In this document: one piece after another, positions 1 to 64,000 of the stretch | Layout of the letters: the number at the start of each line of letters is the position of its first letter | How positions within the stretch are numbered: the first letter of the stretch is position 1 | Origin: Patescibacteria group bacterium | GTDB lineage: Bacteria > Patescibacteriota > Patescibacteriia > Magasanikbacterales > GWA2-37-8 | Assembly: GCA_041649475.1 (NCBI GenBank) | Contig: JBAZNA010000001.1 | Coordinates: 197,022-261,021, forward strand | Length of the DNA stretch: 64,000 bases | Direction: 5' to 3' | Notes under the pieces: generated by a model | What the model was told of the DNA's origin: nothing | The model's input: the letters and a program-made list of their open reading frames with translations, nothing else | The model's database searches: none | Position numbers and translations under genes: made by a program

Positions 1-1269
1 GTTGGTCATATATTTATCGGCCAGTTTGGCCGCCGCTTCAATGGCTTCGCCCGTAATTTTCAAGTGGTGATAATTTTCGTAATTGGTTTTTATGCCGTTT
101 AAAATTTTTATGGTGTCGCCAACGCTTGATTCTTTGATATAAATTGGTTGAAACCGACGCTCCAGGGCGGCATCGCTTTCAATGTACTTTTTAAATTCCG
201 CGGGGGTGGTGGCGCCAATGCATCGCAGTTGTCCGCGTGCCAAAACCGGTTTTAAAATATTTGACGCGTCCAGTGTGCCTTGGTTGGAGCCGGCTCCGAC
301 AATATTATGCAGTTCATCAATAAACAGTATGATGTCAGGATTGTTGGCCACGTCTTCAATTATTTGCCGCAGTCGCGCTTCAAATTCACCGCGATAGGTC
401 GTGCCGGCAATTAGCAGTCCCATATCCAGGGCGTATATCTTTTTGCCCCGCAAAATATCCGGTACGTCGCCGGAGACGATTTTTTTAGCCAAACCTTCCA
501 CAATGGCGGTCTTGCCAACGCCCGGATCGCCTAAAAGCACCGGATTGTTTTTAGTGCGTCGGCAGATTATTTGAATCATTCTTTCAATTTCGGTCTCGCG
601 ACCGATAACCGGGTCAATGTTTGTTTGAATTTCCGGACTGGTCAGGTTGGCGGCAAAAAAATCCAGGGCTGATTCCTTTTTTTTGCCTTTTTTTGATAAT
701 TGGGAAAGATTGTTAAGTCCAAGCGGTTCTTCGCCCAAACTCAAACTGTCTTGCAACTTATCAATCATTTCCGGTACGTCATTTATCTGCGGAAACCCCG
801 CAACATTATTCATGACCGTTTCCAACTGGCTTTGCAGATCTTCTGTTTTTAAACTGTGATGCTGGAAAAATTTATCCAGCCACTCATCTTGCGTGGCCAA
901 AAGGGCGGATAATAGATGTTCGGTGCCAATATAGTTGTGGCCATTTTCCTGGGCGATCAGCATGGCTTTCTCTAAAGCCATTTTTGAAGACAAAGAAAAA
1001 GGAGATAAGCTGATTTGGTCTGTTTCCGGACTGTTTGTGGTTGGGTCTTGCGGTACGCTCTCGTCATAACTTAACATGGCCCGTTCAATTTTTTTGGAAT
1101 CAACCTTATATTTGACGAGCAGTTCATTGGCCACTGAGCCCTTTTGCAAAGAAATCGCAAAAAACAGATGCATCGGCTCAACTGATGTGTTTTTGAGTTC
1201 GGTGGCGAGACGAATGCTTCTGATTAAGACCTCGCGCAAATGGGTGGAAAATCTATCTATGATATTCAT
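1..1269 (-). CDS. ClpC/ClpB-family AAA+ ATPase chaperone, N-terminal part (truncated by window edge)
   Basis: Reverse-strand translation starts [15 protein letters not shown] at 1269 and carries Clp_N-like repeats, then a Walker A motif [15 protein letters not shown], then FIDELH and GATT motifs. The ORF runs off the window start. Confidence 0.8.
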
Positions 1270-1336
1270 AATAGTTGCTTTCATTTATATTGTATAATAT
1301 AATGATTTTAGCTTAATTTGTCAAAAAAATAACGCT

Positions 1337-2704
1337 ATGATAACAATATCTCCAGGAATTTTTAAAGCATACGATATCAGGGGGGTTTATGAAGTGGAAT
1401 TGGATGAGGATTTGGCTTACCGGGTGGGCAAGGCGTTTGCGGAATTTATTAAGAAAGATGCCGGTAAAAACGACTTAACAGTCGCGGTCGGGCAAGATAT
1501 GAGAATTTCTTCGCCGACCTTGTTTGAAGCGGTGGTAAAAGGCATAACCGAACAGGGTGTTAATGTGGTGGATATTGGTTTGGTTTCCACGCCGACTTTT
1601 TATTTTGGCGTCAGCTTCTACGGTTATGACGGCGGTTTGCAGGTTTCGGCTTCGCACAATCCGGCAAAGTATAATGGTTTTAAAATGGTGCGGGCCAGGG
1701 CGGTGCCCATCAGCGGGGAAACCGGAATAATGGAAATCCGGGATATGGCGATTAAAAATGAGTTTGTCGCGGCGCCGGAAAAGGGAAATGTGACAAAGCG
1801 CGAAGGTGTTTTGGAGGAGCAAATAAAATTTGCTTTGCAGTATGTTGATCTCCAAAAAATAAAACCGTTTAAAATTGTCATTGACACGGCCAACGGCATG
1901 GGTGGGCCGATGATGGAAGAATTATTTAAACATTTGCCGTGTAAATTGGAAAAATTATATTTTGAATTGGATGGAACCTTCCCCAATCACGAGGCCGATC
2001 CGTTAAAAGAAGAAAACATGAAGGACTTGCAGAAGCGAGTACTTGAAACCAAAGCGGATTTGGGAATTTCTTTAGATGGCGACGCGGACAGATTATTTTT
2101 TGTTGATGATAAGGGCGTAACCATTGAGCCGGCCATGGTGCGCGGAATTTTGGCCAAGATATTTTTGCGGGATAATCCGGGCGCGAAGATTTGCTATGAC
2201 ATCCGACCGGGAAAAATTACCATTGATATGATTGAAGAGGGCGGGGGCGTGCCGATTGTCACCCGCGTCGGTCATTCTTTGATCAAAGAAAAAATGGCCG
2301 AGGTCGGTTCGGTATTCGCCGGGGAGTCATCCGGGCATTTCTTTTTGAAAATGCCGCACGGAATTTTTGAAGCGCCGGAAATTATGATTTTAAAGATTTT
2401 ACAGGAGTTGTCGGAGAGTGGCCAGAGTTTTAGCGAGTACACCGCGCCCCTGTATAAGTATTTTCATTCCGGTGAAATTAATTTTGAAGTGAAAGACAAA
2501 CAAGCGGTGTTTGATAAGTTGCGGGAAAAATACGGAGCGAATTTGCAGTATGATTTTGACGGTTTGTCATTCCAGTGGCCGGAGTGGTGGTTTAATGTTC
2601 GGGCAAGTAACACAGAGAATAAAATGCGTTTGAATTTGGAAGCGACTAGTGAAGAGATTATGAAAGAGAAAGTTATGGAAGTAAGTGGACTTATTAAATT
2701 TTAA
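1337..2704 (+). CDS. phosphomannomutase/phosphoglucomutase (alpha-D-phosphohexomutase family)
   Basis: 455 aa ORF with the active-site serine motif SASHNPAKYNGFK and the conserved ISLDGDADR and GESSGHFF motifs of the family. Confidence 0.85.
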   Translation: MITISPGIFKAYDIRGVYEVELDEDLAYRVGKAFAEFIKKDAGKNDLTVAVGQDMRISSPTLFEAVVKGITEQGVNVVDIGLVSTPTFYFGVSFYGYDGGLQVSASHNPAKYNGFKMVRARAVPISGETGIMEIRDMAIKNEFVAAPEKGNVTKREGVLEEQIKFALQYVDLQKIKPFKIVIDTANGMGGPMMEELFKHLPCKLEKLYFELDGTFPNHEADPLKEENMKDLQKRVLETKADLGISLDGDADRLFFVDDKGVTIEPAMVRGILAKIFLRDNPGAKICYDIRPGKITIDMIEEGGGVPIVTRVGHSLIKEKMAEVGSVFAGESSGHFFLKMPHGIFEAPEIMILKILQELSESGQSFSEYTAPLYKYFHSGEINFEVKDKQAVFDKLREKYGANLQYDFDGLSFQWPEWWFNVRASNTENKMRLNLEATSEEIMKEKVMEVSGLIKF

Positions 2705-2729
2705 TTTATTTATATTTAATTTTTAGAAT

Positions 2730-3035
2730 ATGGCGTATGCAGAAAAAAATTTAATAGATAAATTACAAGATGAGATTAGGAATAAGAAGGATAAACAAAT
2801 GGAGGGGTTACGCAGGGCTTTTGAAATTTCTTTTTGGAAATATTGGGATGATCATAGTGAATATCCTAATCTTAATAATGACCAGGATGTTAATCTTTAT
2901 CTTGAGGGCCGTCCAGATTTAAAAGCTGCTGTTTTTAAACTGGATTTGGTTTTGCCTAGAGTGAAAGAAATTGCTTTTGAAATTCTTGAGAATTTAAGGA
3001 AAACAGGGGTAAGAAAAGGTGCGAAGAAGAAATAA
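2730..3035 (+). CDS. hypothetical small protein
   Basis: 101 aa ORF in host-like composition with no recognisable motif. Confidence 0.4.
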   Translation: MAYAEKNLIDKLQDEIRNKKDKQMEGLRRAFEISFWKYWDDHSEYPNLNNDQDVNLYLEGRPDLKAAVFKLDLVLPRVKEIAFEILENLRKTGVRKGAKKK

Positions 3036-3162
3036 GAGTTAAACAATTTCTAAAAATATTTTTAGTGGCCATACCCACTGTTTCACTGTGGTGGGCAACT
3101 CCAACAACTTCGTAAAGTTTGCCTTTGTAGCGCTCGTATTTGCCTAATTTTAGCATAAATAT

Positions 3163-4047
3163 TTACGCCATCCCTCTTAATTTTTTGATTCTGTCTTCAA
3201 TCGGCGGATGAGTGGAGAAAAGATTGGAAACTTTTTTACCGCTAAACGGGCTTGCCAGAAATAAATGGGCAGTGGCCTGATTGGCGTGTGCCAATGGTTG
3301 ATTTTCAGCCGCAATTTTTTCCAAAGCCCGAGCCAAACCTTCGGGATAGCGGGTGAGCAATGATCCGGAAGCATCAGCCAAATACTCTCGCCGGCGGGAA
3401 ATAGCCAATTTTATCAGTTCGGCAATAATTGGAGATAAGATCGCCAAGATAATTCCCACCACCATAAAGATAATGCCGAGATCTCCGCCTTCGCGGTTGT
3501 TGTTTCTTCTCGGCAGCCAACGGCTTCGTAAAAAAATATTTGATAAAATCGCAATTGCTCCCACCATCACCGCCACCAAAGTCATGAAGCGAATGTCATA
3601 GTTCTTAACGTGGGAAAGTTCATGAGCGATTACGCCTTCCAATTCTACGCTTTCTAATTTTTCAATCGCGCCGCGGGTGATGGCAATGGTGGCCATGTCC
3701 GGTTTGCGGCCCGTGGCAAAAGCGTTGATGGCAGGATCTTCCATTATGTATACCTTTGGCACCGGCAAACCGGCAGTGATGCATAAATTTTCAACCAGAT
3801 GATACACATATGGATTTTCATCATGTTCAATCGGGTGGGCGCCGTTTGTCCAAAGCGCAATTTTGTCGCCCTGGAAATATGAAATCGCCGTCATGCCCAG
3901 AGAAAAAATAATCGCAAAGAAAACACCGCCATAACTTCCGGAACCGGAGGCCTGATCAAACACAAACCCCAAAGCAATGATGACCACAATAAAAATCATC
4001 ATCAAAATTATGGATTTTCGTTTGTTGGAATCTATCTCGTTATACAT
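3163..4047 (-). CDS. htpX: zinc metalloprotease HtpX (M48 family)
   Basis: N-terminal transmembrane segments and the HELSH zinc-binding HExxH motif. The size and layout are typical of HtpX, and it sits directly downstream of lemA on the same strand. Confidence 0.85.
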   Translation of the reverse strand: MYNEIDSNKRKSIILMMIFIVVIIALGFVFDQASGSGSYGGVFFAIIFSLGMTAISYFQGDKIALWTNGAHPIEHDENPYVYHLVENLCITAGLPVPKVYIMEDPAINAFATGRKPDMATIAITRGAIEKLESVELEGVIAHELSHVKNYDIRFMTLVAVMVGAIAILSNIFLRSRWLPRRNNNREGGDLGIIFMVVGIILAILSPIIAELIKLAISRRREYLADASGSLLTRYPEGLARALEKIAAENQPLAHANQATAHLFLASPFSGKKVSNLFSTHPPIEDRIKKLRGMA

Positions 4048-4062
4048 TTTATGTGTGGCCAG

Positions 4063-4614
4063 CTAGAATTTCACTTGCACGTTTTCCTTTTCCGCCGCAT
4101 CCGCCTGGAAGAAATCGTATTTTTTGAAATTCATCATGCCGGCAAAAATATTTGTCGGGAAGACCTGAATTTGGGTGTTGAAGTCGCGCACGTTGCCGTT
4201 GTAGAAGCGGCGGGAGGCCTGAATTTTATTTTCCGTATCGCTAATTTCACCTTGTAATTGCAAGAAATTCTGATTGGCTTTTAAGTCCGGGTAATTTTCA
4301 CTGACGGCAAACAAGGTTTTTAAGGTGCCTGATAATTGATTTTCCGCTTGTTCGCGTTCAGCCATTGAACCGCCTTTGGCCGACATAGCCGCGGTTCTGG
4401 CTTCAGTTAATTGAACCAAAGTGTCGTGTTCATGGGTCATGTAGCCCTTTACCGTTTCCACTAAATTCGGAATCAAGTCATAGCGGCGTTTCAATTGGAC
4501 GTCAATATCGCTAAAGGCCTCATCCACGCGGTTTTTTGACTTAATTAAACCGTTGTATATGGCTATAATCCAAAAAACGATCACGGCCACTATTGCCAAA
4601 ATTACCCAAAGCAT
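4063..4614 (-). CDS. lemA: LemA family protein
   Basis: 183 aa with an N-terminal transmembrane helix and a LemA-type sequence (NGLIKSKNRVDEAFSDIDVQLKRRYDLIPNLVETVKGY). LemA-HtpX pairing is a common operon. Confidence 0.85.
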   Translation of the reverse strand: MLWVILAIVAVIVFWIIAIYNGLIKSKNRVDEAFSDIDVQLKRRYDLIPNLVETVKGYMTHEHDTLVQLTEARTAAMSAKGGSMAEREQAENQLSGTLKTLFAVSENYPDLKANQNFLQLQGEISDTENKIQASRRFYNGNVRDFNTQIQVFPTNIFAGMMNFKKYDFFQADAAEKENVQVKF

Positions 4615-4727
4615 ATGATTAAGATTAAAATTAAGTTATATTTTCTGCCCGCAGGGCAGCTATTGGCTTTTTCGTGAGTTTATTATATGATATAGCAATA
4701 AAATAAGCAAGATTTTCTCTTTATTGT

Positions 4728-6026
4728 ATGATTACCCTATTAATCTTTTTGGCCATCTTGGCAATTTTGGTTTTATCCCATGAATTTGGGCATTTTGTTG
4801 CCGCGCGCCGAAGCGGGATGAAGGTTTATGAGTTTGGTTTTGGCTTTCCGCCAAGGTTATTTGGCATCCAACTGCTCAAAAGCAGAAAACCGGCTAAAAT
4901 TGGTGAAATTCAAGAAACAGATATAAAAATTGAAGATATAAAAACAGCGGACGGCCAGGAGGTTGTGACCGAAACAGTGACGACAGACACTAAGACAATA
5001 GTTCAAACCACGAAAAAGTGGCGTTTTATTTGGTGGAATAAGGATGTTGTACCTGAAGAAGGAGACAGCACGCTGGAACATGGCACGGTTTATTCTTTTA
5101 ATCTGATTCCCCTGGGCGGTTTTGTGCGTATCAAAGGTGAAGAAGGCGACGAAACAGGTCCGGATAGTTTTAATACGCAAAAAACTTGGAAAAAGGCCAT
5201 CACGCTGGTTGCCGGCGTGGCCATGAATGTGGTTTTAGCCGCGATTTTGCTTTCAATCGGGTTTATGACCGGCATACCGCAAGCGGTTGATGATTCTACG
5301 GTTGGAGTGAGAAACAGGCACGTGGAAATCGTCCAGGTTTTGCCGGGCAAGCCGGCCGAGCTGGCTGGTTTAAAAGCCGGCGATGAATTTTTAAAAATTG
5401 ATAATATAAATTCTCCCAGTTCAAAACAATTGCAGGATTATTTAAATGCCAATAAAGATAAAAATATTAATGTCGTTGTAAACCGGAATGGCCAGCTTAT
5501 TACAAAAGATATTCATCCAATTATTTATCCGGATACGGGCAAGGCGGGTTTGGGTGTGTCCATAGTTGATGTCGGCGTGGTTGGTTATCCGTGGTATAAA
5601 GCCATATATTATGGAATAATAACCACCGGATTTTATTTGAAAGAAATCGTGTTGGCGTTTTACGGTTTGATTAAAGGGCTCTTTGTCGGCGCGCCGGTGG
5701 GTGATGCTGTTTCCGGGCCGGTGGGCATTGCGGTTATGACCGGGCAAGTGGCTAAACTTGGTTTTGCTTATTTGTTAAATTTTACCGCCTTATTATCATT
5801 GAATTTGGCAATCATAAATATTTTGCCGATCCCGGCTTTAGATGGCGGTCGGTTGTTATTTCTGGTAATCAATAAATTTAAACGCAAGCAAATTAATCCC
5901 AAGCATGAACAGTTGGCGCATACCATCGGTTTTGCCCTGTTGATGCTTCTGGTGGTGGTGGTGACGGTAAAAGACATCGGCGCGTTTAGCGGTTCAATCG
6001 TGAACTTCTTTAAAAATTTATTTTAA
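4728..6026 (+). CDS. rseP: RseP-type site-2 protease (M50 family) with PDZ domain
   Basis: An HEFGHF zinc motif close to the N-terminus, multiple transmembrane segments, a central PDZ-like region and a C-terminal LDGG motif. Confidence 0.8.
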   Translation: MITLLIFLAILAILVLSHEFGHFVAARRSGMKVYEFGFGFPPRLFGIQLLKSRKPAKIGEIQETDIKIEDIKTADGQEVVTETVTTDTKTIVQTTKKWRFIWWNKDVVPEEGDSTLEHGTVYSFNLIPLGGFVRIKGEEGDETGPDSFNTQKTWKKAITLVAGVAMNVVLAAILLSIGFMTGIPQAVDDSTVGVRNRHVEIVQVLPGKPAELAGLKAGDEFLKIDNINSPSSKQLQDYLNANKDKNINVVVNRNGQLITKDIHPIIYPDTGKAGLGVSIVDVGVVGYPWYKAIYYGIITTGFYLKEIVLAFYGLIKGLFVGAPVGDAVSGPVGIAVMTGQVAKLGFAYLLNFTALLSLNLAIINILPIPALDGGRLLFLVINKFKRKQINPKHEQLAHTIGFALLMLLVVVVTVKDIGAFSGSIVNFFKNLF

Positions 6027-6034
6027 TTTTAAAT

Positions 6035-7066
6035 ATGCAATCTAAACTGCAGAAATTAAAAACCGAAGCCCTGCTGGCGATAAAATCCGCAAAAGATAAA
6101 TTGGAAGTTGAGGCCTTGGAACAGAAATTATTCGGCCGCAAGGGCGGAGAGATGACGGATATCTTGAAAGGCATAAAAGATTTGAGCGAAGATGCAAAAA
6201 AAGAAATCGGGCAATTGGCCAATGAAGTGAAAAAAGAAATTGAAAACGCGCTGGCCGCAAAAAAACAAGAGGTTTTGTCAAAAAGTTTTGCCGGCGCCTT
6301 GGAAAAAGAGCGAGTGGATTTAACCCAGCCGGCTTTGCCGCATCAAGAACGCGGGCATCTTCATCCGGTGTCAGTAATTCAAAATCAGTTGGAGGATTTA
6401 TTTGCGTCAATGGGTTTTATGGTTTTAGACGGTTCGGAATTGGAAAGCGATTATTATAATTTTTCAGCGGTAAATATTCCGGAAGATCATCCGGCGCGCG
6501 ACATGCAGGATACTTTTTATATTAAAAACCATCCGGATTGGGTGATGCGAACCCACACTTCTTCAATGCAGGTGCGGGGAATGCAAAAATACGGCGCGCC
6601 GCTTCGGGCGATTATTCCGGGCAAGTGTTACCGGAATGAAGCCACCGATGTCAGGCATGAACACACCTTTTATCAAATGGAGGGGTATGTTGTTGATAAA
6701 AATATCAACTTCGGGCACATGAAAGCGGTTTTGGAAACCGTGGCCAAAAATTTGTACGGCGCGGAAACCCAGGTTCGGCTGCGGCCGAAGTTTTATCCGT
6801 TTGTGGAGCCGGGCGTCAACGGCGAAGTGACTTGTTTTTTGTGTCATGGCAACGGTTGCCGGTTGTGTAAAAACAGCGGCTGGCTGGAGATTTTTGGCGC
6901 CGGTATGATTCACCCCAATGTTTTAAAAGAAGCCAATATTGATTCGAAAATTTATTCCGGTTTTGCTTTTGGCTTTGGTCTCACCCGTTTGGTGATGCTT
7001 AAATACGGCATTGAAGACATCCGCCTGCTCCAAAGCGGGGAGATGAAATTTTTAGAACAATTTTAA
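6035..7066 (+). CDS. pheS: phenylalanine--tRNA ligase alpha subunit
   Basis: 343 aa with class II aminoacyl-tRNA synthetase core motifs (FPFVEPG, GAGMIHPNVL), located immediately upstream of pheT. Confidence 0.9.
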   Translation: MQSKLQKLKTEALLAIKSAKDKLEVEALEQKLFGRKGGEMTDILKGIKDLSEDAKKEIGQLANEVKKEIENALAAKKQEVLSKSFAGALEKERVDLTQPALPHQERGHLHPVSVIQNQLEDLFASMGFMVLDGSELESDYYNFSAVNIPEDHPARDMQDTFYIKNHPDWVMRTHTSSMQVRGMQKYGAPLRAIIPGKCYRNEATDVRHEHTFYQMEGYVVDKNINFGHMKAVLETVAKNLYGAETQVRLRPKFYPFVEPGVNGEVTCFLCHGNGCRLCKNSGWLEIFGAGMIHPNVLKEANIDSKIYSGFAFGFGLTRLVMLKYGIEDIRLLQSGEMKFLEQF

Positions 7067-7084
7067 CTTTCTTTCACACAGAAT

Positions 7085-9532
7085 ATGCTTATCTCTTTTA
7101 ACTGGTTAAAAAAATACGTCAAGTTACCTGATTCGGTTAGTGCCGAGGATGTAGCTGAAAAATTAAAGCAAAGCACGGTGGAAATTGAAAAAGTGGCCAG
7201 TCGCGCCAAGGATTTGGAAAATATTGTAGTTGGAAAAGTTGTGTCTTGCGATAAACATCCGAATGCCGATAAATTACAGGTTTGCAAAGTCAGCGTCGGC
7301 AATGAAGAAGTGGAAGTTGTTTGCGGAGGCAGTAATGTGAAAGAAGGAATGCTGGTGGCGCTGGCAAAAGTTGGCGCCAAAGTGCGCTGGCATGGAGCCG
7401 GGGAGTTGGTTGAGCTTGCGCCAACAGAGATTCGCGGCGTGAAATCATTCGGGATGATTTGCGCGTCAACTGAAATCGGTCTGGCTGACATGTTTCCTTT
7501 AAAAAGCGAAAAAGAAATTTTGGATTTGAGCGGCGTGAAAGCAAAGCCGGGCGCGCCTTTAAACAAAGCGTTGGGTTTGGATGATGCGGTTTTAGAAATT
7601 GATAATAAATCTTTGAGCAACCGGCCCGATCTGTGGGGGCATTACGGCCTGGCGCGTGAAGTGGCCGCGTTATATAAAAAGGATTTAAAAGCATACGAGG
7701 TCAAGAAAATAAAATCGGGCAAGGGCCTGAAAGTGAAAGTAGAAATTGAAGATAAAAAGTTGTGTCCGCGGTATATGGCCGTGGCCGTCTCGGGAATTAA
7801 GGTGAAAGAGTCCCCGGAGTGGCTAAAGAAAAGTTTGTTAGCAGTGGGCCTGCGACCAATAAACAACATCGTTGATATCACCAATTATGTGATGATGGAT
7901 TTGGGTCAGCCCATGCATGCGTTTGATGCCAAGGTTTTATCTGGCGATAAGAAACAGGCCGCGATTGTGGTGCGGCGTGCGAAAGACGGCGAAGAATTCG
8001 TTACTTTGGATGAACAGAAAAGAAAATTGGATTCGTCAATGCTTATGATTGCCAATCCGGAAAAATCGTTGGCCATTGCCGGCGTAATGGGCGGGATGGA
8101 AAGCGGAATTAATGCCGGTACTGATACTATAATTTTTGAATCCGCCAATTTTGATGCTTCATCAATAAGAAAAACGTCTACTAAATTGGGTTTGCGCACT
8201 GATTCATCGGCTCGTTTTGAAAAAAGTTTGGATCCGAATTTGTGCGTGTCGGCTTTAAGCAAAGCCGTCCAATTGGCGCTGGAATTAAATCCCGGCGCCG
8301 GTGTAGGCGGTAATATTGCCGATGAAGCAAATTTTCATCTTAGCACGGGTCCAATAGGATTTGGCCTGGAATATTTGAAGAAAATTGCCGGAGTGGAAAT
8401 TTCCAAAAAAGAAGCGGTAAGCATTTTAGAACGATTGGGTTTTGCGGTCACCGGTAAAGGCGATGAAATGAAAGTAAAAATTCCCAGCTGGCGCGCCACC
8501 AAAGACATCTCTCTTCCCGAGGACTTGGTTGAAGAAATTGTGCGTATTTATGGCTATGAAAATATATTGTCTGCGATGCCGACGTTTCCGATAAACCCGC
8601 CGGAAGAAAACAAAGTGCGTAAACTGGAAAGACAAATTAGGGATTTGCTGGTAAAAGAAATGTCATATACGGATATGTATAATTATTCTTTTGTCAGTCC
8701 GCAGATGATTGCCAAAATGAATGATGATGTTAAAAAATATATTGAACTTGATAATCCAATTTCGCAGGAACGGCCGTATGTGCGCCGGCATTTAATCACT
8801 AACCTGTTGGAAAATATTTTAAAAAATATTGATAATCATCCCACTTTGCGTTTATTTGAAATCGGTAAAACCTTTATAAGTGAAAAGCCGGGGCAAAGAA
8901 CAATGGCCAACAATGACGATCTGCTTCCGCGCCAGGACACCTGGCTGACAAGTGTGTTTGTGGAAAAGAAAAATGCGGCGCCGTTTTGGCAGGCACGCCG
9001 GGTAGTGGAAAATATTCTGGGCGATTTGGGGCAAAATTTTGAAGTGAAGGTGCCGAAAGAAATTTATCCGTGGCAGCATAAAGCGCGCGTGGCCAGAGTA
9101 ATGGTTGCCGGAGAAGATGTGGGTTCGGTTTATGAACTTAATCCGGCCGCGGGAGCCAACTTAGGTTTAGAGTGGAGCGTGGGCGTGGCGGCGTTAAACA
9201 TTGATAAGCTGGCAATGCTGCCTGTGTCTGACAAAAAATATAAACCACTGTCAGAATATCCGGCCATAGAACGGGATTTGGCGATTTTGGTGAAAAAAGA
9301 AGTTTCACACGGTGAAATTATTTCAGCCCTGGCGCACACTGATCCGATTTTAGCATCTGTGGATCTGTTTGACGTCTATGAAGGAGAGAACATCGGCGCC
9401 GGTTACAAAAGCATGGCTTATCATTTTGTCTATCGCGACCTTAAGCGAACCCTTACGGCCGGAGAGGTTGAAAAAGTGCACAGTAAAATTTTAAAAATTC
9501 TTCAGGAAAAATTTAAAGCGAGCGTGAGATAG
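7085..9532 (+). CDS. pheT: phenylalanine--tRNA ligase beta subunit
   Basis: 815 aa with an N-terminal tRNA-binding domain (MLISFNWLKKYV, CDKHPNADKLQVC), B3/B4 and B5 regions and a C-terminal FDVY anticodon-binding domain. Confidence 0.9.
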   Translation: MLISFNWLKKYVKLPDSVSAEDVAEKLKQSTVEIEKVASRAKDLENIVVGKVVSCDKHPNADKLQVCKVSVGNEEVEVVCGGSNVKEGMLVALAKVGAKVRWHGAGELVELAPTEIRGVKSFGMICASTEIGLADMFPLKSEKEILDLSGVKAKPGAPLNKALGLDDAVLEIDNKSLSNRPDLWGHYGLAREVAALYKKDLKAYEVKKIKSGKGLKVKVEIEDKKLCPRYMAVAVSGIKVKESPEWLKKSLLAVGLRPINNIVDITNYVMMDLGQPMHAFDAKVLSGDKKQAAIVVRRAKDGEEFVTLDEQKRKLDSSMLMIANPEKSLAIAGVMGGMESGINAGTDTIIFESANFDASSIRKTSTKLGLRTDSSARFEKSLDPNLCVSALSKAVQLALELNPGAGVGGNIADEANFHLSTGPIGFGLEYLKKIAGVEISKKEAVSILERLGFAVTGKGDEMKVKIPSWRATKDISLPEDLVEEIVRIYGYENILSAMPTFPINPPEENKVRKLERQIRDLLVKEMSYTDMYNYSFVSPQMIAKMNDDVKKYIELDNPISQERPYVRRHLITNLLENILKNIDNHPTLRLFEIGKTFISEKPGQRTMANNDDLLPRQDTWLTSVFVEKKNAAPFWQARRVVENILGDLGQNFEVKVPKEIYPWQHKARVARVMVAGEDVGSVYELNPAAGANLGLEWSVGVAALNIDKLAMLPVSDKKYKPLSEYPAIERDLAILVKKEVSHGEIISALAHTDPILASVDLFDVYEGENIGAGYKSMAYHFVYRDLKRTLTAGEVEKVHSKILKILQEKFKASVR

Positions 9533-9607
9533 TAAAAAATTTGTTGCATCTTTAAATTTGTGCTATAATATCTTCAGATTATTTTTATTTTTAATTTAAG
9601 GAGCGGT

Positions 9608-9994
9608 ATGATAGAAACTTCCAAAGATATTTTATACCTGGTCATCGCGTTTTGTGTTTTGTGGCTGACGGTTTTTCTCTGCTGGACGTTTTTCTACGTG
9701 GTGAAAATTTTAAAGAACACCAACCGGGTGGTTGAAGAATTTCGCTCGCGCCTGCAACTGCTAACTGAAACCATAAATTATGTGCGCGGCAAGGTGGAAA
9801 GCATTCATGCTTTGATTGGTTTAGCCGGCGGCAATGTAGCCAATGCCGTAAAAAATATCGTGAGCAAGAAAGCCAAAGAATGGGTTGATAGCGGTTCTAA
9901 AAAAATGAATACTTCAGCTAAAGACGCGGTGGACTTTGCGGTAAAAGCGACTGCAAAGGGCATGAGCAAGGTAGCAAAGAAGATTAGAAGATAA
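9608..9994 (+). CDS. hypothetical small membrane protein
   Basis: 128 aa with an N-terminal transmembrane helix and a Lys-rich C-terminus. It is preceded by an extended -10 (tgcTATAAT) and an AAGGAG ribosome-binding site, and followed by a terminator hairpin. Confidence 0.5.
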   Translation: MIETSKDILYLVIAFCVLWLTVFLCWTFFYVVKILKNTNRVVEEFRSRLQLLTETINYVRGKVESIHALIGLAGGNVANAVKNIVSKKAKEWVDSGSKKMNTSAKDAVDFAVKATAKGMSKVAKKIRR

Positions 9995-10008
9995 AATAAA
10001 TTTAAACA

Positions 10009-10033
10009 AGAGAGCCCACCCGGGCTCTTTTAA
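10009..10033 (+). terminator. intrinsic terminator hairpin agagcccacccgggctct followed by a T-tract
   Basis: Perfect GC-rich inverted repeat followed by ttttaag. Confidence 0.6.
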
Positions 10034-10046
10034 GTTGCCTCCTATC

Positions 10047-10075
10047 TTGACAAAAAAATATTTTTAGTGTATTCT
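10047..10075 (+). promoter_or_regulatory. sigma70-like promoter (TTGACA -17- TATTCT) driving GC-rich cassette A
   Basis: Consensus -35 TTGACA, a 17-nt AT-rich spacer and -10 tattct. A structured GC-rich leader with a strong GAAGGAG ribosome-binding site lies downstream. Confidence 0.5.
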
Positions 10076-10149
10076 TGGTGATTATTCCTTAGGTAAGGAA
10101 GCCCGGACCATTCCGGTTCGGGTATGATGATAGAGGAAGGAGAAAAAAG

Positions 10150-10497
10150 ATGGGAATGCGCGCGAAGGACTGGGAGGCGGCCCAGGCCGTTTTCTTGAAA
10201 GAGGCCGGTGCCGACCCTGACCCCGACGATTCGTGGACCGTAGTTCGGTCGCCGAGTTTGCAGGAGCTTCTGCTGGCAAAGGAGCAGGAGTTCCCGGTTG
10301 AGCTCGAGCTCTCCGACGGCCGCAAGATGACCGTGTTCGTCGAGGATATCAAGGACCCCGACGCGCACGGCGAAGTGGAGGTGTACGTAATGTACGTCGC
10401 CAACGGCAACCGGCGCCGGCGGTACCTGCACTTCACCCCCGACGTCTACGAGCCCAGGGTCAACGTCTACCCCGAGCCCAAGGAATCCGTGGGCTGA
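10150..10497 (+). CDS. hypothetical protein, compositionally foreign GC-rich cassette A (115 aa)
   Basis: ATG preceded by a GAAGGAGAAAAAAG ribosome-binding site. Codon third positions are strongly G/C-biased, and the first 60 nt count about 63% GC against about 28-40% in neighbouring genes. Its own promoter is upstream and an intrinsic terminator is downstream. No recognisable domain. Confidence 0.6.
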   Translation: MGMRAKDWEAAQAVFLKEAGADPDPDDSWTVVRSPSLQELLLAKEQEFPVELELSDGRKMTVFVEDIKDPDAHGEVEVYVMYVANGNRRRRYLHFTPDVYEPRVNVYPEPKESVG

Positions 10498-10520
10498 CCC
10501 CACTTCCTCCCTCGTCTCAC

Positions 10521-10549
10521 GCCCAAGCATCTGCTTGGGCCTTTTTTTG
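10521..10549 (+). terminator. intrinsic terminator gcccaagcatctgcttgggc + T7
   Basis: 9-bp GC stem followed by ctttttttg. Confidence 0.7.
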
Positions 10550-10587
10550 TTGATTTTGTTATGGCTTTCGGGTAAGATACGAGCACT

Positions 10588-13500
10588 ATGCCCGACTTTG
10601 TTCACCTCCATGTCCACAGCCATTATTCGCTTTTAGATGGCCTGCCAAAAATTGACGAGCTAGTTAAGCATGCCAAAAGTTTGGGCATGACTGCCCTTGC
10701 CCTCACCGATCATGGTAATATGTATGGCGCCATTGAGTTTTATGAGCGGTGTCAGAAAGAGGGAATAAAACCGATCATCGGCATGGAGGCATACTTGGCT
10801 CCGGGCAGTCGTTTTGATAAAAATCAAAATGACAAGTATTATCATCTGGTGTTGTTGGCTTTGGATTATACCGGTTATAGAAATTTGATGAAGCTGGCTT
10901 CGCTGGCTCATCTGGAGGGGTTCTATTACAAACCCCGTGTTGATAAAGAACTTCTAAAACAATATCATGAAGGTTTGGTTGCTTCATCTGCCTGTTTTGG
11001 CGGCGAGATTCCTTGGATTTTGCGCAAAGAAGATAATTTTGAGAAAGCCAAAAAAGTGGCGTTGGAATACGAAGAAATTTTTGGCAAAGGAAATTTTTAT
11101 CTGGAACTGCAGGACTTGCCGGGTTTGGAAGGTCAGATGGAGATGAATACAAAATTAATTAAGCTTTCCCAAGATACTGGCGTCCCGCTTATTGTCACCC
11201 GTGACGTGCATTATTTGAAACCGGAGGACGCCGAAGCCCAGGATATTTTAACCTGCATCCGCGACGGCCGGACTTTGGATGAACCCAATCGCCAGACCAT
11301 GAATGCGGTTGATTGTTCAATGGCTAGCGTCAAAGAAATCGCCGGCCGCTTTAAACATATTCCTGAAGCATTGGAGAACACGGTTAAGATTGCCGAAAGA
11401 GCGAATCTGGTTTTAGAACTTAATAAATGGCATTTTCCGCCTCTTGAGCTTCCGGTCGGGCAGACCGCCGACAGTTATTTGCGCGAGCAGGTTTATGAAA
11501 GATTGCCGAAGCTGTTGCAGATAACCGAGGAGGTGAAAAAAAGAGTTGACTATGAGTTGGAAATTATCGCCAAAAAAGGTTATTCTCCGTATTTTTTAAC
11601 AGTTGCCGATTATGTGCAGTATGCGCGCGACCACGGCATTGCCGAAACGACCAGGGGCTCGGCTGCTGGTTCAATCGTTTCTTACGCTATAGGAATCGTC
11701 ACTGTTAATCCGCTGTATTTCAAATTGCCGTTTGAAAGATTTTTAAATCCATTCCGTCCCAGCCCGCCGGATATTGACGCGGACTTCGCCGACGACCGCC
11801 GCGACGACATGATTGCTTATGTCACGCAAAAATATGGTGCGGACAAAGTGGCGCAGATTATTACCTTCGGAACGATGATGGCGCGCGGAGCGGTGCGCGA
11901 TGTGGGCCGAGCGCTGGGCTATACCTATTCTTTTTGCGATCAGATTTCAAAAATGATTCCTTTTGGCGCGCAGGGTTTTCACATGAATATTGCCAAAGCC
12001 ATGGAGCTGGAGCCGGATTTAAAAAAATTATACGATCAAAATCCGCAAGCCCACCGTTTATTGGATTTGGCGCAAAAAGTGGAGGGCTGCGCCCGACACA
12101 CTTCCATACACGCGGCCGGAGTGGTGATTTCACCGACGCCGCTTACGGATTTTACTCCGGTTCAGCGCGAAACCGGCGGTGAGAGAATTACCACTCAATA
12201 TGAAATGCACGCGGTGGAGGCGGCTGGAGTTTTGAAAATGGACTTTTTGGGGATCCGCAATTTATCTATTTTGGGTCATGCCGTGGAAATTATAGAAAAA
12301 ACAACCGGCCAGAAAATTGATATCTACAAATTGCCCTGGGATGACAAAAAAACCTATGAAATGCTGGCGCGCGGTGAAACTATCGGTGTGTTCCAGCTTT
12401 CCGGATCTGGCATGACCAGATATTTGAAAGAATTAAAGCCGGCCAGCATCTTTGATATTATGGCCATGGTGGCACTGTTTCGCCCCGGGCCAATGGAATC
12501 AATTCCCGAATATATAAAAAGAAAAAATCATCCGGAACTGATTGAATATCTTGATCCGCGCATGGAAAATTATCTTGATCAGTCCCTGGGCTTGATTGTT
12601 TATCAGGACGACGTTTTGCTTACGGCTATAAATTTGGCCGGATACAATTGGGAGGAAGCGGATAAATTCAGAAAAGCGATGGGCAAGAAAATTCCGGAAG
12701 AAATGGCCAAGCAGAAAGAGAAATTTTTTAAGGGCTGCCGTGAATTCGGGCATTTGTCCGAAGCAAAAATCAACACCCTGTGGGAACGCATTGAGCCGTT
12801 TGCCGCTTATGGTTTTAACAAGGCCCATGCCTGCAGTTATGGAGTTGTGGCCTATCAGACCGCCTATCTGAAAGCTAATTTTCCGGTGCAGTATATGACC
12901 GCGATTTTGATTGCGGAAAGCGGCGACATTGATAAAGTGCCGGAAATTATTCATGAGTGCGAGAGAATCGGCATAAAGGTCTTACCGCCCGATGTTAATG
13001 AAAGTTTTAAAAATTTCGCCATGATTTCGCCGGAAGACGGATCCGAGCCGCACATTAGGTTCGGTTTAAACGGCATAAAAAATCTGGGCGAGCATATTGC
13101 CGAAGTGATTTACCGCGAACGCAAAGAACATGGCACGTATAAAGACCTGCAGGATTTGCTCACGCGTGTAAATGATAAGGATTTAAACAAAAAGTCCCTG
13201 GAAAGTTTGGCTAAATGTGGCGCGCTTGATTGTTTTGGCCATGACCGGGGATTGCTTTTGGCCAACACGGACAACCTTTTGGGTTTTGTCAGGCAGATGC
13301 ATGAGAAAACCCAATCAAACCAGAATTCGCTTTTTTCAGGCACAACGATTGATTTGTCCGCCAAAGTTCAGCTTAATCCGGCGCCCCTGGCCGATGAAGC
13401 CGACAAGCTGATTTGGGAAAAAGAATTGCTGGGACTCTTCGTCACTTCCCATCCATTTAAGTATTTTGAAAAAATTATGAACGGCGTGCTGACACCGATT

Positions 13501-14055
13501 AAGGACTTGCCCAATCAGCCGCGCAACAGCCGGGTGGTGGTGGGCGGATTTATTGATTCCACCAAGAAAAAAATTACCAGAAGCGGCAAGGCGATGATGT
13601 TCGCCAAAATTCAGGATCTAAGCGGTGGGTTGGAACTTTTGATTTTCCCGCGCACCTTTGAAACCACCAAAGATGTTTGGCAAGAAGGAAAACCGGTTTG
13701 CGTGGTGGGCAAGACATCAGAAGAAGAAGGGGATGACAAACTGTTTGTGGACCGGGCGTATATTTTAACCAAAGAAAACGCGGCTACGCTGGCCATGCAA
13801 ATGAATATCAATCAGGGTGCGCCGTCTTTGCGCCAGTATGCGCCGAATTTTGTCAGTCCGGAAGAAGAGGGCTTTGAAGTTGTGGTCAGCCCGGCCAAGA
13901 TAAAAACCGAATCAGATAATATTAAAAAAATTCTAGGGAGGTATCCGGGCGATAAGGTGGTGTATATAAAAGTGGGGAATAAAAAAATAAAAAGCGGCTA
14001 CCGGGTGGACGGCTGCACAGAGTTGAAAGAAGAACTTAAACAATTTTCCAATTAG
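10588..14055 (+). CDS. dnaE: DNA polymerase III alpha subunit
   Basis: 1155 aa with an N-terminal PHP domain (HLHVHSHYSLLDG) and the polymerase core. The length and motifs are typical of DnaE. Confidence 0.95.
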   Translation: MPDFVHLHVHSHYSLLDGLPKIDELVKHAKSLGMTALALTDHGNMYGAIEFYERCQKEGIKPIIGMEAYLAPGSRFDKNQNDKYYHLVLLALDYTGYRNLMKLASLAHLEGFYYKPRVDKELLKQYHEGLVASSACFGGEIPWILRKEDNFEKAKKVALEYEEIFGKGNFYLELQDLPGLEGQMEMNTKLIKLSQDTGVPLIVTRDVHYLKPEDAEAQDILTCIRDGRTLDEPNRQTMNAVDCSMASVKEIAGRFKHIPEALENTVKIAERANLVLELNKWHFPPLELPVGQTADSYLREQVYERLPKLLQITEEVKKRVDYELEIIAKKGYSPYFLTVADYVQYARDHGIAETTRGSAAGSIVSYAIGIVTVNPLYFKLPFERFLNPFRPSPPDIDADFADDRRDDMIAYVTQKYGADKVAQIITFGTMMARGAVRDVGRALGYTYSFCDQISKMIPFGAQGFHMNIAKAMELEPDLKKLYDQNPQAHRLLDLAQKVEGCARHTSIHAAGVVISPTPLTDFTPVQRETGGERITTQYEMHAVEAAGVLKMDFLGIRNLSILGHAVEIIEKTTGQKIDIYKLPWDDKKTYEMLARGETIGVFQLSGSGMTRYLKELKPASIFDIMAMVALFRPGPMESIPEYIKRKNHPELIEYLDPRMENYLDQSLGLIVYQDDVLLTAINLAGYNWEEADKFRKAMGKKIPEEMAKQKEKFFKGCREFGHLSEAKINTLWERIEPFAAYGFNKAHACSYGVVAYQTAYLKANFPVQYMTAILIAESGDIDKVPEIIHECERIGIKVLPPDVNESFKNFAMISPEDGSEPHIRFGLNGIKNLGEHIAEVIYRERKEHGTYKDLQDLLTRVNDKDLNKKSLESLAKCGALDCFGHDRGLLLANTDNLLGFVRQMHEKTQSNQNSLFSGTTIDLSAKVQLNPAPLADEADKLIWEKELLGLFVTSHPFKYFEKIMNGVLTPIKDLPNQPRNSRVVVGGFIDSTKKKITRSGKAMMFAKIQDLSGGLELLIFPRTFETTKDVWQEGKPVCVVGKTSEEEGDDKLFVDRAYILTKENAATLAMQMNINQGAPSLRQYAPNFVSPEEEGFEVVVSPAKIKTESDNIKKILGRYPGDKVVYIKVGNKKIKSGYRVDGCTELKEELKQFSN

Positions 14056-15034
14056 GGTCGGCCTTAAGGTTCCGCCAATTTGTAAAATCTTCTTTAAGGG
14101 TATGATAATATCCGGCCACGGCAATCATGGCCGCGTTGTCCATGCAGTATTTTAAGTCCGGATATTTTATGTTGCTGCCGGAAAGTGCATCGGCGAAGGT
14201 TTCCCGCAGTTTTAAATTTGCGCTCACGCCGCCGCCAACCACGATTGTCTTCGGCCGGAATTCTTGCACCGCTTTGACGGTTTTAGAAACCAAAACATCA
14301 ACAATGGCCTGTTCCAAACTGGCGCAAAAATCTTCCAGTGTAATTTTTTTATTGATTTTATGATCTCTTAACCAATAAAGAGCCGAGGTTTTCAGTCCGG
14401 CAAAACTAAAATTATAATTATCATCATTTATCATCGGCCGCGGAAATTTTATCGCCTGCGGATTTCCGTTTTTTCCCAGTTTAGAAATTTGCGGACCGCC
14501 CGGATAGGGGAGATCAACCAGCTTGGCCACCTTATCAAAACATTCTCCGGCTGCGTCGTCACGGGTCGCGCCCAGTAGTTTATATTGCCTGGGTTTTTTT
14601 ATTAAAATTAATTCGGTATGGCCGCCGCTCACCACCAAACACAAAGCTGGAAATTCTATCTTGGAGTCGGCCGCGATCTCCGTAGAATAAATATGGCCTT
14701 CAATATGATTTACTGCCACCACCGGAATTTTTAAAGCGTACGATAAAGTTCTGGCCGCTTCCACGCCTACCAATAATCCGGTAATCAGCCCGGGTCCGGC
14801 CGTGACCGCAATCGCATCCGGCTGGGGCTGGTTTTCCAAAATGAGTTCAATCAGCGGCGTAATTTTTTCCGCATGCGCCCGGCCGGCGATTTCCGGCACC
14901 ACCCCGCCGTATTTTTTGTGAATGTCAATTTGCGAAGCGGTTTTTTCCGATACCACAACGCAACCTTGGCTTGAACAATTGAGCAAGGCCACCGAAGTAT
15001 CGTCACAGGAACTTTCTATACCAAGAATAAGCAT
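14036..15034 (-). CDS. tsaD: tRNA N6-adenosine threonylcarbamoyltransferase TsaD
   Basis: Kae1/TsaD family motifs (MLILGIESSCDDTSVAL, HIEGHI). The true start is placed at the MLILGIE methionine (15034). The ORF-track extension to 15151 runs into the downstream hairpin of cassette B. Its 3' end overlaps the dnaE 3' end by 20 nt. Confidence 0.9.
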   Translation of the reverse strand: MLILGIESSCDDTSVALLNCSSQGCVVVSEKTASQIDIHKKYGGVVPEIAGRAHAEKITPLIELILENQPQPDAIAVTAGPGLITGLLVGVEAARTLSYALKIPVVAVNHIEGHIYSTEIAADSKIEFPALCLVVSGGHTELILIKKPRQYKLLGATRDDAAGECFDKVAKLVDLPYPGGPQISKLGKNGNPQAIKFPRPMINDDNYNFSFAGLKTSALYWLRDHKINKKITLEDFCASLEQAIVDVLVSKTVKAVQEFRPKTIVVGGGVSANLKLRETFADALSGSNIKYPDLKYCMDNAAMIAVAGYYHTLKEDFTNWRNLKADPNWKIV

Positions 15035-15117
15035 ATTTTTCGCAATACCGAATTTCCTATTTAGAAACTCGGTATTACGGAGGAAGACGTGTGTCTTCCT
15101 CGACTCCTTATGTCTCC

Positions 15118-15564
15118 TTATGGCCAGTTGAGTTCCGCCGGCATAGGCCAATCACTGGCGTCGAAACTCACGAATCCCGGCGTCCATTTGAACTTGGACG
15201 CTTCTCCCGGACCAGAAGTGCCCGTGAGCTCGTGAATTTTTTTAGAACTGAGCACCTTGAGCGGCGACATCTCTTTCGGCTCCGGGCTATCGATAGTGGC
15301 CTGGAGAGAATAACCAATCCCTTTCGTGGGATTGTAGAGGAGAAGTTGCGTGGCGACTTTTGCCCGTTTGTGCTCAAGGCAGTCCCACACCATCTTCAAG
15401 AGCGGCTTCTCCACTACGACCACAGGTTCATTATCCTCTGCAGTCAGAGCTGGGAATACACCCATCAGTCCGTGTTCGATCAGCAGTAGGTAACCGTACC
15501 GAAGCTGCCATCCGCTCAGATCCTTTTCGAAGATGCTTCCCAGCGCCGGTCCTTGTTTGCTCAT
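15118..15564 (-). CDS. hypothetical protein, GC-rich cassette B (148 aa)
   Basis: Start chosen at MSKQGPALG because it is preceded by TTGGAGGAAACC-ATG (GGAGG ribosome-binding site). The coding sequence is GC-rich, unlike the host. It lies 33 nt downstream of the 3' end of tRNA-Met on the same strand and is followed by a GC hairpin. No recognisable domain. Confidence 0.55.
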   Translation of the reverse strand: MSKQGPALGSIFEKDLSGWQLRYGYLLLIEHGLMGVFPALTAEDNEPVVVVEKPLLKMVWDCLEHKRAKVATQLLLYNPTKGIGYSLQATIDSPEPKEMSPLKVLSSKKIHELTGTSGPGEASKFKWTPGFVSFDASDWPMPAELNWP

Positions 15565-15597
15565 GGTTTCCTCCAAGATCGAGATCGTTTTCCCGAG

Positions 15598-15671
15598 TGT
15601 CAGGGGAGGGAGTCGGACCCTCGACCTTAGGGTTATGAATCCTACGCTCTTACCAACTGAGCTACCCTGAC
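15598..15671 (-). tRNA. tRNA-Met (anticodon CAT; could also be a lysidine-modified tRNA-Ile2)
   Basis: The reverse complement folds as a cloverleaf. It has a 7-bp acceptor stem GTCAGGG/CCCTGAC, a D-arm GCTC-AGTTGGTAA-GAGC, an anticodon loop TTCATAA and a T-arm GAGGG-TCCGACT-CCCTC. There is no encoded CCA. G1-C72 is paired, so it is an elongator type. Confidence 0.75.
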
Positions 15672-15680
15672 ATTACCGAA

Positions 15681-15709
15681 AGTATACAAAAAAAAATGGC
15701 TTTAGTCAA
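15681..15709 (-). promoter_or_regulatory. sigma70-like promoter (TTGACT -17- TATACT) for tRNA-Met, with probable read-through into cassette B
   Basis: On the reverse strand: ttgact aaagccatttttttttg tatact, placed 7-10 nt before the tRNA 5' end. Confidence 0.55.
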
Positions 15710-15755
15710 TGTTGATTTTGGCTCTGTTCTGTGATAGTGTAAATTCAATAATTTT

Positions 15756-16796
15756 GTGATTATGTTGGAAAAAAGGCCTTATGAAAACTCAATACCGCTT
15801 GTCGGCCAGAATCGGCCGTCTTTTGCTGTGGAAAAAGTTGTTTTGGGGCAGAAAAGAGAAGCCAGGGAGTGTTTGAGACGCTGTTATGAATATCGCGACA
15901 GCAAGGGTGAATTTATCGCCCAGGGGTTGGTTGATGTAAATGCCAAACCGTTTCCTATTGAATCGCCGGATCCAAAGCTTGGATTTTACAACGGCTGGAA
16001 GCTGGAGTCCTTTATTATTATATCCAAAGAAGGAAAAAAGCGTGACGTATTAAAAAATTTAAACAAAGACGGCCAGCCGCTGCCGGATATAGTCATAGAC
16101 GATTTGGTGGAGCAATGTGGGTATATCAATGAACCAAAAAAGATGATAGTCGTGCCGCCGCTTAAGTCCGCCAAAGAAATTGAAGAGTTGGTGCATGAAA
16201 ATATGCACGCACAACAGGATAATAACAGCCATTTTAAACCACTTTTGGATTTGTATGAATGGTCGGAGATGGATGCCGGTGCGCTTGGCGAGGCGGAAGT
16301 GGAAAAACGGTTGCGTGAAATTTTGCGGGCGGTTTCCCATTTTGGCGAAGCAAAAAAGTTTGCCAAGCAATTGAAGGATGATGTTACTTTTTTTGAAGGC
16401 GCACTGCGGTCTGGCAAAGTGCCGGCCTCTGAAGTGCCAAAGATGATGGAAGAGCGGGTCAAACGGATACAAAAAATGTTTTCTTTACCAATGCAGATAT
16501 GTGAGATAGACGCCGAAGACGGGGGATTAAAAGGGTTGGAAGAAATTAAAGAAACCATAGGCGCTGATTTTTTGGCGCCGTTTATCTGGACACCGTCAGT
16601 GATTGCCGACACCCCGCACTCCAGAGCGCTGGACGCGGAAGAAGAAAACCGCTTTGAGGTGTTGGGAACATCTGATTTATACGAGCAAAAGAAAAAATTT
16701 GAGCACGGCAAGCCGTCAGTCACCAGTGTGCCGGCGATTGTCAAAATGTATCTTGAATCCGTGGGCGCTTTGCCGGCGCCATGGGAAAAAGGTTGA
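15756..16796 (+). CDS. hypothetical protein with HExxH motif (possible metallopeptidase-like)
   Basis: 346 aa in host-like composition. The only recognisable feature is the HENMH motif. Confidence 0.45.
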   Translation: MIMLEKRPYENSIPLVGQNRPSFAVEKVVLGQKREARECLRRCYEYRDSKGEFIAQGLVDVNAKPFPIESPDPKLGFYNGWKLESFIIISKEGKKRDVLKNLNKDGQPLPDIVIDDLVEQCGYINEPKKMIVVPPLKSAKEIEELVHENMHAQQDNNSHFKPLLDLYEWSEMDAGALGEAEVEKRLREILRAVSHFGEAKKFAKQLKDDVTFFEGALRSGKVPASEVPKMMEERVKRIQKMFSLPMQICEIDAEDGGLKGLEEIKETIGADFLAPFIWTPSVIADTPHSRALDAEEENRFEVLGTSDLYEQKKKFEHGKPSVTSVPAIVKMYLESVGALPAPWEKG

Positions 16797-16834
16797 CTTT
16801 CACCGAATTTTCTGGTATCATAATGCCGCACTAT

Positions 16835-16909
16835 GGCCCCATCGTCTAGTGGTTAGGACATCTCGCTTTCAATGAGAAAACACGGGTCCGATTCCCGTTG
16901 GGGCTACCA
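16835..16909 (+). tRNA. tRNA-Glu (anticodon TTC), CCA encoded
   Basis: Cloverleaf with acceptor GGCCCCA/TGGGGCT (G1-U72 wobble), D-arm GTCT-AGTGGTTAG-GGAC, anticodon loop CTTTCAA and T-arm CGGG-TCCGATT-CCCG, followed by ACCA. Confidence 0.85.
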
Positions 16910-16913
16910 ATAC

Positions 16914-16945
16914 AAAAGATTCCGGAGAACCGGAATCTTTTGTTA
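16914..16945. terminator. bidirectional intrinsic terminator gattccggagaaccggaatc flanked by A/T runs
   Basis: Perfect 8-bp stem with aaaa upstream and tttt downstream, lying between tRNA-Glu (+) and a convergent lipoprotein gene (-). Confidence 0.65.
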
Positions 16946-16955
16946 CGGGCGATGG

Positions 16956-17666
16956 CTAGAGGCCGAGCTTTGTTTTACAAGTTTTCGTAATAGCTTCTTT
17001 TGTCACACCGTATTTTGCCGCAAGCATATACCAATAATTATACAATCTTTGGGCATTTAACATGGCTACAAAAATATTATGGGAACGAACGTCGGCCGAT
17101 TGGGCCAGCTCCAGCATTTTTTGACACTCTCCGGTTGTCACTGTCCCGCCCAGATTAAACGGTTCATCAATTCTCATCATGACAAGTGCCTGACATTCCG
17201 CTCCTTCCACCAAGTTAATGCTAAGGGCCAGTTTGTCCTTTGTAACTACCATGATATTACCCGACAACGCTATCTTGTAACCGTGTTTTTTAAAGGCGTT
17301 TTCCAGTTTCGCTGTTGTCGGTTTGATTTTGACAACATACATTAGGGCATCTCCGACCTGATCGCCTTGTCCGATATTGGCGGAAAAAATTATTTCACCG
17401 CCGGCTTCGCTGTAAATTGATTTTAATTCTTTGGCCAACCCATTGGGAACCTCTGCTTCTGTGGCTGAATTGCACATATCCCCGGAATCTTTGTTATCAT
17501 CCGGCGGTTCCGTCGCAGTGCTGTTCGGAGACTGTTGGTTGACAGCCGGCGGGTAAATGTTCTCCTGCTTTGAATTTTGAGCGGGACTTTTATTAATACA
17601 TCCGGCGCCGGTTAAAATCAAAATACTGCCTAAAACAAACGCAATACCAAGAATTTTTTTGTTCAT
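16956..17666 (-). CDS. hypothetical lipoprotein
   Basis: Signal peptide with lipobox LTGAGC followed by a Pro/Gln-rich linker, 236 aa. Confidence 0.6.
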   Translation of the reverse strand: MNKKILGIAFVLGSILILTGAGCINKSPAQNSKQENIYPPAVNQQSPNSTATEPPDDNKDSGDMCNSATEAEVPNGLAKELKSIYSEAGGEIIFSANIGQGDQVGDALMYVVKIKPTTAKLENAFKKHGYKIALSGNIMVVTKDKLALSINLVEGAECQALVMMRIDEPFNLGGTVTTGECQKMLELAQSADVRSHNIFVAMLNAQRLYNYWYMLAAKYGVTKEAITKTCKTKLGL

Positions 17667-17840
17667 ATTTGAAATTAGTGCATTAATAAATTTAGCAAGG
17701 AAAATTTTTGGCTGATATAATTATATCATTTTATGTTAAGAATAACAAAAATCGTCTACAAACCAAACTCCACCCATAAGGTGGAGTTTGTGATATAATA
17801 CAAATATCAATAATTTAATTTTTTATTCTTAACAAACACT

Positions 17841-18014
17841 ATGACCAAACATCAAGGCGTCTCAAGCGGAATCTACGGCCTGGCATTCATCGGCGCTCTT
17901 ATTTATTATATCCAACACGCCACCACATTCTGGATGGGCGTGCTGGGATTTTTGAAGGCCCTGGTTTGGCCGGCATTTTTGATTTATAAATTGTTGGAAT
18001 TTTTACACATGTAA
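17841..18014 (+). CDS. putative small membrane protein (57 aa, below the ORF-track cutoff)
   Basis: ATG at 17841 preceded by an extended -10 (tgaTATAAT at about 17786-17794). It encodes two predicted transmembrane helices (GIYGLAFIGALIYYI, WPAFLIYKLLEFL) and is followed by the 18021-18052 terminator. Confidence 0.3.
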   Translation: MTKHQGVSSGIYGLAFIGALIYYIQHATTFWMGVLGFLKALVWPAFLIYKLLEFLHM

Positions 18015-18020
18015 ATATAA

Positions 18021-18052
18021 AGATCCTGTTGCTTCGCAAGCAGGATCTCTTT
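18021..18052. terminator. bidirectional intrinsic terminator (gatcctgttgcttcgcaagcaggatc) with flanking T/A runs
   Basis: Imperfect 10-bp stem with a T-run on each strand. It ends the small + ORF and the minus-strand cassette C. Confidence 0.6.
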
Positions 18053-18073
18053 TTCTCCTTTCACATTATCCTT

Positions 18074-18400
18074 TCACAGGACCACTTCTTCGTAGTAGTC
18101 GGCCCGCTCGTGGCTAGCGTAGGGGCTTGATTTGGCATCCTTGAGCGCAGCTGCGGCGAACGGTTCGTCTATGGTGACCTCGGCAACGTTCTCGCACTTG
18201 GCGATCAACAGCTGACAACCATCACAGCCGAATCCGGTCACGGTTGCCAGAACCAGCGCCTCCTTGATCTTCGGTACCCGGCCCTCTTTGCGGATGGCTT
18301 CGGCCACATCGGCCGCGTTTTCTCCACCGCAGTCGGTCCAGAACTTGAAAACAACCTCATCACCCTTGCGCACACTAACGAGTCCGGTTTTTCCGTGCAT
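18074..18400 (-). CDS. hypothetical protein, GC-rich cassette C (108 aa, contains a GCDGC Cys pair)
   Basis: The ATG is preceded by a perfect AAGGAGG ribosome-binding site that overlaps the TAA stop of the upstream FAD oxidoreductase gene. The coding sequence is strongly GC-rich. It has no promoter of its own and ends at the terminator at 18021-18052. Confidence 0.55.
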   Translation of the reverse strand: MHGKTGLVSVRKGDEVVFKFWTDCGGENAADVAEAIRKEGRVPKIKEALVLATVTGFGCDGCQLLIAKCENVAEVTIDEPFAAAALKDAKSSPYASHERADYYEEVVL

Positions 18401-18411
18401 ATCACCCCTCC

Positions 18412-19713
18412 TTAGGTAACTTTACATGTTTTTTCATAAAGATCAAGAAAAATATCCTCCGGGTCAGTTTTCTTTTTAACCGCGTAATAATTATCTTTGT
18501 TCCAGGTTTTCCAAAAGTCATCTTCCGAATAATAGTTGGTGGAAATCAAGGTTTTGATGCCGCCAATAGCCATCAATTCTTCCTCAAACATTTTGTAATA
18601 GTTTTTGTCCGGCCGTTTTGGCAGTCCGTAGATGGCCAGATCTAAAAACAACTCGTCTTTCATTTTTTCAAAAAATTCTCCGGAAATCCATTCATAATGC
18701 CGGGCAATTTTATAAGGCACGCACCATAAAGGGAAAAAATTTATCTCTTTTTCATACCATTTCATAAAATTTTCACCTTCAGAAAACGGGATGAAGGTGT
18801 CAACCGTTACTGGTATCTTATCAGCCGGGATAACTTTGCGAAATTTTTGCACCAGTTTTAATAAGCTTGAAGAATTAATAAATTTACCAAAAAACAAACG
18901 TCCCAGAAATGATTTTGGGGTGACATTGGTCACACCTTTGTCATAGCGGAAAAAATAATCAATGGTTTTAAGATAATCTTCTTTTCGTATTTTTGTGCTT
19001 TTATAATATACCCTCATCCAGTCATAACTGTGGGTGTAGGGCGCCGTGTCAACAAAATTTCCTGTACTTAATACTAACTCGGTGGGGGAATGGATTATAC
19101 CATCCATAAAATCAACATCTTTTTTGGTGTAGTGATCCCAGATGGTAGCTTTATACTCCTTAATATCCACACATTTTTGATAAGTGACTTTAACAAACGG
19201 CTTGGCCGGAACCAATCTGAATTTGAGTTTAGCCAGAAGGCCCAAAGTGCCAAAGGTGCCGTGTATCATTTGAAATAATAAACTGTTGTCATTATCCGGA
19301 GAGCAGGTCAGAACCTCGCCTTGCGCGGTAATAATCTCATATTCCAGACAAGTGTCGTGGAAACCCCCATATTTGTATGACATTGATTCTAATGAACAGC
19401 CGGAAACCGCGCCACCGATGGTAATTGTTTTCAGTTCCGGTACAACAATCGGCACCAGGCCATATTTCAGAGTGGCTGTTGCCAAATCTACAAAAGTTAC
19501 GCCTGATTCGGCAACACAAGTCCGCGCATCAGGGTCAATACTGATAATTTCATTTAAATCACTGATGTCAATTTCTTCATTCCAGTATTTCTGTTCTTCA
19601 GGTTTGGGCACTACATGAGAAACCGCTTTCTTTTTAAATAATACCGGCTTGCCGTTTTTGTGCGCTTTCAGCTGTCCGGCAATTCTTTCAATTTTTTGTG
19701 CATGAGTTATCAT
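18412..19713 (-). CDS. FAD-binding oxidoreductase (FAD-linked oxidase, PCMH-type FAD-binding domain)
   Basis: 433 aa with an N-terminal FAD_binding_4-like region (IISIDPDARTCVAESGVTFVDL, TIGGAVSG) in host-like composition. Confidence 0.7.
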   Translation of the reverse strand: MITHAQKIERIAGQLKAHKNGKPVLFKKKAVSHVVPKPEEQKYWNEEIDISDLNEIISIDPDARTCVAESGVTFVDLATATLKYGLVPIVVPELKTITIGGAVSGCSLESMSYKYGGFHDTCLEYEIITAQGEVLTCSPDNDNSLLFQMIHGTFGTLGLLAKLKFRLVPAKPFVKVTYQKCVDIKEYKATIWDHYTKKDVDFMDGIIHSPTELVLSTGNFVDTAPYTHSYDWMRVYYKSTKIRKEDYLKTIDYFFRYDKGVTNVTPKSFLGRLFFGKFINSSSLLKLVQKFRKVIPADKIPVTVDTFIPFSEGENFMKWYEKEINFFPLWCVPYKIARHYEWISGEFFEKMKDELFLDLAIYGLPKRPDKNYYKMFEEELMAIGGIKTLISTNYYSEDDFWKTWNKDNYYAVKKKTDPEDIFLDLYEKTCKVT

Positions 19714-19878
19714 ATTTTTGATAACTTATCTTAGCAAAATTTTTCATTCTTAGCAAACTATAGGGAAGTTATCCACATCTCCTCAAAAAAAGTACGAAAT
19801 GTGCTATAATATACATAATTAATTAATTGCCGGGGTACTTGATTTTTTTAAGTATCCGCTGGCTATAGCAAGATACAT

Positions 19879-21693
19879 ATGAAAACATTTAAAATGTTTT
19901 CTGGAGTTGTAGGAATTTTTTTATTTATTCTTCTCGGTCTGGCCGGACCAAACACCGCGTATGCGGCAATAGCAACGTCTCCCAATCTTGGAGATGCAGC
20001 TAGTTTTTCAGTTTTGGCCGGTTTATCAATGAGCGCCGCCGGCGCCGGCACTACAATTTCCGGTGATTTGGGCCTAAGCCCAGGTCTTGAGACCTCAAAA
20101 ACCGGGCCTTGGACAGTGGGGGGATCACAATATTTTGGTACAACTGGTTTGTCCGCGACTGCTCAAGGGGCTGCTTTAATTGCTTATGGTAACCTGGCAG
20201 GTCAAACAACCAGCGGGGTGTGGGGTACAACCCCATGGACTCCGGTGCCGGGTGTGTGGACTTCAGCCAGTGATAAAACGTTTACCGGAACGATCTATCT
20301 TAACGGCACTTACGATGATGTTTGGGTTTTTCAGGTTGGGGGTGACTTTACGTTCAGTGGTTCAATTGTTTTGCAAGGCAATGCCCAGGCCTGTCATGTG
20401 TTTTGGCAGGTTGGCAGCAGTGCGACCATCGGTTCAGACAGTACTTTTGTCGGAACACTCATTGCGCAAACTTCTGTCACGCTGGTCTCTGGTGCAACTG
20501 TTAATGGCAGAATTATAGCTCTCAATGGTTCTTTAACAACAGACGGAAATAATATTTCCGGACCAACATGTGCGACTGCGCCTGTAGTTGCAACACCCGT
20601 ATCCGGTGGCCAGCGTTATGGAACGATTAGTGTTGTTAAAACAGTCATCAACGACAATGGCGGAACCAAGACCGTTGCTGATTTTCCACTGTTCGTTAAT
20701 GGCACAGCCGTTGTTTCTGGTCAGACCAACGTTTTCCCCGCGCCTGCCGGTGTGTATTCTATTACCGAAACCTCTGATCCTAATTACACCCAGACATTTT
20801 CCGGTGATTGCAACTCCACCGGGCATCTGGATCTTAATGTTGGCAATACCGCGGTCTGTATAATTACAAATGATGACATTGGCGCGCCGGTAGTTGTTCC
20901 GCCCGTACCACCACTCATTGATGTGATAAAAGTACCGGATCCTTTGGCTTTGCCGGCTGGTCCAGGTCCGGTGGCATACACCTACACGCTCCGTAATATT
21001 GGAACGGTTCCAGTAACCGACCTAACGATGGTTGGCGATACTTGTAGTCCAATAAATCTTATTTCCGGCGACACAAATGGCGATTCAAAGCTTGATATGG
21101 ATGAAACTTGGGTATACCGCTGTTCAACAACGCTTTCAGAAACTCACACCAACACCGTTGTCGCGACCGGATGGGCCAATGGCATCAGTGCGGTTGATAT
21201 CGCGCATGCTACGGTCGTTGTCGGCGCACCAATAATTCCACCTTTGATTCACATTACAAAAATTCCTAATCCGTTAACACTCTTGGCCGGAGGGGGAATG
21301 GTTACCTATACTAAACAAGTAACCAACCCGGGAACGGTTGCGTTAAGCAACGTCCGTGTTACTGATGATAAATGCAGTTCGGTGGTATATATTTCCGGCG
21401 ACACAAATAGCGATTCAAAGCTTGATCCAACCGAGACATGGACATATACCTGTCGGACCAGAATAACCAAAACTACGACTAACACCGCCGTGGTAACCGG
21501 TGAAGCCAATGGTCTGACTGTGAGAGATTTTGCAGTCGCCACTGTCGTTGTGACCGCGGTTGCTCCGAAATTACCAAATACCGGGGTTGCTTCCAGTGAA
21601 AATCATATTCCCTGGAATAGTATCATACTGGTTGGTGTCCTTATATTAATTTCAACTTCAACAATTGTCGTTCTAAAGAAACGCAGAATTTAA
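19879..21693 (+). CDS. LPXTG-anchored surface protein with an N-terminal ice-binding-like (DUF3494) domain and two DUF11-like repeats
   Basis: Signal peptide, then a DUF3494/IBP-like region (SFSVLAGLSMSAAGAGTTISGDLGLSPG, QACHVFWQVGSSATIG, VNGRIIALNGSLT), then two repeats of about 110 aa. The C-terminus is LPNTG followed by a hydrophobic helix and a KKRRI tail. Confidence 0.75.
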   Translation: MKTFKMFSGVVGIFLFILLGLAGPNTAYAAIATSPNLGDAASFSVLAGLSMSAAGAGTTISGDLGLSPGLETSKTGPWTVGGSQYFGTTGLSATAQGAALIAYGNLAGQTTSGVWGTTPWTPVPGVWTSASDKTFTGTIYLNGTYDDVWVFQVGGDFTFSGSIVLQGNAQACHVFWQVGSSATIGSDSTFVGTLIAQTSVTLVSGATVNGRIIALNGSLTTDGNNISGPTCATAPVVATPVSGGQRYGTISVVKTVINDNGGTKTVADFPLFVNGTAVVSGQTNVFPAPAGVYSITETSDPNYTQTFSGDCNSTGHLDLNVGNTAVCIITNDDIGAPVVVPPVPPLIDVIKVPDPLALPAGPGPVAYTYTLRNIGTVPVTDLTMVGDTCSPINLISGDTNGDSKLDMDETWVYRCSTTLSETHTNTVVATGWANGISAVDIAHATVVVGAPIIPPLIHITKIPNPLTLLAGGGMVTYTKQVTNPGTVALSNVRVTDDKCSSVVYISGDTNSDSKLDPTETWTYTCRTRITKTTTNTAVVTGEANGLTVRDFAVATVVVTAVAPKLPNTGVASSENHIPWNSIILVGVLILISTSTIVVLKKRRI

Positions 21694-21696
21694 GTT

Positions 21697-22359
21697 ATGC
21701 GTTCCGTAAGAAAATCTAGGCGATCCAAAAGTAAAAGTCCGTCAAAACGGTCCTTGTTTATCGTCAGTATTGTGGGGGTTGCATTTTTTCCGGCAACCAT
21801 TCTTTTTCCGACCCTACTTCCCGTTAGTCAAATTTCACAAATTAATCAAATCCCGCTAGGTGTAGTTGGAAATAAGTTAGCCGACGCCATCGTTTTACCG
21901 GAACAAATAAGTCCGGGAATTCCGATTCATCTCAAAATTCCGAAAATCCAGGTTGATACTGTTCTTGAACAAGTGGGCCTCCTGCCCAACGGAACAGTGG
22001 GTGTGCCGAAAGGCCCTGCTGCCGCCGGGTGGTTCAATCTTGGACCGCATCCCGGAGATATTGGCAGCGCAGTTATTGCCGGCCATTATGGTCGCTGGCA
22101 AAATGGTGCAAATTCAGTATTTAATAATTTAAATAAGTTGAGGAAAGGTGATAATTTATTCGTTGTTGATGAAAATGGAGCGACCACTACTTTTGTGGTA
22201 CGTGAAAGCCGAAAGTATGACCCGAACGCTGATGCTTCAGCTGTGTTTAGCTCCAATGACGACAAGTCACATCTTAACCTCATTACTTGTGAAGGAAGTT
22301 GGAATAAAGCTGCCAAAAGTTATTCCGGCCGGTTAGTAGTATTTGCAGATAGGCAGTAG
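21697..22359 (+). CDS. sortase (transpeptidase)
   Basis: N-terminal membrane anchor with a conserved His (VIAGHYG), the TLITC-type catalytic Cys motif (LNLITCEGSW) and a downstream Arg. It lies immediately downstream of an LPXTG substrate. Confidence 0.75.
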   Translation: MRSVRKSRRSKSKSPSKRSLFIVSIVGVAFFPATILFPTLLPVSQISQINQIPLGVVGNKLADAIVLPEQISPGIPIHLKIPKIQVDTVLEQVGLLPNGTVGVPKGPAAAGWFNLGPHPGDIGSAVIAGHYGRWQNGANSVFNNLNKLRKGDNLFVVDENGATTTFVVRESRKYDPNADASAVFSSNDDKSHLNLITCEGSWNKAAKSYSGRLVVFADRQ

Positions 22360-22368
22360 AGCTAAAGT

Positions 22369-23586
22369 ATGATTAAAAAAATTATCATTGGTTTGCTATC
22401 ATTAGCTGCGATTGGGGTTTTTGTATTCGCCGCGGTTTTTTATTATCAAAATCTGCAGGGAAACAGCGCCCCGGAGAGCAATACTATCAGTAGTGCAGCC
22501 GCAGTCGCTACCATTACCACATCGGATCCACCAAACAATCTGGGTCTTTCCCTGCCTGCCGGCATGTCGGTTAAAGTATTCGCGGAAAAGTTAAATAATC
22601 CCCGCGTCTTAAAATTAGACCCCAAAGGCAATTTAGTAGTCAGCGAATTTGCCGGCGGCCGCATAACCGTTTTAATTGATAAAAATGGTGATGGCAAAGT
22701 TGATAGCCAAAAAGTAATTTTGAAAAATTTGAACCAGCCGCATGGTTTTGAATTTTATTGTCTTAAGGGAAAATGTAAATTATACGTAGCCGAAAATGAC
22801 GCGGTTTCTGTGTATGATTACAATTCCAGCACCTTAACCGCCTCCAACCGCAAAAAAATCATTGATTTGCCTGCCGGCGGCGTACATGTGACGCGGACAT
22901 TATTAATTAAAGACAATAAATTATATATAGCCATTGGTTCCAGCTGTAATGTTTGTCATGAAAGCGATAACCACCGTGCCAAGGTTTTGGTCTCTAATTT
23001 GGATGGTTCGGGTTTAAAGGATTTCGCAACCGGCCTGCGCAATTCGGTGTTTATGGTCACCAATCCTCAAACCGGAGAAATCTGGGCCACGGAAAATGGA
23101 CGCGATTTGTTGGGTGATAATATTCCGCCTGATGAAATTAATATCTTGAAGCAAGGAAAAAATTACGGCTGGCCGATTTGTTATGGAAAAAATATTCATG
23201 ATACCGAGTTTGATAAAAATACTTATATCCGTAATCCCTGCATGGAGCCGTTTGAAACCCCAAGTTATATAAACATCCAGGCCCACAGCGCGCCTTTGGG
23301 GTTGGCTTTTGTGCCTAAAGACGGCTGGCCGCAAGCGTGGCAGGGGAGTTTGTTTGTGGCTTTTCACGGTTCCTGGAACCGTACTGTGCCCACGGGTTAT
23401 AAAATTGTCCGGTTTGATTTTAAAAGTAATGGCACGGCCGTGCAGACCGATTTTATTACTGGTTGGCTGAAGGGGGGCACTGCCTGGGGCCGGCCAGTTG
23501 ATATTTTGACCTTACCCGGTGGCATCATGTATGTGTCCGATGATACATCCAATGTGGTTTACCGGTTTACATATAAAATGTTATAA
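22369..23586 (+). CDS. PQQ-dependent sugar dehydrogenase (soluble glucose/sorbosone dehydrogenase family)
   Basis: Signal/anchor then a beta-propeller region with family motifs (ENGRDLLGDNIPPDEINILKQGKNYGWP, LGLAFVP). Confidence 0.7.
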   Translation: MIKKIIIGLLSLAAIGVFVFAAVFYYQNLQGNSAPESNTISSAAAVATITTSDPPNNLGLSLPAGMSVKVFAEKLNNPRVLKLDPKGNLVVSEFAGGRITVLIDKNGDGKVDSQKVILKNLNQPHGFEFYCLKGKCKLYVAENDAVSVYDYNSSTLTASNRKKIIDLPAGGVHVTRTLLIKDNKLYIAIGSSCNVCHESDNHRAKVLVSNLDGSGLKDFATGLRNSVFMVTNPQTGEIWATENGRDLLGDNIPPDEINILKQGKNYGWPICYGKNIHDTEFDKNTYIRNPCMEPFETPSYINIQAHSAPLGLAFVPKDGWPQAWQGSLFVAFHGSWNRTVPTGYKIVRFDFKSNGTAVQTDFITGWLKGGTAWGRPVDILTLPGGIMYVSDDTSNVVYRFTYKML

Positions 23587-23613
23587 TCTAACTAATAAAC
23601 GCCTGCAGAAGTT

Positions 23614-24366
23614 ATGAAGAAATACATAGCAATCGTATCGGTTTTGGTAGTAGCCTGTTTGGGCCTGTATCTTAATCGGGCCTATCGTCATATTTCTGTG
23701 TCTATTGGTGAAAAAAATTTAGCGAATCCGACTGTTCATCAAACCATCGTTTTACCGCCGGCCACAACCACATCAACCGCCAAAATAGTTTATGCGGCGC
23801 TGGGAGACAGCTTAACCGTCGGCGTTGGCGCGACTGCAGAGCAAAAAACATACCCATATCTTGTAGCCAAACTTTTGGCACAGGAAAAAAATATTCAAGT
23901 GACAGTTGCCAATTTAGGCATACCCGGAGCCACCAGCGCCGATGTTTTAAATCAGCAGGTGCCGCAAGCAGCAAAGCTTCACCCGGATATGGTTATATTG
24001 GCCGTTGGTATTAATGATATGTTAAACAGAGTGCCGACAGATGTGTTTGAAAAAAATATGGTTTCCATTGTTAACGGCTTGGCCGGCGCCGCTACACATA
24101 TAACTGTTATCAATATCCCGTATCTCGGGGGTAGCCAGGCATATTGGCCGCCATACAGATGCTATTTTGATTGGCAAACTAGACGTTATAATAATTTTTT
24201 AAACAAGGCGCTCGCCAATAAAAATGTTGCAGTTATTGATTTATATACCCTGACGCACGAGCAAGCGTTTAATGATAAAAATTACTATTCAGTTGACGGT
24301 TTTCATCCGTCAGATGAAGGATATCAATTTTGGAGCAATATAATTTATGGCAATCTTAATTACTGA
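23614..24366 (+). CDS. SGNH/GDSL hydrolase family protein
   Basis: Signal peptide and a GDSL block (VYAALGDSLTVGVGA), 250 aa. Confidence 0.75.
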   Translation: MKKYIAIVSVLVVACLGLYLNRAYRHISVSIGEKNLANPTVHQTIVLPPATTTSTAKIVYAALGDSLTVGVGATAEQKTYPYLVAKLLAQEKNIQVTVANLGIPGATSADVLNQQVPQAAKLHPDMVILAVGINDMLNRVPTDVFEKNMVSIVNGLAGAATHITVINIPYLGGSQAYWPPYRCYFDWQTRRYNNFLNKALANKNVAVIDLYTLTHEQAFNDKNYYSVDGFHPSDEGYQFWSNIIYGNLNY

Positions 24367-25447
24367 TGCTTTAAGACAAAATTGGGTGGTGATAACGGGG
24401 CTACTATTGGCGCTAGTGGTATCAATACGCCGCACTAAAGACGACTCTTTTTTTCCACCGCAAACCACCACCGAACTCAAAGGTTTGGCGATTTTAATGG
24501 TGGTTTTTTCTCATATTGGTTATTTTTTAGTCAGCGATCGCCAGTTTTTAGTGCCGCTCTCCAATTATGCCGGCGTGGGGGTGGATTTATTTTTGGTATT
24601 GTCCGGTTATGGTTTGGTGGTTTCGGCCTTGAAAAAACCATTATCAATCGGTCAATTCTACTCTAAACGTTTGCGCCGTATTTATATACCCGTGGCCGTG
24701 ACCGTGGCGCTTTTTGTTCTGCTTGATTTCTTTTTTCTGCACCTAACCTATCCTTTAAAAACCGTTATAGAAAATTTATTGGGATTTTTTCCGCGCGCGG
24801 ATTTATATCAGGATATTAATTCGCCTTTGTGGTATATCACACCGCTTCTGGCGTATTACCTTCTTTTTCCGCTGATTTTTTGGAAGCGCTTTCCGGCGGT
24901 GTCTGCCATTGGTATGGCTTTAGTCGGGTGGCTGTTTATAAAATACTCTCCCCAATTTCATATTGTTTCCGTGGATATGATAAAGCTGTATAAACTTCAC
25001 TTTCTGTCATTTCCACTGGGCGTAGCTTTGGGGGCGTTAAGTCCGATGTTAAGCCGTCTGCGTCTGTCGGCCGTTTGGCGCTGGCTGATAATTATTTTAT
25101 CTTTGGGCGTGTTTGCCTATACCTATTCTCATTCGTTTGTGACTGATAGTGTGTTAAGAGATGCAGTCGCCAGTTTGATGACGGTGATGGCTGTCATAGC
25201 CCTGTTTGTTTATAAAAAGATCAATTTTAAAATCCTCGCCCTGTTAGGCGTGTTTTCTTTTGAAATATATTTATTGCACTGGCCGCTTCTCTATCGCTAT
25301 AATTTTTTATACGGCAAAATTCCGGCCGGCTTGGCCACGCTTATTTATCTCGCCTTGTTTTTGGGACTGGGATTTTTATACCAAAAATTACTCTCCTTGT
25401 TCTATCCCGTTAGGCGTCAGCCGGATGTTTCCGGTAAGTCCGTTTGA
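24347..25447 (+). CDS. acyltransferase family 3 membrane protein (O-acyltransferase)
   Basis: Polytopic membrane protein carrying the AT3 signature near its N-terminus (LKGLAILMVVFSHIGYF). Confidence 0.7.
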   Translation: MAILITDALRQNWVVITGLLLALVVSIRRTKDDSFFPPQTTTELKGLAILMVVFSHIGYFLVSDRQFLVPLSNYAGVGVDLFLVLSGYGLVVSALKKPLSIGQFYSKRLRRIYIPVAVTVALFVLLDFFFLHLTYPLKTVIENLLGFFPRADLYQDINSPLWYITPLLAYYLLFPLIFWKRFPAVSAIGMALVGWLFIKYSPQFHIVSVDMIKLYKLHFLSFPLGVALGALSPMLSRLRLSAVWRWLIIILSLGVFAYTYSHSFVTDSVLRDAVASLMTVMAVIALFVYKKINFKILALLGVFSFEIYLLHWPLLYRYNFLYGKIPAGLATLIYLALFLGLGFLYQKLLSLFYPVRRQPDVSGKSV

Positions 25448-25822
25448 AGTGCCTTCTAAAGTGGCGGTAATGGTGTAATAATTTGTGCCGCTGGTTGAAC
25501 TGTAAATATAATTTCCGGACTGCGGATCTTTCGGAACTTTTCCCATATAAGCGCCGACACAGCCGGTGGCTTGCCAGCCGTCGGAGTTGAGGCAGGCCGT
25601 ATCAGTGTTTCCTAAAGCTACGTCATCGCCAATCGGGTAATGGTTTTCGTCGTTATTATAAAGTTCCAGGGCCGTGCCAATTTGTCTAAGATCGGCCAGC
25701 CGCTTGGTGTCTCGCGACGCGGATTTGGCCGTGCCGTAGACCACAATCACAATTGTTGCCAGTAGTCCGATAATAGCGATCACAATCAGTAATTCTATTA
25801 AAGTGAAACCTTTTTTGGACAT
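25388..25822 (-). CDS. type IV pilin-like protein (prepilin with N-terminal methylation motif)
   Basis: True start placed at MSKKG|FTLIELLIVIAIIGLLA, the classic class III signal with Gly at -1, Phe at +1 and Glu at +5. The ORF-track extension upstream to 26044 is rejected. Confidence 0.7.
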   Translation of the reverse strand: MSKKGFTLIELLIVIAIIGLLATIVIVVYGTAKSASRDTKRLADLRQIGTALELYNNDENHYPIGDDVALGNTDTACLNSDGWQATGCVGAYMGKVPKDPQSGNYIYSSTSGTNYYTITATLEGTSNGLTGNIRLTPNGIEQGE

Positions 25823-25865
25823 AAATGATTTTAGTTTTTTAAATTCGGTTGAATACATTATAACA

Positions 25866-25906
25866 TAAAAAAAGAGGCAATTCCACCGGCGGCAGAACTG
25901 CCTTGA
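25866..25906 (-). terminator. intrinsic terminator downstream of cassette D
   Basis: The reverse strand shows GC hairpins (ggcagttctgcc, gaggcaattgcctc region) ending in ctcttttttta. Confidence 0.5.
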
Positions 25907-25928
25907 AACCTTCTTCTGGTCTTCCTCC

Positions 25929-26282
25929 TTAGGTGTCAACCGTCTCCACCGGAGGGTTGGGCACTGTTGGCCCCCAGAGAGGGACGAATTCCGTGCTCTG
26001 GAAGTTCTTGCGACACAACTCTTCAAGACCAGGGGTATCGCCATCGTAGATGACCCGGGAGGCCGTAATCACGGCCCGATCCTGCTTGGACCCGAACCCC
26101 ATCTGGGCGGCCAAGTTGTAGGCGTTCCTAGCCGAAGGGGCTTCACCGTTTTTTTGCACTTCCGCGCGAATTGCGTCAGCAAAACGCTTGGTGAGATTGC
26201 CGCCGCGGCCAACCACAACTTTCATCAAAACCACGTCGCCTCGGAAAACGATGACCATTCCCGGAACAGCAGTCGTGGACAT
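25929..26282 (-). CDS. hypothetical protein, GC-rich cassette D (117 aa)
   Basis: The ATG is preceded by AAGGAGG-attctcc. The coding sequence is GC-rich. It has its own consensus promoter and terminator. No recognisable domain. Confidence 0.55.
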   Translation of the reverse strand: MSTTAVPGMVIVFRGDVVLMKVVVGRGGNLTKRFADAIRAEVQKNGEAPSARNAYNLAAQMGFGSKQDRAVITASRVIYDGDTPGLEELCRKNFQSTEFVPLWGPTVPNPPVETVDT

Positions 26283-26318
26283 GGAGAATCCTCCTTATCG
26301 CAAACAAAGCGATGTTCA

Positions 26319-26347
26319 ATTTTAACATGGGAATTTGCCAGTGTCAA
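26319..26347 (-). promoter_or_regulatory. near-consensus sigma70 promoter TTGACA -17- TAAAAT for cassette D
   Basis: Reverse strand: ttgaca ctggcaaattcccatgt taaaat, lying between the hup terminator and the cassette D ribosome-binding site. Confidence 0.55.
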
Positions 26348-26361
26348 GATTCGTAAATAAC

Positions 26362-26390
26362 AAAAAATCCCCTTCGCAGGGGACTTTTGT
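26362..26390 (-). terminator. intrinsic terminator of hup (cccctgcgaagggg + T6)
   Basis: Reverse strand: gtcccctgcgaaggggattttttg, starting 20 nt after the hup stop codon. Confidence 0.65.
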
Positions 26391-26407
26391 TTTTGAAATG
26401 TTAGCTA

Positions 26408-26683
26408 TTATTTCAAAGCATCCTTTAAGGCCTTACCAGCTTTGAATTTTGGTACGGTCACGGCTGGGATTTGGATCTTTTGAGAAGGATTTTGTGGGTT
26501 CACACCCTGGCGGGCAGCGCGCTTTTTAGCGCTGAAAGCGCCAAAACCTGTCAAAACAACCTCTTCGCCTTTCTTTAACATGTCAGTAATTACCTCTACC
26601 ATTGAGTTTAGAGTATCTTCTGTCTGTCTCTTTGGTAAATTTAATTTTTCGGCTATAGCTTGAGCTAAATCTGCTTTATTCAT
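26408..26683 (-). CDS. hup: DNA-binding protein HU
   Basis: 91 aa with a typical HU/IHF sequence (MNKADLAQAIAEKLNLPKRQTEDTLNSMVEVITDML...GFGAF...RNPQT-like arm). Confidence 0.85.
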   Translation of the reverse strand: MNKADLAQAIAEKLNLPKRQTEDTLNSMVEVITDMLKKGEEVVLTGFGAFSAKKRAARQGVNPQNPSQKIQIPAVTVPKFKAGKALKDALK

Positions 26684-26804
26684 AGTGTCACCCCCTTTCT
26701 TTGGGAGATAAATAACATTAGTTTACGACAAGGTGTATTCTATCACATCTACACTATTTTGCCTATATTAAGCAAAACTAGTTGTCCACAGGTCAAAGAA
26801 CGCC

Positions 26805-28337
26805 TTATTTTGCGTATTCCACCACTCTGGTTTCACGAATTATGGTTACTCTGATTTCTCCAGGATACTGTAATTCTTGCTCAATTTTACGGGCAATGTC
26901 CTTGGCTAATTGGAAGGCAGAGTAATCATCAATTTCGTTTGGTTTAACGAAGATCCGTATTTCTCGTCCGGCTTGGATGGCATACACCTTTTCAATTCCC
27001 GGGAAGGAGGTGGCTGTTTTCTCCAGTTCTTCCAAGCGAGCGATGAATTGTTCATAACTGTCTTTGCGGGCGCCGATTCTGGCGCCGGAAATTGCATCCG
27101 CGGCTTTGGCAATGCTGGCAAAGATATTGAATGTTTTATCCAGGTGATGAGTCAAAGCTGTTTGGGCAATGTCTTCATCCATATTGAATTTTTTGAGGAT
27201 CATGTTGCCGATTTCCGGGTGAGAGCCCTGGGTTTCCTGATCAACTGATTTGCCGATATCATGAAAGAAGCCGCATTTTTTTGCTCTGGCGGCGTCCAGT
27301 CCAAGTTCGCTCGCAATCAAGGATGACAAATATCCCACTTCCATTGAATGGTTCAAGATGTTTTGTCCGTAACTGGTTCTGTATTTTAAGCGTCCGACAA
27401 TGCCGACCAGTTTTGGATCAATGCCGGTGATACCCATTTTATATAGGGCTTCTTCACCGGCTTTCTTTATATCAATGGCCAAATCCTGTTTGGCTTTTTC
27501 AATAAATTCTTCAATGCGGGCCGGCTGGATTCTGCCGTCGGCCATTAATTTTTCCAAAGCCAGTTTGGCAATTTGGCGTCTGATCGGGGAGAAGCCGGAA
27601 ACCATGATCGCGTCCGGAGTGTCGTCAATGATAAGTTCACAGCCGGTTAGTTTTTCAATGGTTTTAATGTTGCGGCCTTCTTTGCCGATGATGCGCCCCT
27701 TCATTTCCTCGCTGGGCAAGGACACGGTGGTTGAAGTGATTTCAGCCGCGTGCGAAGAGGCACAGCGCTGAATGGCTTCACCGATAATAGTGCGCGCCTT
27801 TTCTTCAAAGACCTCGCCGGATTCTTTTTCCAGTTTCATGATGCGGGCGGCCAAATCATTTTTACTTTCCTCTTCCACCCTAACTAAGAGTTCGGTCTTG
27901 GCTTCGTCTCTGGTCAGTCCGGCAATGCCCTGCAGTTTTTCAATTTCCTGATCGCGCATTTTTTCCAAATCCTGCTTGATTTGCTGGACTTTTTCCACTT
28001 TTTCCTGGAGTTTTTGCTGTTTGTCCTGGAATTCTAAAAGTTTCTGGTCAAACATATTTTCACGTTTTTCCAGACGCTGTTGCACGCTGTGCAATTCCTG
28101 GCGCAATTGTTTTTCTTCCCGTTTGGCTTCATCAATTATCTGCGCGCCTTTTTCTTTGGCTTGCAGGATGAATTCCTGCTGTTTGGTCTTGGCTTCGTTT
28201 AAAAGCTTTTCGGCTTTGGCTTCAATAGAGTTGGCCTGGGCCTGGGCTATTTTTTTACGTAAAATATACCCCAGCAAGAAGGCTATACCGACGCCGACCA
28301 GGGTGATGATCGCCCAGGTAAAATTAGTTAAATGCAT
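26805..28337 (-). CDS. rny: ribonuclease Y
   Basis: N-terminal transmembrane helix, a coiled-coil region, a KH domain (GRIIGKEGRNIKTIE) and an HD domain (FFHDIGK), 510 aa. Confidence 0.85.
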   Translation of the reverse strand: MHLTNFTWAIITLVGVGIAFLLGYILRKKIAQAQANSIEAKAEKLLNEAKTKQQEFILQAKEKGAQIIDEAKREEKQLRQELHSVQQRLEKRENMFDQKLLEFQDKQQKLQEKVEKVQQIKQDLEKMRDQEIEKLQGIAGLTRDEAKTELLVRVEEESKNDLAARIMKLEKESGEVFEEKARTIIGEAIQRCASSHAAEITSTTVSLPSEEMKGRIIGKEGRNIKTIEKLTGCELIIDDTPDAIMVSGFSPIRRQIAKLALEKLMADGRIQPARIEEFIEKAKQDLAIDIKKAGEEALYKMGITGIDPKLVGIVGRLKYRTSYGQNILNHSMEVGYLSSLIASELGLDAARAKKCGFFHDIGKSVDQETQGSHPEIGNMILKKFNMDEDIAQTALTHHLDKTFNIFASIAKAADAISGARIGARKDSYEQFIARLEELEKTATSFPGIEKVYAIQAGREIRIFVKPNEIDDYSAFQLAKDIARKIEQELQYPGEIRVTIIRETRVVEYAK

Positions 28338-28587
28338 AAAAACCTCAAGATTTTGAGGGCGTTATTCAATTGAAGAAGAGTAGCTTTAGATAAGCACAAA
28401 AACACCGGTCAAATCCATCTGATTTGCCCCGGAAAAGTGTTTGTTTAGGTGTTTATTTAGCATAAAGTTGACAATTCGGTTCGGTCTTAACTCTGCGAGT
28501 CAGCTTTCTTCTTAACTATTTAGAATAACGACTCAAAAATCAATTAATTATTTAGTGACTCTACTATAGCACTAAAGAGGTGTTTTG

Positions 28588-28797
28588 TCAATTGTTTCTG
28601 CCTTTGCCCCAGATTTTCCATTCCCAGACCCCTCTGTTTTCTTTTGGTTCTTCCGGCGAATTTTCACGTCTTTCTTCCTCAATGATAGGCATTTCCTCAT
28701 CATATATTCTTGGCCTCTCTTTTTCTCTCTCTTGCTCTTCGCGTCTCCTTATCTCTTCAATAATTAAATCATCCAGCGGACTAAGTTTTTTAGCCAT
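28588..28797 (-). CDS. putative small highly charged protein (69 aa)
   Basis: ORF starting 4 nt after the truB stop codon. It is extremely Glu/Arg-rich. No ribosome-binding site is evident, and it is supported only by its position. Confidence 0.3.
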   Translation of the reverse strand: MAKKLSPLDDLIIEEIRRREEQEREKERPRIYDEEMPIIEEERRENSPEEPKENRGVWEWKIWGKGRNN

Positions 28798-28801
28798 AAA
28801 A

Positions 28802-29440
28802 TTATGTTAAATTTATTGCGTTTTTTAAATAGTTTTCACCAATAGCCGTCCGTTCCAGTTCCTCGCAGTAAGCGCCAATGCCGAGTTTTTCGCCAATATC
28901 ATTGGCCAGGGAACGGATGTAGGTGCCTGTAGAGCATTTTACCTCAATTTTTAGAATTGGCCAAGAGTAGTCAAGCAGGTTGATTTCGTAAATTTCAATT
29001 TCGTTGGGCTGACGTTCAATTGTTTTGCCCTGTCTGGCCAGTTTATACAAACGCTGGCCGTTGATTTTTTTGGCTGAAAACATCGGCGGGGTTTGCAATT
29101 GTTTGCCGATAAAAGATTTTAAAATTGATGAGATGGTTTTTTTATCTGGAATTTTGGTTGGGTCTTTGGTTGGGTTTTGGTATTCGGAAATTTTGCCGGT
29201 CTTGTCATAAGTGTCAGAGGTTGCACCGAGTTTAATGGTGGCAATATATGTTTTCGGCAATTGTTTGAATTCATCCAATTTTTTAGTGCAGTCGCGGCCG
29301 ACGCCGACAATCAAAAGACCGGTCGCGAACGGATCAAGGGTGCCGGCATGACCAACTTTGATTTTTTTGTCGGTCCGGATATGCGCCACTACATCATGAC
29401 TGGTCCAGCCGGCGGGTTTGTTGATAAATAGAAATGGCAT
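28802..29440 (-). CDS. truB: tRNA pseudouridine(55) synthase TruB
   Basis: Catalytic-Asp motif region (GHAGTLDPFATGLLIVGVG), 212 aa. Confidence 0.85.
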   Translation of the reverse strand: MPFLFINKPAGWTSHDVVAHIRTDKKIKVGHAGTLDPFATGLLIVGVGRDCTKKLDEFKQLPKTYIATIKLGATSDTYDKTGKISEYQNPTKDPTKIPDKKTISSILKSFIGKQLQTPPMFSAKKINGQRLYKLARQGKTIERQPNEIEIYEINLLDYSWPILKIEVKCSTGTYIRSLANDIGEKLGIGAYCEELERTAIGENYLKNAINLT

Positions 29441-29471
29441 ACTATCCCTGCATTATAAACATAATTTTAAA

Positions 29472-29502
29472 ATAAAAAAAGAGCTTCCCTGGGGAGGGAA
29501 GT
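29472..29502 (-). terminator. intrinsic terminator downstream of cassette E (cttccctccccagggaag + T7)
   Basis: Reverse strand: cttccctccccagggaagctcttttttt. Confidence 0.65.
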
Positions 29503-29580
29503 TCAGTGGGGGTTGGCTCCGGTGTGATCGCCTGATGGCGAATTGGAGCACGGTAGGAAAGAGCAGGGCGGGGCGGCTGG

Positions 29581-29922
29581 CTAGCCGGCGGCGGAAGCGG
29601 CGATGGGGGCGATCTTGGGCTGGATGTCGATCACGGGGATCGGCTCGGGCAGACCGTCGAAGCGCTGGCGGAGCCAGTCGATCTCGGGCTCCGAGGCCTC
29701 GCCCATGAAGATCTCGATGTAGAACGTCCCCCTGATGAGGCCCTCGTACTTCAGCTTGAAGCCGGGGATCTCGTCGTCGAAGTCGGCCTTGTGCGGCCTG
29801 TTGACGTACCTGTTGAAGTCGTTGAGCGAGCAGTACCTGACGCTGCCGTCCACGAACTGGATCCGTACGGCCCTTGTCTGCAAGGTCGTGTCCGGGAACG
29901 TCATCAGCTTCTGGATCGGCAT
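29581..29922 (-). CDS. hypothetical protein, GC-rich cassette E (113 aa from MPIQKL)
   Basis: Start chosen at the methionine preceded by AAGGAGagggag. The ORF-track ORF extends to 29994 with an Arg-rich low-complexity N-terminus that is probably untranslated leader. The coding sequence is GC-rich, and both its 5' leader (about 105 nt) and its 3' UTR (about 90 nt) are long and GC-rich. Confidence 0.5.
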   Translation of the reverse strand: MPIQKLMTFPDTTLQTRAVRIQFVDGSVRYCSLNDFNRYVNRPHKADFDDEIPGFKLKYEGLIRGTFYIEIFMGEASEPEIDWLRQRFDGLPEPIPVIDIQPKIAPIAASAAG

Positions 29923-30037
29923 CTCCCTCTCCTTGGGACTACGAGCTCGTGTGACCATCTTGTTATGCCTCCCTTGTTTCCGTGTTGGGCCCAATGCCCC
30001 TAAACTTGTTGGCCTTGTCCAGGCCGTGATGGGCTAA

Positions 30038-30066
30038 ATGGTATCACAATAATACGATTATGTCAA
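30038..30066 (-). promoter_or_regulatory. candidate promoter TTGACA -17- TACCAT for cassette E
   Basis: Reverse strand: ttgaca taatcgtattattgtga taccat. The -10 element is weak. Confidence 0.35.
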
Positions 30067-30082
30067 GAAGAATGGCCAAAAA

Positions 30083-30111
30083 TTGACTAAATGCCAAGAT
30101 AAAGATATAAT
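30083..30111 (+). promoter_or_regulatory. consensus sigma70 promoter TTGACT -17- TATAAT for infB
   Basis: ttgact aaatgccaagataaaga tataat, lying 20 nt upstream of the infB ATG region. Confidence 0.6.
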
Positions 30112-30131
30112 ATAGTGTAATTAAATTAGGT

Positions 30132-32156
30132 ATGAATGTCAGTGAATTAGCCAGACAATTACGCGTACATCCGCAGAAACTCCTGCAAATTTTGCCCGAG
30201 TTCGGTTTTGATATTGGTGCGAAAGCAGTGAAGATTGACGACCGTGTAGCCCAACAGATTCAGCGCGATTGGCGAAAAATCAAATATATTATTGATGAAA
30301 GAGAACGCAAGGAGAAAGAAAAGCAGAAGGAACTGGAGAAAGAAGCCAGAAAAAGCACAGGCACTTCTGTGGCCATACCGCAAAAATTGACTGTCCGCGA
30401 ACTGGCTGATGCTTTGCAAATGCCGCCGACAAAACTGATAATGGAACTGATGAAAAATGGCATTCTGGCCACGCAAAATGAAAACATTGATCATGACACA
30501 GCCATGCTTATTGCCCAGGAATTTGGTTTTACCGTGACGGAAAAAACCGAAGACAACCACAAAGAAGACACCCATGTTCAGAATTTGGAAAATATTTTAA
30601 CCAGCGATGCGAGCGGTGAGAACAAAATTGCGCGTCCGCCGGTGGTGGTGGTTATGGGTCATGTTGATCATGGAAAAACAAAATTATTGGACGCGATCAG
30701 AAGCACGAACGTAGTTGATTCCGAGGCCGGAGGCATCACCCAGCATATTGGCGCCTATCAGGTTGTCTGGACCAATCCAAAAACCAAAGAAAAAACTCCG
30801 CTGACATTTATTGACACCCCGGGTCATGAGGCCTTTACGGTCATGCGCAGCCGCGGCGCCAAAGTGGCGGACATTGCCATATTGGTGGTGGCCGCCGATG
30901 ACAGCGTGAAGCCACAAACCATTGAAGCGATAAATATAATGAAGGCGGCCAAACTGTCAATCGTGGTGGCCATTAATAAAATAGATAAAGAAGGCGCTGA
31001 TCCGCAAAAAGTGCGGGTTGATTTGTCTCAACATAATATTATCTCCGAAGAATGGGGCGGCGATGTGCCGATGGTTGAGATTTCCGCCAAGCAGAAATTA
31101 AATATTGATAAATTATTGGATGTTTTACTCTTGGTTGCGGATTTGCATGCCGATGAAATAAAAGCTAACCCGGACAGATCGGCGGCCGGAACCGTGATTG
31201 AGGCCCACGTTGATAAGGGCGAGGGGCCGGTGGCCACAATCTTGGTGCAAACCGGAACTTTAAAAATCAATGATCCGTTGGTGGTAAACGGTGAAATTTA
31301 CGGAAAAGTTAAGGCCATGAGAAATTATAAAGGCGATATTTTGGAAACCGCCGGACCAAGCAACCCGGTTCGTATCCTAGGATTTAAAGTGGCCCCGCAA
31401 GTCGGAGATGTTTTGGATGTCGGCAGTTTTGAAACCGCCACTAACATAAACATAAAAGAAAAAAGATCAAAACAATCCGGAGCCGAACAAGGTTCCGCGT
31501 CCACAGTAGAGGTCACTGCCGAAGGCGAAGAGAAAAAGTTTTTGAATTTGGTGATTAAGGCGGATACTTTGGGGTCGCTTGAAGCCATCATTGGATCACT
31601 GGAAAAAATTAAGAATGACGAAGTGGGCGTGAAGGTAGTGGGGAAGGGTTTGGGCAATATTACCGCCGATGATGTGGCCAAAGCCGAAGCCGCGGGCGGA
31701 ATTATTTGCGGTTTTAATGTCGTGGCTATGCCTAACGCGCAAACCATGATTGCCGACAAAAACATCAGCTTCATGCAATACAAAATTATTTATGATTTGC
31801 TGGATTATATTAAAGAGGAGCTGCAAAAAATGTTAAATCCTGAAAAAATAATAACGGAGCTGGGCGCGGTAAAAATCATAGCTGTTTTTAGAACCGAGAA
31901 AAATTACATGATTGTTGGCGGTCGCGTAACATCCGGCAAACTTCGTAAAGATTGTTTGGTCAAGGTGATACGAAAAGGCGAAGCGGTTGGCGAGGGTAAA
32001 TTATCTCAATTACAAATTGCCAAACAGACGGTAAATGAGGTTGCTGAAGGCAATGAATGCGGAATGCAGTTTGACGGCAAATTACGACTGGAAGCTGGGG
32101 ATGTTTTGGAGGCCTATAAAGAAGAAATCAAAGAGAAAAAATTAATTTTAAATTAA
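30132..32156 (+). CDS. infB: translation initiation factor IF-2
   Basis: G domain (GHVDHGKTKLLDAIR, DTPGHEAF, NKID) followed by the beta-barrel C-terminal domains, 674 aa. Confidence 0.9.
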   Translation: MNVSELARQLRVHPQKLLQILPEFGFDIGAKAVKIDDRVAQQIQRDWRKIKYIIDERERKEKEKQKELEKEARKSTGTSVAIPQKLTVRELADALQMPPTKLIMELMKNGILATQNENIDHDTAMLIAQEFGFTVTEKTEDNHKEDTHVQNLENILTSDASGENKIARPPVVVVMGHVDHGKTKLLDAIRSTNVVDSEAGGITQHIGAYQVVWTNPKTKEKTPLTFIDTPGHEAFTVMRSRGAKVADIAILVVAADDSVKPQTIEAINIMKAAKLSIVVAINKIDKEGADPQKVRVDLSQHNIISEEWGGDVPMVEISAKQKLNIDKLLDVLLLVADLHADEIKANPDRSAAGTVIEAHVDKGEGPVATILVQTGTLKINDPLVVNGEIYGKVKAMRNYKGDILETAGPSNPVRILGFKVAPQVGDVLDVGSFETATNINIKEKRSKQSGAEQGSASTVEVTAEGEEKKFLNLVIKADTLGSLEAIIGSLEKIKNDEVGVKVVGKGLGNITADDVAKAEAAGGIICGFNVVAMPNAQTMIADKNISFMQYKIIYDLLDYIKEELQKMLNPEKIITELGAVKIIAVFRTEKNYMIVGGRVTSGKLRKDCLVKVIRKGEAVGEGKLSQLQIAKQTVNEVAEGNECGMQFDGKLRLEAGDVLEAYKEEIKEKKLILN

Positions 32157-32163
32157 TCTTCAT

Positions 32164-32487
32164 ATGGAGTACGTTTTTAATCAGGCAAATTTTAATGAGG
32201 AGGTTTTACGGTCAAAGGAGCCGGTGTTCGTGGATTTCTGGGCGCCCTGGTGCGGACCTTGCCAGACCATGGGACCGATGGTGGAAGAATTGGCCAAAGA
32301 ATTTGACGGAAAAAATATAAAAATCGGCAAATGCAATGTTGATGAAAACGGCGATATCGCCATGCAGTATAATATAATGAGCATCCCTTCATTTATTGTT
32401 TTTAAAGACGGACAGGTGGTTGATCAGATTGTCGGGGGAGTACAAAAAGAGAAGTTGAAGGAAATGATAGAAAAACAGGTGGGCTAA
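32164..32487 (+). CDS. trxA: thioredoxin
   Basis: 107 aa carrying the WAPWCGPC active-site motif. Confidence 0.85.
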   Translation: MEYVFNQANFNEEVLRSKEPVFVDFWAPWCGPCQTMGPMVEELAKEFDGKNIKIGKCNVDENGDIAMQYNIMSIPSFIVFKDGQVVDQIVGGVQKEKLKEMIEKQVG

Positions 32488-32502
32488 AACTTTTACTAAA
32501 AC

Positions 32503-32603
32503 AAAAGAGGGGCATCAGTTGTCTTTGAGCGGGTTTGAGCGCCGCAGCGCTCACCCTGAGCCTCGCGGCGAGGAAAGCGAAAAGATAACTGATGCCCCTT
32601 TTG
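32503..32603 (+). other. trxA terminator hairpin containing a nested GC-rich structured core of about 67 nt
   Basis: The outer stem gaggggcatcagtt / aactgatgcccc is flanked by aaaa and tttt. Its loop contains GC-rich sub-hairpins (tgagcgccgcagcgctca; cctcg-cgg-cgagg). It is not a tRNA: the acceptor-like stem is present but there is no D-arm or T-arm. Confidence 0.4.
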
Positions 32604-32660
32604 TTATAGTTTGATTTTTTCCATAGGATTAGGTAAAATGAATATTGGCTCTACAGTATT

Positions 32661-34979
32661 ATGCAAAAATATAATCCTAAGAAAATTGAGAAAAAATGGC
32701 AGAAGTTTTGGGAAGAAAACAAGACCTTTGAGGTTGCTGAAGAAAAAGCCAAGAATAAATTTTATGCCTTGATTGAGTTTCCGTATCCGAGCGGAGAGGG
32801 TTTGCATGTCGGCCATCCGCGGCCATTTACGGCCATGGATGTGATTGCGCGCAAAAAGAGAATGGAAGGTTTTAATGTTTTGTATCCGATCGGTTTTGAT
32901 TCATTTGGTTTGCCGACGGAAAATTATGCCATAAAGACCGGGAAAGCGCCGCAGGAGGTAACTGAAAAAAATATTGCCAATTTTACGCGCCAGTTAAAAA
33001 TGCTGGGCTACAGTTTTGATTGGTCGCGCGTGATTAATACCTCTGATCCAGAATATTATAAATGGACGCAGTGGCAATTTTTACAATTTTTTAAACACGG
33101 CTTGGCTTATAAAAAGAAAATAGCTATCAATTGGTGTCCGAAAGACAAAATCGGTCTGGCTAATGAAGAAGTGGTTGACGGCAAGTGCGAGCGGTGCGGT
33201 ACGCCGGTTGAAAAAAGGGATAAAGAGCAGTGGATGCTGGCCATCAGAAAATACGCGGATAAATTGTTGGCCGGTTTGAAGGATGTTGATTATATTGAAC
33301 GCGCAAAAATTCAACAGGAAAATTGGATTGGCCGGAGCGAAGGCGCGGAAGTGGATTTCAGTTTAAAAAAACATAAAGAAAAGATAAAAGTTTTTACCAC
33401 CCGGCCGGACACTTTGTTTGGCGCGACCTATATGGTTTTGTCGCCGGAGCATGAGTTGGTGCAGAAACTGAAACCGGAAATAAAAAATTGGAATAAAGTG
33501 GAAAAATATCTTGAAGAGGCCAAAAGAAAATCCGATCTGGAACGTACTGAATTGCAAAAAGAGAAAACTGGGGTTGAACTGCAGGGCATAAAGGCGATTA
33601 ACCCTGTTAATAATGAAGAGATTCCGGTTTGGGTGGCTGATTATGTTTTGACCAGCTATGGTACCGGCGCCATTATGGCCGTGCCGGCGCACGATGAAAG
33701 AGATAGAGAATTTGCGGAAAAGTTTAAGTTGGAAATCAGAGAGATGGTTCCCGAAAATATGGAAAAAATAATGAAATGGCTTGAAGAGAAAGGTGTTGGC
33801 AAGGCCGTTGTTAATTATAAACTTCGCGACTGGGTTTTTTCCCGACAAAGGTATTGGGGCGAGCCGATCCCATTGGTTTATTGTGAACATTGCGGCGGTT
33901 GGATTCCACTTCCCGAAGATCAGCTCCCACTAGAGCTTCCTAAAGTAAAAAAATACGAACCCACTGACACGGGCGAGTCGCCGCTCGCGGCCATGGAAAA
34001 ATGGGTGAACACCAAATGCCCAAAGTGCGGCGGTCCGGCGCGCCGGGAAACCGACACCATGCCCAATTGGGCCGGTTCCAGTTGGTATTTTTTAAGATAT
34101 TGCGATCCGCACAACGACCAAACATTTGCGGCGGCAGATAAATTGAGATATTGGATGCCGGTTGATTGGTATAACGGGGGCATGGAACACGTGGTTTTGC
34201 ATTTATTGTATTCAAGGTTTTGGAATCAGTTTTTATACGATATCGGCGAAGTACCCGCCAGCGAGCCGTATAAGAAACGCACTTCGCACGGTTTGATTTT
34301 AGCCAAAGGCGGCGAAAAAATGTCCAAATCAAAAGGCAATGTGATTAACCCGGATGAGATGGTTGAACAGTTCAGCGCCGACACCTTGCGCGCGTACATA
34401 ATGTTTATGGGTCCTTTTGATCAGGCGGTTGAGTGGGACACCAACGGCCTGGTGGGTGTGCAAAGATTTTTGGAAAAGGTTTGGCAGATGCAGGAAAAAT
34501 TAAGCGCCGAGTCATCGCCCAAACTGGTGGCTTTGCTTCATCAAACCATTGCCAAAGTTTCCGAAGACATTGACGGCATGAGATTTAACACGGCCATCGC
34601 CAAGATGATGGAACTGGTAAATGAAATGGTTGATCGTCAGGCGGTGTCAAAATCGGATTATGAAATTTTAATAAAATTATTATCACCGTTTGCTCCGCAT
34701 CTGGCCAATGAGATTTGGGAACTTTTGGGAAATAAATCCGATTTGGCTTTTGAACCATGGCCAAAATTCAATGCGGCACTGGCCAAAGACAGTGAATTTA
34801 CTTTGGCCGTGCAGGTGAACGGAAAATTGCGGGATGCAATTTTAGTTGATGCCGGAATCTCCGAAGCGGAGGCAAAACAAACCGCCTTAGCCAGCGAGAA
34901 AGTGCAAAAATGGCTGGAAGGAAAGAAACCTAAAAAAGTTATTTACGTCAAAGGCAAGTTAATTAGTATAGTTGTGTAA
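32661..34979 (+). CDS. leuS: leucine--tRNA ligase
   Basis: 772 aa carrying class I HIGH (HVGHP) and KMSKS motifs. Confidence 0.9.
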   Translation: MQKYNPKKIEKKWQKFWEENKTFEVAEEKAKNKFYALIEFPYPSGEGLHVGHPRPFTAMDVIARKKRMEGFNVLYPIGFDSFGLPTENYAIKTGKAPQEVTEKNIANFTRQLKMLGYSFDWSRVINTSDPEYYKWTQWQFLQFFKHGLAYKKKIAINWCPKDKIGLANEEVVDGKCERCGTPVEKRDKEQWMLAIRKYADKLLAGLKDVDYIERAKIQQENWIGRSEGAEVDFSLKKHKEKIKVFTTRPDTLFGATYMVLSPEHELVQKLKPEIKNWNKVEKYLEEAKRKSDLERTELQKEKTGVELQGIKAINPVNNEEIPVWVADYVLTSYGTGAIMAVPAHDERDREFAEKFKLEIREMVPENMEKIMKWLEEKGVGKAVVNYKLRDWVFSRQRYWGEPIPLVYCEHCGGWIPLPEDQLPLELPKVKKYEPTDTGESPLAAMEKWVNTKCPKCGGPARRETDTMPNWAGSSWYFLRYCDPHNDQTFAAADKLRYWMPVDWYNGGMEHVVLHLLYSRFWNQFLYDIGEVPASEPYKKRTSHGLILAKGGEKMSKSKGNVINPDEMVEQFSADTLRAYIMFMGPFDQAVEWDTNGLVGVQRFLEKVWQMQEKLSAESSPKLVALLHQTIAKVSEDIDGMRFNTAIAKMMELVNEMVDRQAVSKSDYEILIKLLSPFAPHLANEIWELLGNKSDLAFEPWPKFNAALAKDSEFTLAVQVNGKLRDAILVDAGISEAEAKQTALASEKVQKWLEGKKPKKVIYVKGKLISIVV

Positions 34980-34984
34980 TTATT

Positions 34985-35389
34985 ATGAATACAGAAATGG
35001 GTTCAGTAGAATCTATTCCAGGTGAAAATAGAAAAGATTTATCCTTAGGGATATCCGACCAGGCAGAAGCTAAGGACTACATTAATAAATTACTGGCGGG
35101 CGGGGTTAAGCCAAAAATTTCAGTGCCAAAGAGATTTTTGGAAAATGTTTTAAAGGAAGGTTCGCTTTCCGCAAAGAAATCATGGATACCAAAATTTTCA
35201 ATTTTAGTGGGGACCTTGAATATTGATCCATATTCATATAGCACAGATAAGGAAAGAGTGATATTTGAAGTGACTAATCCGGAAGTGCCGGTTGAACCGC
35301 GATTTACCGGCAAAGATAAAAAATTTCACGGAATAATATATTTTCCGGAAGGACACATTGATCTAAAAGATTTAAAGAGAGTTAATTAA
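34985..35389 (+). CDS. hypothetical protein
   Basis: 134 aa in host-like composition with no motif recognised. Confidence 0.4.
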   Translation: MNTEMGSVESIPGENRKDLSLGISDQAEAKDYINKLLAGGVKPKISVPKRFLENVLKEGSLSAKKSWIPKFSILVGTLNIDPYSYSTDKERVIFEVTNPEVPVEPRFTGKDKKFHGIIYFPEGHIDLKDLKRVN

Positions 35390-35392
35390 TTT

Positions 35393-36712
35393 ATGTTACA
35401 GGAGGGGTTAAAGAAAATTGCTGATTCCAAAAGCAAAATGTTTTTTATATTTTGCCTTTGTTTTATTATTGGGGTTGGTATTTTTACTTTTGACGTAAAG
35501 CCGCCCGACTCGCCCAAAAATATAAATTATTATAACGGCAGTCAAATGGAACTCACTGGCTATGTTTCCAGTGAACCGAATATTGGCCTAAGTAATACGC
35601 AATATATTTTAAAGACAAAAACAGGAAAAGTTCTGTTATCCGCGCCTCTTTACCCGCAGTATAATTACGGGGATGAATTGCAAGTAAAATGTATTTTGCA
35701 AGACACCAAAACATATTTGATCGCGCAAGGGGTGTGGTCAATATGCAATAGGCCAAAAATTTTATCAGTTTCAACCGGCACCGGCGGTTCAATTTTAATG
35801 AAAAAGATATTATGGTTTAAAGCAAAAATAAATAAGCAGTTAAATCAGTTGTGGCCCGAACCAGACAGCAGTTTTATGGCCGGATTATTATATGGCAGTA
35901 AAAGCGGCCTGCCTAAAGAACTTTCCGATAATTTTAGCCGCACCGGTGTGACTCACATTATCGCCGTGTCAGGGTTTAATATCAGTATTATTGTCAGTTT
36001 CCTGATGTCTATTTTGATTTTGATTGGATTATACAGACAGCAGGCCTTTTGGGTGGCCGTTTTTGGAATAATTTTATTTGTGATTTTTACCGGCGCCTCG
36101 GCTTCGGTGGTGCGGGCGGCAATTATGGGGATAATTGTTTTATTGAGCCAATATTTGGGCCGGCCGGCGCAGATAGGTAACACGTTGGTATTTACCGCCG
36201 CGCTCATGTCCGCCTTAAACCCTTATGTTTTGATTTGGGATGCCGGTTTTCAGTTGTCATTTTTAGCCACATTGGGTTTGATCTACTTATCGCCGATAGT
36301 TAATTCATATCTGACAAGATTAAAAATTCCTGAATTTATTCTGGAGAATCTCTCCACCACTTTGGCGGCCATTATTGCTACCCTGCCTTTGATTTTGTTT
36401 CAGTTCGGCCGGTTATCCATAGTGGCTCCGCTGGTAAATATCTTAATTTTATGGATAATACCCTGGCTGATGCTTTTTGGGTTTGTTTCTTTGGTCATAA
36501 GTTTTGTGGTTTTTCCTTTAGGACAGGTGGCGGCGTGGATAGCCGGATTGGGGTTGAATTATGTTATAATGGTAGTTAATTGGTTTGGCAATCAATCGTG
36601 GTCGGCCATTGATATACAAATTCCGTTTTGGGCCATGGTTTTGCTCTACATTTTAATTATTTATATTTATGTCAAAAAAAATAAAAGTGCTGTCGTCCGC
36701 AGAGGGGTATAA
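35393..36712 (+). CDS. ComEC/Rec2-family membrane protein (DUF4131 + competence domain, lacking the C-terminal lactamase domain)
   Basis: Competence domain signature FSRTGVTHIIAVSGFNISII and polytopic membrane topology. Confidence 0.7.
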   Translation: MLQEGLKKIADSKSKMFFIFCLCFIIGVGIFTFDVKPPDSPKNINYYNGSQMELTGYVSSEPNIGLSNTQYILKTKTGKVLLSAPLYPQYNYGDELQVKCILQDTKTYLIAQGVWSICNRPKILSVSTGTGGSILMKKILWFKAKINKQLNQLWPEPDSSFMAGLLYGSKSGLPKELSDNFSRTGVTHIIAVSGFNISIIVSFLMSILILIGLYRQQAFWVAVFGIILFVIFTGASASVVRAAIMGIIVLLSQYLGRPAQIGNTLVFTAALMSALNPYVLIWDAGFQLSFLATLGLIYLSPIVNSYLTRLKIPEFILENLSTTLAAIIATLPLILFQFGRLSIVAPLVNILILWIIPWLMLFGFVSLVISFVVFPLGQVAAWIAGLGLNYVIMVVNWFGNQSWSAIDIQIPFWAMVLLYILIIYIYVKKNKSAVVRRGV

Positions 36713-37280
36713 TTTAGCAGCCGATTATTACGATGAAAAGGAAAAATATTTAAACAGTTTTGAACAAGGCAAAATTTTGCCGATGCTTGGCGATGTGACC
36801 AATAAAAAGGTCTTGGATGTCGGCGCCGGCACCGGCCGCTTGGCGGTTTACCTGGCCAATAGGGGAGCCGAGGTCACGGCTTTAGATATTTCCGGAAAGA
36901 TGCTGGAAATGATTAAACGCAAACATAAAAAAATAGTCACCAAAATCGGGGATGCGGAAAATTTGCCGTTTAAAGATAGTTCCTTTGATATCGCGGTGGC
37001 GGCCTTTTTAATTGTGCATTTAAAAGATCCGAGGAGATTTTTTGATGAGGTCTATCGGGTTTTAAAAGATGACGGTATTTTTGTTGTCACCAATATCAAC
37101 CAGACAGACCCGCCCCTGGTTAAGACCAAGCAGGGAGAAATTATAATAGAATCCTTTTATCACCGGCCGGAAAAAATCAGGGAAATTCTGGAATCGCTGG
37201 CATTTAAGATAGAAAAGGAAACTTTTATAACACAAGGGGATGATGTTTGGATAAACCAAATTATAGTAGCAAGGAAATAG
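36669..37280 (+). CDS. class I SAM-dependent methyltransferase
   Basis: Motif I VLDVGAGTGRLAVYLA and post-I acidic residue (ALDIS). It overlaps the upstream ComEC-N gene by 44 nt. Confidence 0.7.
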   Translation: MSKKIKVLSSAEGYNLAADYYDEKEKYLNSFEQGKILPMLGDVTNKKVLDVGAGTGRLAVYLANRGAEVTALDISGKMLEMIKRKHKKIVTKIGDAENLPFKDSSFDIAVAAFLIVHLKDPRRFFDEVYRVLKDDGIFVVTNINQTDPPLVKTKQGEIIIESFYHRPEKIREILESLAFKIEKETFITQGDDVWINQIIVARK

Positions 37281-37296
37281 TTTACTTCATTGGCTT

Positions 37297-38148
37297 ATGA
37301 CAAAAAGGAGGGTTATTTTGTTTTTGTTTGTTATCCTGATAATGATTTTGGTCTTGTTTTTTTATATAAAACTTTCCCGATCCAATCCAAAATTCAGCGT
37401 CACTTTTTTCAACATCGGCCAAGGCGACGCGGCTTTGATTAAATTTAATAACGGTCAAAAAATGTTGGTTGATTGCGGTCCGGACAGAAAAATTTTAGCC
37501 AAACTCGGTGCGGTTCTGCCGTTTTATGACAAAACCATAGATTTTTTATTAATTTCTCATCCGGATGCCGACCATTACGGGGGTTGTGCTGATGTTTTGG
37601 ACAGATATGATGTTAAAAAAATTATTACCAATAGCACAAAAAAAGAAACGGACCCTTATTGGCGATATTTTGACCAAAAAGAAAAACAGGAGGGAGCAAA
37701 GATAAAAATTATGACCGGGCCGGAAGAATGGGTGATTGGTAGTTCAACTTTGGGGTTTTTAAATCCGGACAGCTCGCTCGCTTTGTCTGCCAAGGATGCA
37801 GAAGGGAACAATGCTTCAATTGTTTTTCGCCTGATTAATGACAATGAAAAATTTTTATTTACCGGCGATATGGAGGTTCCGCTTGAAGACGCGCTTGAAC
37901 AAAAGTATTGTTCATCAACCCCGCGTGATTGTCCAGCGCTTAAAGCCGATATTTTAAAAGTCGGCCATCATGGCAGTGATAGTTCTACCGGCCAGAAACT
38001 GCTAAGCGCCACAAATCCCAGAGAAACTATTGTGTCGGTTGGTCAGAACACCTTTGGCCATCCGTCTTTTCGGGTATTAAAAAAGCTGGAACGGGCCAAA
38101 ATAAAGGTGTTGCGCACTGACGAGATTGGTGATATATTTAAGTACTAG
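37297..38148 (+). CDS. membrane-anchored MBL-fold metallo-hydrolase (ComEC C-terminal lactamase-like domain as a separate protein)
   Basis: N-terminal transmembrane helix followed by a metallo-beta-lactamase signature (LISHPDADHYGG, VGHHGSD). Confidence 0.7.
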   Translation: MTKRRVILFLFVILIMILVLFFYIKLSRSNPKFSVTFFNIGQGDAALIKFNNGQKMLVDCGPDRKILAKLGAVLPFYDKTIDFLLISHPDADHYGGCADVLDRYDVKKIITNSTKKETDPYWRYFDQKEKQEGAKIKIMTGPEEWVIGSSTLGFLNPDSSLALSAKDAEGNNASIVFRLINDNEKFLFTGDMEVPLEDALEQKYCSSTPRDCPALKADILKVGHHGSDSSTGQKLLSATNPRETIVSVGQNTFGHPSFRVLKKLERAKIKVLRTDEIGDIFKY

Positions 38149-38154
38149 AGGTAT

Positions 38155-38796
38155 ATGAAAATTAAAAATGTCATTTGTATAATTTTTGTATCCACGTTGG
38201 TTTTTTTACCCAGTCGGCTTGTTTTTGCCGCCAGCACCTCAACTACACCGGTAACGGTTGATTTTGACAATGATGGTTTGGCAGATACCTTGGAGGTTGC
38301 CTTAGGTACTGATCTGCAAAATCCTGATACCGACAGTGATGGCTTTAAAGATGGTAATGAGGTATATAACGGGTTTAATCCTTTGGTGGGTAATAAAGAC
38401 CGGAGCATGCCGCGCAAAGTTGAAGTTGATTTGTCAAAACAGCAGTTGTATTATTATTTGAATGACGTCAAAATTGGTTCAATGCCGGTTTCTACGGGCT
38501 TGCCAAGAATGCCCACGCCAGTCGGAGATTTTAAGGTAATGCGCAAAGTAATGATTATAGATTATATTGGTCCGGGTTATAATCTGCCCAATACCAAGTG
38601 GAATATGGAATTTAAGAGGCATTTTTTCTTGCATGGCGCTTATTGGCATAATCAGTTTGGCATCAGGCCGATGAGCCATGGCTGTGTGAATATTGCCTAT
38701 AAAAATGCCCAAAAACTTTATGCTTTTGTAGATGCTGGCGATGCAGTTAAGATATATGGAAAAACACCCTTAGCAAGCGTTGCTTTAGCAAAATAG
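38155..38796 (+). CDS. L,D-transpeptidase (YkuD domain) with calcium-binding thrombospondin-type-3-like repeats
   Basis: Signal peptide, DxDxDG-type repeats (DFDNDGLADT, DTDSDGFKDG) and a catalytic HGC motif (SHGCVNI). Confidence 0.7.
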   Translation: MKIKNVICIIFVSTLVFLPSRLVFAASTSTTPVTVDFDNDGLADTLEVALGTDLQNPDTDSDGFKDGNEVYNGFNPLVGNKDRSMPRKVEVDLSKQQLYYYLNDVKIGSMPVSTGLPRMPTPVGDFKVMRKVMIIDYIGPGYNLPNTKWNMEFKRHFFLHGAYWHNQFGIRPMSHGCVNIAYKNAQKLYAFVDAGDAVKIYGKTPLASVALAK

Positions 38797-38842
38797 TTCC
38801 TTTTATGGTATAATATAGACGTTCTAAAATCGCATTTTCTCT

Positions 38843-39991
38843 ATGATCACTCACAGAGTAACAACTAAAGTGGCGCCGGAGCCGCCGGTACGTTTTTATC
38901 GCACCATTGCCATTTCTTTTTTAGTTATCACCCTCGCTCTTTTAGGAATTATTATTTTTTTTACCTCTAAAAGCGCCACGGTGGTGATTGTGGCTAAAAA
39001 TGACAACAAGAATATCAGTTTAAATGTTGATATCGGTTCAGATAATAGCAGCTTGTCTATTCCCGGTATTGTCACAACTACGGTTTTTTCCTGGAGTGAA
39101 AAATATTTTCCAACCGGCAGTGACGTGTCAGATGGCGTGGCCACGGGTAAAGCCATAATATACAATGAATCAAATATTTCTCAAACACTGGTAAAGACCA
39201 CCCGCCTCTTGACTTCTGCCGGCGTATTATTTAGATTATCAGAACGCGTTCTGGTTCCCGCGGGCGGCTCCGTGACAGCTGATGTTTATGCTGATCAAGC
39301 CGGCGCCAGCGGCGATATCGGGCCGAGCACCTTTACCGTTCCGGGTTTATCCGCGGACAGGCAGAAGTCAATTTATGCCAAGAGTACTTCAGCCATGAGC
39401 GGCGGAGTGAAGAAAGTTGGGATTCTAACCGATAATGATTTAAAAACAGCTGCCAAGGATTATGATGATAAAGTTGCCAAGGCGGTTAGCGAAGCCCTGG
39501 GGAACAGTCCGTATAATGCTTATGACGCAAAATTGGTCTCGGTAATTGATAAAAATGTTAAAGCCGATCATAAGGCCGGCGACGAAGTAAGTGAATTTAC
39601 TTTGTCCGGCACCAGTAGTGTGGCAGTGGTTTATTACAACAGAACATCTTTGCAAACGCTGGTGGAAAAATCCATCAAGGATAAAATTGATGTCACGACC
39701 GAGAGAATCCTGTCGGCCAGCAAAGATCCACAGGTCTCATTGGTTGATTACGACGTCAAAAAGAATGTCGCCCGGTTTTCCGTGTATCAGGATGTTTTAG
39801 TCACTTTGGATGCCAATGCCGATCGTCTGTCAGTCAGTAATTTTTTTGGAAAAAATAAAGATGATATTGAGAGATATGTTTTGAGTTTACCGCACGTGGT
39901 AGGGGTGGACGCGCAATTTTCACCGTCTTGGATGGGCAGCGCGCCGAGCGTGTCGGATAAGATAAAGGTGGTTGTAAAGAGCGTACAGTAG
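38843..39991 (+). CDS. hypothetical membrane-anchored protein
   Basis: 382 aa with an N-terminal transmembrane segment and no recognised domain. Confidence 0.45.
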   Translation: MITHRVTTKVAPEPPVRFYRTIAISFLVITLALLGIIIFFTSKSATVVIVAKNDNKNISLNVDIGSDNSSLSIPGIVTTTVFSWSEKYFPTGSDVSDGVATGKAIIYNESNISQTLVKTTRLLTSAGVLFRLSERVLVPAGGSVTADVYADQAGASGDIGPSTFTVPGLSADRQKSIYAKSTSAMSGGVKKVGILTDNDLKTAAKDYDDKVAKAVSEALGNSPYNAYDAKLVSVIDKNVKADHKAGDEVSEFTLSGTSSVAVVYYNRTSLQTLVEKSIKDKIDVTTERILSASKDPQVSLVDYDVKKNVARFSVYQDVLVTLDANADRLSVSNFFGKNKDDIERYVLSLPHVVGVDAQFSPSWMGSAPSVSDKIKVVVKSVQ

Positions 39992-39992
39992 T

Positions 39993-41795
39993 TTGATTAA
40001 TTATATGAATAATGAAAAATTGGAAATCATGAGGCATAGCTGCGCTCATTTGGTGGCGGCGGCTGTTTATGAGCTTTATCCGGACGCAAAGTTCGGCGTC
40101 GGGCCGGTGGTGGAAAACGGCTTTTATTATGATATAGATTTTAAGAAGCCAATCGGTGAAGCTGATTTGGAAAAGATTGAAGCCAAAGCCGGGGAATTGG
40201 CCAAAAAAGATCTAAAATTTGAACGCCAGGAGATGTCTCTTGATGAAGCGATTAAATTTTTCAAAAAAGAAAAACAGGATTATAAGGTTGAGCTTTTGCA
40301 GGATTTAAAAAAGCACGGCACCACCAACCTGAAAGACGTTGAAGAAATGAAAGATATGGATGTAAAAAATGTTTCTTTGTATAAAACTGGGGAGTTTGTT
40401 GATTTGTGCCGCGGACCGCACATCAAGTCCAGCAAGGAAATCGGCGCATTTAAAATCACCAAATTGGCCGGGGCTTATTGGCGCGGTAAAAATGAAAATC
40501 CGCAACTACAAAGAATTTACGGCGTTTGTTTTGCCAAAACATCCGAGCTTGAAGAGTATTTACACATGATGGAGGAGGCGGAGAAAAGAGATCACAGAAA
40601 GATTGGTCAGGAACAGAAATTATTTTTTATTGATGATTTAGTCGGCAAGGGCTTGATCATGTGGCAGCCGAATGGAACAATTATTAGAAATGAAATTGAA
40701 AAATTGGCGGTGGAAGAGGAAAACAAAGGCGGATACGTGCGCGTGGTGACTCCGCACATGGCCAAAGAGGAATTGTATTTAACTTCCAAACACTTGCCAT
40801 ATTACAAAGACAGCATGTATCCGGCCATGACAATGGATGACGGTGTGTATTATTTAAGAGGTATGAATTGTCCGCATCACCATTTGATTTACCGGCACGA
40901 AATGCGCAGCTATAGGGACTTGCCAATCAGAATTGCCGAGTATGGTACTGTTTATAGGAATGAATTGTCCGGAACTCTGGCTGGACTGCTTCGGGTGCGC
41001 GGATTGGCCATGAACGATGCTCATATTTATTGCCGCAAGGATCAAATCAAATCCGAATTTAAAGCCGTGATGGAGCTGACAATGAAATATTTTGACATTT
41101 TTGGGATGAATGACTATTGGTTCAGATTATCAAAATGGAGTCCAAAACATTTGGAAAAATATATCAATGAGCCGGCCAATTGGGAATATGCTCAAAATAT
41201 AATCAGGGAGGTCTTGGATGAAATGAAAGTTAAGTATGTTGAAATAGACGACGAAGCGGCATTTTATGGCCCGAAGGTGGATGTTCAATTAAAATCGGTA
41301 ATTGGCAGGGAAGAAACCATGTCAACCATTCAGCTGGATTTTGTTGCTAAGCAGAGATTTGGCTTGGCCTATACGGACGAGACCGGTAAAGAGAATAATG
41401 AGGTCTTTGTGATTCATCGCGCTCCACTTTCCACTCATGAAAGATTCATGGCGTTTTTAATAGAGCACTATGCCGGCAGTTGGCCGGTTTGGCTGTCTCC
41501 GGTTCAGGTTTTGCTGGCGCCGGTTTCAGAAAAACATGTTGACGGTGCAAAAAAGTTGGCCAAAGAATTGTTTGAAGTCGGAATTCGCGTAGAAATTGAT
41601 GATGCCAATGAAACGATTGGCAATAAAGTGCGCAAGGCCGTGGAACGGAAGATCCCATATATTGTGGTGGTGGGTGATAAAGAGTTGGGCGGGGAGGATT
41701 GGATGATTAGAGTGAGAGGACAGAAGGAGCAAGTGAAGATGTCAAAGGATGAATTTGTTAAAAAAGTAGCTGATGAAATAAGTAAAAGAAAGTAG
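39993..41795 (+). CDS. thrS: threonine--tRNA ligase
   Basis: 600 aa with an N-terminal editing-type region (HSCAHL), a class II core and a C-terminal anticodon-binding domain. Confidence 0.9.
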   Translation: MINYMNNEKLEIMRHSCAHLVAAAVYELYPDAKFGVGPVVENGFYYDIDFKKPIGEADLEKIEAKAGELAKKDLKFERQEMSLDEAIKFFKKEKQDYKVELLQDLKKHGTTNLKDVEEMKDMDVKNVSLYKTGEFVDLCRGPHIKSSKEIGAFKITKLAGAYWRGKNENPQLQRIYGVCFAKTSELEEYLHMMEEAEKRDHRKIGQEQKLFFIDDLVGKGLIMWQPNGTIIRNEIEKLAVEEENKGGYVRVVTPHMAKEELYLTSKHLPYYKDSMYPAMTMDDGVYYLRGMNCPHHHLIYRHEMRSYRDLPIRIAEYGTVYRNELSGTLAGLLRVRGLAMNDAHIYCRKDQIKSEFKAVMELTMKYFDIFGMNDYWFRLSKWSPKHLEKYINEPANWEYAQNIIREVLDEMKVKYVEIDDEAAFYGPKVDVQLKSVIGREETMSTIQLDFVAKQRFGLAYTDETGKENNEVFVIHRAPLSTHERFMAFLIEHYAGSWPVWLSPVQVLLAPVSEKHVDGAKKLAKELFEVGIRVEIDDANETIGNKVRKAVERKIPYIVVVGDKELGGEDWMIRVRGQKEQVKMSKDEFVKKVADEISKRK

Positions 41796-41805
41796 CTTTT
41801 AATAA

Positions 41806-41840
41806 AAAGAAAAAAGCACCCATTACCGGGTGTTTTTTTA
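41806..41840 (+). terminator. intrinsic terminator of thrS (gcacccattaccgggtg + T7)
   Basis: aaaaagcacccattaccgggtgttttttta. Confidence 0.65.
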
Positions 41841-41855
41841 TCCCCAGGTTTACCC

Positions 41856-41884
41856 TTGACCAATTGTCTTTTTTATGCTAAAGT
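41856..41884 (+). promoter_or_regulatory. sigma70-like promoter TTGACC -17- TAAAGT for cassette F
   Basis: ttgacc aattgtcttttttatgc taaagt, followed by the leader hairpin cctgccagagaaaggcagg and an AAGGAGG ribosome-binding site. Confidence 0.5.
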
Positions 41885-41931
41885 ATGTGGTTCCTGCCAG
41901 AGAAAGGCAGGTCAGAAAGGAGGCCTCTCGG

Positions 41932-42312
41932 ATGACACGGGTCATGAGTTTGATGGCTTTCTACGCGACTTATCGTCTCTTAAAGGTCGCGTACCGTGCG
42001 ACCGAGAGACAGCTTAGGCTATTCTTCGTCCCCAAGCCGGGGTGCGAGGGGGCCTACGAGGTGGATGAGCAAATCTTCGCCAAGGTTCGGACGCTCATCG
42101 TCAATTCCAGGTCGTTTCAGACCGAAATCTACCCGCTGAACGCCAGTGACGTGGGGGAAGATTTCCGCCTTGGCGACCAGGATTTCACCGGCTCGGTGAT
42201 GGTCTGGCTGAAGGAAGTAGATCCTTTAGACGCACTGTTTACCGACAGAATCAAGGAGGTTGTGTTCGGAGAGGAGAAAGAGTATCGCTTTCAGTGCGGT
42301 TCCCGCAACTAG
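41932..42312 (+). CDS. hypothetical protein, GC-rich cassette F (126 aa from MTRVMSL)
   Basis: Start chosen at the methionine 8 nt after the AAGGAGG ribosome-binding site. The ORF-track start at 41875 lies inside the leader. The coding sequence is GC-rich, and a GC hairpin follows the stop codon. Confidence 0.55.
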   Translation: MTRVMSLMAFYATYRLLKVAYRATERQLRLFFVPKPGCEGAYEVDEQIFAKVRTLIVNSRSFQTEIYPLNASDVGEDFRLGDQDFTGSVMVWLKEVDPLDALFTDRIKEVVFGEEKEYRFQCGSRN

Positions 42313-42406
42313 CATCTGGGCGCTCATCTTCACTCCTCTCCGGGCGCCTTTACTACTTGGACTCGGATTGGTATAATATATTTACTAAAATTTAATTTTA
42401 TATCAT

Positions 42407-42973
42407 ATGTTAAGCGAAGCATCAGCAAGAGCGGCAAAAGCCAGACAATTTCGCGCTAAAAATGCTGAAGTAACCGTACCTCATAGAGAGGCCGCCAGAA
42501 AACTTAAAGCCCAGATGAAGGAAGAAAAACAGGCAACAGCAAGAAATATGGTTCGTGAGGAAATTGAAACTTTGGCTGACAAATTGGAGGCGGAAGGAGA
42601 TAAAGCAATAAATGGAGTTTTAGGCACCATAATTGAAAATGGCGATGTTGATGATTTGGATGTTTTAAAAATGTTAGACGGTTTCTGTTATCTGAAAAGA
42701 ACAGAATTAGAACATGACAAAGTTGATAGAAGTATTTTGATGAGAGATGATACCTTGAGGGCGCAGGTGAAAAAAGCTTTAGAAAATTATAGCACCGGTG
42801 TTAAAAACCAAAAGAAAATTTTTGACGCCAGTGCGGGATTTGAAACCGGAAAGGAATACGCGCTTAAAGAAGGTGAAGACGCCATCAATGAACTTATGAG
42901 CCGGGCCCGTCAAAATATTGACGGTTTGATAACCGACAGAATCAACGAGATGGCTAACGAAGGAAAAAATTAA
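42407..42973 (+). CDS. hypothetical protein
   Basis: 188 aa, charged and helical, in host-like composition. Confidence 0.45.
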   Translation: MLSEASARAAKARQFRAKNAEVTVPHREAARKLKAQMKEEKQATARNMVREEIETLADKLEAEGDKAINGVLGTIIENGDVDDLDVLKMLDGFCYLKRTELEHDKVDRSILMRDDTLRAQVKKALENYSTGVKNQKKIFDASAGFETGKEYALKEGEDAINELMSRARQNIDGLITDRINEMANEGKN

Positions 42974-44259
42974 TGTCCGGTTTTTATCACATCACAACCT
43001 TCGGCTGTCAGATGAATAAAAATGACTCCGAGCGTCTTTCGGCTCTGTTAAATTCCCTTGGTTTACAAAACACAATTCGGCCGGAACAGGCCGATTTGTT
43101 GTTTATAAATACCTGCAGTGTCCGCCAGCATGCGGAAGACAGGGTGTTTGGCTTGGTGAGGGAATGGCAAAAATTACGGTCGGCCAAACCGAATTTGATT
43201 ATCGGCGTTACCGGCTGTATGCCGGGCAGAGACAAGGACGGAAAGCTGAAAGAAAAAATTCCGGGAGCGGATTTATTTTTTGGCATTGAAGAAATGGTGA
43301 TGTTGCCGAAATGGATCAGGGGATTAAATCCGGATTTGATTGCGCCAGCCAAGGGTTTAAGCGACTATCTTTTGATTAATCCGGTGAGAGAAAATAAAGC
43401 CAAGGCGTTTATTACGATTGCTACCGGCTGTAATAATTTTTGTACCTATTGCGTAGTGCCTTATGCGCGTGGCCGGGAAAAGAACAGGCCGGCTAAAGAT
43501 ATTTTAAATGAGATTAAGACCGCGGCTGTGGATGGCTGTAAAGAGGTAACTCTGCTGGGTCAGACCGTAAATAATTATAAAGATGGAGATTATGACTTTG
43601 TTGATTTGCTGGAGGATGTGAATAAAATTAGCGGGATTGAACGAATAAATTGGACGGCTCCGGATCCGCAGTATTTTAACGATCGTCAGATTGAGGCCTT
43701 AAAATTGCCCAAGCAAATGAATTATTTGCATTTACCAGCGCAAAGCGGGGATAATGAGATTTTAAGAAAAATGAATCGCAAATATACGCGTGAAGATTAT
43801 ATTAATTTGGTGAAAAAAATTCGCGCCGCTCGGCCGGAAATCGCTTTGGGCACTGATTTGATCGTTGGCTTTTGCGGAGAAACCGAAGAACAATTCCAAA
43901 ACACTTTGGATTTATATAAACAATGCGATTTTGATATTTCCTATCACGCCATGTATAGTTCAAGAAGCGGAACAGCCGCGGCCAAGGCGTTTAAAGATGA
44001 TGTGCTCCAGGAAGAAAAAAAGCGCCGTTGGCGCGCGGTTCAGGATTTGATGGAAGAAATTGTTTATCGGAAAAATCAAAAATATTTAAATCAGACAGTT
44101 TCGGTTTTGGTTGATTCGTGCGAAGAGGGGGTATGTAGCGGAAATTCCAGCGAGATGAAACTGGTTCAGTTTCCGGGCAATGAAGATTTAATTGGCCAGA
44201 TTATTGATGTTAAAATCACCAGGCCGGAGATGTGGGTGTTGAGAGGAGTGCTAGTTTAA
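42973..44259 (+). CDS. miaB: tRNA-i6A37 methylthiotransferase MiaB
   Basis: UPF0004 N-terminal domain (TFGCQMN), a radical-SAM CxxxCxxC motif (CNNFCTYC) and a TRAM domain, 428 aa. Confidence 0.85.
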   Translation: MSGFYHITTFGCQMNKNDSERLSALLNSLGLQNTIRPEQADLLFINTCSVRQHAEDRVFGLVREWQKLRSAKPNLIIGVTGCMPGRDKDGKLKEKIPGADLFFGIEEMVMLPKWIRGLNPDLIAPAKGLSDYLLINPVRENKAKAFITIATGCNNFCTYCVVPYARGREKNRPAKDILNEIKTAAVDGCKEVTLLGQTVNNYKDGDYDFVDLLEDVNKISGIERINWTAPDPQYFNDRQIEALKLPKQMNYLHLPAQSGDNEILRKMNRKYTREDYINLVKKIRAARPEIALGTDLIVGFCGETEEQFQNTLDLYKQCDFDISYHAMYSSRSGTAAAKAFKDDVLQEEKKRRWRAVQDLMEEIVYRKNQKYLNQTVSVLVDSCEEGVCSGNSSEMKLVQFPGNEDLIGQIIDVKITRPEMWVLRGVLV

Positions 44260-44286
44260 TTAGAATATTATTTGGTAGAGGGTACA

Positions 44287-45174
44287 CTAAAGTTTGATAC
44301 TTTTGAGAGATATTTTTAAATATAAATTTGAAGTCTTGTTTATTAAGAATTTTAATGTTTTGGGCAATACCCTGTCTAATAATGCAAGAAACGAGATAGT
44401 ATATATTAAGGTTAAAAAATTATTTTTAAGTATCGTGATTATAAAATTTGGTTTATAATCCATCTTCCAGAATATTATATAAAGAATAAAATGTAATATG
44501 CAGAAGAATGCTATTGGCCAGAATGGAGCTTTAAAACCAAGTAGATCCCATTTTTCTGGCTCACCGAATTGGTTATTACTTTCGGGCGAGTTATAAATTT
44601 TATCATTCTTCATAATCCTTGACCAAATATCAGTGAATTTGGTTCCAGATATTATAAGTAGTAACCATTGAAAGCAGTCAGATATAAATTTTATAATATC
44701 GGTTATAATTACCCTCCAAAATAATAATTTTAACCTAAGTTTAAAACCCTTTAGTGGCATGGTTGGTTTTGTATGAAGCAAGTATAGCTCGTCGAGTAAC
44801 ATATTTGCTGTTATTTCTTTATTTTTTTTATAAAATTTGTTCAAGATAACATCATAAAAATACTCATCATTTGAAGTAAAATCTATCGGGCCAGTAACTT
44901 TTTTTATTTTATCTTGGTTACTCAATGATATGTAAGATCCTTTGTCATCTTCTTTAAGTTTTCCATAGCTAACCCTTATGGATAGGGGTTTAATGTTGCC
45001 ATCCTTCAGTACATTTTCATTACTGATGTAAATATAGAATATTGATCCCCAATCGTCTGAACCCATTTTTCTAATTATACTAAAGCCAAATTTGCAATCT
45101 TTTAAAGGAGTGAGATTCAAAAATAATCCATTAGTTCCTATATTAAAATCTTTTATGAAATCTTGATTTTCCAT
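44287..45174 (-). CDS. hypothetical membrane protein encoded by an AT-rich insert between miaB and miaA
   Basis: 295 aa. The N-terminal half of about 190 aa is soluble and Lys/Asn/Ile-rich. The C-terminal part carries about three predicted transmembrane helices. GC is visibly lower than in the flanking genes. Confidence 0.5.
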   Translation of the reverse strand: MENQDFIKDFNIGTNGLFLNLTPLKDCKFGFSIIRKMGSDDWGSIFYIYISNENVLKDGNIKPLSIRVSYGKLKEDDKGSYISLSNQDKIKKVTGPIDFTSNDEYFYDVILNKFYKKNKEITANMLLDELYLLHTKPTMPLKGFKLRLKLLFWRVIITDIIKFISDCFQWLLLIISGTKFTDIWSRIMKNDKIYNSPESNNQFGEPEKWDLLGFKAPFWPIAFFCILHFILYIIFWKMDYKPNFIITILKNNFLTLIYTISFLALLDRVLPKTLKFLINKTSNLYLKISLKSIKL

Positions 45175-45291
45175 ATATAAATTTTATGTTAATAAATTGT
45201 AATCAATTTTTGCTTATTTCCATTAAAACTGCTAGAATGTTTAAAGTTATTCAGATTATATAGTAATTGTGTAGTTAAGTCAAAAATTCAC

Positions 45292-46188
45292 ATGGACCGA
45301 ACCCTGCCAAAATTAATCGTCATCCTCGGTCCCACCGGCTCCGGGAAAACGGATCTGGGGATTGCGGTTGCCAAAAAGTATAATGGCGAAATTATTTCGG
45401 CTGATTCAAGACAGATTTACAAACAAATGAACATCGGCACGGCCAAGCCCAAGGGGGAGTGGCAGGACGGCGCTTATACTGTAAACGGCGTTCCGCACTA
45501 TCTAATGGATATAATCAATCCGGATGAAAATTTCACGGTGGCGGATTTTAAAGAGCAGGCCACTTTCCATATCAATGACATTTTAAAACGTAAAAAATTA
45601 CCTATTATTGTCGGCGGCACCGGATTGTATATTCAATCAATTGTAGATAATTTGGATATTCCTAAAGTGGCGCCCAGCACCGAGCTAAGATCAGAATTAG
45701 AAAAGAAAACCCAGCCGGAACTTATAGAAATATTAAAACAACTTGATCCGGAATCTGCCGAAAAAATAGATTTAAAAAATCCGCGCCGGGTTTTGCGGGC
45801 GCTGGAAGTGGCAATGATAACCGGTGAATCATTTTTTAATCAAAGAAAGAAGCAAGTGCCACTTTATGACGCCAAAGAATTTGGTATCAACATTTCCAAA
45901 GAGGAATTATATAGACGACTGGACGCCAGAGTGGACCAACAAATCAAAGACGGGCTGGTTGAAGAAGTAAAAAATTTATCTCAAAAATACAGTTGGGATT
46001 TGCCCAGCATGAGCGGAATTGGTTATAAACAGATCGGCTGCTTCCTGCGTGGCGAAATGACTTTGGAACAGGCAATTGAAGTTTTAAAGAGAGATACCAG
46101 AAGATATGCCAAGCGCCAAATGACCTGGTTTAAAAAGGATCAGAGAATAAATTGGATTACTGATTTAGAAGAATTTCATCTCCCATGA
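45292..46188 (+). CDS. miaA: tRNA dimethylallyltransferase MiaA
   Basis: P-loop GPTGSGKT and the conserved SADSRQIYK motif, 298 aa. Confidence 0.9.
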   Translation: MDRTLPKLIVILGPTGSGKTDLGIAVAKKYNGEIISADSRQIYKQMNIGTAKPKGEWQDGAYTVNGVPHYLMDIINPDENFTVADFKEQATFHINDILKRKKLPIIVGGTGLYIQSIVDNLDIPKVAPSTELRSELEKKTQPELIEILKQLDPESAEKIDLKNPRRVLRALEVAMITGESFFNQRKKQVPLYDAKEFGINISKEELYRRLDARVDQQIKDGLVEEVKNLSQKYSWDLPSMSGIGYKQIGCFLRGEMTLEQAIEVLKRDTRRYAKRQMTWFKKDQRINWITDLEEFHLP

Positions 46189-47971
46189 AATCAAGACGCT
46201 GACCTGTCACAGTGTCATCGGCCTGAACATGAACCTTGGAAACAAGCGTATTTTGGGTAGGATTGAGTTTGCTTAAGATCAAGGTAAATGGCATAGCCAG
46301 GGTATCGGCGTTTTCCGGCATTTCCGGAATCGTCCAGGTAATTTTTTTAGCCGCGCTGTCAAAATTGAAAGTTCCGGCCGGAGCGGATGGCTGACCTTGC
46401 AAACTAACATCGCCGTAAACATCAGCCGTTAAAGTCACATTCTTCAAAGCATGAAAGTGGTTGGTCAGCACCCAGTTGATTTGATGGGTTTTGTTGTCGC
46501 CGGAAGCGCTGTCGCGCGGATCAAATTTTAAATCGGAATTTAAAGTGATCACAATCAGATTGCTGGAAATGGTGTGGCTGGCGCCGGTGGAATCAGTATA
46601 AGAGACCTCGGCGGCGGCATTTATTTGAAAGGCGGATAAATTGGAAAGATCAAAATTTTCTGAAGTTTTTATCGGAATCTTTGTATCAATGGTAATTTCA
46701 TCTCCTTTGTTAACCGCTCCCAAACCGGCAATCTGTGTTTTGCTAAAGGTCATCTCTCCGCGTCTTATAGTGTCGCTGATTTGTACGCCTTTGATGTCCG
46801 CGTTATATTTATCAACTTCCTGCGACCAATCCAAAACACTCTGCCGGTTTAAAGATGGCGCGTCCAAATTCAATTTAACAATCGCGTTTTTTAGATTACT
46901 GTTGCTGGTGTTTTTAAGATCAATCGTGATGTTAAGCATGTCCCCGGGCTGGGCATTGAAGTTAGCCATTGTTCCGTTCATGGTTAAACTGAATCCCAAA
47001 TCACTTTGCAAAAGTTCTGTGTTAAAGTCGGTTTTGGCCAATTGGAAAACTTTATCATTGGCCGAAGAACTCAAGATACCCGAAATTGTGTTCGCGGACG
47101 AAGAGCTGGAGAATTTGCCGAATAATTTAAAAGTGTAACCGGTGTTGGCTGTGGTTGAAGGGCCTGCGGCCAAATCAATTGACCATTTTTTATTTTTGTT
47201 TAAAACCGGTGTGGCTGAAGCGATGTGAAAATTAGCAGGCACTGAAGGAATTAAATCTAGTTTGCTGACTCGGGACGGGTTTTCTTGCTTGACGGTAAAG
47301 TCATACTCAACCAGATTGCCGATGGCCGCTTTGTCCGGGCCGGCTATAGTCAGAGAGAACGGAGAATTGGTGGTTTTAACTTCTAAAATCGCGGTTTTCT
47401 GAAATTCAGAATTAAAATTTTCCGGTTGATAGGTTAAGAAAGCCCGCCAGGATTGGCTCTGGTCGGTTGAGCCATAAGTGATGCCGGTGATGGTGATGGT
47501 TCCAACTTGGAAAGGGGACAGCTTGCCCAGATCCCATTGGGTATGGCCGGTGTTTTGCGCGTCCGGATTGCTGGAAATGAAGATAAAACCAGCCGGATAT
47601 TCAACATTTAAGACCGCGCTTTCAAGCGACAAGTTTTGGTTGTTTTTATAATCAATTTGGTAGGTGGTGGTTACTCCGGCCATGATGTTATCTGGACCGT
47701 TTACACTAAGATTGACTTTGTCGGCGGAGAATTTTCCGTTTCCGGGCATTAGGAAAAAGCCGATCCAGGCAATGGCGGCGAGTACCGCGCAAAAAATAAT
47801 AAAAATAACCAGAGTTTTTAAAAAAGAACGGCCTTTTTTAATTTTAATTTTTTTCATATCAGGCAAATTACCATGGTCATCTTCATAAATTGAAACCAGT
47901 TGTTTTTCAATCTGTGAGTTTTTAACACTGGCTAATTTTTTTGTCGTCATCCTTTTGCGCGGCGTAGGCAT
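46157..47971 (-). CDS. hypothetical single-pass membrane protein with a large extracytoplasmic beta-rich domain
   Basis: 604 aa with a Lys-rich cytoplasmic N-terminus and one transmembrane helix. It overlaps the miaA 3' end by 32 nt. Confidence 0.5.
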   Translation of the reverse strand: MPTPRKRMTTKKLASVKNSQIEKQLVSIYEDDHGNLPDMKKIKIKKGRSFLKTLVIFIIFCAVLAAIAWIGFFLMPGNGKFSADKVNLSVNGPDNIMAGVTTTYQIDYKNNQNLSLESAVLNVEYPAGFIFISSNPDAQNTGHTQWDLGKLSPFQVGTITITGITYGSTDQSQSWRAFLTYQPENFNSEFQKTAILEVKTTNSPFSLTIAGPDKAAIGNLVEYDFTVKQENPSRVSKLDLIPSVPANFHIASATPVLNKNKKWSIDLAAGPSTTANTGYTFKLFGKFSSSSSANTISGILSSSANDKVFQLAKTDFNTELLQSDLGFSLTMNGTMANFNAQPGDMLNITIDLKNTSNSNLKNAIVKLNLDAPSLNRQSVLDWSQEVDKYNADIKGVQISDTIRRGEMTFSKTQIAGLGAVNKGDEITIDTKIPIKTSENFDLSNLSAFQINAAAEVSYTDSTGASHTISSNLIVITLNSDLKFDPRDSASGDNKTHQINWVLTNHFHALKNVTLTADVYGDVSLQGQPSAPAGTFNFDSAAKKITWTIPEMPENADTLAMPFTLILSKLNPTQNTLVSKVHVQADDTVTGQRLDFMGDEILLNQ

Positions 47972-47979
47972 ATAGGTAA

Positions 47980-50382
47980 TTAATTTATTTTATTATCTTG
48001 ATTTAAAATCATGCTCCAAATCATGTCTTGATTTAGAAGCTGATTGTTGATTGTGGCTCCGTTGGAAGCGAGGGTTATGTTGGTTCCATCTTTCCAAACC
48101 GGATGCCAGAGGTCGGGGTAGATTATTTGATTGTCAAAGTTGCTGTCAATGCCGGATTGATTCTGGACTACCAGCTGGTATTTTGAACTCGGCACTGAAG
48201 ATTGGAAAATCCCGGCCCATTTGTTTGCCGGTTTATTTTGTTCCAGGTTAAATGCTTTAAACGGCAATTTGTAAACAAACTGCACTTCACTGGTTTGGCC
48301 CGGCAGAGTGGCAATCCAATTTCCAAAAGCGGTTTTACTGAATTCATTGGTTACCCTGGTGCCTGAAACCGGGTCAATGTTGATTTCTTTTTCAAATTCA
48401 TTAAGCATTTTATCCTCTGTAGTCCACTTATCGGGAACTTTTAAGTGCTGTTCATCGGGCCAGGAAAAGCCGCTGGCGCTAACGAGTTCACTGCCTTGCG
48501 GAACATAGACCCTGATATAATCAATATTCGTCTGACCGTATAATTGTTCTCCGGATACTCCGGTGTGTTCTCTTTTTACCACCACGCTGTCTAAAATTGT
48601 TCCGTCCGGCTGAACCACTGCCTGGTGGCTGATTGTCTGTTTAATTTTAGCATCGCTTTTTTGACCCTGGATGTTGGTATTTACCACCATCAGGTAATCT
48701 TGTCCGGCCGAGGTCTTGAGTATCTTTCCGCCCCAGCCGAAATTATTTATTGTCTCTTCGGTGTTGTTGTTGGTGAAATAGGCCTGGACCTCTTTTTGTT
48801 GTAAGGCCTCATGCAAATTTGTGAGAATCGGCAGAATATCCTGCGGTTTTATGTTTTTTAAATAATCCACAAACATCGGCGCCAGATCCGATAAAATTTG
48901 TTTTGGTTTGTTGTTGGCTTTGTCTGGTCCGTATTCAACGATATTTTGAATGGCCGGCAGGGCATTAGCCGCGGTTAAAGTGAGGTTGTATTTTTGGGCG
49001 GTAACCGGCCCGATAATAGAAAGAATGCGGTTTAAAACTGTGGCATTAATGGCAATGACGCCATCGGCCGTGATGTTGCGGCTGTGTCTGTAAAACCAGA
49101 GCATGTTTTGCGCGCTGGCAGGAAAATCCGGGAACCAATTTGAATCCTGAAATTCCCAGCGCTTATTGATAAATAACAGGGGGGTGGGCGGTTCTACCGA
49201 TTCAGAAAGCTGGCCTTGCAAATCATAAGATCCGCCGGCCGGAACATCCATGTTCGTAATTTTACCATCCACCACGTCCAGCAAAGCGAAACTGCCGGCA
49301 AAGCCCCCGGTCGCCCTTAGTTCTGCCGGATTTTGGAAAACCAGCAAATATCTGCGTAAACCCTTGCCGCCGAAAATTTCCTGCAAGGATTGATTTAAAT
49401 TTGATAAATTTTCCAGATCGCCGGAGAAAGCCGTGAAAATGGTTTTTAATTGGTTGAAAGAATTTTGATACTCAAAAGGCAGAACCTTCGGGTCAACCTG
49501 ACCTAAATTTTTTAGGGCCTCATTGTAGGTGGGAATGGCATACTGCAGATATGCGTTTAAGATGTTCATGCTCTCGGTGAGGGTGGAACTGGGAGAGTTT
49601 TTAATTTCCGCCAATCCTTTGACCATATAAGTGTTGCCGAGAGCAATACTTTGTCCGGCCAGAATTAGTTTTTGTCGGCTTTGAATTTCATTACCAATTA
49701 TTGGTAAAGTTGAAGCGATAGTTTGCACAAGCTGGTGGTTGCTGTTTAGAGTCGCAAGCGCGGCATCAAAGTTTTTCAAAGCATCGCCCAGTGATTTTTG
49801 GGCGTCATCAAGATTGCCGGCCATAATATCGGTGGTGGAATCCTGCAAGGCGATAAAACCTTGGGTGCTGTTTCCAGCCACTTTGTTTACGGTTGATTGC
49901 AGGTCGGTGTAATAGGACTGCGCGCTTGAGGGGAGAATGAATACCAGAGCAATAAGCGTGGCCAAGGCCACGGCGCGGCGGAGGGTGACGTGTTTAAAAT
50001 AATTCTTTTTGATTTTTGGTTTGTGAATTTTAGGAATTTTGGGGGAAAATGAAGGAATCTTAATTGGGGCCTGGTTTTTTATTTTAGGGGCTTCTTCCGG
50101 TTTATGGTGAAAATAATATTCCTGATTTGTGAGTTCTTCTTCCGGAGCGGCAGTGTCAACATTTTTCCAAATGTCATGATGCTGTTCTTTTAAATTGACA
50201 ACATGCGGTGAATCAGGGGAGTTGTAATTGACATGGTGGACAAAAAATTTAAACGGCTGGTTATCCCGTTTTTTTTCCTGGAGTTGTTCCGGACAGGTGG
50301 ATTTGTTGTGCCCAACTCTTTGGCAAATTGCACAGCGCCTAAGCTGGGGTTTTTTGGTTGTTTTTGGCATTTTTTCAAGCAC
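47980..50382 (-). CDS. DUF4012-like membrane protein with an N-terminal CCHC zinc-knuckle motif
   Basis: N-terminus CAICQRVGHNKSTC (C-x2-C-x4-H-x4-C), one transmembrane helix, and a DUF4012-type signature ELRATGGFAGSFALLDV. Confidence 0.55.
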   Translation of the reverse strand: MLEKMPKTTKKPQLRRCAICQRVGHNKSTCPEQLQEKKRDNQPFKFFVHHVNYNSPDSPHVVNLKEQHHDIWKNVDTAAPEEELTNQEYYFHHKPEEAPKIKNQAPIKIPSFSPKIPKIHKPKIKKNYFKHVTLRRAVALATLIALVFILPSSAQSYYTDLQSTVNKVAGNSTQGFIALQDSTTDIMAGNLDDAQKSLGDALKNFDAALATLNSNHQLVQTIASTLPIIGNEIQSRQKLILAGQSIALGNTYMVKGLAEIKNSPSSTLTESMNILNAYLQYAIPTYNEALKNLGQVDPKVLPFEYQNSFNQLKTIFTAFSGDLENLSNLNQSLQEIFGGKGLRRYLLVFQNPAELRATGGFAGSFALLDVVDGKITNMDVPAGGSYDLQGQLSESVEPPTPLLFINKRWEFQDSNWFPDFPASAQNMLWFYRHSRNITADGVIAINATVLNRILSIIGPVTAQKYNLTLTAANALPAIQNIVEYGPDKANNKPKQILSDLAPMFVDYLKNIKPQDILPILTNLHEALQQKEVQAYFTNNNTEETINNFGWGGKILKTSAGQDYLMVVNTNIQGQKSDAKIKQTISHQAVVQPDGTILDSVVVKREHTGVSGEQLYGQTNIDYIRVYVPQGSELVSASGFSWPDEQHLKVPDKWTTEDKMLNEFEKEINIDPVSGTRVTNEFSKTAFGNWIATLPGQTSEVQFVYKLPFKAFNLEQNKPANKWAGIFQSSVPSSKYQLVVQNQSGIDSNFDNQIIYPDLWHPVWKDGTNITLASNGATINNQLLNQDMIWSMILNQDNKIN

Positions 50383-50447
50383 TAAAAATTGCCGATAAAT
50401 ATTATGGTATTATACACCATTTTTACGTTCGGCGCACCCGGCAACTG

Positions 50448-51572
50448 TTAATAAGTTTTGTAGATTTGAAGCGTTCTTTTGGCGGTTTCCAGCCAGGAGT
50501 ATTTTTTGAGGATTTGTTGCGATTGTTGGATCAGATTAAGGCGCAAATTTTGGTTAGTAAAGCCGTTATAAAGGGCTTGAGTAATTTCTTCGGGGTTTTT
50601 GGGATCAAAATATAGCGCGGCGCTGCCGAGAATTTCCGGTAAGCAGGCGCTGTTTGCGGAAATTACCGGCACATGGTGGGTCATAGCTTCCAGTGGCGGC
50701 AGGCCAAACCCTTCATACAAGCTTGGGAACACATATAACATGGCTCCGGAGTAGATAGTGTTGAGTTCATCGTCATTTAGATAGTCAGTGAAGATTATAT
50801 TCTTGCATTGTTTAAATTTTTTGCTGTTAATCAAGCGATCATAAAAATAATTTTTCTTGCCAACCAAAATCAGCTGAAAATTGTCGCCGTATTTTTTTTC
50901 AAAATCATGCCAGGCGTCAACCAAGCCCTCCAGATTTTTGTGCGGATAGGCCACGCCGACATATAAGGCGTAGGGTTTGTTAATGTTGAATTTTTTAAAC
51001 AGTTCTTTGTGTGAGATATTATTTTGTTTTTGTTCCTGGGGCTGGGGGGACAGAAGGGTCACGAATATTTTTTGGAGCGGGATTTTAAGGGTTTTATGAA
51101 TGTCTTGTTTGGTAAATTCGGAAGGGGTAATTATTTTTTTGGCTTTTTTTGATATTTTTTTTATTAAAATTTTATGGGCCTGATGTTTAAGCCAATAAAC
51201 AATCACACTTCGCGTGCTGGCGCGGCGCGTCGGATAATGAAAAAGAATTAAATCGTGAATGGTTACCATAAACGGCCCGTTGTAAAAATAGGGGACATTC
51301 CAATGCGGAAAATGCATCAGATCAACTTTTTGCTGTTTTATTATTTTAGGTATCTTCGTTTGTTCGGCCAATCCGTACCAATAAACATCGGCTAAAACTT
51401 TTTTAAAGTTTGAATTGGCGGGCTGAAACTCTTCAAAATTTTCTTTGCGCAAAAAAATAATATATTCATTGGCTGAATCAATTTTTTCCAGATTTTTAAT
51501 CAATTGTTCAATGTATCGTCCCAAGCCGCCTTGTTTTGGGCCATACATTCTGGCGTCTATGCCGATGCGCAT
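50448..51572 (-). CDS. glycosyltransferase family 4
   Basis: GT4 C-terminal motif EGFGLPPLEAM. Confidence 0.75.
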   Translation of the reverse strand: MRIGIDARMYGPKQGGLGRYIEQLIKNLEKIDSANEYIIFLRKENFEEFQPANSNFKKVLADVYWYGLAEQTKIPKIIKQQKVDLMHFPHWNVPYFYNGPFMVTIHDLILFHYPTRRASTRSVIVYWLKHQAHKILIKKISKKAKKIITPSEFTKQDIHKTLKIPLQKIFVTLLSPQPQEQKQNNISHKELFKKFNINKPYALYVGVAYPHKNLEGLVDAWHDFEKKYGDNFQLILVGKKNYFYDRLINSKKFKQCKNIIFTDYLNDDELNTIYSGAMLYVFPSLYEGFGLPPLEAMTHHVPVISANSACLPEILGSAALYFDPKNPEEITQALYNGFTNQNLRLNLIQQSQQILKKYSWLETAKRTLQIYKTY

Positions 51573-51574
51573 AA

Positions 51575-52720
51575 TTATAAGTTAGTCACTATATTTAACC
51601 AGTTTTTGGCTGTAATTGTCCAGTTGAACTTGGTTGCCTGGGTCAGGCCTTTATTTTTAAAATACATTTTTAGATCGGTGCTGTTTAAGATTTTAATCAT
51701 GGCTTCGGCAAGAGAGCTGGTATCGGTTGGGTTGGTTAGCAGAGCTGCACCCTCGGTGATTTCCGGCAGTGAAGATCGGTTTGAGGTAATAACCGGCGTG
51801 CCCTCGGCCATAGCTTCTATTACCGGAAAGCCAAAACCTTCATAAAAACTGGGAAAGACAAATAATTCCGCCGCTTTATAAAGGGCGGGTTTGTCGGCCG
51901 AGTCAACGTAATCAATAAATTTTATCTGATCTTTAATTGGCGATGATTTTATTCTTTGAAAAATATGTTTATAGCGCCAACCCCTGGCGCCGGCAATCAC
52001 TAAAGAGCAGGGGAAAGCCAATTTTGGGAAAGCTTTCTCATAGGCCTCAATCAAGCCGATAATGTTTTTACGCGGTTCAAGAGTGCCTAAAAATAGGATA
52101 AATTTTTCCGGGAGATTATATTTTTGTTGGATATTTTGCGTGCCATTTGTGGAGGTATTAAAATTAGAATCCAAGCCCGGATATAAAGTTTTAATCTTTT
52201 CTCCGGCTATGGCGTATTTTTCCACTATGTCTTTTTTGGTATTTTCCGATGGCGTCAGAATTACATTTGCTTGTTCGCATTGTTTTTTAGCGTTGACTAT
52301 TTTATGCCAGAGGCGTTGTTTTAAAGAATAAAAATCAGGAAAAAATTCAAAAGACAAGTCGTGAATGGTAAGAATTATTTTTGTTTTATTGGCGAGCGAG
52401 GTGAAGTTAATGTTGGGCGAATAAAAAATATCAATGTTTTGCCTGGAAATCTTGGTTATCAGTTTATCCAGTCGCGGCCGTTTAAATACTTGTAAAGAAA
52501 AGTTAAATAATTTATTGGGCCATCTGGTGGTCACAAAATGCACGTTGTTTTGCTCCCACTTCGGGATAAATTTTGAAACATCAGCATGCGAATTATAAAA
52601 AAGAAAATATTGATTATTTTTATCAATTTCAAAAATAGCGTTGAGGAGTCCGTAGGTATACTCGCCAACGCCGGTGCGAACTAGTGACATTAACGGGCGG
52701 ATGTCTATGCCGATATTCAT
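51575..52720 (-). CDS. glycosyltransferase family 4
   Basis: GT4 motif EGFGFPVIEAMAEGTPVI. Confidence 0.75.
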   Translation of the reverse strand: MNIGIDIRPLMSLVRTGVGEYTYGLLNAIFEIDKNNQYFLFYNSHADVSKFIPKWEQNNVHFVTTRWPNKLFNFSLQVFKRPRLDKLITKISRQNIDIFYSPNINFTSLANKTKIILTIHDLSFEFFPDFYSLKQRLWHKIVNAKKQCEQANVILTPSENTKKDIVEKYAIAGEKIKTLYPGLDSNFNTSTNGTQNIQQKYNLPEKFILFLGTLEPRKNIIGLIEAYEKAFPKLAFPCSLVIAGARGWRYKHIFQRIKSSPIKDQIKFIDYVDSADKPALYKAAELFVFPSFYEGFGFPVIEAMAEGTPVITSNRSSLPEITEGAALLTNPTDTSSLAEAMIKILNSTDLKMYFKNKGLTQATKFNWTITAKNWLNIVTNL

Positions 52721-52785
52721 AAGCGAAATGAGTGAGAGAAATGAAATTATTTATAATTTCATTTCCGAACGAATGAGCTTATATC

Positions 52786-53130
52786 TTAATATAACTTTTT
52801 GTAACTTTCAAAATGTATCTTATCGTCTGTAAAAATTTCTATAACTTTATACTTTCCCTTAGTATAGCTTTCATTATCTTGTTTAAAATGTGTTGCCTCA
52901 ATTATGATTATGCCGGCCTTTGGTTTGGAGAGGTTTTCATTACCGGTTGTTTCAAGGAGCGGCAGTTCGCCATCCAGCCAATACAAACGTTGTCCCTTTT
53001 TTAAAAATGGATAGATCTCTCCGGTAATCAATTTTTCCGGAATGCACTCTTCAATTTTACGATTTCCAGCACGATATTCAGAAATATTTCGCAGGGCCAG
53101 ATCAGGATTAAATTCAAATTTAATACCCAT
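52786..53130 (-). CDS. hypothetical protein in glycan locus
   Basis: 114 aa with no motif recognised. Confidence 0.4.
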   Translation of the reverse strand: MGIKFEFNPDLALRNISEYRAGNRKIEECIPEKLITGEIYPFLKKGQRLYWLDGELPLLETTGNENLSKPKAGIIIIEATHFKQDNESYTKGKYKVIEIFTDDKIHFESYKKLY

Positions 53131-53134
53131 ATAA

Positions 53135-54256
53135 TTATTTTATTAAAACTTCCTGGTTCATGCCTTTTTTAAATTCCTCATGTCTGTCATTAATCTTTTT
53201 TTTGAAATTATTTTTAAAATTATTTACGTCAAATTTCAGAGCATGTTCGCGGATTTTGGCGCTGTCCCAATTTTCAAAATTAAAATTTAATAGGGCATCT
53301 AAAAGCGATTCCCAGCTTTGGCTGTGGAAAAATTTACCGGTTTCATTGGAGATAACCGTTTCCGTGGCTCCGCCTTGGCAGTAGGCGATTACCGGTCGGC
53401 CGCTGGCCATTGATTCAATGGCAGTGATGCCAAAATCCTCCAGTTGAGGATGAATATATGCTTTGGCACGGCTAAGCAGATCGGCTTTGGCCGTTTCCGA
53501 GATTTGTTCCAAAAATTCAATATTCGGTTTGGCTATTTTTTTTAAGGTTGATAATTCCGGACCGGTGCCAAAAATTTTAAGCGGCCAGCGCAGACGATTA
53601 AAAGCTTTAACAATTAAATCCGTGCGTTTATAAGGCACAAGTCGTCCGCCGGCTACAAAATAATCGCCGATGTTGGGTTGAATTTTGAAGTTTTGGGTGT
53701 CAACCGGCGGATAAATAACTTCGCTTTCGCGGCGGTAGTATTTATGGATTCTTTGTTGGACTGTTTTTGAGTTGGCTATAAAATAATCAACTCGGTCAAC
53801 ACTCATTTTATCCCAGATGCGCAAGTTATGGACCATGCCCGGTAAGAACAGTTTTATTAATCCATTTTGCCGCAGGTCGGAAATATATTCGCGATGATCG
53901 GCCCATAAAAATCTGGGCGGAGTGTGGCAGTATGAAATATGGAGAGTGCCGGGCGGGGTAATTACGCCTTTGGCAAACACGCTTGAGGTTGAAATAACCA
54001 CATCAAATCCATTCAGGTCTTGGCTTTCCGTGGCCACCGGCATCCAGGGTAAGTACCATTGGTAGCTGGTTCGGCCAAAAGGCAAACGGGCCAAAAAGGT
54101 CTCTTTGATATTTTTATCAGGAAAAGAAGTGATTTTTTTCTTGTTATGAAATAAAACAAAAATCGGCGCTTCCGGCCAGATTTCATGCATGGCTTTTAGC
54201 ACTCTTTCGGCCCCTCCATCTTGTGCCAGATAATCGTGAACAAGCGCGATTTTCAT
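53135..54256 (-). CDS. glycosyltransferase family 4
   Basis: N-terminal MKIALVHDYL...GGAERV and a C-terminal GT4 fold. Confidence 0.75.
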   Translation of the reverse strand: MKIALVHDYLAQDGGAERVLKAMHEIWPEAPIFVLFHNKKKITSFPDKNIKETFLARLPFGRTSYQWYLPWMPVATESQDLNGFDVVISTSSVFAKGVITPPGTLHISYCHTPPRFLWADHREYISDLRQNGLIKLFLPGMVHNLRIWDKMSVDRVDYFIANSKTVQQRIHKYYRRESEVIYPPVDTQNFKIQPNIGDYFVAGGRLVPYKRTDLIVKAFNRLRWPLKIFGTGPELSTLKKIAKPNIEFLEQISETAKADLLSRAKAYIHPQLEDFGITAIESMASGRPVIAYCQGGATETVISNETGKFFHSQSWESLLDALLNFNFENWDSAKIREHALKFDVNNFKNNFKKKINDRHEEFKKGMNQEVLIK

Positions 54257-54261
54257 ATTTT

Positions 54262-55680
54262 TTATAGGGAGCCGGTTTTTCTGATGACAACAAAAGGTGT
54301 TTTAATTAGAATTATGAGATCTAAAAATAAACTCCAGTTTTCTATATAAAATGTGTCCAGCTTTATTTCTTCTTCATAGCTTAAATTGCTGCGTCCGGAA
54401 ATTTGCGCCAAGCCGGTGATACCGGGTTTGATTTCTAAAACTATTTTATGCTTTCTTTCGTAATTTTCAACCTCCCGGGGCTGGTGCGGACGCGGGCCGA
54501 CCAAACTCATTTCACCTTTGAACACATTAAAGAATTGTGGCAATTCGTCTATGCTCCAGCGGCGGATAAACCGGCCAAACGGAGTGACACGCGGGTCATT
54601 TTTGATTTTGTAAATCGGACCGTTTTTTATGCTTTGTTTTTTGATCAGTTCCTGTTCTTTGGCCAAAGCCACGGTGGAAGCTTTTTTGCCAAACTGAATG
54701 CCGTTTGAATCTTTTTGATACATTGATCGAAATTTTAGCGTGAAGAATTTTTTATCGGCTTTGCCGACTCTTTCATTTTTGTAAATCACCGGCCGGCCGG
54801 TTTCAATTAAAATTATTAAAGAGATAATTAAATAAATTGGAGAGAGGATAATTATAAAAAATATACTGCCGATAATATCTATTAGTCGTTTGAAAATTCT
54901 GCCCCAACCCGTCAGCCGCGTTAAGCGCAGTTCAATAATCGGAATGCCGGTGATGGTGGAAACGGCCATGTTGGTGGAAATGGTTGAAAACAAATCAGCT
55001 GAATATTTGAAAGCGATGTGATGTTCGTTGGCAAAATCAATTGCTTCCAACGCCTCTTTTTCATTAGCTTTCGGATCCGTAAAAATTATTTCGTCCGGTT
55101 TTAGTTTTAAAATTGTTGGTTCGCTGGCGACATCAAAACCATCGTAGGTGGCCACCACTTTATAGCCAAATGACTTGTTGAGTAGTGATTGCTTGATTTC
55201 CTGGCCGATAATTTCTTTGCCGATAATAATTGTGCGGCGTAGTCCTACGCCGGCTTTGTGTAGCCAGATTTTTAAACCGGCGGTGAGGATGCGCCCCAGT
55301 GACACAAAGATAATGGCTAAAATCCAACCGACCAAAACCAAAAATCTGGAATCAAATTTTTGCAAGGTGAAAAAAACATAAATGGTGATGCCGGCAAAAC
55401 CGGTGGCGGTGGCCATGACCACTCGGGTGAGATCGCGGGCGAGCTTGCGGTTGGGGTTGGTGCTATATAACCCGGATAAAGCAAAAATAATAATCCAGGC
55501 CGCGGCTGTAAGCAAGACCAATGGCCAGTATCTTTGCCAGGAAAGATTAAACAAAACCGGCCGGATGGCTTTGGCAAAATCAGCAAAGCGAAGCGTGTAG
55601 GCAGTAAAGCCGGCCAGTATCAGCAGGGCAAAGTCAAGAGGAAGTTGGAGTAAGGTAAAAAAGAGTTCAAATTTTTTCAT
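54262..55680 (-). CDS. polyprenyl-phosphate glycosyl-1-phosphate transferase (bacterial sugar transferase, WbaP/CpsE-like)
   Basis: True start placed at MKKFELFF (55680). It has N-terminal transmembrane helices and a C-terminal sugar-transferase domain (PQFFNVFKGEMSLVGPRP). The ORF-track extension to 56025 runs into cassette G and is rejected. Confidence 0.8.
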   Translation of the reverse strand: MKKFELFFTLLQLPLDFALLILAGFTAYTLRFADFAKAIRPVLFNLSWQRYWPLVLLTAAAWIIIFALSGLYSTNPNRKLARDLTRVVMATATGFAGITIYVFFTLQKFDSRFLVLVGWILAIIFVSLGRILTAGLKIWLHKAGVGLRRTIIIGKEIIGQEIKQSLLNKSFGYKVVATYDGFDVASEPTILKLKPDEIIFTDPKANEKEALEAIDFANEHHIAFKYSADLFSTISTNMAVSTITGIPIIELRLTRLTGWGRIFKRLIDIIGSIFFIIILSPIYLIISLIILIETGRPVIYKNERVGKADKKFFTLKFRSMYQKDSNGIQFGKKASTVALAKEQELIKKQSIKNGPIYKIKNDPRVTPFGRFIRRWSIDELPQFFNVFKGEMSLVGPRPHQPREVENYERKHKIVLEIKPGITGLAQISGRSNLSYEEEIKLDTFYIENWSLFLDLIILIKTPFVVIRKTGSL

Positions 55681-55734
55681 AGTTGTGGGCGCGGTGCGCT
55701 TAGGTTGAGTATATTTTACGCCAACTGCCCAACA

Positions 55735-55763
55735 TTGACAAGAGAGCTGTTTTAGTGTTAATT
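55735..55763 (+). promoter_or_regulatory. sigma70-like promoter TTGACA -17- TTAATT for cassette G
   Basis: ttgaca agagagctgttttagtg ttaatt, followed by a leader of about 70 nt and an AAGGAG ribosome-binding site 7 nt before the ATG. Confidence 0.45.
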
Positions 55764-55838
55764 TAACGTGCTGTGGCGAAACCATTCTGGCCAAGCCCGA
55801 CAGCGTCTGTAAACACGGTCGTATAAAGGAGACAAAAC

Positions 55839-56504
55839 ATGGCGACCGCAAAACAGATTCCGTTTTTGATGGGAAGGTTGGTGGAGCATCAGTTTTACTT
55901 CTGTGCTTTGTCCACCGCAAGCGCCACGTGGGCGAGCCAAAACCCGAAAGACGCCATTGCCTTGTGCGTGGCGGCGATCGAGAATCGCCAAAAGGAGCGT
56001 CAGTCCGACCCGGCGCCTTCGCCACTCCTCACCTTGGTCGGTGCCGTCGTGATCTGGCTGGCCGTGAGGTTCGTTGCCAGTGAACACCTGGTGAAGAATA
56101 CCGAGAAGAACGCGCCGGTGAAGATTTCCTACATCTTCGATAAGGTCACCGTGTGGTTCCAGGGCAAGATCGAGGAGCGGGTCGAGGGCGAGATGGCTCT
56201 GTGCTGCCATACCCTGAACTCCGACTCGGACGATAACCTCATCATCAACCAGCTCGGCGGCGAGACCAAGGCCGAGACCGCCCTTGCCGAGGTCTTTGCC
56301 TGCTTGGAGAAGCAACCCAACGGCGAGGATGGTGCGCTACTCACTAACGGCCACGCGAACATCTTCTATGTTCGCAACACCGAAGGTGTGTTGTGCGTGA
56401 TCCAAGTGATCTGGCGCGGTGACGGTTGGACCTTCTACACCCGTTCGGTCGGTTCTCTGGACACATGTACCGAGGGCCGCCGGGTGTTCTCCCGCGCCGC
56501 ATAG
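55839..56504 (+). CDS. hypothetical protein, GC-rich cassette G (221 aa)
   Basis: GC-rich coding sequence with its own promoter and ribosome-binding site, followed by an intrinsic terminator. No recognisable domain. There is one hydrophobic segment (LLTLVGAVVIWLAV). Confidence 0.55.
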   Translation: MATAKQIPFLMGRLVEHQFYFCALSTASATWASQNPKDAIALCVAAIENRQKERQSDPAPSPLLTLVGAVVIWLAVRFVASEHLVKNTEKNAPVKISYIFDKVTVWFQGKIEERVEGEMALCCHTLNSDSDDNLIINQLGGETKAETALAEVFACLEKQPNGEDGALLTNGHANIFYVRNTEGVLCVIQVIWRGDGWTFYTRSVGSLDTCTEGRRVFSRAA

Positions 56505-56523
56505 TTTGTTCCTTCCTTCCAAG

Positions 56524-56558
56524 CGCCCCGCCTGTCAGATGGTGGGGCATTTTTTTAT
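56524..56558 (+). terminator. intrinsic terminator gccccgcctgtcagatggtggggc + T8
   Basis: 5-bp GC stem, a long loop and catttttttat. Confidence 0.6.
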
Positions 56559-56565
56559 CCAAATC

Positions 56566-56594
56566 TTGACAAAACCCCTCATTTGTGCTATAGT
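56566..56594 (+). promoter_or_regulatory. consensus-like promoter TTGACA -17- TATAGT for rnpB
   Basis: ttgaca aaacccctcatttgtgc tatagt, lying about 7 nt upstream of the RNase P RNA 5' end. Confidence 0.6.
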
Positions 56595-56600
56595 TAACCC

Positions 56601-56994
56601 ATTCATAGCGGATGATCGAGCCGACTTAGTCGGCTAGGAAAGTCCGAACACCCAAGATGGCAGTGGGTAACGCCCACCGCTACGGTGGCAACGCCGTGGT
56701 TGGGAAAGTGGCACAGAGACAATTCTAACCCCGACAAGCTCGGGGTAAAAGGTGAAAAGTGTATGGGGGATTTGGTTCTCGAGACCAAAGCTACTATACT
56801 CGGCTGATAGCAATATCAGTTCGTGCTAAACCCTGCCTGGTGCAAGAGCAGCGTTTCGCGGCGCAAAACCGCGGTTCGAAAAGTTCGCTCGCTAGAACGC
56901 GTTAGCAATAACGCGTCCAGATAAATGATCGTCACCTCGCCCCATTTTTAAACAAAATGGTGCGGAGCACAAAATTCGGCTTATAGCTATGAAT
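56601..56994 (+). ncRNA. rnpB: RNase P RNA (bacterial type A)
   Basis: P1 pairing ttcatagc/gctatgaa. P2 gagccga...tcggctt and a P3 hairpin ccgacttagtcgg. P4 5' strand AGGAAAGTCCG and 3' strand ACAAAATTCGGCTTA. Conserved GGGTAACGCC, GTGGCACAGAGACAAT and GGTAAAAGGTGAAAAGTG blocks match the E. coli M1 RNA pattern. Confidence 0.8.
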
Positions 56995-56995
56995 A

Positions 56996-57026
56996 AAAAA
57001 GACGACCCGCAAGGGCCGTCTTTTAA
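56996..57026. terminator. bidirectional intrinsic terminator (gacgacccgcaagggccgtc) flanked by A6 and T4
   Basis: aaaaaagacgacccgcaagggccgtctttt. It ends rnpB (+) and the convergent 57040-58578 gene (-). Confidence 0.65.
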
Positions 57027-57039
57027 TATATCCGCGGAT

Positions 57040-58578
57040 TTATGATGTTCCCGGCGCCATCGTTGGTTGCTGTTGCATCATCGGCTGTTGTGGTTGTTGT
57101 GGCATGTATTGTTGCATTCCCTGCGGCATTTGTACTTGTTTAAATTGTTGCGGCCCTTGTTCCCAAGGCATTATTTCTCCTTCTTGTCCGGTCAGTTCAT
57201 TAACCTTATTGCCAAAATCCTGTCTTAAATTTTCTAAGTCATCCAGGGCTGATGTAATCGTATCAACATCATAATTTTTACTCGCAATCAAATCTTTTAT
57301 TTCCTGTCCTTTTACTTTTATTTCATCCAGAATTGGTACAAGTTCGGATGTGTCTATCTTCTTTTTCTTTAATTGATTGATTGTTTGTTGCGCTTGATTG
57401 ACACTTTGTTTAAAGGTGGAATTGAAACTGCCCAGGTTACCCATCATCATTATAATCTGGTCATTCTGCATTATGTCATCCATTTGGCCGAAGAAATCAT
57501 TTTCCACGGTATCAAACGCGCCCTGTGAATCATCGGTGGCCATTTTGCTTACCGCGTCCGCTTTAACCGCTTTGAGTTTATTAACCGCCTCTTCAAATGC
57601 GTTGTAAACACTTTGGATGTCTATGCCCTTCTTAACTAATTTATCAGTGATTTGTTTGGCGCGTTTGAGCTCACGGGTAAGCATGGTGAGCTGTTTGTCC
57701 ATCTGTTTTAAGGTTTGCGGCCAGCGAGCCAGCATCTCCAGTGTCTGACGGTCTTGGTTTAAATTTTCCATTGCTTCAGACATTGAATTGAAATCAATAT
57801 CATTCAACTGATCGGCGGTGGTCGCGTTTTTTATACTGTTAATAATATTCCTTAGGTTAAGAATATTTTCTTGGGTGTTGGTCGGAATGGATATTTTTTG
57901 TTTTTGGAATTTGGCCACTTGTTTTTCAAACATATTAAGCTGCGATTCCATGCCTTTGATATTTCGTTTCATGTCCTGCAATCTTTGGTTTGCCTGAAAA
58001 ACATCCTGCCTATATTGGTCTAAGGATTGTGACAGATCCTGCATCTCGCCCATATCAACATTTTGCATTTCTTCCATGGTGCTCACATTGGAAGCGGCCG
58101 CGACCAAATCTTTTAATTTAACCAAATTTTGTTTGATATCATCCGGTACGGTGATTCCGCTTTTCTCCGATTGGGCTATCATCCGGTCGTATTCTTTAAT
58201 GGATCGTTGCAGTTGTTTTATACTATTTTTTATTTGTTTAAGCTGTTGTTCCGGACTTGGACCATAATTCGGTTGTTGCGGCGGCTGTTGTGGGGGTTGT
58301 GGTTGTGGCTGTGGTTGTGGCTGTGGTTCAGGACCCGGCTGTTGCGGGCCAGGGTTGGGCTCCGGAGATGGTTGAGGTGGAGTCGGGGGAGTTGGTTCGG
58401 GGGGAGCCGGAGCAATGACTTGTTGCTCTTCCGCTGAAGTATTGTTGGTGCCTAGCGTGCTTAAAAAGTTTTTTAATATTTGCGGAAGTTCTATATAAAA
58501 AGCTTTGGCTGGCATGGCAAATGAAAAAGTCACGGCCATGGCCACGGTTAGAATAGAAATGTTTATTATTTTTTTCAT
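57040..58578 (-). CDS. hypothetical secreted protein with a Pro/Gln-rich low-complexity region and coiled coils
   Basis: Signal peptide, then a (PQ)n/PEP-rich region, a long coiled-coil body and a Q/P/M-rich C-terminus, 512 aa. Confidence 0.5.
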   Translation of the reverse strand: MKKIINISILTVAMAVTFSFAMPAKAFYIELPQILKNFLSTLGTNNTSAEEQQVIAPAPPEPTPPTPPQPSPEPNPGPQQPGPEPQPQPQPQPQPPQQPPQQPNYGPSPEQQLKQIKNSIKQLQRSIKEYDRMIAQSEKSGITVPDDIKQNLVKLKDLVAAASNVSTMEEMQNVDMGEMQDLSQSLDQYRQDVFQANQRLQDMKRNIKGMESQLNMFEKQVAKFQKQKISIPTNTQENILNLRNIINSIKNATTADQLNDIDFNSMSEAMENLNQDRQTLEMLARWPQTLKQMDKQLTMLTRELKRAKQITDKLVKKGIDIQSVYNAFEEAVNKLKAVKADAVSKMATDDSQGAFDTVENDFFGQMDDIMQNDQIIMMMGNLGSFNSTFKQSVNQAQQTINQLKKKKIDTSELVPILDEIKVKGQEIKDLIASKNYDVDTITSALDDLENLRQDFGNKVNELTGQEGEIMPWEQGPQQFKQVQMPQGMQQYMPQQPQQPMMQQQPTMAPGTS

Positions 58579-58591
58579 AAGGTTTAGTTTT

Positions 58592-59539
58592 TTATTTGAC
58601 CCCGGATTGGTCCAGGGCAGTACGGATAATTTGAGCCGACCTTTTAAATTTTTTTAATTCTTCATTGTTTAATTTTATATCCAGCACTTTTTTTATGCCG
58701 GTGCGGCCAACTGTGCTGGGCAAAGAGATACAGACATCTTTTACGCCATATTGTCCGCTCATTAGGGAAGAAACCGAGTAAGCATGATCTTCGTCATTTA
58801 TAATTGATTTAACAATGCGGGCAACAGCGGCGGCGATTCCATAGTAGGTGGCGCCTTTTTTACGGATAATTTCCTGGGCTGAGTCCCTGGTTCGGGTATA
58901 AGCGGCGGCAACTGTTTTTTTATCGTATTTAGGCAGGGAAGCAATATTTTCTCCCATAACATTGGCATGGGAATAAACCGGCACTTCGCTGTCGCCATGT
59001 TCGCCGATTAAATACGCGCCCATGCTATGCGGGTCAACATTGAATTTTTTTGCCAATAAATAGCGGAAACGGGAAGAATCCAAAGTTGTGCCGGTGCCAA
59101 AGACCTGGTTTTTTGGGAATTTTGAAACTTTTAACGCGGTATAGGTCAAAACGTCCAAGGGATTTGTGACCATCAGAATAATGGCGTCTTTAGTATATTT
59201 GCAGACATTCTTTACTACTTCGGTAATAATTTTGACATTTGTTTTTGCCAATTCCAGTCGGGTTTGGCCCGGTTTTTGGTTTATACCGGCGGCAATCACC
59301 ACCACATCGGCGTCTTTACAATCTTTATAGTCGCCGGCCCAAACGTGGGAGTCCGGCGCAAAGGAAATGGCATGTTCTATGTCCAGCGCCTCGCCTTCAC
59401 ATTTCTTTTTGTTTACGTCAATCAAGACAATTTCCGAAGCTACGCCTTCAATCATCATAGTGTAGGCGGCGGTTGAGCCGACAAAACCCGTGCCGATTAC
59501 CACCACGCGGGTTGACTCCATTTTTTTTGGTTTGGGCAT
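58592..59539 (-). CDS. ldh: L-lactate dehydrogenase (LDH/MDH family)
   Basis: Rossmann motif VVVIGTGFVGS and the catalytic IGEHGDS region, 315 aa. Confidence 0.8.
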   Translation of the reverse strand: MPKPKKMESTRVVVIGTGFVGSTAAYTMMIEGVASEIVLIDVNKKKCEGEALDIEHAISFAPDSHVWAGDYKDCKDADVVVIAAGINQKPGQTRLELAKTNVKIITEVVKNVCKYTKDAIILMVTNPLDVLTYTALKVSKFPKNQVFGTGTTLDSSRFRYLLAKKFNVDPHSMGAYLIGEHGDSEVPVYSHANVMGENIASLPKYDKKTVAAAYTRTRDSAQEIIRKKGATYYGIAAAVARIVKSIINDEDHAYSVSSLMSGQYGVKDVCISLPSTVGRTGIKKVLDIKLNNEELKKFKRSAQIIRTALDQSGVK

Positions 59540-59544
59540 AAAAA

Positions 59545-59575
59545 AAGCATTATATTATTATAATGCCTTTATTAT
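59545..59575 (-). terminator. intrinsic terminator of rnj (gcattatattattataatgc + T7)
   Basis: Reverse strand: aaaggcattataataatataatgcttttttt. Confidence 0.55.
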
Positions 59576-59588
59576 ACAGGATTTATTC

Positions 59589-61373
59589 CTATACCTCAAT
59601 AACTACCGGCAGCACCATCGGACGTTTCTCGGTCTTGCTGAATAGGAACTGACCGACGTAATCGCGGATTTTGTTCCGGATATAATTGGTGTCTGCCCAA
59701 GACAGGGGATCAGAATCAATCACCAGCTTTTTTACGCGGTGGCGCAGATCCTCAATTAGTTCTTTATTCTCTTTTAAGAACACGAACCCGCGCGAGATGA
59801 TGTCAGGGTTTTGAATCAGTTTGCCGGTTTTGCTGTCAACGGTTGCAATAATTACAATCATTCCGTCTTCAGCCAATACCTGCCGGTCGCGCAAGACAAT
59901 GTTGGTTTCATCGCTTACGCCGAGCCCGTCAACGAACACATAATCAGCCGGCAGTTTTGTGGAAGTCATTTTACCGCTGCCATGCGAGAATTCAATCACT
60001 TGTCCGTTATCGGCAATGAAAATGTTTTCTTTGGGGAAACCCATCGACTGGGCGACTTTTGCATTGTAATGCAGTAAGAAGTGATTGCCTTCAATTGGAA
60101 TGAAGTATTTCGGATTTATCAACCTGATCATCAGTTTTACGTCATCAGATTTGGCATGGCCGCCGGCATGGACGTCCATCATTTGATAATGGATAACTTC
60201 CGCGCCTTTTCTAAACAGCGTGTCTTTCAAACGTTGGACAGTTCTTTCATTTCCCGGAATAACTGACGAAGAGAAAACAACCGTGTCGCCCGGGGTCAGA
60301 CGGATAAACCGGTGTTCGCCGCTCGCAATACGCATTAGCGATGCATTTTTTTCTCCCTGCGCGCCGGTGCAGATTATCACCACTTTGTTATCCGGATAAT
60401 CGCTGACTTTGTTTAGGTCAATTAAGGTTTTGGGAGAAAACTGCATGTAGCCGAGCTCTTTGGCTATGCCGACATTGCTTTTCATGCTGAAGCCGTCAAG
60501 CGCAACTATTTTACCCAGCTTTTCCGATATTTCAATAATCTGTTTGATACGGGAAAGCAGGGAAGAGAAAGTACCGATGATTAATCGTCCCGGCGCCTTG
60601 GAGATGATTTCATCCAGGTTGGTGCCGATTTCCATTTCGGAAATCTGGTGTCCGGGCTGGGAGGCATTGGTGCTGTCGCTTAAGAGTGCGAGCACACCTT
60701 GAGAGCCGATGCGGGCAATTTTCTGTAAGTCCGCCGGCTGTTCGCCTGATGGCTGATAATCAAATTTCCAATCGCCGGTGTGAACAATGACGCCCTCCGG
60801 AGTGTGGATCACCACACCCATTGAATCGGGAATATTGTGGTTTAAGTGGAAAAATTCCAACTCAAAACTTCCCAGCGTCAGTTTGTCATCAACGTTTAAA
60901 TTATTAATGTTGAGCGGGCGCAGGCCTTTGTAATCCTCTTGTCGCTTTTTGATAATCGCGTTGGTGAGCGGCAAGGCGTAAATCGGCGGGTATCCCAGTT
61001 GCGGAATCAAATGGGGGATGCCGCCGATATGGTCATAGTGGGCGTGCGTGATGATAACGCCGCGAATATGTTTTTCTTTGCCTTTGAGATAGCTCATGTT
61101 TGGAATGATGTAATCAATCCCGGGCATGTCTTCTTCGGGGAACTGCAAGCCCATGTCAATGATGATAATATCGCCATTGTATTCCAAAAGCGTGCAGTTG
61201 CGTCCGACTTCTTCCAGGCCGCCCAGCACGGCGATTTTTAATTTTGTTTCATCGCCGCGAAAGCGCGCGAAAGACGGGCCTCTTGGGGCCGGAACCGGTT
61301 GTCTGGGTCTTGCGTCCGTGTGATACGTCCGCTTGCCCCTACTGGATTTTTGTGTTTGTGTGTATCTGATCAT
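59589..61373 (-). CDS. rnj: ribonuclease J (beta-CASP metallo-beta-lactamase RNase)
   Basis: MBL motif ITHAHYDHIGG, a beta-CASP region and an RNase J C-terminal domain. An Arg/Lys-rich N-terminal extension precedes the MBL core, 594 aa. Confidence 0.85.
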   Translation of the reverse strand: MIRYTQTQKSSRGKRTYHTDARPRQPVPAPRGPSFARFRGDETKLKIAVLGGLEEVGRNCTLLEYNGDIIIIDMGLQFPEEDMPGIDYIIPNMSYLKGKEKHIRGVIITHAHYDHIGGIPHLIPQLGYPPIYALPLTNAIIKKRQEDYKGLRPLNINNLNVDDKLTLGSFELEFFHLNHNIPDSMGVVIHTPEGVIVHTGDWKFDYQPSGEQPADLQKIARIGSQGVLALLSDSTNASQPGHQISEMEIGTNLDEIISKAPGRLIIGTFSSLLSRIKQIIEISEKLGKIVALDGFSMKSNVGIAKELGYMQFSPKTLIDLNKVSDYPDNKVVIICTGAQGEKNASLMRIASGEHRFIRLTPGDTVVFSSSVIPGNERTVQRLKDTLFRKGAEVIHYQMMDVHAGGHAKSDDVKLMIRLINPKYFIPIEGNHFLLHYNAKVAQSMGFPKENIFIADNGQVIEFSHGSGKMTSTKLPADYVFVDGLGVSDETNIVLRDRQVLAEDGMIVIIATVDSKTGKLIQNPDIISRGFVFLKENKELIEDLRHRVKKLVIDSDPLSWADTNYIRNKIRDYVGQFLFSKTEKRPMVLPVVIEV

Positions 61374-61426
61374 ATATATTAATGAATTAAGAAGCCAAAA
61401 TATAATTTTGGAGTTTATTTAAATTG

Positions 61427-61508
61427 TGGGCGAGGAGGGATTTGAACCCTCATGACCGAAGTCATACGCTTCTGAGACGTACGCGTATACCAATTCCGCC
61501 ACTCGCCC
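61427..61508 (-). tRNA. tRNA-Leu (anticodon CAG), class II with long variable arm
   Basis: The reverse complement has acceptor GGGCGAG/CTCGCCC, anticodon loop CTCAGAA, a variable-arm hairpin tgacttcggtca and T-arm GAGGG-TTCAAAT-CCCTC. There is no encoded CCA. Confidence 0.8.
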
Positions 61509-61513
61509 TGAAG

Positions 61514-63415
61514 TTAGTTAAATTTCCAATGCCTGGTGGTTTTGATGTACCAGTTATTTAGATCATTATATCTGTCTGACGGTGAAACGATTTTATCTAA
61601 ATTTATTCCCCGCACTTCTTTGCTCACCGTGAAAGTGTAACTGGGTGTATACAAGAAGACAGCCGGAACGTCTTTGTTTAATGTGTTTTGAAAATCAGTA
61701 TACAAACTGGCGCGCTTACTGTCGTCTGTGGTTGATCTGGCCTCTTCAAGTATCTTATCAGCGCTCCTGTTGGAATACAAGGCCAAATTAAGACCCGGAT
61801 AATCAACTTGTGAGGAGTGCCAAAATGGATACGGATCCGGATCACCGCCAACTATTTCTCCATAGAGAATAACTTGATAATTGCGGTCTTTAATATTTGT
61901 TTTGGCAATTTCATGGCTGTCAACGTATTCTATTTTGGTTTGCACGCCAATGGCCTGCCACATTTTGGCTATGGACTCCGCGGCCTGATGATATTCCGGA
62001 GTGTCGGCTGTGGTAATCGTCAGTGTTAAAATATTGTTATTTTTATCTTCCCGGTAAAACGCCTGGCCGCTGTCCATTTCCTGGCGCGCCGCGTCGCCGA
62101 CTTCCTTTTGAATCTGTTCTATAGAAGAAGTGGCGTCCAGAGTTGTGGTTGAGGCGCGAATGTCATCTATTTCTGTCTGTCTGGTTTTAAGCAGGGCGTT
62201 ATATTTTAATTTGTAATAATCCTCCGGTTGGATGCGCTTCCATTTTTTATCCAGCAGGGTATTGGCCTTATCTATATCAAAAGCAATTGATTGTATTTTG
62301 TTGGAGAAGCCGACTTGACCGCGCAAAATCGGTGAATTTATTACTTCGCCATTGCCGCCCGTGGCGTCACTGGCAACTTTGTCTTTATTTATAGCCAGAG
62401 CCAAAGCATTTCGCAGGTCGCTATCCTGCAGATCAGCAGCAAAATTTTGGTTGAAAAATAAAGCGGTATATTGGGGCAATTGCAGTTTATGAAGTTCAAA
62501 ATTTTTATTGCCGATTTTATCGGCCAAATCCTGCGGAATGAAACTCAAAGCCATTATGTCCTGGCCCTTTAGAGCGCTGGCCGCTTGCGTGTAATCGGTA
62601 TAAAATTTAAAAGTGATTGTCTTCAGGTATGGCTGTTTTTGGTAATAATATTTGTTATGGACCAAAACATAATCTTGCAGATTGCCGTTTGAATCTTTTA
62701 TTAATTTATCAAACATCCACGGTCCGGTGCCTACCGGCTGTAGATTTTGTTGAGCCAGCTTAATGCTTGCCGGAGGGACATCCGACCAGGTGTGCTGGGG
62801 CAAAATGCCGACAGTCAAACTGCTTAAGAATGGCGCGTAAGGATTTTTTAAAATAAAGCGTATGGAATAATCGCCGGTTTTTTCAATCTGCACTCCCTGA
62901 AAAGCAGGATAGAGCGGGCTGTTTACTTCCGGATTTTCAATTGTTTCAAAAGTAAACAATACGTCATCGGCCGTAAAATTTTCACCGTCAGACCAGTGAA
63001 TATTTTGTTTTAAATTTATATCGTAAATTTTTCCGTCGGCGCTGATTTTATAATCAGTGGCCAGATCAGCGACCAGATTTTGGTTGTTGTCGTATTTGAA
63101 AAGTCCGGAGTAGATCAAATAGGTGATATCGGCGTCTACGTCATCGGTTGAGGAAAAGACCGGATTTATAAATTGCGGCTGGCCGATCAGACCCTCGCTG
63201 TAATCTCCGCCGGAGGCGGGGACGATGGTGTTGTTGTTGATAAAGAGTAGAACCACAAACGCGGCGAGGGCGCAAACCATCATCAGGGACATCAGTAAGA
63301 TAATTTTTTTCTCAAATTTTGTTAAAAACCGCGGCAAGTATTTTAGTTGCGCGAAGTTGGGAAAAAAATGATGCCTAACCCGCTTGAGTAACTTTTTGTC
63401 AAGATCCGAGTTCAT
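61514..63415 (-). CDS. ABC transporter substrate-binding protein (family 5, peptide/oligopeptide type)
   Basis: 633 aa with an N-terminal membrane anchor. The SBP_bac_5-like sequence is recognised by general similarity, which is moderate support. Confidence 0.65.
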   Translation of the reverse strand: MNSDLDKKLLKRVRHHFFPNFAQLKYLPRFLTKFEKKIILLMSLMMVCALAAFVVLLFINNNTIVPASGGDYSEGLIGQPQFINPVFSSTDDVDADITYLIYSGLFKYDNNQNLVADLATDYKISADGKIYDINLKQNIHWSDGENFTADDVLFTFETIENPEVNSPLYPAFQGVQIEKTGDYSIRFILKNPYAPFLSSLTVGILPQHTWSDVPPASIKLAQQNLQPVGTGPWMFDKLIKDSNGNLQDYVLVHNKYYYQKQPYLKTITFKFYTDYTQAASALKGQDIMALSFIPQDLADKIGNKNFELHKLQLPQYTALFFNQNFAADLQDSDLRNALALAINKDKVASDATGGNGEVINSPILRGQVGFSNKIQSIAFDIDKANTLLDKKWKRIQPEDYYKLKYNALLKTRQTEIDDIRASTTTLDATSSIEQIQKEVGDAARQEMDSGQAFYREDKNNNILTLTITTADTPEYHQAAESIAKMWQAIGVQTKIEYVDSHEIAKTNIKDRNYQVILYGEIVGGDPDPYPFWHSSQVDYPGLNLALYSNRSADKILEEARSTTDDSKRASLYTDFQNTLNKDVPAVFLYTPSYTFTVSKEVRGINLDKIVSPSDRYNDLNNWYIKTTRHWKFN

Positions 63416-63438
63416 TGAAGAAGATTTAAAATTGAGTT

Positions 63439-63705
63439 TTATAAGGCGAGGCGCAGTAAGGAAACGCCAAAGAAAATTATGGAAATAACAATCGTGCCGG
63501 TATGAAGAATTTTATCAACCCCCCGTTTGGTGCTGTAGATGTTGCTTGAACCGCCGAACACCCCGCCCAGTCCGGTGCCTTTTTGCTGGATAAGAATAAC
63601 CGCCACTAAGAAAGCCGCTAGAATGATTTGAATGATGTTAAAAAAAGTGTCCATAGAAGTATTAAATGATGTATACAGTATATCACTAATTTGGAAATTT
63701 GTCAA
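63439..63705 (-). CDS. secG: preprotein translocase subunit SecG
   Basis: Two transmembrane helices with the conserved LIQQKGTGLGG loop. The true start may be the internal MDTFFNII methionine (63654). Confidence 0.75.
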   Translation of the reverse strand: MTNFQISDILYTSFNTSMDTFFNIIQIILAAFLVAVILIQQKGTGLGGVFGGSSNIYSTKRGVDKILHTGTIVISIIFFGVSLLRLAL

Positions 63706-63782
63706 TGTTACGGTGGAGATCTTGTATTTTTACTCATTTGTATGTATAATACCGCAAATGCAAACATAACCTCTTCTTTAAT

Positions 63783-64000
63783 ATGGCAGACACCAACGGC
63801 ATAAATTTAAAATGGTATCAAAAGTGGTGGGGAGTATCGCTTATAGGTTTGATTGGTTTGGTGTCTGTAGCTTTAATTGTTTTCTTGGCTTTAACCGGTA
63901 AATATTGGTGGGATATCAAGCATGGCAAAGCAGAATTTTTAGCTCAAACCTTCTATTCTGGTTTTGCCAAGTCAACCTCAATTGCGGGTAACTCTAAAAT
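63783..64000 (+). CDS. hypothetical membrane protein (5' part, truncated by window edge)
   Basis: The ATG at 63783 is preceded by tgtaTGTATAAT (extended -10). One predicted transmembrane helix. The ORF runs off the window end. Confidence 0.35.
   Translation, partial: MADTNGINLKWYQKWWGVSLIGLIGLVSVALIVFLALTGKYWWDIKHGKAEFLAQTFYSGFAKSTSIAGNSK

Follow-up and report, generated by a model that had tools for sequence, protein, structure and literature searches.

Phage morons, as defined on HK97/HK022, are stretches of DNA that are extra in one genome compared to its relatives, with their own promoter and terminator and a deviating GC content (PMC3594210). Horizontally acquired ORFans are short, species-restricted genes without homologues that are absent at the syntenic site of relatives (PMC13012023, PMC12315717, PMC3514957), and bacterial ORFans are described as typically more A+T-rich than their own genome (PMC3514957). 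In integron cassettes a single small ORF forms a movable unit, and such cassettes are often of unknown function. Moreover, GC-rich intergenic islands in AT-rich genomes often encode structured RNAs.

Here we analyzed a window (the whole stretch of DNA under analysis, 64 kb long) of a Candidatus Magasanikbacteria genome (Patescibacteria, candidate phyla radiation) and describe in it cassette A, a unit with a single reading frame, ORF A. Cassette A fits the well-known class of horizontally acquired orphan genes; what is unusual is that it is G+C-richer than its genome. As in ORFans, ORF A is short and species-restricted, has no homologues and is absent at the syntenic site of relatives. On the contrary, cassette A and its sibling cassettes are about 15-20 points more G+C-rich, and they are complete insulated transcription units, several of them in the 64-kb window. 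Cassette A also shares four of the five features of phage morons, namely extra DNA compared to relatives, a promoter of its own, a terminator of its own and a deviating GC content, and like them it is inserted without disturbing its neighbors; unlike morons, it resides in a bacterial chromosome and no phage relative was found. We have not filed it as a moron because it lacks the fifth feature, residence in a phage genome. An integron cassette shares with it the single small ORF as a movable unit, but cassette A brings its own promoter and ends in an ordinary intrinsic terminator, and ORF A is followed only by a 20-nt terminator hairpin rather than by the extended imperfect palindrome of an attC site. 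It is therefore not an integron cassette, as there is no attC, it has a promoter of its own, and the cassettes are scattered amid housekeeping genes rather than arrayed beside an integrase. The resemblance to GC-rich structured-RNA islands lies in the sharp GC island between promoter and terminator and in a transcript that folds better than shuffled sequences, whereas the codon periodicity, the Shine-Dalgarno (SD)-ATG arrangement, the confident protein fold and the lack of any matching RNA family set cassette A apart. A literature search on GC-rich orphan genes in Patescibacteria returned nothing on this pattern.

Cassette A stands among housekeeping genes, with genes for a site-2 protease, pheS and pheT (assigned with Pfam) upstream and dnaE and tsaD downstream. 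The features of the locus, with positions counted along the window, are the following:

9608-9994: membrane-protein gene upstream of cassette A, with a weak DUF948-like match
10011-10031, plus strand: terminator T1, 3' of the membrane-protein gene, the left boundary of the insert
10033-10549, plus strand: cassette A, the whole inserted module, about 510 bp, with edges placed to within about 10 nt on either side, possibly to within one terminator
10047-10075, plus strand: sigma-70-type promoter by consensus match only (TTGACA 10047-10052, 17-nt spacer, TATTCT 10070-10075)
10082-10149, plus strand: predicted 5' leader of about 68 nt, with two hairpins and the SD sequence
10150-10497, plus strand: ORF A, 115 aa, stop codon TGA at 10495-10497, annotated by NCBI as WC526_01050, 'hypothetical protein'
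10498-10549, plus strand: 3' UTR and intrinsic terminator T2 (stem-loop 10521-10540, T7 run 10542-10548)
10550-10590, plus strand: native dnaE promoter (TTGATT 10550-10555, 17 nt, TAAGAT 10573-10578), with the dnaE ATG at 10588

A sequence-only reading had described this stretch as a complete module of promoter, structured leader, ORF and terminator between a small membrane-protein gene and dnaE, and all of these elements were found at or near the places it gave. The consensus TTGACA at 10047, with its 17-nt spacer and TATTCT -10 box, is present and scored 10/12 in a promoter scan. The GC hairpins of the leader are also present, while the leader is about 68 nt and not about 75 nt long as first proposed. 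Likewise, the ribosome-binding site and the 115-aa acidic ORF stand, but the protein is only mildly proline-rich, with 9 Pro. A terminator with a run of seven T had been placed directly upstream of the dnaE promoter, and indeed T2 covers 10521-10548 and the dnaE -35 box starts at 10550.

We looked at the promoter pattern across the window. The pattern TTGACA-N16-18-TANNNT occurs 11 times against 1.73 expected, none of 100 shuffled sequences reached 11, and the sites include those upstream of the RNase P RNA (56566) and of four of the GC-rich cassettes; enrichment and placement together suggest that this pattern is really used in this genome. In addition, TTAGTG directly precedes the -10 box of cassette A, as in the native promoters of this genome, and a T(T/A)GTG element directly before the -10 box is common to several TTGACA sites, cassette A among them.

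The predicted leader contains hairpin 1, UUCCUUagguAAGGAA, at 10085-10100 and, adjoining it, hairpin 2, GCCCGGACCauuccGGUUCGGGU, at 10101-10123, followed by the SD sequence GAGGAAGGAG at 10133-10142, whose end lies 7 nt from the ATG. Folding of the leader, proposed by the earlier reading as a check, gave a minimum free energy of -21.4 kcal/mol and a z-score of -3.0 against shuffled sequences. Two folds of leader and SD are close in energy: in one (-31.2 kcal/mol) UUCCUU is paired with AGGAAG of the SD, and in the other (-30.5 kcal/mol) UUCCUU pairs locally with AAGGAA and the SD is free. These near-isoenergetic folds, predicted from one sequence without a covariation check, may tune translation. 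Complementarity to the SD region is also seen in the 3' UTR of ORF A, in the stretch CUUCCUCCCUC. Searches of leader and cassette A against Rfam gave no match at the gathering score, the best sub-threshold matches being weak, mostly to terminator-like sRNA models, and far under the cut-offs.

We then asked whether ORF A is a protein-coding gene. Many reading frames stay open in GC-rich DNA, and two antisense ORFs (193 and 115 aa) overlap the region of ORF A. ORF A is 63.5% GC, with 0.68, 0.37 and 0.85 at the first, second and third codon positions, and its third-position value (GC3) lies 6.3 SD above that of the 43 native genes of the window (mean 0.46 +/- 0.06). Such values are a coding signature of the kind seen in high-GC organisms. 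ORF A shares its strand with the SD and the terminator; it begins at the first available start codon past an in-frame stop and ends with a stop codon followed by the terminator. AlphaFold2 run on the single sequence gave a pLDDT of 78.8 and a pTM of 0.67 (55.6 to 78.8 pLDDT over the five models), compared to a pLDDT of 45.1, a pTM of 0.15 and no secondary structure for an antisense ORF of equal length used as a control. Based on codon-position GC, the SD and a confident fold in sense only, we conclude that ORF A is a protein-coding gene on the plus strand.

The encoded protein is 13.2 kDa with a pI of 4.65, has 23 Asp+Glu against 14 Lys+Arg and no Cys, and neither a hydrophobic N-terminus nor a membrane-spanning stretch is evident by eye. 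In the model an N-terminal helix is followed by a short strand and a helix and then by five longer strands; the product is predicted to fold with its N-terminal helix lying against an antiparallel sheet of six strands. A patch of four arginines (RRRR) is located in a predicted hairpin. No convincing fold match for the model was found.

We also searched for relatives of ORF A. In a word-indexed search it found only itself among 5.8 billion clusters, and an exhaustive phmmer search of 1.84 billion representatives returned ORF A itself and two long tandem-repeat proteins. Both of these were rejected, as many weak per-repeat matches sum to a misleading E-value. No homologue was found among about 15 billion proteins. 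There was no match in Pfam even at E <= 10, none in PHROGs or NCBIfam, no family at E <= 1 among the PADLOC defence models, and no match by tblastn in 50,697 phage records or in 72,556 plasmids, nor in a scan of IMG/VR. Neither the rest of the window nor about 100 related loci contain DNA resembling cassette A, and no template-like repeat of ORF A occurs within the window, so the gene was dropped as a candidate target of a diversity-generating retroelement. Judged by these searches, ORF A is a strict orphan. The sequence-only reading had named homology to the C-terminal part of a larger, disrupted gene as one result that would speak against it; what was seen is an ORF without a significant homologue, with its own start codon, stop and terminator.

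The composition of the locus changes sharply. GC is 0.36-0.38 at the promoter and early leader, rises to 0.60-0.68 across 10150-10550 and is about 0.45 beyond; on either side of 10150-10550 it is 0.36-0.45, the neighboring genes have 0.43-0.46, and the whole 64-kb window is 43.5% GC. The combination of an AT-rich promoter and a GC-rich body suggests that, before it landed at this site, the unit was put together or resided for a while in an element adapted to this lineage. A one-step transfer from a high-GC donor would leave the AT-rich, native-style promoter unexplained.

Two terminators flank the unit. T1 has the sequence AGAGCCCacccGGGCTCT, read directly from the DNA as a stem AGAGCCC/GGGCTCT with the loop ACCC and the tail TTT; the terminator scan reports this hairpin on the minus strand only. 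T2, found by the same scan, is GCCCAAGCatctGCTTGGGC (10521-10540) followed by C and the T7 run; it starts 23 nt past ORF A and has a stem of 8 bp with 6 G-C pairs. The dnaE promoter starts one base beyond the T-run of T2 and lies only 9 nt from the dnaE ATG, with no SD in between.

To see what the site looks like elsewhere, the DnaE N-terminus was used in a scan of one genome per species, which gave 80 loci. The closest belong to Candidatus Magasanikbacteria, with 59-86% identity over the first 200 residues of DnaE, and in them the membrane-protein gene adjoins dnaE as it does in the window. The gap between the two genes is 86-106 bp in seven of these loci (L003, L005, L011, L012, L015, L017 and L019) and 142 bp in another (L010). 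Two metagenome contigs (L082, L084) show the same empty site with a gap in the 86-106 bp range, and L088 appears to have it too, as estimated from a partial alignment. In relatives the gap consists of one terminator, 1-5 nt and the promoter, with the ATG 9 nt further on, and the promoter is conserved nearly base for base (TTGATTTTGTTGTTTCTTTGGGGTAAGAT in L017, TTGATTTTGTTATGGAGATAGGGTAAACT in L021 and TTGATTTTGTTATGGCTTTCGGGTAAGAT in the window). In the window the gap measures 593 bp, which compared to the short gap of relatives means that about 510 bp are extra; as the dnaE promoter is intact at 10550-10578, this extra DNA must have entered as one unit. The earlier proposal that the module is bounded on both sides by native terminators and promoters is thus supported by an empty site with one terminator and the same dnaE promoter.

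The dnaE promoter is the right boundary and lies outside the insert. From sequence comparison, the left junction would be at about 10033-10040, just past the tail of T1, and the right junction at about 10541-10549, in the T-run before TTGATT. There is one terminator in the gap of relatives and two in the window. The distance from T1 to the stop codon of the membrane-protein gene is about that of the single terminator in relatives, and the distance from T2 to the dnaE -35 box is the usual one in relatives. Either way, one terminator, T1 or T2, came along with the promoter, the leader and ORF A. At the amino-acid level, DnaE is only about 80% identical between the window and the nearest relatives compared, which leaves the insertion loosely dated and its exact edges loose as well; a metagenome scan with the membrane protein gave nothing above 74% identity, so that the edges could not be sharpened that way.

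Four other relatives (L013, L014, L018 and L023) carry inserts unrelated to cassette A at the same site between the membrane-protein gene and dnaE. Each has a TTGACA promoter, an SD, a GC-elevated ORF and a terminator, and one is in the opposite orientation. Unrelated inserts of the same design in four relatives suggest that the site is permissive or a hot spot. In the loci centered on dnaE, the Magasanikbacteria set was the only one to contain ORFs that are both GC-rich and coding-like; the loci of other candidate phyla had none. Among eight GC-rich ORFs of relatives compared with Pfam none reached the cut-off, one having sub-threshold phosphoribosyltransferase matches.

The window itself contains further GC-rich units of this kind:

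18074-18400, minus strand: cassette B, GC-rich small ORF without a family match
25929-26282, minus strand: cassette C, GC-rich small ORF without a family match
29581-29958, minus strand: cassette D, GC3 0.93, without a family match
55839-56504, plus strand: cassette E, GC3 0.78, without a family match
15118-15576 and 41875-42312: two milder GC-rich small ORFs without a family match

The GC-rich cassettes are 8-26 kb apart, amid housekeeping genes. A TTGACA promoter, an SD and an intrinsic terminator accompany each of the cassettes C, D and E, and cassette B is coupled to its upstream gene. B and C are paralogues, and a B/C profile retrieved orthologues from related AT-rich contigs in the same gene neighborhoods, the orthologue of C with a nearly unchanged promoter and leader. 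The orthologues have a GC of 0.57-0.63 in flanks of 0.36-0.48, share 72-76% amino-acid identity with B and C and give a dN/dS of 0.27-0.35. Syntenic orthologues with such dN/dS values indicate that modules of the class of cassette A can be real, selected genes. GC3 is 0.67-0.75 in B and C compared to 0.78-0.93 in the unique cassettes A, D and E; the lower values would fit repeated import followed by amelioration, B and C being the older ones. The GC richness of B and C across species could instead reflect selection for GC-rich sequence and not a foreign origin. A viral origin of the sibling cassettes was considered and rejected, since they have no relatives in IMG/VR.

Taken together, cassette A is probably a single-gene transcription unit of moron-like design, gained recently by horizontal transfer, that landed in a short terminator-to-promoter gap, its horizontal origin being read from composition and absence from relatives only. 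Five other explanations were weighed against this one.

ORF A could be native or have arisen in place, either with its GC kept by selection or by de novo birth. A donor was not found for a single one of the five cassettes, the promoter is of the native pattern, and the orthologues of B and C retain their high GC within AT-rich genomes at 72-76% identity, all of which would agree with such an origin. On the contrary, the 86-106 bp gap of relatives is AT-rich and without precursor sequence, a GC3 of 0.85 combined with a second-position GC of 0.37 requires long coding evolution under GC pressure, and no similar DNA exists in the window or in the about 100 related loci. We therefore regard a native origin as improbable.

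Another explanation is that a defined mobile element, for example an integron cassette, miniature transposon or prophage remnant, carried cassette A as its cargo. In favor of it are the modular design, a site that varies among relatives and a short inverted repeat (ACAAAAAAA/TTTTTTTGT) close to both ends. This repeat is of low complexity, corresponding to the A-run of the promoter spacer and the T-run of the terminator. There is no attC-like site, a target-site duplication would be at most a possible TTG of 3-4 nt, the cassette is single copy with housekeeping genes as immediate neighbors, and phage, plasmid and IMG/VR searches gave no match, so that such cargo appears quite improbable. Terminal repeats searched for in general were of low complexity or at chance level only, as for the 12-nt near-repeat TTCGGGTATGAT/TTCGGGTAAGAT, estimated to be expected about 0.5 times by chance.

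It is very unlikely that the GC-rich island is a structured non-coding RNA instead of a protein gene. The whole predicted transcript does fold with a z-score of -4.39, and the RNase P RNA (56600-56999) is likewise a GC-rich island in the window. But the region of ORF A alone has z-scores of only -1.74 on the plus strand and -2.23 on the minus strand, little better than shuffled sequences, so that the value of the whole transcript comes largely from the hairpins of leader and terminator. Furthermore, the three-base GC periodicity (0.68/0.37/0.85), the correctly spaced SD and ATG, the confident protein fold and the lack of an Rfam match even at E <= 10 all argue for a protein.

ORF A might instead be a remnant of a larger gene, for instance of the sheet of a pyruvate carboxylase tetramerisation domain from a high-GC organism. 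A phmmer search of PDB sequences aligned its residues 49-109 with residues 1015-1071 of S. aureus pyruvate carboxylase (E = 0.014, 17-19 bits), and Foldseek against the PDB ranked pyruvate carboxylases at the top (E about 0.015-0.03). This likeness was followed up and is non-significant: the match does not hold at full-database scale and is missing from the exhaustive search, and the absence of any Pfam match at E <= 10 includes PF02436. In addition, ORF A has its own SD-preceded start, its stop and its terminator, with a compact predicted fold across the full length, and we consider a remnant highly unlikely.

Finally, an assembly or binning chimera, which the sharp compositional break and the finding of the gene in one organism only might suggest, is barely credible, because a separate Logan assembly, made from run SRR8542065, contains the identical locus, the junctions yield a working order of terminator, promoter, SD, ORF and terminator, MAGs assembled by other teams contain similar modules, and B and C are syntenic in other samples.

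Under the preferred reading of a horizontally acquired unit, RNA polymerase would start near 10082 from the near-consensus promoter of native pattern and would end at T2. The 68-nt leader could switch between folds in which UUCCUU pairs with the SD and folds in which the SD is free, tuning translation, and the product would be an acidic cytoplasmic protein of 13 kDa. By analogy, our guess is that this protein is more likely to bind a partner than to be an enzyme. T2 would halt the transcript one base before the -35 box of dnaE, and dnaE is probably translated from a leaderless mRNA, considering that its promoter lies 9 nt from the ATG without an SD. With T2 directly upstream, dnaE would keep its own start, which would make the insertion harmless to an essential gene.

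A broader reading is that, in a process specific to their lineage, Magasanikbacteria repeatedly install foreign high-GC ORFs as insulated units, each with a native-style TTGACA promoter, an SD and a terminator, in harmless terminator-promoter gaps beside housekeeping genes, A being the youngest and some, such as B and C, being under purifying selection. We hold this generalization to be rather unlikely as it stands. In it, the genes could derive from hosts, from prey or from elements not yet sampled, and DNA uptake may have preceded their arrival. Nonetheless, several GC-rich units in one lineage, some of them retained under selection, are a more interesting lead than cassette A alone.

For annotation, these results mean that WC526_01050 is very probably a real, intact and foldable protein gene rather than an artefact of open frames in GC-rich DNA, and that it arrived as a unit. 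Its protein, with a predicted fold that has no convincing known counterpart, is a candidate for work on its structure and its interactions. How orphan genes arise in bacteria is a matter of continuing debate (PMC12315717, PMC13012023), and at this locus the insertion site, the empty site, the intact neighboring promoter and an unameliorated foreign codon signature are all directly readable, with sibling modules of different apparent ages within one window. Were the pattern to hold across the whole genome, Magasanikbacteria would provide a gradation that runs from fresh import (A, D and E) to retained, selected gene (B and C). Should the repeated import of such units be true, these reduced-genome symbionts would be an unusually clean system to follow how orphan genes arrive and become established.

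Other small ORFs of the window share the high GC content of cassette A, the promoter-leader-ORF-terminator unit between a membrane-protein gene and dnaE. GC at the third codon position (GC3) ranged from 0.62 to 0.93 across the following ORFs:

GC-rich small ORFs elsewhere in the window (cassettes B to E are each annotated by NCBI as 'hypothetical protein')
18074-18400, minus strand: cassette B
25929-26282, minus strand: cassette C
29581-29958, minus strand: cassette D
55839-56504, plus strand: cassette E
15118-15576, minus strand: milder GC-rich ORF
41875-42312, plus strand: milder GC-rich ORF

None of them matched Pfam, and for cassettes B to E searches of PHROG and NCBIfam also gave no match, while PADLOC gave none that was convincing. 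Cassettes C, D and E each possess their own TTGACA promoter, Shine-Dalgarno (SD) sequence and intrinsic terminator; cassette B is coupled to the gene upstream of it. B is paralogous to C, with 39% identity across 57 aa, and syntenic orthologues of this family were found on related contigs:

L093, 5001-5321
L096, 981-1337
L099, 1186-1512

On these AT-rich contigs the orthologues keep a high GC and show a dN/dS of 0.27-0.35; promoter and leader are retained in the cassette C orthologue.

Two other features adjoin cassette E:

54262-56025, minus strand: sugar-transferase-like gene (mechanical ORF call)
56566-56999, plus strand: class A RNase P RNA (175 bits)

The RNase P RNA starts about 50 nt after the cassette E terminator and has its own promoter (TTGACA-17-TATAGT). 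The mechanical start of the sugar-transferase-like gene gives an overlap of about 190 nt with cassette E, and its true start is probably internal, near MKKFELFF.

We also noticed further compositional outliers, both without Pfam matches: a 295-aa ORF of only 28% GC in the window (44287-45174, minus strand), opposite in composition to the cassettes, and a 239-aa ORF on L093 (2647-3366, minus strand; GC 0.62, GC3 0.83) whose adjoining genes are at 0.40-0.51 GC. At L018, a relative's locus, a 293-aa GC-rich ORF adjoins two ORFs which, by eye, suggest a candidate diversity-generating retroelement:

L018, 3355-3705, minus strand: small ORF resembling an Avd-type four-helix bundle
L018, 3711-4654, plus strand: reverse-transcriptase-like ORF, split over two frames

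Within cassette A, CUUCCUCCCUC of the 3' UTR (10503-10516) is the complement of the SD region (10126-10139), and both segments are paired in the MFE fold of the full transcript; this complementarity may be due to chance.

The dnaE promoter, TTGATTttgtt...GGTAAGAT (10550-10590), is conserved across the lineage (L003, L012, L017 and L019, about 5960-6003). Its 3' end is 9 nt from the ATG, with no SD sequence present, which makes a leaderless dnaE mRNA probable. Several relatives carry between promoter and ATG hairpin-forming repeats, GTCATTCYGA...GGATGACA, that look like miniature inverted-repeat elements:

L002, about 5550-5680
L004, about 5880-5990
L016, about 5770-5960
L021, about 5840-5990

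In other Magasanikbacteria, the gap between the membrane gene and dnaE is occupied by unrelated modules with a TTGACA promoter, an SD sequence and a GC-elevated ORF:

L013, 4220-4700
L014, 5330-5850
L018, 1480-2600
L023, 5253-5990

An intrinsic terminator was present in the three modules checked for one (L013, L014, L023). Further relatives have a PHP-domain-like gene or membrane proteins in this gap, and the site is highly variable among relatives.

Follow-up and report, generated by a model that had tools for sequence, protein, structure and literature searches.

What is a protein-coding gene of atypical composition doing between a tRNA-Met gene and tsaD, and from which promoter is it read? 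The question arises in a Patescibacteria (CPR) genome where, within the window (the whole 64,000-nt stretch that was analysed), an accessory 148-aa gene sits in exactly this position. An earlier note on this DNA had called the gene 'cassette B' and described it as fused to the tRNA 3' end and probably co-transcribed with the tRNA; the sequence features it named are all present, none of them displaced by more than 1 nt. The architecture suggests that tRNA-Met, the 148-aa ORF and tsaD are probably all transcribed from the tRNA promoter. The arrangement is beyond chance: the ORF has 180 homologue clusters, and the linkage of tRNA and tsaD is conserved in relatives. The locus contains the following features.

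15681-15709, minus strand: promoter-like site, sigma-70-type (TTGACT 15709-15704, 17 nt, TATACT 15686-15681)
15597-15671, minus strand: tRNA-Met(CAT) (ARAGORN; Rfam RF00005)
15565-15596, minus strand: tRNA-ORF spacer of 32 nt with the Shine-Dalgarno sequence (SD) GGAGG
15118-15564, minus strand: 148-aa ORF, 'cassette B' (phmmer family, AF2 model)
15080-15101, minus strand: hairpin 1, 9-bp stem and 4-nt loop (folding; 17 family loci compared)
15041-15079, minus strand: hairpin 2, 17-bp stem and 5-nt loop (folding)
14036-15034, minus strand: tsaD, 332 aa, tRNA t6A37 threonylcarbamoyltransferase (Pfam PF00814, E = 2e-92)
15756-16796, plus strand: context, 346-aa ORF with a weak DUF6782 (metallopeptidase-like) match
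16793-16909, plus strand: context, promoter-like site and tRNA-Glu(TTC), the tRNA at 16835-16909

The 346-aa ORF is located between the divergent tRNA-Met and tRNA-Glu genes and is common only to the closest relative, L022 (76% identity over 126 aa). Upstream of tRNA-Glu(TTC) is a promoter-like TTGACT-17-TATCAT with an extended TG, and the divergent pairing of this tRNA with tRNA-Met is seen again in relatives. The window also contains an RNase P RNA gene (56600-56999).

The tRNA-Met gene and its putative promoter

The tRNA-Met(CAT) gene is placed on the minus strand by both ARAGORN (15597-15671) and Rfam (15598-15671, 67 bits), as had been reported, and it encodes no CCA. Its G1-C72 pair means that it is not a bacterial initiator; judged by sequence, it would be either an elongator tRNA-Met or a tRNA-Ile2. 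The near-consensus promoter noted upstream, TTGACT-17-TATACT, was recovered (10 of 12 matches, which is a consensus match only). It is the top minus-strand promoter-like site in a scan of 14500-17200, and 9 nt separate its -10 box from the tRNA 5' end. In 11 of 14 relatives, inspection by eye shows a TTGACT box ahead of tRNA-Met, followed by a -10-like box at a similar spacing.

No terminator had been seen after the tRNA, and our scan likewise finds no terminator-like site between tRNA and ORF. The 32-nt spacer has no significant structure (dG -5.8 kcal/mol, z = 0.0 against shuffles), and from 15680 down to 15034 the promoter scan picks up nothing further on the minus strand. The two genes share a strand, are separated by 32 nt and have neither a terminator-like nor a promoter-like site between them, an architecture that fits transcription of the ORF from the tRNA promoter. 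The ribosome-binding site and the ORF start described downstream of the tRNA 3' end are also present, the ORF starting 32-33 nt from it, with GGAGG at 15574-15570, the ATG at 15564 and 5 nt between them.

The 148-residue protein and its family

The ORF is a genuine gene, as shown by its homologue clusters, conserved motifs and confident AF2 model. It had been called GC-rich, which is correct in direction (53.7% GC against 43.5% for the window), but the excess of about 10 points over the mean is not extreme. A profile search identifies it as the only family copy in the window, and the other GC-rich ORFs there are unrelated to it by protein or DNA comparison; 'cassette' is a compositional label rather than a family. 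One terminator-like site falls inside the ORF (15334-15315) and is probably a chance occurrence, since the region has 8 such sites against 3.2 expected.

A word-indexed protein search with the ORF alone returned only the self-match, while an exhaustive HMMER search recovered a family of at least 180 clusters at 50% identity (phmmer, 180 representatives at E<=1e-3), 48 of them full-length matches at E<=1e-10. The family is marked by the motifs DLxGW, HGLMGxFPA and PFxWAPGL, and G35, P38 and W127 are invariant in the alignment. The window protein scores 151.9 bits against the family profile and has all of the motif residues (H31, G32, M34, G35, F37, P38, A39, W127 and G130). Its AlphaFold (AF2) model (pLDDT 90.8, pTM 0.83) has no structural neighbour in PDB or BFVD; we propose that it is a soluble alpha/beta protein whose fold, as modelled, is apparently new. 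Neither the window protein nor any of 50 relatives could be assigned to a family with Pfam, PHROGs, PADLOC or NCBIfam. Named sources and 13 genome loci, the latter retrieved with a motif-restricted alignment, extend the family over Saccharibacteria, Parcubacteria, Nealson-, Kuenen-, Berkel- and Staskawiczbacteria. The family is Patescibacteria-wide, patchily distributed and unannotated.

The 12 homologue loci whose genes were annotated or inspected share no conserved gene neighbourhood, nor was one found in the more than 20 other loci overall, and a tRNA adjoins the family gene in none of 17 cellular loci. Direct adjacency to a tRNA is seen again solely in a phage of about 195 kb (L100), whose copy lies 38 nt downstream of a tRNA array; this recurrence is not significant, and adjacency was rejected as a family trait. 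Scanning viral contigs twice more with the motifs yielded no additional copy. A strong SD precedes 13 of the 17 copies elsewhere, and nearly all 17 are followed by a hairpin and T-run terminator, so the family acts as a self-contained unit. We also dropped an identification as Csx15/CARF, for which only two long-form members gave sub-threshold matches (E = 0.006-0.03) that did not reach the curated cut-off. A long form of the family has a Cys-rich domain at its N terminus. Csx15 is a CARF-superfamily ring nuclease or cA4 sponge that is small, stand-alone and sometimes orphan (PMC13148439), and members of the family described here are likewise small stand-alone proteins and sometimes orphans.

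The tRNA-tsaD junction in relatives

In related metagenomic contigs the order is tRNA-Met, tsaD and then a convergent dnaE, and the conservation of dnaE beside tsaD establishes that the locus is orthologous across relatives. The start of the window tsaD was fixed by alignment with these relatives. In 11 of 80 relatives the tsaD ATG lies only 0-7 nt past the end of a tRNA on its own strand, which is tRNA-Met in 9 of them, tRNA-Trp in 1 and tRNA-Glu in 1; so short a spacing could not accommodate a tsaD promoter in between. Where the tRNA is missing, relatives have complete promoters with a -10 box ending some 8 nt ahead of the ATG (L021, L028, L030 and L040 are examples), and tsaD is therefore probably leaderless in them; a strong, correctly placed -10 box is found in 12 of 42 such relatives. 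The window tsaD has no SD and, according to the promoter scan, no promoter-like site of its own.

The earlier note had proposed comparing the spacing between tRNA-Met and tsaD. It is 562 nt in the window, 181 nt in L022 and 0-7 nt in the nine relatives with an abutting tRNA-Met. No member of the 148-aa family occurs near tsaD in the 80 loci, and L022, the nearest relative, is without it as well. Other single genes are found at the junction (YbaK-like in L045 and L059, GIY-YIG in L050, unknown genes in L031 and L032), all in sense orientation. Because the tRNA adjoins tsaD or different genes sit there in relatives, and the family is absent, the ORF is read as an insertion specific to this lineage, made into what was already a tRNA-tsaD transcription unit. 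With relatives this distant (TsaD 42-70% identical), it is by parsimony that the event is taken as a gain and not a loss. L001 and L002 match the window at 100% identity and thus carry no polymorphism or dN/dS information. The genome itself recurs in ERZ27247363 and SRR8542065.

The hairpins before tsaD

A GC hairpin had been placed just before the tsaD start. The 9-bp hairpin exists (hairpin 1, gaggaagac-acac-gtcttcctc, 15080-15101) and begins 16 nt past the ORF stop codon, but a stronger 17-bp hairpin (hairpin 2, 15041-15079) intervenes before the ATG at 15034. Hairpin 2 folds with dG -22.6 kcal/mol (z = -8.17), and 6 nt separate its end from the ATG; together the two hairpins reach -40.4 kcal/mol (z = -8.05). 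Hairpin 1 occupies the position where family members elsewhere have their terminator, and in the window copy the hairpin is kept and the T-run is absent. The hairpins are followed by CGUAAUAC and GCGAAAAAU, neither of which is a U-run, and the terminator scan reports no terminator there. Even in this form they might stop transcription or reduce it strongly; rules for terminators in this phylum have yet to be established.

Hairpin 2 may be a processing or stability element, whereas a role as stand-in for the tRNA end would be speculative. No comparable hairpin adjoins the tsaD ATG in relatives, save a smaller one in L022, and this comparison rules out a strong hairpin abutting the ATG as a general feature. 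The hairpins have no RYYYAAC / GTTRRRY cores of the kind expected of an integron cassette, and there is no integrase.

Composition and traces of integration

The GC3 of the ORF is 0.617, about 3.3 sd above the host median of 0.466 (sd 0.047, maximum 0.557; long host ORFs), and its SD is one of only 3 strong ones among 49 gene starts. Such a high GC3 and a strong SD in a genome nearly without SDs make the ORF look imported. It is not foreign to the phylum, since it belongs to a Patescibacteria-wide family. The earlier note had contrasted its reading with the case of related genomes holding the same ORF in host-like composition. This case is partly borne out: the family is phylum-wide and its GC3 tracks host GC3 (r = 0.85), with a systematic excess.

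An island at the tRNA 3' end, which the earlier note had considered, is supported in part. The segment lies at the tRNA-Met 3' end, has atypical composition and is absent from the same site in relatives, but there is neither an att repeat nor an integrase. Pfam finds no integrase among the called genes of 5118-25564, and an att search for a repeat of the tRNA 3' end gave a best local alignment of 17, which 144 of 500 shuffles equal; both absences had been noted before. The repeats around the tRNA and ORF are only chance-level ones of 10-16 nt. A 10-nt repeat (TTCGGTAATG / TTCGGTATTG) that brackets tRNA and ORF is also at chance level, and a role for it would contradict the ancestral adjacency of tRNA and tsaD. 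The premise that tRNA 3' ends serve as integration sites holds for this particular tRNA-Met in the clade, where att-like duplications of its 3' end are found in L022 (42 nt, 41/42 identity, extendable to about 52 nt) and L044 (23 nt, 22/23 identity). Both are significant (0 of 500 shuffles each), and each pair of repeats encloses about 105-109 nt and no gene.

Discussion

We favour, as the probable explanation, a three-gene unit of tRNA-Met(CAT), an inserted accessory gene and tsaD, in which the sequence features are observed and co-transcription follows from their arrangement. In the clade ancestor tsaD would have lain directly 3' of tRNA-Met and depended on the tRNA promoter, and excision of the tRNA from the transcript would have left a leaderless or near-leaderless tsaD mRNA. 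In this lineage a segment of about 556 nt (15041-15596) would have entered the junction in sense orientation, bringing its own Shine-Dalgarno, one ORF and a trailing hairpin. Transcription would start about 2-3 nt before the tRNA, which would be released by RNase P and a 3' endonuclease, and the remaining transcript would be translated from the GGAGG-ATG. As neither hairpin has a following U-run, polymerase would proceed into tsaD. The co-transcription of the genes, the passage of polymerase through the hairpins, the processing of the RNA and the way in which the segment entered are all inferred, and this entry has left no att repeat or integrase.

The main challenge to a single unit is that tRNA-Met and the ORF might end at the hairpins, with a leaderless tsaD expressed from a weak promoter embedded in hairpin 2. 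This arrangement would account for very stable hairpins directly behind the ORF (z = -8) and would agree with the terminators of family members elsewhere and with the tsaD promoters of tRNA-less relatives; indeed, the window has a weak -10-like box, TATTGC, at -13 to -8 of tsaD, the very position of the -10 box in those relatives. However, TATTGC is without the conserved final T (T6), a -35 or an extended -10, the scan found no promoter-like site, no U-run follows either hairpin, and the nine relatives with an abutting tRNA-Met are clearly without a tsaD promoter of their own. We consider the arrangement rather unlikely. A unit that runs through the hairpins and comprises tRNA-Met, ORF and tsaD is likelier, given that both hairpins lack a U-run and that no promoter belonging to tsaD can be recognised.

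The remaining alternatives concern the origin and nature of the ORF. It might be the last cargo gene of a tRNA-targeted tyrosine-recombinase element whose integrase and most cargo were deleted and whose att sites have decayed. The duplications of the same tRNA 3' end in L022 and L044, the atypical composition and SD, and the phage copy 38 nt after a tRNA array are all in keeping with such a history, as would be the GTCGAGG...CCTCC that hairpin 1 shares with the tRNA T-arm. The T-arm resemblance is not significant, because beyond one 7-mer it amounts to the complementary bases that pairing in any hairpin stem requires. The window has no att repeat above the level of shuffles and no integrase or recombinase domain within 20 kb around the site, and the tRNA-derived repeats of the relatives surround no gene; we judge the element remnant unlikely. 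That the ORF is ancestral at the site and was lost in the sampled relatives is very improbable. With relatives this distant several losses are conceivable, and the junction is clearly labile, but the complete absence of the family near tsaD in the 80 loci, the nine loci in which tRNA-Met adjoins tsaD, the six other states with unrelated content, the GC3 and SD atypical for the genome and the lack of a conserved family neighbourhood in more than 20 other loci all argue against it. Finally, the ORF might be spurious, in a GC-rich non-coding segment such as a structured RNA, since GC-rich DNA in an AT-rich genome is often of this kind, and an antisense ORF of 132 aa is also present opposite it. 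This idea is effectively refuted by the 180 full-length homologue clusters with conserved motifs, by GC at the three codon positions (0.58/0.41/0.62, a coding pattern), by the confident AF2 model and by Rfam, which at gathering and relaxed thresholds has no match in the ORF or spacers.

Beyond the three-gene unit, a more general reading is possible, although we put it forward tentatively and would not expect it to hold. In the clade tsaD would be expressed by 'tRNA punctuation', starting 0-7 nt after a tRNA, usually tRNA-Met(CAU), whose excision would yield a leaderless mRNA. The junction would be a recurrent landing pad at which single promoterless genes insert in sense orientation and use the tRNA promoter, and the 148-aa gene would be one passenger. 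If true, very small, SD-poor CPR genomes would express an essential tRNA-modification gene without its own promoter or leader, and tsaD would be attached to a tRNA that is probably among its own substrates; tRNA-Met(CAU) is an expected TsaD substrate because it has A37 and reads an ANN codon. The junction would tolerate single accessory genes, and may even draw them in; these would be strongly transcribed from the tRNA promoter, which would give a reduced genome a cheap means of expressing its new acquisitions. The analysis also flags an unannotated phylum-wide family whose motifs are very sharply conserved and whose fold is apparently new, and which merits structural and functional study.

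Comparison with known systems

In mitochondrial tRNA punctuation, excision of a tRNA defines the 5' end of the next mRNA. The relatives resemble this in that tRNA excision would give a leaderless or near-leaderless tsaD mRNA; they differ in that the setting is a bacterial chromosome and a single junction rather than a whole genome, and in the window the tRNA is now 562 nt from tsaD.

Among bacterial systems, the locus resembles the metY-rimP-nusA-infB operon of E. coli, in which a CAU-anticodon tRNA is promoter-proximal in a polycistronic unit and followed by translation-related genes, the tRNA is cut from the transcript, and RNase III acts on hairpins between tRNA and mRNA (PMC6511841). The window also has a CAU-anticodon tRNA first and a translation-related distal gene. 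In contrast to metY, the tRNA is not an initiator (G1-C72), the unit ends in tsaD and has an unrelated accessory gene in the middle, no internal promoter equivalent to P2 is visible, and the unit is a predicted one. The enterobacterial tufB operon (thrU-tyrU-glyT-thrT-tufB) likewise has its tRNAs first and one promoter common to the tRNAs and the coding gene (PMC6134099), an arrangement that we infer for the window. There, however, one tRNA replaces four, and whereas tufB has a conventional leader, tsaD of the relatives begins within 0-7 nt of the tRNA, so that its mRNA would be leaderless.

The insertion shares with tRNA-targeted genomic islands its place beside a tRNA 3' end, its atypical composition and its absence in relatives, and att-like duplications are found at the same tRNA in L022 and L044; it differs in having one gene only, no integrase and no att repeat. 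Both tRNA-mRNA operons and insertion sites linked to tRNA genes are familiar from textbooks. No known principle is overturned, and the tRNA-Met/ORF/tsaD locus is a variation on a known arrangement rather than a new kind of element.

Results

A tRNA-Met gene with a TTGACT-17-TATACT promoter, a GGAGG and a 148-aa ORF had been described in the earlier note, and all are present.

Features of the tRNA-Met locus (window GC 43.5%)
15709-15704 and 15686-15681, minus: promoter-like site TTGACT-17 nt-TATACT, 10/12 consensus matches
15597-15671 (ARAGORN) or 15598-15671 (Rfam, 67 bits), minus: tRNA-Met(CAT)
32-nt tRNA-ORF spacer, minus: GGAGG at 15574-15570; unstructured, folding z = 0.0
15564-15118, minus: 148-aa ORF
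15080-15101, minus: hairpin 1, 9 bp
15041-15079, minus: hairpin 2, 17 bp, -22.6 kcal/mol, ending 6 nt 5' of the tsaD ATG
15034-14036, minus: tsaD (Pfam TsaD, E = 2e-92)

The unstructured tRNA-ORF spacer bears out the claim that no terminator follows the tRNA. A hairpin had also been placed after the ORF; it exists (hairpin 1), but a second one, nearer tsaD, had been missed. The two adjoin in the 83-nt ORF-tsaD spacer, with a joint folding energy of -40.4 kcal/mol (z = -8.05, equalled by none of 200 shuffles). A U-run follows neither of them, the terminator scan calls no terminator there, and a scan of the minus strand from the tRNA promoter to tsaD gives no further promoter-like site. The public TsaD gene call (371 aa, start TTG 15151, 34-nt overlap with the ORF) is an over-extension, as the alignment of 80 relatives puts the start at MLILGIESSCDD, ATG 15034. 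TAAGGAG occurs twice in 15104-15120, 10 nt apart, the first copy spanning the ORF stop codon; both are SD-like and have no start codon at a usable distance.

The tRNA does not encode CCA. Its G1-C72 pair is incompatible with a bacterial initiator, and the tRNA is either an elongator Met or a lysidine-modified Ile2. Its T-loop reads TCCGACT, with C in place of the nearly universal U55 (likewise in the related locus L039), and an A31·C39 mismatch in the anticodon stem recurs in every relative examined.

A word-indexed search with the 148-aa ORF returned the self match alone, and Pfam, PHROG, PADLOC and NCBIfam gave no family assignment. Searched exhaustively with phmmer, 1.84 billion representatives yielded 180 proteins at E<=1e-3 (48 at E<=1e-10), almost all of 125-165 aa and aligned end to end. 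In a 50-sequence alignment the motifs DLxGW, HGLMGxFPA and PFxWAPGL stand out, and G35, P38 and W127 are invariant. A family profile retrieved 152 clusters, all named ones being 'hypothetical protein' of Patescibacteria, Parcubacteria or Nomurabacteria; in species-representative genomes, 13 loci fall in Saccharibacteria, Parcubacteria, Nealson-, Kuenen-, Berkel- and Staskawiczbacteria. The AlphaFold2 model, with the family alignment as input, reached pLDDT 90.8 and pTM 0.83. The ORF is a genuine gene, and its family spans the phylum; that the ORF is spurious, despite these homologues, has a negligible chance.

About a quarter of the family (P0205, P0211 and L011:5653-6420 among them) takes a long form of ~255-270 aa, with an extra N-terminal Cys/His-rich domain of ~110 aa (CxF...C...NGWCxEHE..KC..CG...C..C.H; no Pfam match) that probably binds zinc. 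Two long forms gave sub-threshold matches to Csx15, at 15-17 bits against a 35-bit cut-off, and the link was unsupported after literature and PDB follow-up. Because the distribution is patchy, one copy is in a phage and some members are fused to the zinc-ribbon-like domain, we guess, with low confidence, at a small binding module of the cytoplasm from the accessory, conflict-type gene pool.

No common neighbourhood was found among 12 homologue loci with annotated or inspected genes (including eight cellular loci with precomputed annotation and the phage locus L100), and no tRNA abuts the family gene in 17 cellular loci. A strong SD precedes it in 13 of 17 loci, and in nearly all a hairpin plus T-run terminator lies less than ~40 nt 3' of it. 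The phage contig (L100, IMGVR_UViG_3300017987_000003, 195 kb; PHROG matches to a UvsX-like recombinase and a virion protein) holds one copy, starting 38 nt 3' of the tRNA-Asn of a tRNA-Ile/tRNA-Asn array, behind an AGGAGG SD. Two more IMG/VR motif scans gave no other, leaving this the only viral copy found. The family is mainly cellular and behaves as a self-contained, movable unit. Also encoded in L100:6714-8426 are a tmRNA and an array of tRNAs (Met, Ile, Asn, Arg and a further one with a 4-nt anticodon call).

Host-like composition in relatives, which the earlier note would have held against its reading, is found in part: family GC3 tracks host GC3 (r = 0.85), yet is the higher of the two in 13 of 16 loci (mean excess 0.085, Wilcoxon p = 6e-4). 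Within its host the window copy is atypical: its GC3 is 0.617, whereas 36 long host ORFs have a median of 0.466 (sd 0.047, max 0.557). The genome is nearly devoid of strong SDs: of the window's 49 gene starts three have one, including this ORF and the GC-rich ORF 18074-18400. By eye, several gene starts appear to have a -10-like box a few nucleotides upstream, suggesting that leaderless mRNAs may be common in the organism.

GC-rich ORFs or regions in the window (54-62% GC)
10042-10623, minus
18074-18400, minus: strong AAGGAGG SD, starts 11 nt 3' of a FAD_binding_4 gene
29581-29994, minus: GC3 0.90, the highest
41875-42312, plus
55839-56504, plus: GC3 0.78

These five show no kinship to one another or to the 148-aa ORF and no Pfam or Rfam match. 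A 295-aa ORF at 44287-45174 (minus, 27.9% GC) deviates in composition the other way.

Searching metagenome contigs for TsaD gave 80 loci (42-70% identity). Convergent dnaE is kept beside tsaD in about 30, and the locus is therefore orthologous. A family homologue within 4 kb of tsaD was found in none of the 80. A same-strand tRNA ends 0-7 nt 5' of the tsaD ATG in 11 (nine Met(CAT), one Trp, one Glu), and in three of these an encoded CCA precedes the tsaD start. The TTGACT-type promoter is kept upstream of the tRNA in 11 of 14 tRNA-Met loci. The comparison of tRNA-Met-to-tsaD spacing proposed in the earlier note thus gives 0-7 nt in nine loci, a wider gap in the closest relative, L022, and other content at the junction in several more.

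The tRNA-tsaD junction in relatives
L024, L027, L033, L036-L039, L041, L072: tRNA-Met abuts tsaD
L026: tRNA-Trp abuts tsaD, at the tRNA-Met/tsaD junction
L064: tRNA-Glu abuts tsaD
L045, L059: YbaK-type editing domain
L050: GIY-YIG nuclease
L031, L032: two unknown ORFs
L044: response regulator, opposite strand, terminators on either side
L022: 181-nt gap, no ORF inside

The sequence cattgggattt is repeated in the L047 tRNA-tsaD spacer (3902-4000) and upstream of the tRNA in L039 (upstream of 2015). At 15756-16796 (plus) in the window, the promoters of tRNA-Met and tRNA-Glu, which diverge, are separated by a 346-aa ORF that weakly matches DUF6782 (putative metallopeptidase). The ORF is shared with L022 only (76% identity), and in L023 the two tRNAs are ~120 nt apart; it is probably a second insertion, at the tRNA-Met/tRNA-Glu pair.

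Discussion

By parsimony across these loci, the 148-aa gene would have entered a pre-existing tRNA-Met-tsaD unit in the window lineage; that it was ancestral at the site and lost from all the sampled relatives is very improbable. The 3' ends of tRNA genes are classic integration sites. In agreement with the earlier note, no integrase was found among the called genes of 5118-25564, and the tRNA 3' end is not repeated in the window. L022 has a 42-nt duplication (566-607 and 713-754, 41/42 identical) of the tRNA 3' end and following hairpin, and L044 a 23-nt duplication (3180-3202 and 3312-3334, 22/23 identical) of the tRNA-Met 3' end; none of 500 shuffles scores as well. Each pair flanks ~105-109 nt of GC-rich sequence that lacks any ORF or Rfam match. 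These att-like duplications make tRNA-Met a recombination target in the clade; they may be what is left of integrative elements since excised or deleted, or may represent a miniature element. That a decayed integrative element brought in the 148-aa gene by its integrase is nevertheless quite unlikely.

In the tRNA-abutting relatives, 0-7 nt leaves no room for a separate promoter or SD, so transcription of tsaD must pass through the tRNA. This spacing implies a tRNA-tsaD co-transcript, and a leaderless or near-leaderless tsaD mRNA is presumably translated after tRNA removal. For the window, the most likely arrangement, as predicted from its layout, is a single transcript from the tRNA promoter spanning tRNA-Met, the 148-aa ORF and tsaD. 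RNase P (RNA gene at 56600-56999 in the window) and a 3' endonuclease would free the tRNA, the ORF would be translated via its own SD, and transcription would pass both U-run-less hairpins into tsaD. An unlikely though conceivable alternative is two transcription units, the first ending at the hairpins and the second being tsaD, expressed from a weak leaderless promoter (TATTGC). Relatives without the tRNA do have full promoters there (e.g. TTGAAA-17/18-TATAGT, the -10 box ending ~8 nt 5' of the ATG), and 12 of 42 such loci have a -10 box with at least 5/6 matches ending at -7 to -10. The window copy keeps the family-typical hairpin and lacks the T-run, which fits selection for continued tsaD expression. 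That hairpin 2 may serve in processing or stabilisation is speculation, because no comparable hairpin abuts tsaD in the relatives.

Overall, the features given in the earlier note are confirmed and its interpretation is supported in part. Three by-products are of most interest: an uncharacterised protein family of Patescibacteria without a structural neighbour in PDB or BFVD, the conserved tRNA-tsaD abutment, implying leaderless tsaD, and the repeated use of the junction by single genes.

In the mitochondrial punctuation model, tRNA excision sets the mRNA 5' end. A tRNA-targeted island has an integrase and an att repeat as two defining features, and the window has neither. Protein operons led by tRNA genes are already well documented: a tRNA gene leads metY-rimP-nusA-infB, where RNase III releases the tRNA (PMC6511841), and tRNA genes lead the protein-coding gene of the tufB operon (PMC6134099). 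The window has the architectural features of this metY/tufB type of tRNA-mRNA operon.

What the first reader, a model, noticed from the sequence alone, without database searches (positions are those of the whole stretch)
18021..18414. Cassette C is translationally coupled behind a native FAD-binding oxidoreductase gene
Cassette C has no promoter of its own. A perfect AAGGAGG ribosome-binding site overlaps the TAA stop of the 433-aa FAD oxidoreductase (gttacc-TAA-ggaggggtgat-ATG). A 108-aa GC-rich ORF follows, containing a GCDGC cysteine pair. It then ends at a bidirectional terminator shared with a small convergent + ORF. The tight coupling to a redox enzyme and the Cys pair could indicate a redox partner, but the composition break argues that the pairing is recent or artificial.
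Basis: partly seen in the sequence, partly recalled or inferred. Interest (0 to 1): 0.6.

Follow-up and report, generated by a model that had tools for sequence, protein, structure and literature searches.

The report
Foreign small gene behind flavoenzyme gene
A small GC-rich gene of foreign, probably phage-related, origin landed in the tail end of a flavoenzyme gene in an ultra-small bacterium and is now read as its second cistron; this looks like an accident of insertion, not a redox partnership.

Summary
A 108-aa ORF lies at 18074-18400 on the minus strand. It has 58% GC against 39% for its neighbour. An AAGGAGG ribosome-binding site overlaps the TAA stop of a 433-aa FAD-binding oxidoreductase, and a strong hairpin terminator follows.

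The sequence is natural, not artificial. The protein is NCBI hypothetical protein WC526_01095 from a 963-kb Patescibacteria MAG contig. A related strain in independent assemblies has the same junction.

The unit RBS + ORF + terminator also occurs at a different locus, with its own promoter, in a third relative. Here it sits inside the 3' end of the oxidoreductase gene and has removed that enzyme's conserved C-terminal tail (TxRGLxx). None of 80 oxidoreductase homologues in other genomes has such a neighbour. The pairing is therefore lineage-specific.

The protein is a divergent member of an uncurated ~110-aa family:
- At least 312 clusters match it, with no Pfam, NCBIfam or PHROG model.
- Members occur in large phages and scattered bacteria.
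- A second copy lies at 25929-26282.

The 'GCDGC' belongs to a three-cysteine set that co-varies across the family and weakly resembles BFD-like [2Fe-2S] domains. The confident AF2 model has no significant structural match. Function is unknown; a small metal-binding accessory protein is my best guess. This is an ordinary horizontal acquisition of modest interest.

The parts
18074..18400 (-). 108-aa ORF (NCBI WC526_01095). It is a divergent member of an uncurated ~110-aa family and keeps the three-Cys set C24, C59, C62.
   Evidence: ORF. Exact match in NCBI. Orthologs at 72% and 54% identity. Profile search found 312 clusters. dN/dS 0.27. AF2 pLDDT 84-86.
18405..18413 (-). Shine-Dalgarno AAGGAGGGG, 6 nt before the ATG and overlapping the TAA of the upstream gene. 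It belongs to the cassette, not to the host gene.
   Evidence: AGGAGGG is conserved in all three orthologous cassettes, including the stand-alone one in L004.
18049..18073 (-). Short 3' UTR with a conserved purine-rich SD-like motif (AAAGGAGAA) just before the hairpin.
   Evidence: DNA alignment of window, L001 and L004.
18021..18048 (.). Intrinsic terminator hairpin (stem GATCCTG...CAGGATC) with T/U-rich runs on both sides. It travels with the cassette and also ends the convergent 57-aa ORF.
   Evidence: The stem motif is unique in the window (0 expected by chance). Among 110 loci it is found only after the P0003 orthologs.
18412..19713 (-). 433-aa VAO/PCMH-type FAD-binding oxidoreductase and first cistron. 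Its conserved C-terminal tail TxRGLxx is missing; the protein ends KTCKVT*.
   Evidence: Pfam. NCBIfam. PDB relatives are DprE1 and cytokinin dehydrogenase. C-terminus comparison. dN/dS 0.077.
19757..19786 (-). Candidate sigma-70-like promoter (TTGAGG-18-TATAGT) for the two-gene transcript.
   Evidence: Consensus scan only. This is inferred.
17841..18014 (+). Convergent 57-aa predicted membrane-protein ORF (WC526_01090) that ends 7 nt before the shared hairpin.
   Evidence: A promoter-like site lies at 17692-17721.
25929..26282 (-). Paralog of 117 aa (WC526_01135), also GC-rich. It lacks the cysteines and has its own promoter (TTGACA 26342-26347, TAAAAT 26319-26324), AAGGAGG SD and terminator.
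   Evidence: BLASTP E=1e-7. Family HMM E=1.6e-30. Sequence. Ortholog P0005 is in the same context.

Best explanation
A horizontally acquired gene cassette (its own Shine-Dalgarno, a 108-aa ORF, a short 3' UTR and an intrinsic terminator) inserted into the last few codons of a VAO-type FAD oxidoreductase gene.

The insertion removed the enzyme's conserved C-terminal tail and its native 3' end. Both genes are now presumably transcribed from the oxidoreductase promoter. Both end at the cassette's terminator. The small ORF is translated from its own strong SD as a second cistron.

The protein is a divergent member of an uncharacterised ~110-aa family found in large phages and sporadically in bacteria. 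Its predicted fold is beta2-alpha2-beta-(loop)-alpha-beta. The three cysteines (one before helix 1, and CxxC after helix 2) most likely bind a metal or an Fe-S cluster, in a BFD-like arrangement lacking one ligand. I think it acts on its own as an accessory protein and not as a subunit of the oxidoreductase.

Shown: the gene is real and under purifying selection; it is foreign in composition; the cassette occupies different loci in relatives; the pairing is lineage-specific; the enzyme's tail is truncated.

Inferred: co-transcription, metal binding, and independence of function.
For: Real, selected gene:
- The ORF is intact in three lineages plus a paralog.
- Substitutions by codon position are 16/19/38.
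- dN/dS is 0.27.

Family:
- The profile search found 312 clusters at E<=1e-3, nearly all 105-125 aa.
- No curated model exists in Pfam, NCBIfam, PHROGs or PADLOC.
- Nine IMG/VR viral loci carry members, as does Tunturiibacter phage Tunturi_5 gp18.

Foreign origin:
- GC is 0.58 against 0.43 for the host.
- A similar excess appears in other small-genome hosts but not in phages or Vibrio.
- The window lineage shows excess GC>AT changes, 18 against 8, consistent with amelioration.

Cassette unit:
- Homology between window, L001 and L004 spans the SD, the ORF, the 3' UTR and the hairpin only.
- The hairpin stem is unique to this gene.
- L004 is a syntenic relative that carries the gene elsewhere with its own promoter.

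Accidental pairing:
- 0 of 80 oxidoreductase homologues have a family neighbour.
- 13 homologues inspected end ...KTC[KR]TxRGLxx* or a close variant of it (L056 ends KKCRPIF*, L045 KTCLASRGQGR*). The window ends KTCKVT* and L001 ends KTCKEG*.
- dS is equal for both genes.

Metal site:
- Across 248 domains, the three Cys positions are all present in 133, all absent in 60 and partly present in 55.
- 12 of 92 Cys-bearing members hit Pfam Fer2_BFD, best E=2.6e-6. The target scores E=0.062 over residues 24-66.
- The AF2 models place two helices between C24 and C59/C62.
Against: - There are no expression data, so co-transcription and translation are inferred from sequence only.
- The target lacks the two most conserved family motifs: N-terminal TQG and C-terminal FNPRW. 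It may have a changed or reduced function.
- The BFD match is below Pfam's threshold (14 bits against 26), and only three of the four canonical Cys are present.
- The paralog and 60 other family domains have no Cys at all, so metal binding cannot be the family's core function.
- I did not find an empty site in a close relative, so insertion, as opposed to loss elsewhere, is inferred from the truncated tail and the different locus in L004.
- VAO-type flavoenzymes sometimes use Fe-S partners, so a secondary functional link cannot be excluded.
Confidence: 0.6

Rival explanations
1. The small protein is a captured electron-transfer partner (a small Fe-S protein) of the FAD oxidoreductase, and the tight operon junction reflects functional coupling in this lineage.
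For: - The Cys triad is conserved in the three orthologs.
- The central region weakly resembles a BFD-like [2Fe-2S] domain.
- The junction is kept in two strains separated by dS ~0.67, and is even tighter in L001, where the TGA is 1 nt from the ATG.
- From general knowledge, some VAO-family enzymes have Fe-S or cytochrome partners, for example GlcDEF.
Against: - 0 of 80 homologues of the enzyme have such a neighbour, and their downstream genes vary and are mostly convergent.
- The ortholog in relative L004 stands alone with its own promoter, far from any such enzyme.
- The family occurs in phages and in unrelated contexts.
- The insertion removed a conserved part of the enzyme.
Confidence: 0.12
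2. It is a decaying passenger: a foreign ORF carried along by read-through transcription with no function for the cell.
For: - It evolves about 3.4 times faster at non-synonymous sites than its neighbour.
- It has lost the family's TQG and FNPRW motifs.
- The composition is drifting toward AT in the window lineage.
Against: - dN/dS of 0.27 is well below 1 at dS 0.67, with no frameshift or stop in any of three lineages.
- The SD, the terminator and the Cys triad are all conserved.
Confidence: 0.1
3. It is a mobile promoterless cassette moved by site-specific recombination (integron-like), and the hairpin is a recombination site and not merely a terminator.
For: - The SD-ORF-hairpin unit is found at two different loci in related genomes.
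- The hairpin stem sequence is conserved with the gene.
- The window holds several other single-gene GC-rich islands.
Against: - The hairpin is a plain 12-14-bp stem with a T-run, typical of an intrinsic terminator.
- By my reading of the sequence it has no attC-like core sites. This was not a formal attC scan.
- L001 has a different hairpin sequence.
- The other islands have their own promoters and unrelated terminators.
- No cassette array or repeated sites were seen. The window was not screened for an integrase.
Confidence: 0.05
4. It is an assembly chimera or an artificial insert, or a structured RNA and not a protein-coding gene.
For: There is a sharp composition break at both ends.
Against: - The identical protein sits on a 963-kb contig held by NCBI, JGI, ENA and Logan.
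- The same junction appears in three independent Logan assemblies of a related strain.
- Third-position substitutions are in excess and protein-level homology reaches >300 clusters.
- There is no Rfam hit.
Confidence: 0.02

Closest known systems
BFD-like [2Fe-2S]-binding domain (Pfam PF04324; bacterioferritin-associated ferredoxin, and the equivalent modules of NifU and NirB)
   Same: - One Cys precedes a helix pair and a CxxC follows it, with about 35 residues between.
- Sub-threshold Pfam hits recur in 12 of 92 Cys-bearing family members.
- One member (P0214, with CGC...CxxC) is annotated as a (2Fe-2S)-binding protein.
   Different: - Only three Cys are present; the first Cys of the CxC pair is missing.
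- The helix pair is embedded in a beta-sheet domain of ~108 aa.
- The target scores 14 bits against a 26-bit cut-off.
- A quarter of the family has no Cys at all.
- No PDB sequence or fold match to Bfd was found.
Phage 'morons': single extra genes with their own expression signals and atypical composition, inserted between resident genes. This concept comes from my own knowledge of the phage genomics literature.
   Same: - It is a one-gene unit with its own SD and terminator and a GC content unlike its surroundings.
- The family has phage members.
- The other GC-rich islands in the window are complete promoter-ORF-terminator units.
   Different: - It sits in a bacterial chromosome with no prophage genes seen nearby.
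- This copy has no promoter and was inserted into the end of a coding sequence.
Flavoenzyme plus small Fe-S subunit operons (for example glycolate oxidase GlcD/E/F), from general knowledge
   Same: A VAO-type FAD enzyme gene is followed closely by a Cys-containing small ORF.
   Different: There is no conserved co-occurrence (0 of 80 loci), and no homology to GlcF-type subunits.
Ntn-hydrolase (proteasome/HslV) and T-fold (dihydroneopterin aldolase, PTPS, QueF) beta-beta-alpha-alpha motifs
   Different: - Foldseek E is at least 0.25.
- There is no sequence-profile match.
- The protein is half the size of an Ntn domain.

Membership tests
Uncurated ~110-aa family (consensus M[AG]TQG..VSV..G.V..K.VAGC.G..A...IR...GFGC..C.VV...YR.TF..P.FNPRW..GTAD..E.V) | Full-length sequence homology to family members | tested here: met
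   A profile of the target, two orthologs and two paralogs retrieved 312 clusters (56 at E<=1e-10), matched over profile positions ~4-107. tblastn of the target against the P0017 locus gave 50% identity over 56 aa, E~1e-9.
Uncurated ~110-aa family | N-terminal T-Q-G motif (Thr nearly invariant in Cys-bearing members) | tested here: not met
   The target starts MHGKTGLVSV. Only the Gly aligns; Lys occupies the Thr column.
Uncurated ~110-aa family | C-terminal F-N-P-R-W ... G-T-A-D motif | tested here: not met
   The target has SSPYASHERAD. Only P93 and the final A-D are kept.
Uncurated ~110-aa family | Co-varying three-Cys set (C...CxxC), present in about half of members | tested here: met
   C24, C59 and C62 occupy the three columns. 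Across 248 domains, all three are present in 133, none in 60 and some in 55.
BFD-like [2Fe-2S]-binding domain (PF04324) | Score above Pfam's gathering threshold | tested here: not met
   14.1 bits, E=0.062, against a 26-bit cut-off.
BFD-like [2Fe-2S]-binding domain (PF04324) | Four cysteine ligands, CxC ... CxxC | tested here: not met
   Only C24, C59 and C62 are present. There is no conserved fourth Cys or His column in 133 Cys-bearing domains.
BFD-like [2Fe-2S]-binding domain (PF04324) | Binds a [2Fe-2S] cluster | not testable with these tools
   This needs purified protein with UV-vis, EPR and iron/sulfide analysis.
Functional two-subunit flavoenzyme operon | Conserved co-occurrence of the two genes across genomes | tested here: not met
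   0 of 80 loci with oxidoreductase homologues carry a family member within +-3 kb. The pairing is seen only in the window and its close relative L001.
Functional two-subunit flavoenzyme operon | Physical interaction of the two proteins | not testable with these tools
   No multimer prediction is available here, and the two ORFs are in different frames, so no fused query could be submitted.
Integron gene cassette | attC recombination site with conserved core sites at the 3' end | tested here: not met
   The 3' element is a plain GC-rich hairpin plus T-run. Its sequence differs in L001. I recognised no attC-like cores on reading it; no dedicated attC model was run.
Integron gene cassette | Integron integrase and a cassette array nearby | not tested
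   The window was not systematically screened for tyrosine recombinases.
Ntn-hydrolase or T-fold superfamilies | Significant structural similarity | tested here: not met
   [not shown]

The most novel reading that the evidence does not exclude
The family is a previously unrecognised class of phage-borne small three-Cys metalloproteins with a fold that has no detectable relative. It spreads into ultra-small (CPR-type) genomes as self-contained SD-ORF-terminator cassettes. In this lineage one copy, captured behind a VAO-type flavoenzyme, has been co-opted as its electron acceptor.
Probability: 0.08. Interest if true: 0.65.

Novelty: new member of a known kind. Interest (0 to 1): 0.3.

Why it matters
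The specific claim, a redox partner coupled to a flavoenzyme, is not supported. The arrangement is an ordinary case of a foreign gene landing in the end of a resident gene.

Three modest points remain of value.

1. The work defines an uncurated ~110-aa protein family. It has at least 312 clusters, phage members, conserved TQG and FNPRW motifs, an optional three-Cys site, and a confident model with no fold match. It deserves a family entry and a biochemical test.

2. It gives a clean example of how Patescibacteria gain single genes. The window holds several GC-rich one-gene islands, and related genomes carry different ones in the same slots.

3. It shows that a tight operon junction with a perfect SD can be a by-product of insertion. 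That is a useful caution for context-based function prediction.

Tried and rejected
Searches that found nothing:
- Pfam, NCBIfam, PHROGs and PADLOC on the target and on 51 family members gave no family.
- PDB sequence search with the protein and with the profile gave nothing.
- The target against INPHARED phages, and the Vibrio member against PLSDB plasmids, gave no match.
- A literature search for the Tunturiibacter phage found no paper.

Tools that failed or were unavailable:
- The afdb50 library was not available.
- The search for related loci with the broad alignment A2 failed on both collections because no stretch was conserved enough. With A3 it failed on genome contigs, so family contexts in GTDB genomes were not surveyed. 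Contexts came from the look-up of encoding contigs instead.

Ideas considered and dropped:
- The other GC-rich islands of the window as relatives of the target: no similarity.
- Integron or superintegron context for the Vibrio member: the nearby repeat array consists of GGCTACGGGGTTAGCC palindromes next to ParA/ParD-like genes. It did not look like an attC array to me; this was read by eye, with no attC model run.
- Domain fusions as functional clues: only tandem duplications, one Ppnp domain and one HD-like tail turned up, which is not consistent.
- An Ntn-hydrolase reading, based on the N-terminal Thr and the HslV-like 'VSVRK.G.VV' pattern: dropped because there is no profile match to any PDB proteasome or HslV sequence and the target lacks the Thr.
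- An internal promoter: the best candidate I found by eye (TTGATC-16-TAAAGT just upstream of the SD) matches 8 of 12 positions. The sequence at the corresponding position in L001 does not contain it.
Full report
**1. What is there**

The minus strand carries a 433-aa ORF (18412..19713) followed by a 108-aa ORF (18074..18400). The junction reads gttacc-TAA-ggaggggtgat-ATG. AAGGAGG lies at 18407-18413, overlaps the TAA, and ends 6 nt before the ATG.

The small ORF has 58% GC (GC3 68%). The upstream gene has 39% and the window mean is 43.5%.

A hairpin at 18021-18048 follows the ORF. It was flagged as terminator-like. As minus-strand RNA it folds at -21.2 kcal/mol, z = -4.1, and it has T/U-rich runs on both sides. 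The convergent 57-aa ORF 17841..18014 ends 7 nt before it.

No sigma-70-like site was found on the minus strand within ~800 nt upstream of the small ORF. AAGGAGG is not over-represented in the window as a whole (8 against 6.3 expected), so its significance lies only in its position.

**2. It is natural and it is a gene**

The exact protein is 'hypothetical protein WC526_01095' of a Patescibacteria MAG, on a 963-kb contig held by NCBI, JGI, ENA and Logan. NCBI also annotates the 57-aa ORF, the oxidoreductase and a paralog.

A related strain, assembled independently three times (L001-L003), has the same arrangement. Its oxidoreductase is 90% identical and its small ORF 72% identical.

Between the two strains the small ORF differs at codon positions 1, 2 and 3 by 16, 19 and 38 substitutions. 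The divergence figures are:

| Gene | dN | dS | dN/dS |
|---|---|---|---|
| Small ORF | 0.178 | 0.670 | 0.27 |
| Oxidoreductase | 0.053 | 0.682 | 0.077 |

Equal dS means the two genes have been neighbours since the strains split. The small ORF is under purifying selection, though a looser one. Rfam finds nothing here. An artefact, a synthetic insert and an RNA gene are all excluded.

**3. The cassette is a unit that has sat in more than one place**

A third ortholog (P0003, 54% identity) lies on contigs L004-L006. L004 is syntenic with window 26359-29440 (truB, RNase Y, HU), so it comes from a relative. There, however, the gene stands alone. It runs divergently from a CmpB-like gene, and it has its own TTGACA...-10 promoter.

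A DNA alignment of the three loci shows homology from the AGGAGGG Shine-Dalgarno, through the ORF and a short 3' UTR with an AAGGAGAA motif, to the hairpin and T-run. Nothing aligns upstream of the SD. The stem GATCCTG...CAGGATC occurs once in the window (0 expected by chance). Among 110 fetched loci it occurs only behind the P0003 gene. The SD and the terminator therefore belong to the cassette.

**4. The pairing with the oxidoreductase looks accidental**

The enzyme is a VAO/PCMH-type flavoprotein. It has an FAD_binding_4 domain, and its closest solved relatives are cytokinin dehydrogenase and DprE1.

It has 80 homologues of 43-74% identity in CPR bacteria, DPANN archaea, Firmicutes, delta-proteobacteria and spirochaetes. 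It is therefore itself widely exchanged.

- None of those 80 loci encodes a member of the small-protein family within 3 kb.
- In 21 inspected loci the downstream neighbour varies and is mostly convergent.
- The 13 homologues inspected end ...KTC[KR]-T-x-R-G-L-x-x-stop or a close variant of it (L056 ends KKCRPIF*, L045 KTCLASRGQGR*). The window protein ends KTCKVT-stop and the L001 protein ends KTCKEG-stop.
- In L001 the last codons are the cassette's own SD, and the TGA is 1 nt from the ATG.

The cassette junction thus lies inside the 3' end of the enzyme's reading frame and has replaced a conserved tail. The 'translational coupling' is what remains when a foreign SD-ORF-terminator unit lands there. 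The enzyme stays under strong constraint (dN/dS 0.077), so it still works.

**5. What the protein is**

The word-indexed search found only the two orthologs. A second ORF in the window (25929..26282, 117 aa, also GC-rich) proved to be a paralog (BLASTP E=1e-7).

An exhaustive profile search with these five sequences found 312 clusters at E<=1e-3 and 56 at E<=1e-10. Nearly all are 105-125 aa and match end to end.

The consensus is M[AG]TQG.VSV...G.V..K.VAGC.G..A...A..IR.......AY.LA...GFGC..C.VV...YR.TF..P.FNPRW..GTAD..E.V. No Pfam, NCBIfam, PHROG or PADLOC model covers it.

Members occur in several settings:
- Nine IMG/VR viral contigs of 66-463 kb carry one, some as tandem two-domain proteins.
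- The cultured jumbo phage Tunturi_5 has one as gp18, among replication genes.
- Bacterial hosts include Campbellbacteria, Omnitrophica, Vibrio owensii and unnamed MAGs.
- In four of the nine viral loci the gene lies 0-3 kb from the large terminase. In others it lies by DnaB or clamp genes.
- In cellular genomes it is a solitary gene among orphans or variable genes, never next to an FAD oxidoreductase.

The target is a divergent member. It has lost the TQG and FNPRW motifs.

**6. The cysteines**

Three alignment columns carry Cys: C24, C59 and C62 of the target. Across 248 family domains, all three are Cys in 133, none in 60, and some in 55. Independence would predict about 66 and 11 for the first two classes. 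Relatedness inflates this contrast, but the pattern is strong. There is no conserved fourth Cys or His.

Twelve of 92 Cys-bearing members give sub-threshold hits to Pfam Fer2_BFD (best E=2.6e-6). The target gives E=0.062 over residues 24-66. One member with CGC...CxxC is annotated as a 2Fe-2S protein.

Two AF2 models (pLDDT 84 and 86, pTM 0.81 and 0.82) give this topology:
- beta 6-12
- beta 15-22
- helix 26-39
- helix 45-55
- beta 63-67
- a disordered loop
- helix 80-85
- beta 102-107

C24 lies just before helix 1 and C59/C62 just after helix 2.

My reading is a small metal- or Fe-S-binding accessory protein with a BFD-like helix pair in a new scaffold. My confidence in that reading is about 0.4. 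Because the paralog and a quarter of the family lack the Cys, metal binding is not the family's core function.

**7. Foreign origin**

In small-genome hosts the family gene is 11-15 GC points above its locus:

| Locus | Gene GC | Host locus GC |
|---|---|---|
| Window | 0.58 | 0.43 |
| L019 | 0.61 | 0.47 |
| L107 | 0.59 | 0.48 |
| L109 | 0.50 | 0.36 |

In phages and Vibrio it matches its surroundings.

Using L004 as outgroup, the window lineage shows 18 GC>AT changes against 8 AT>GC (9 against 2 at third positions). L001 shows 13 against 15. The counts are small, but they fit slow amelioration of an imported gene. HGT of single genes and islands is documented for Patescibacteria (PMC12455944).

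**8. Verdict**

This is a foreign, promoterless cassette behind the flavoenzyme gene, and its cysteines are probably functional. It is neither artificial nor recent. Comparative evidence speaks against a dedicated redox partnership.

The most likely mechanism has three steps. Transcription starts at the oxidoreductase promoter (candidate at 19757-19786). Translation of the small ORF starts independently at its own SD. Both genes terminate at the cassette's hairpin.

The protein's function remains untested. Interest is modest. The main product of this work is an uncurated, phage-linked small-protein family and a clear example of single-gene acquisition in a CPR genome.

Noticed in passing
window 25929-26282 (-): A second copy (paralog, 117 aa, WC526_01135) of the same family, also GC-rich. 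It has no cysteines and has its own promoter, AAGGAGG SD and terminator. It sits between the HU gene and a type IV pilin-like gene, and the related strain has the same arrangement (L007).
   Followed up: yes
window 10150-10497 (+), 29581-29994 (-), 55839-56504 (+): Three more GC-rich (57-60%) single-gene islands. The two read in detail (10150-10497 and 29581-29994) each have a sigma-70-like promoter, a strong SD and an intrinsic terminator; the flanks of the third (55839-56504) were not examined. All three ORFs lack any Pfam or PHROG hit. Two of them (10150, 55839) are NCBI-annotated hypothetical proteins whose 90%-identity cluster has a single member. They are unrelated to the target and to each other.
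   Followed up: partly
window 18412-19713 (-) and loci L024-L103: The FAD oxidoreductase is 60-74% identical across Patescibacteria, DPANN archaea, Firmicutes, delta-proteobacteria and spirochaetes. This implies wide horizontal exchange of an uncharacterised, apparently stand-alone VAO-type enzyme. The copy here lacks the conserved C-terminal TxRGLxx tail.
   Followed up: partly
L004 3119-3838 (-) compared with window 25929-26282: The slot downstream of the HU gene holds the family paralog in the window. In the syntenic relative L004 it holds an unrelated GC-rich (62%) 239-aa orphan. This suggests a recurrent insertion site for foreign single genes.
   Followed up: partly
window 18049-18062 (-) and 25924-25930 (-); L001 1513-1525; L004 5815-5825: An SD-like purine-rich motif (AAGGAG[A/G]AA) sits between the stop codon and the terminator hairpin in all cassettes of this subfamily. 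Its purpose is unknown. It may be the relic of a downstream gene's ribosome-binding site.
   Followed up: no
L010 5971-7344, L016 6001-7026, P0007, P0071: Phage members occur as tandem two-domain proteins with long C-terminal extensions. One protein carries a Ppnp domain, and another a tail that, by my reading of the sequence, resembles the HD motif of ppGpp hydrolases (H..R...LLHDILED...KLADL.DN). Pfam did not confirm that tail at E<=0.01.
   Followed up: partly
L105 8500-11600 (Vibrio owensii JBNGUC010000006.1): A ~3-kb array of GGCTACGGGGTTAGCC palindromic repeats with 64/133-nt periodicity. It lies next to ParD-like and ParA-like genes and a run of orphan ORFs that includes a family member. 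This looks like part of a mobile element.
   Followed up: no
window 15150-15597: About 450 nt of 54% GC between tsaD and tRNA-Met. The 152-aa ORF with its listed start (15118..15576) is absent from the protein collection, and there is no Rfam hit. The content is unexplained.
   Followed up: no
window 56600-56999 (+): Bacterial RNase P RNA (class A, 175 bits) lies immediately downstream of the GC-rich orphan island 55839-56504.
   Followed up: no
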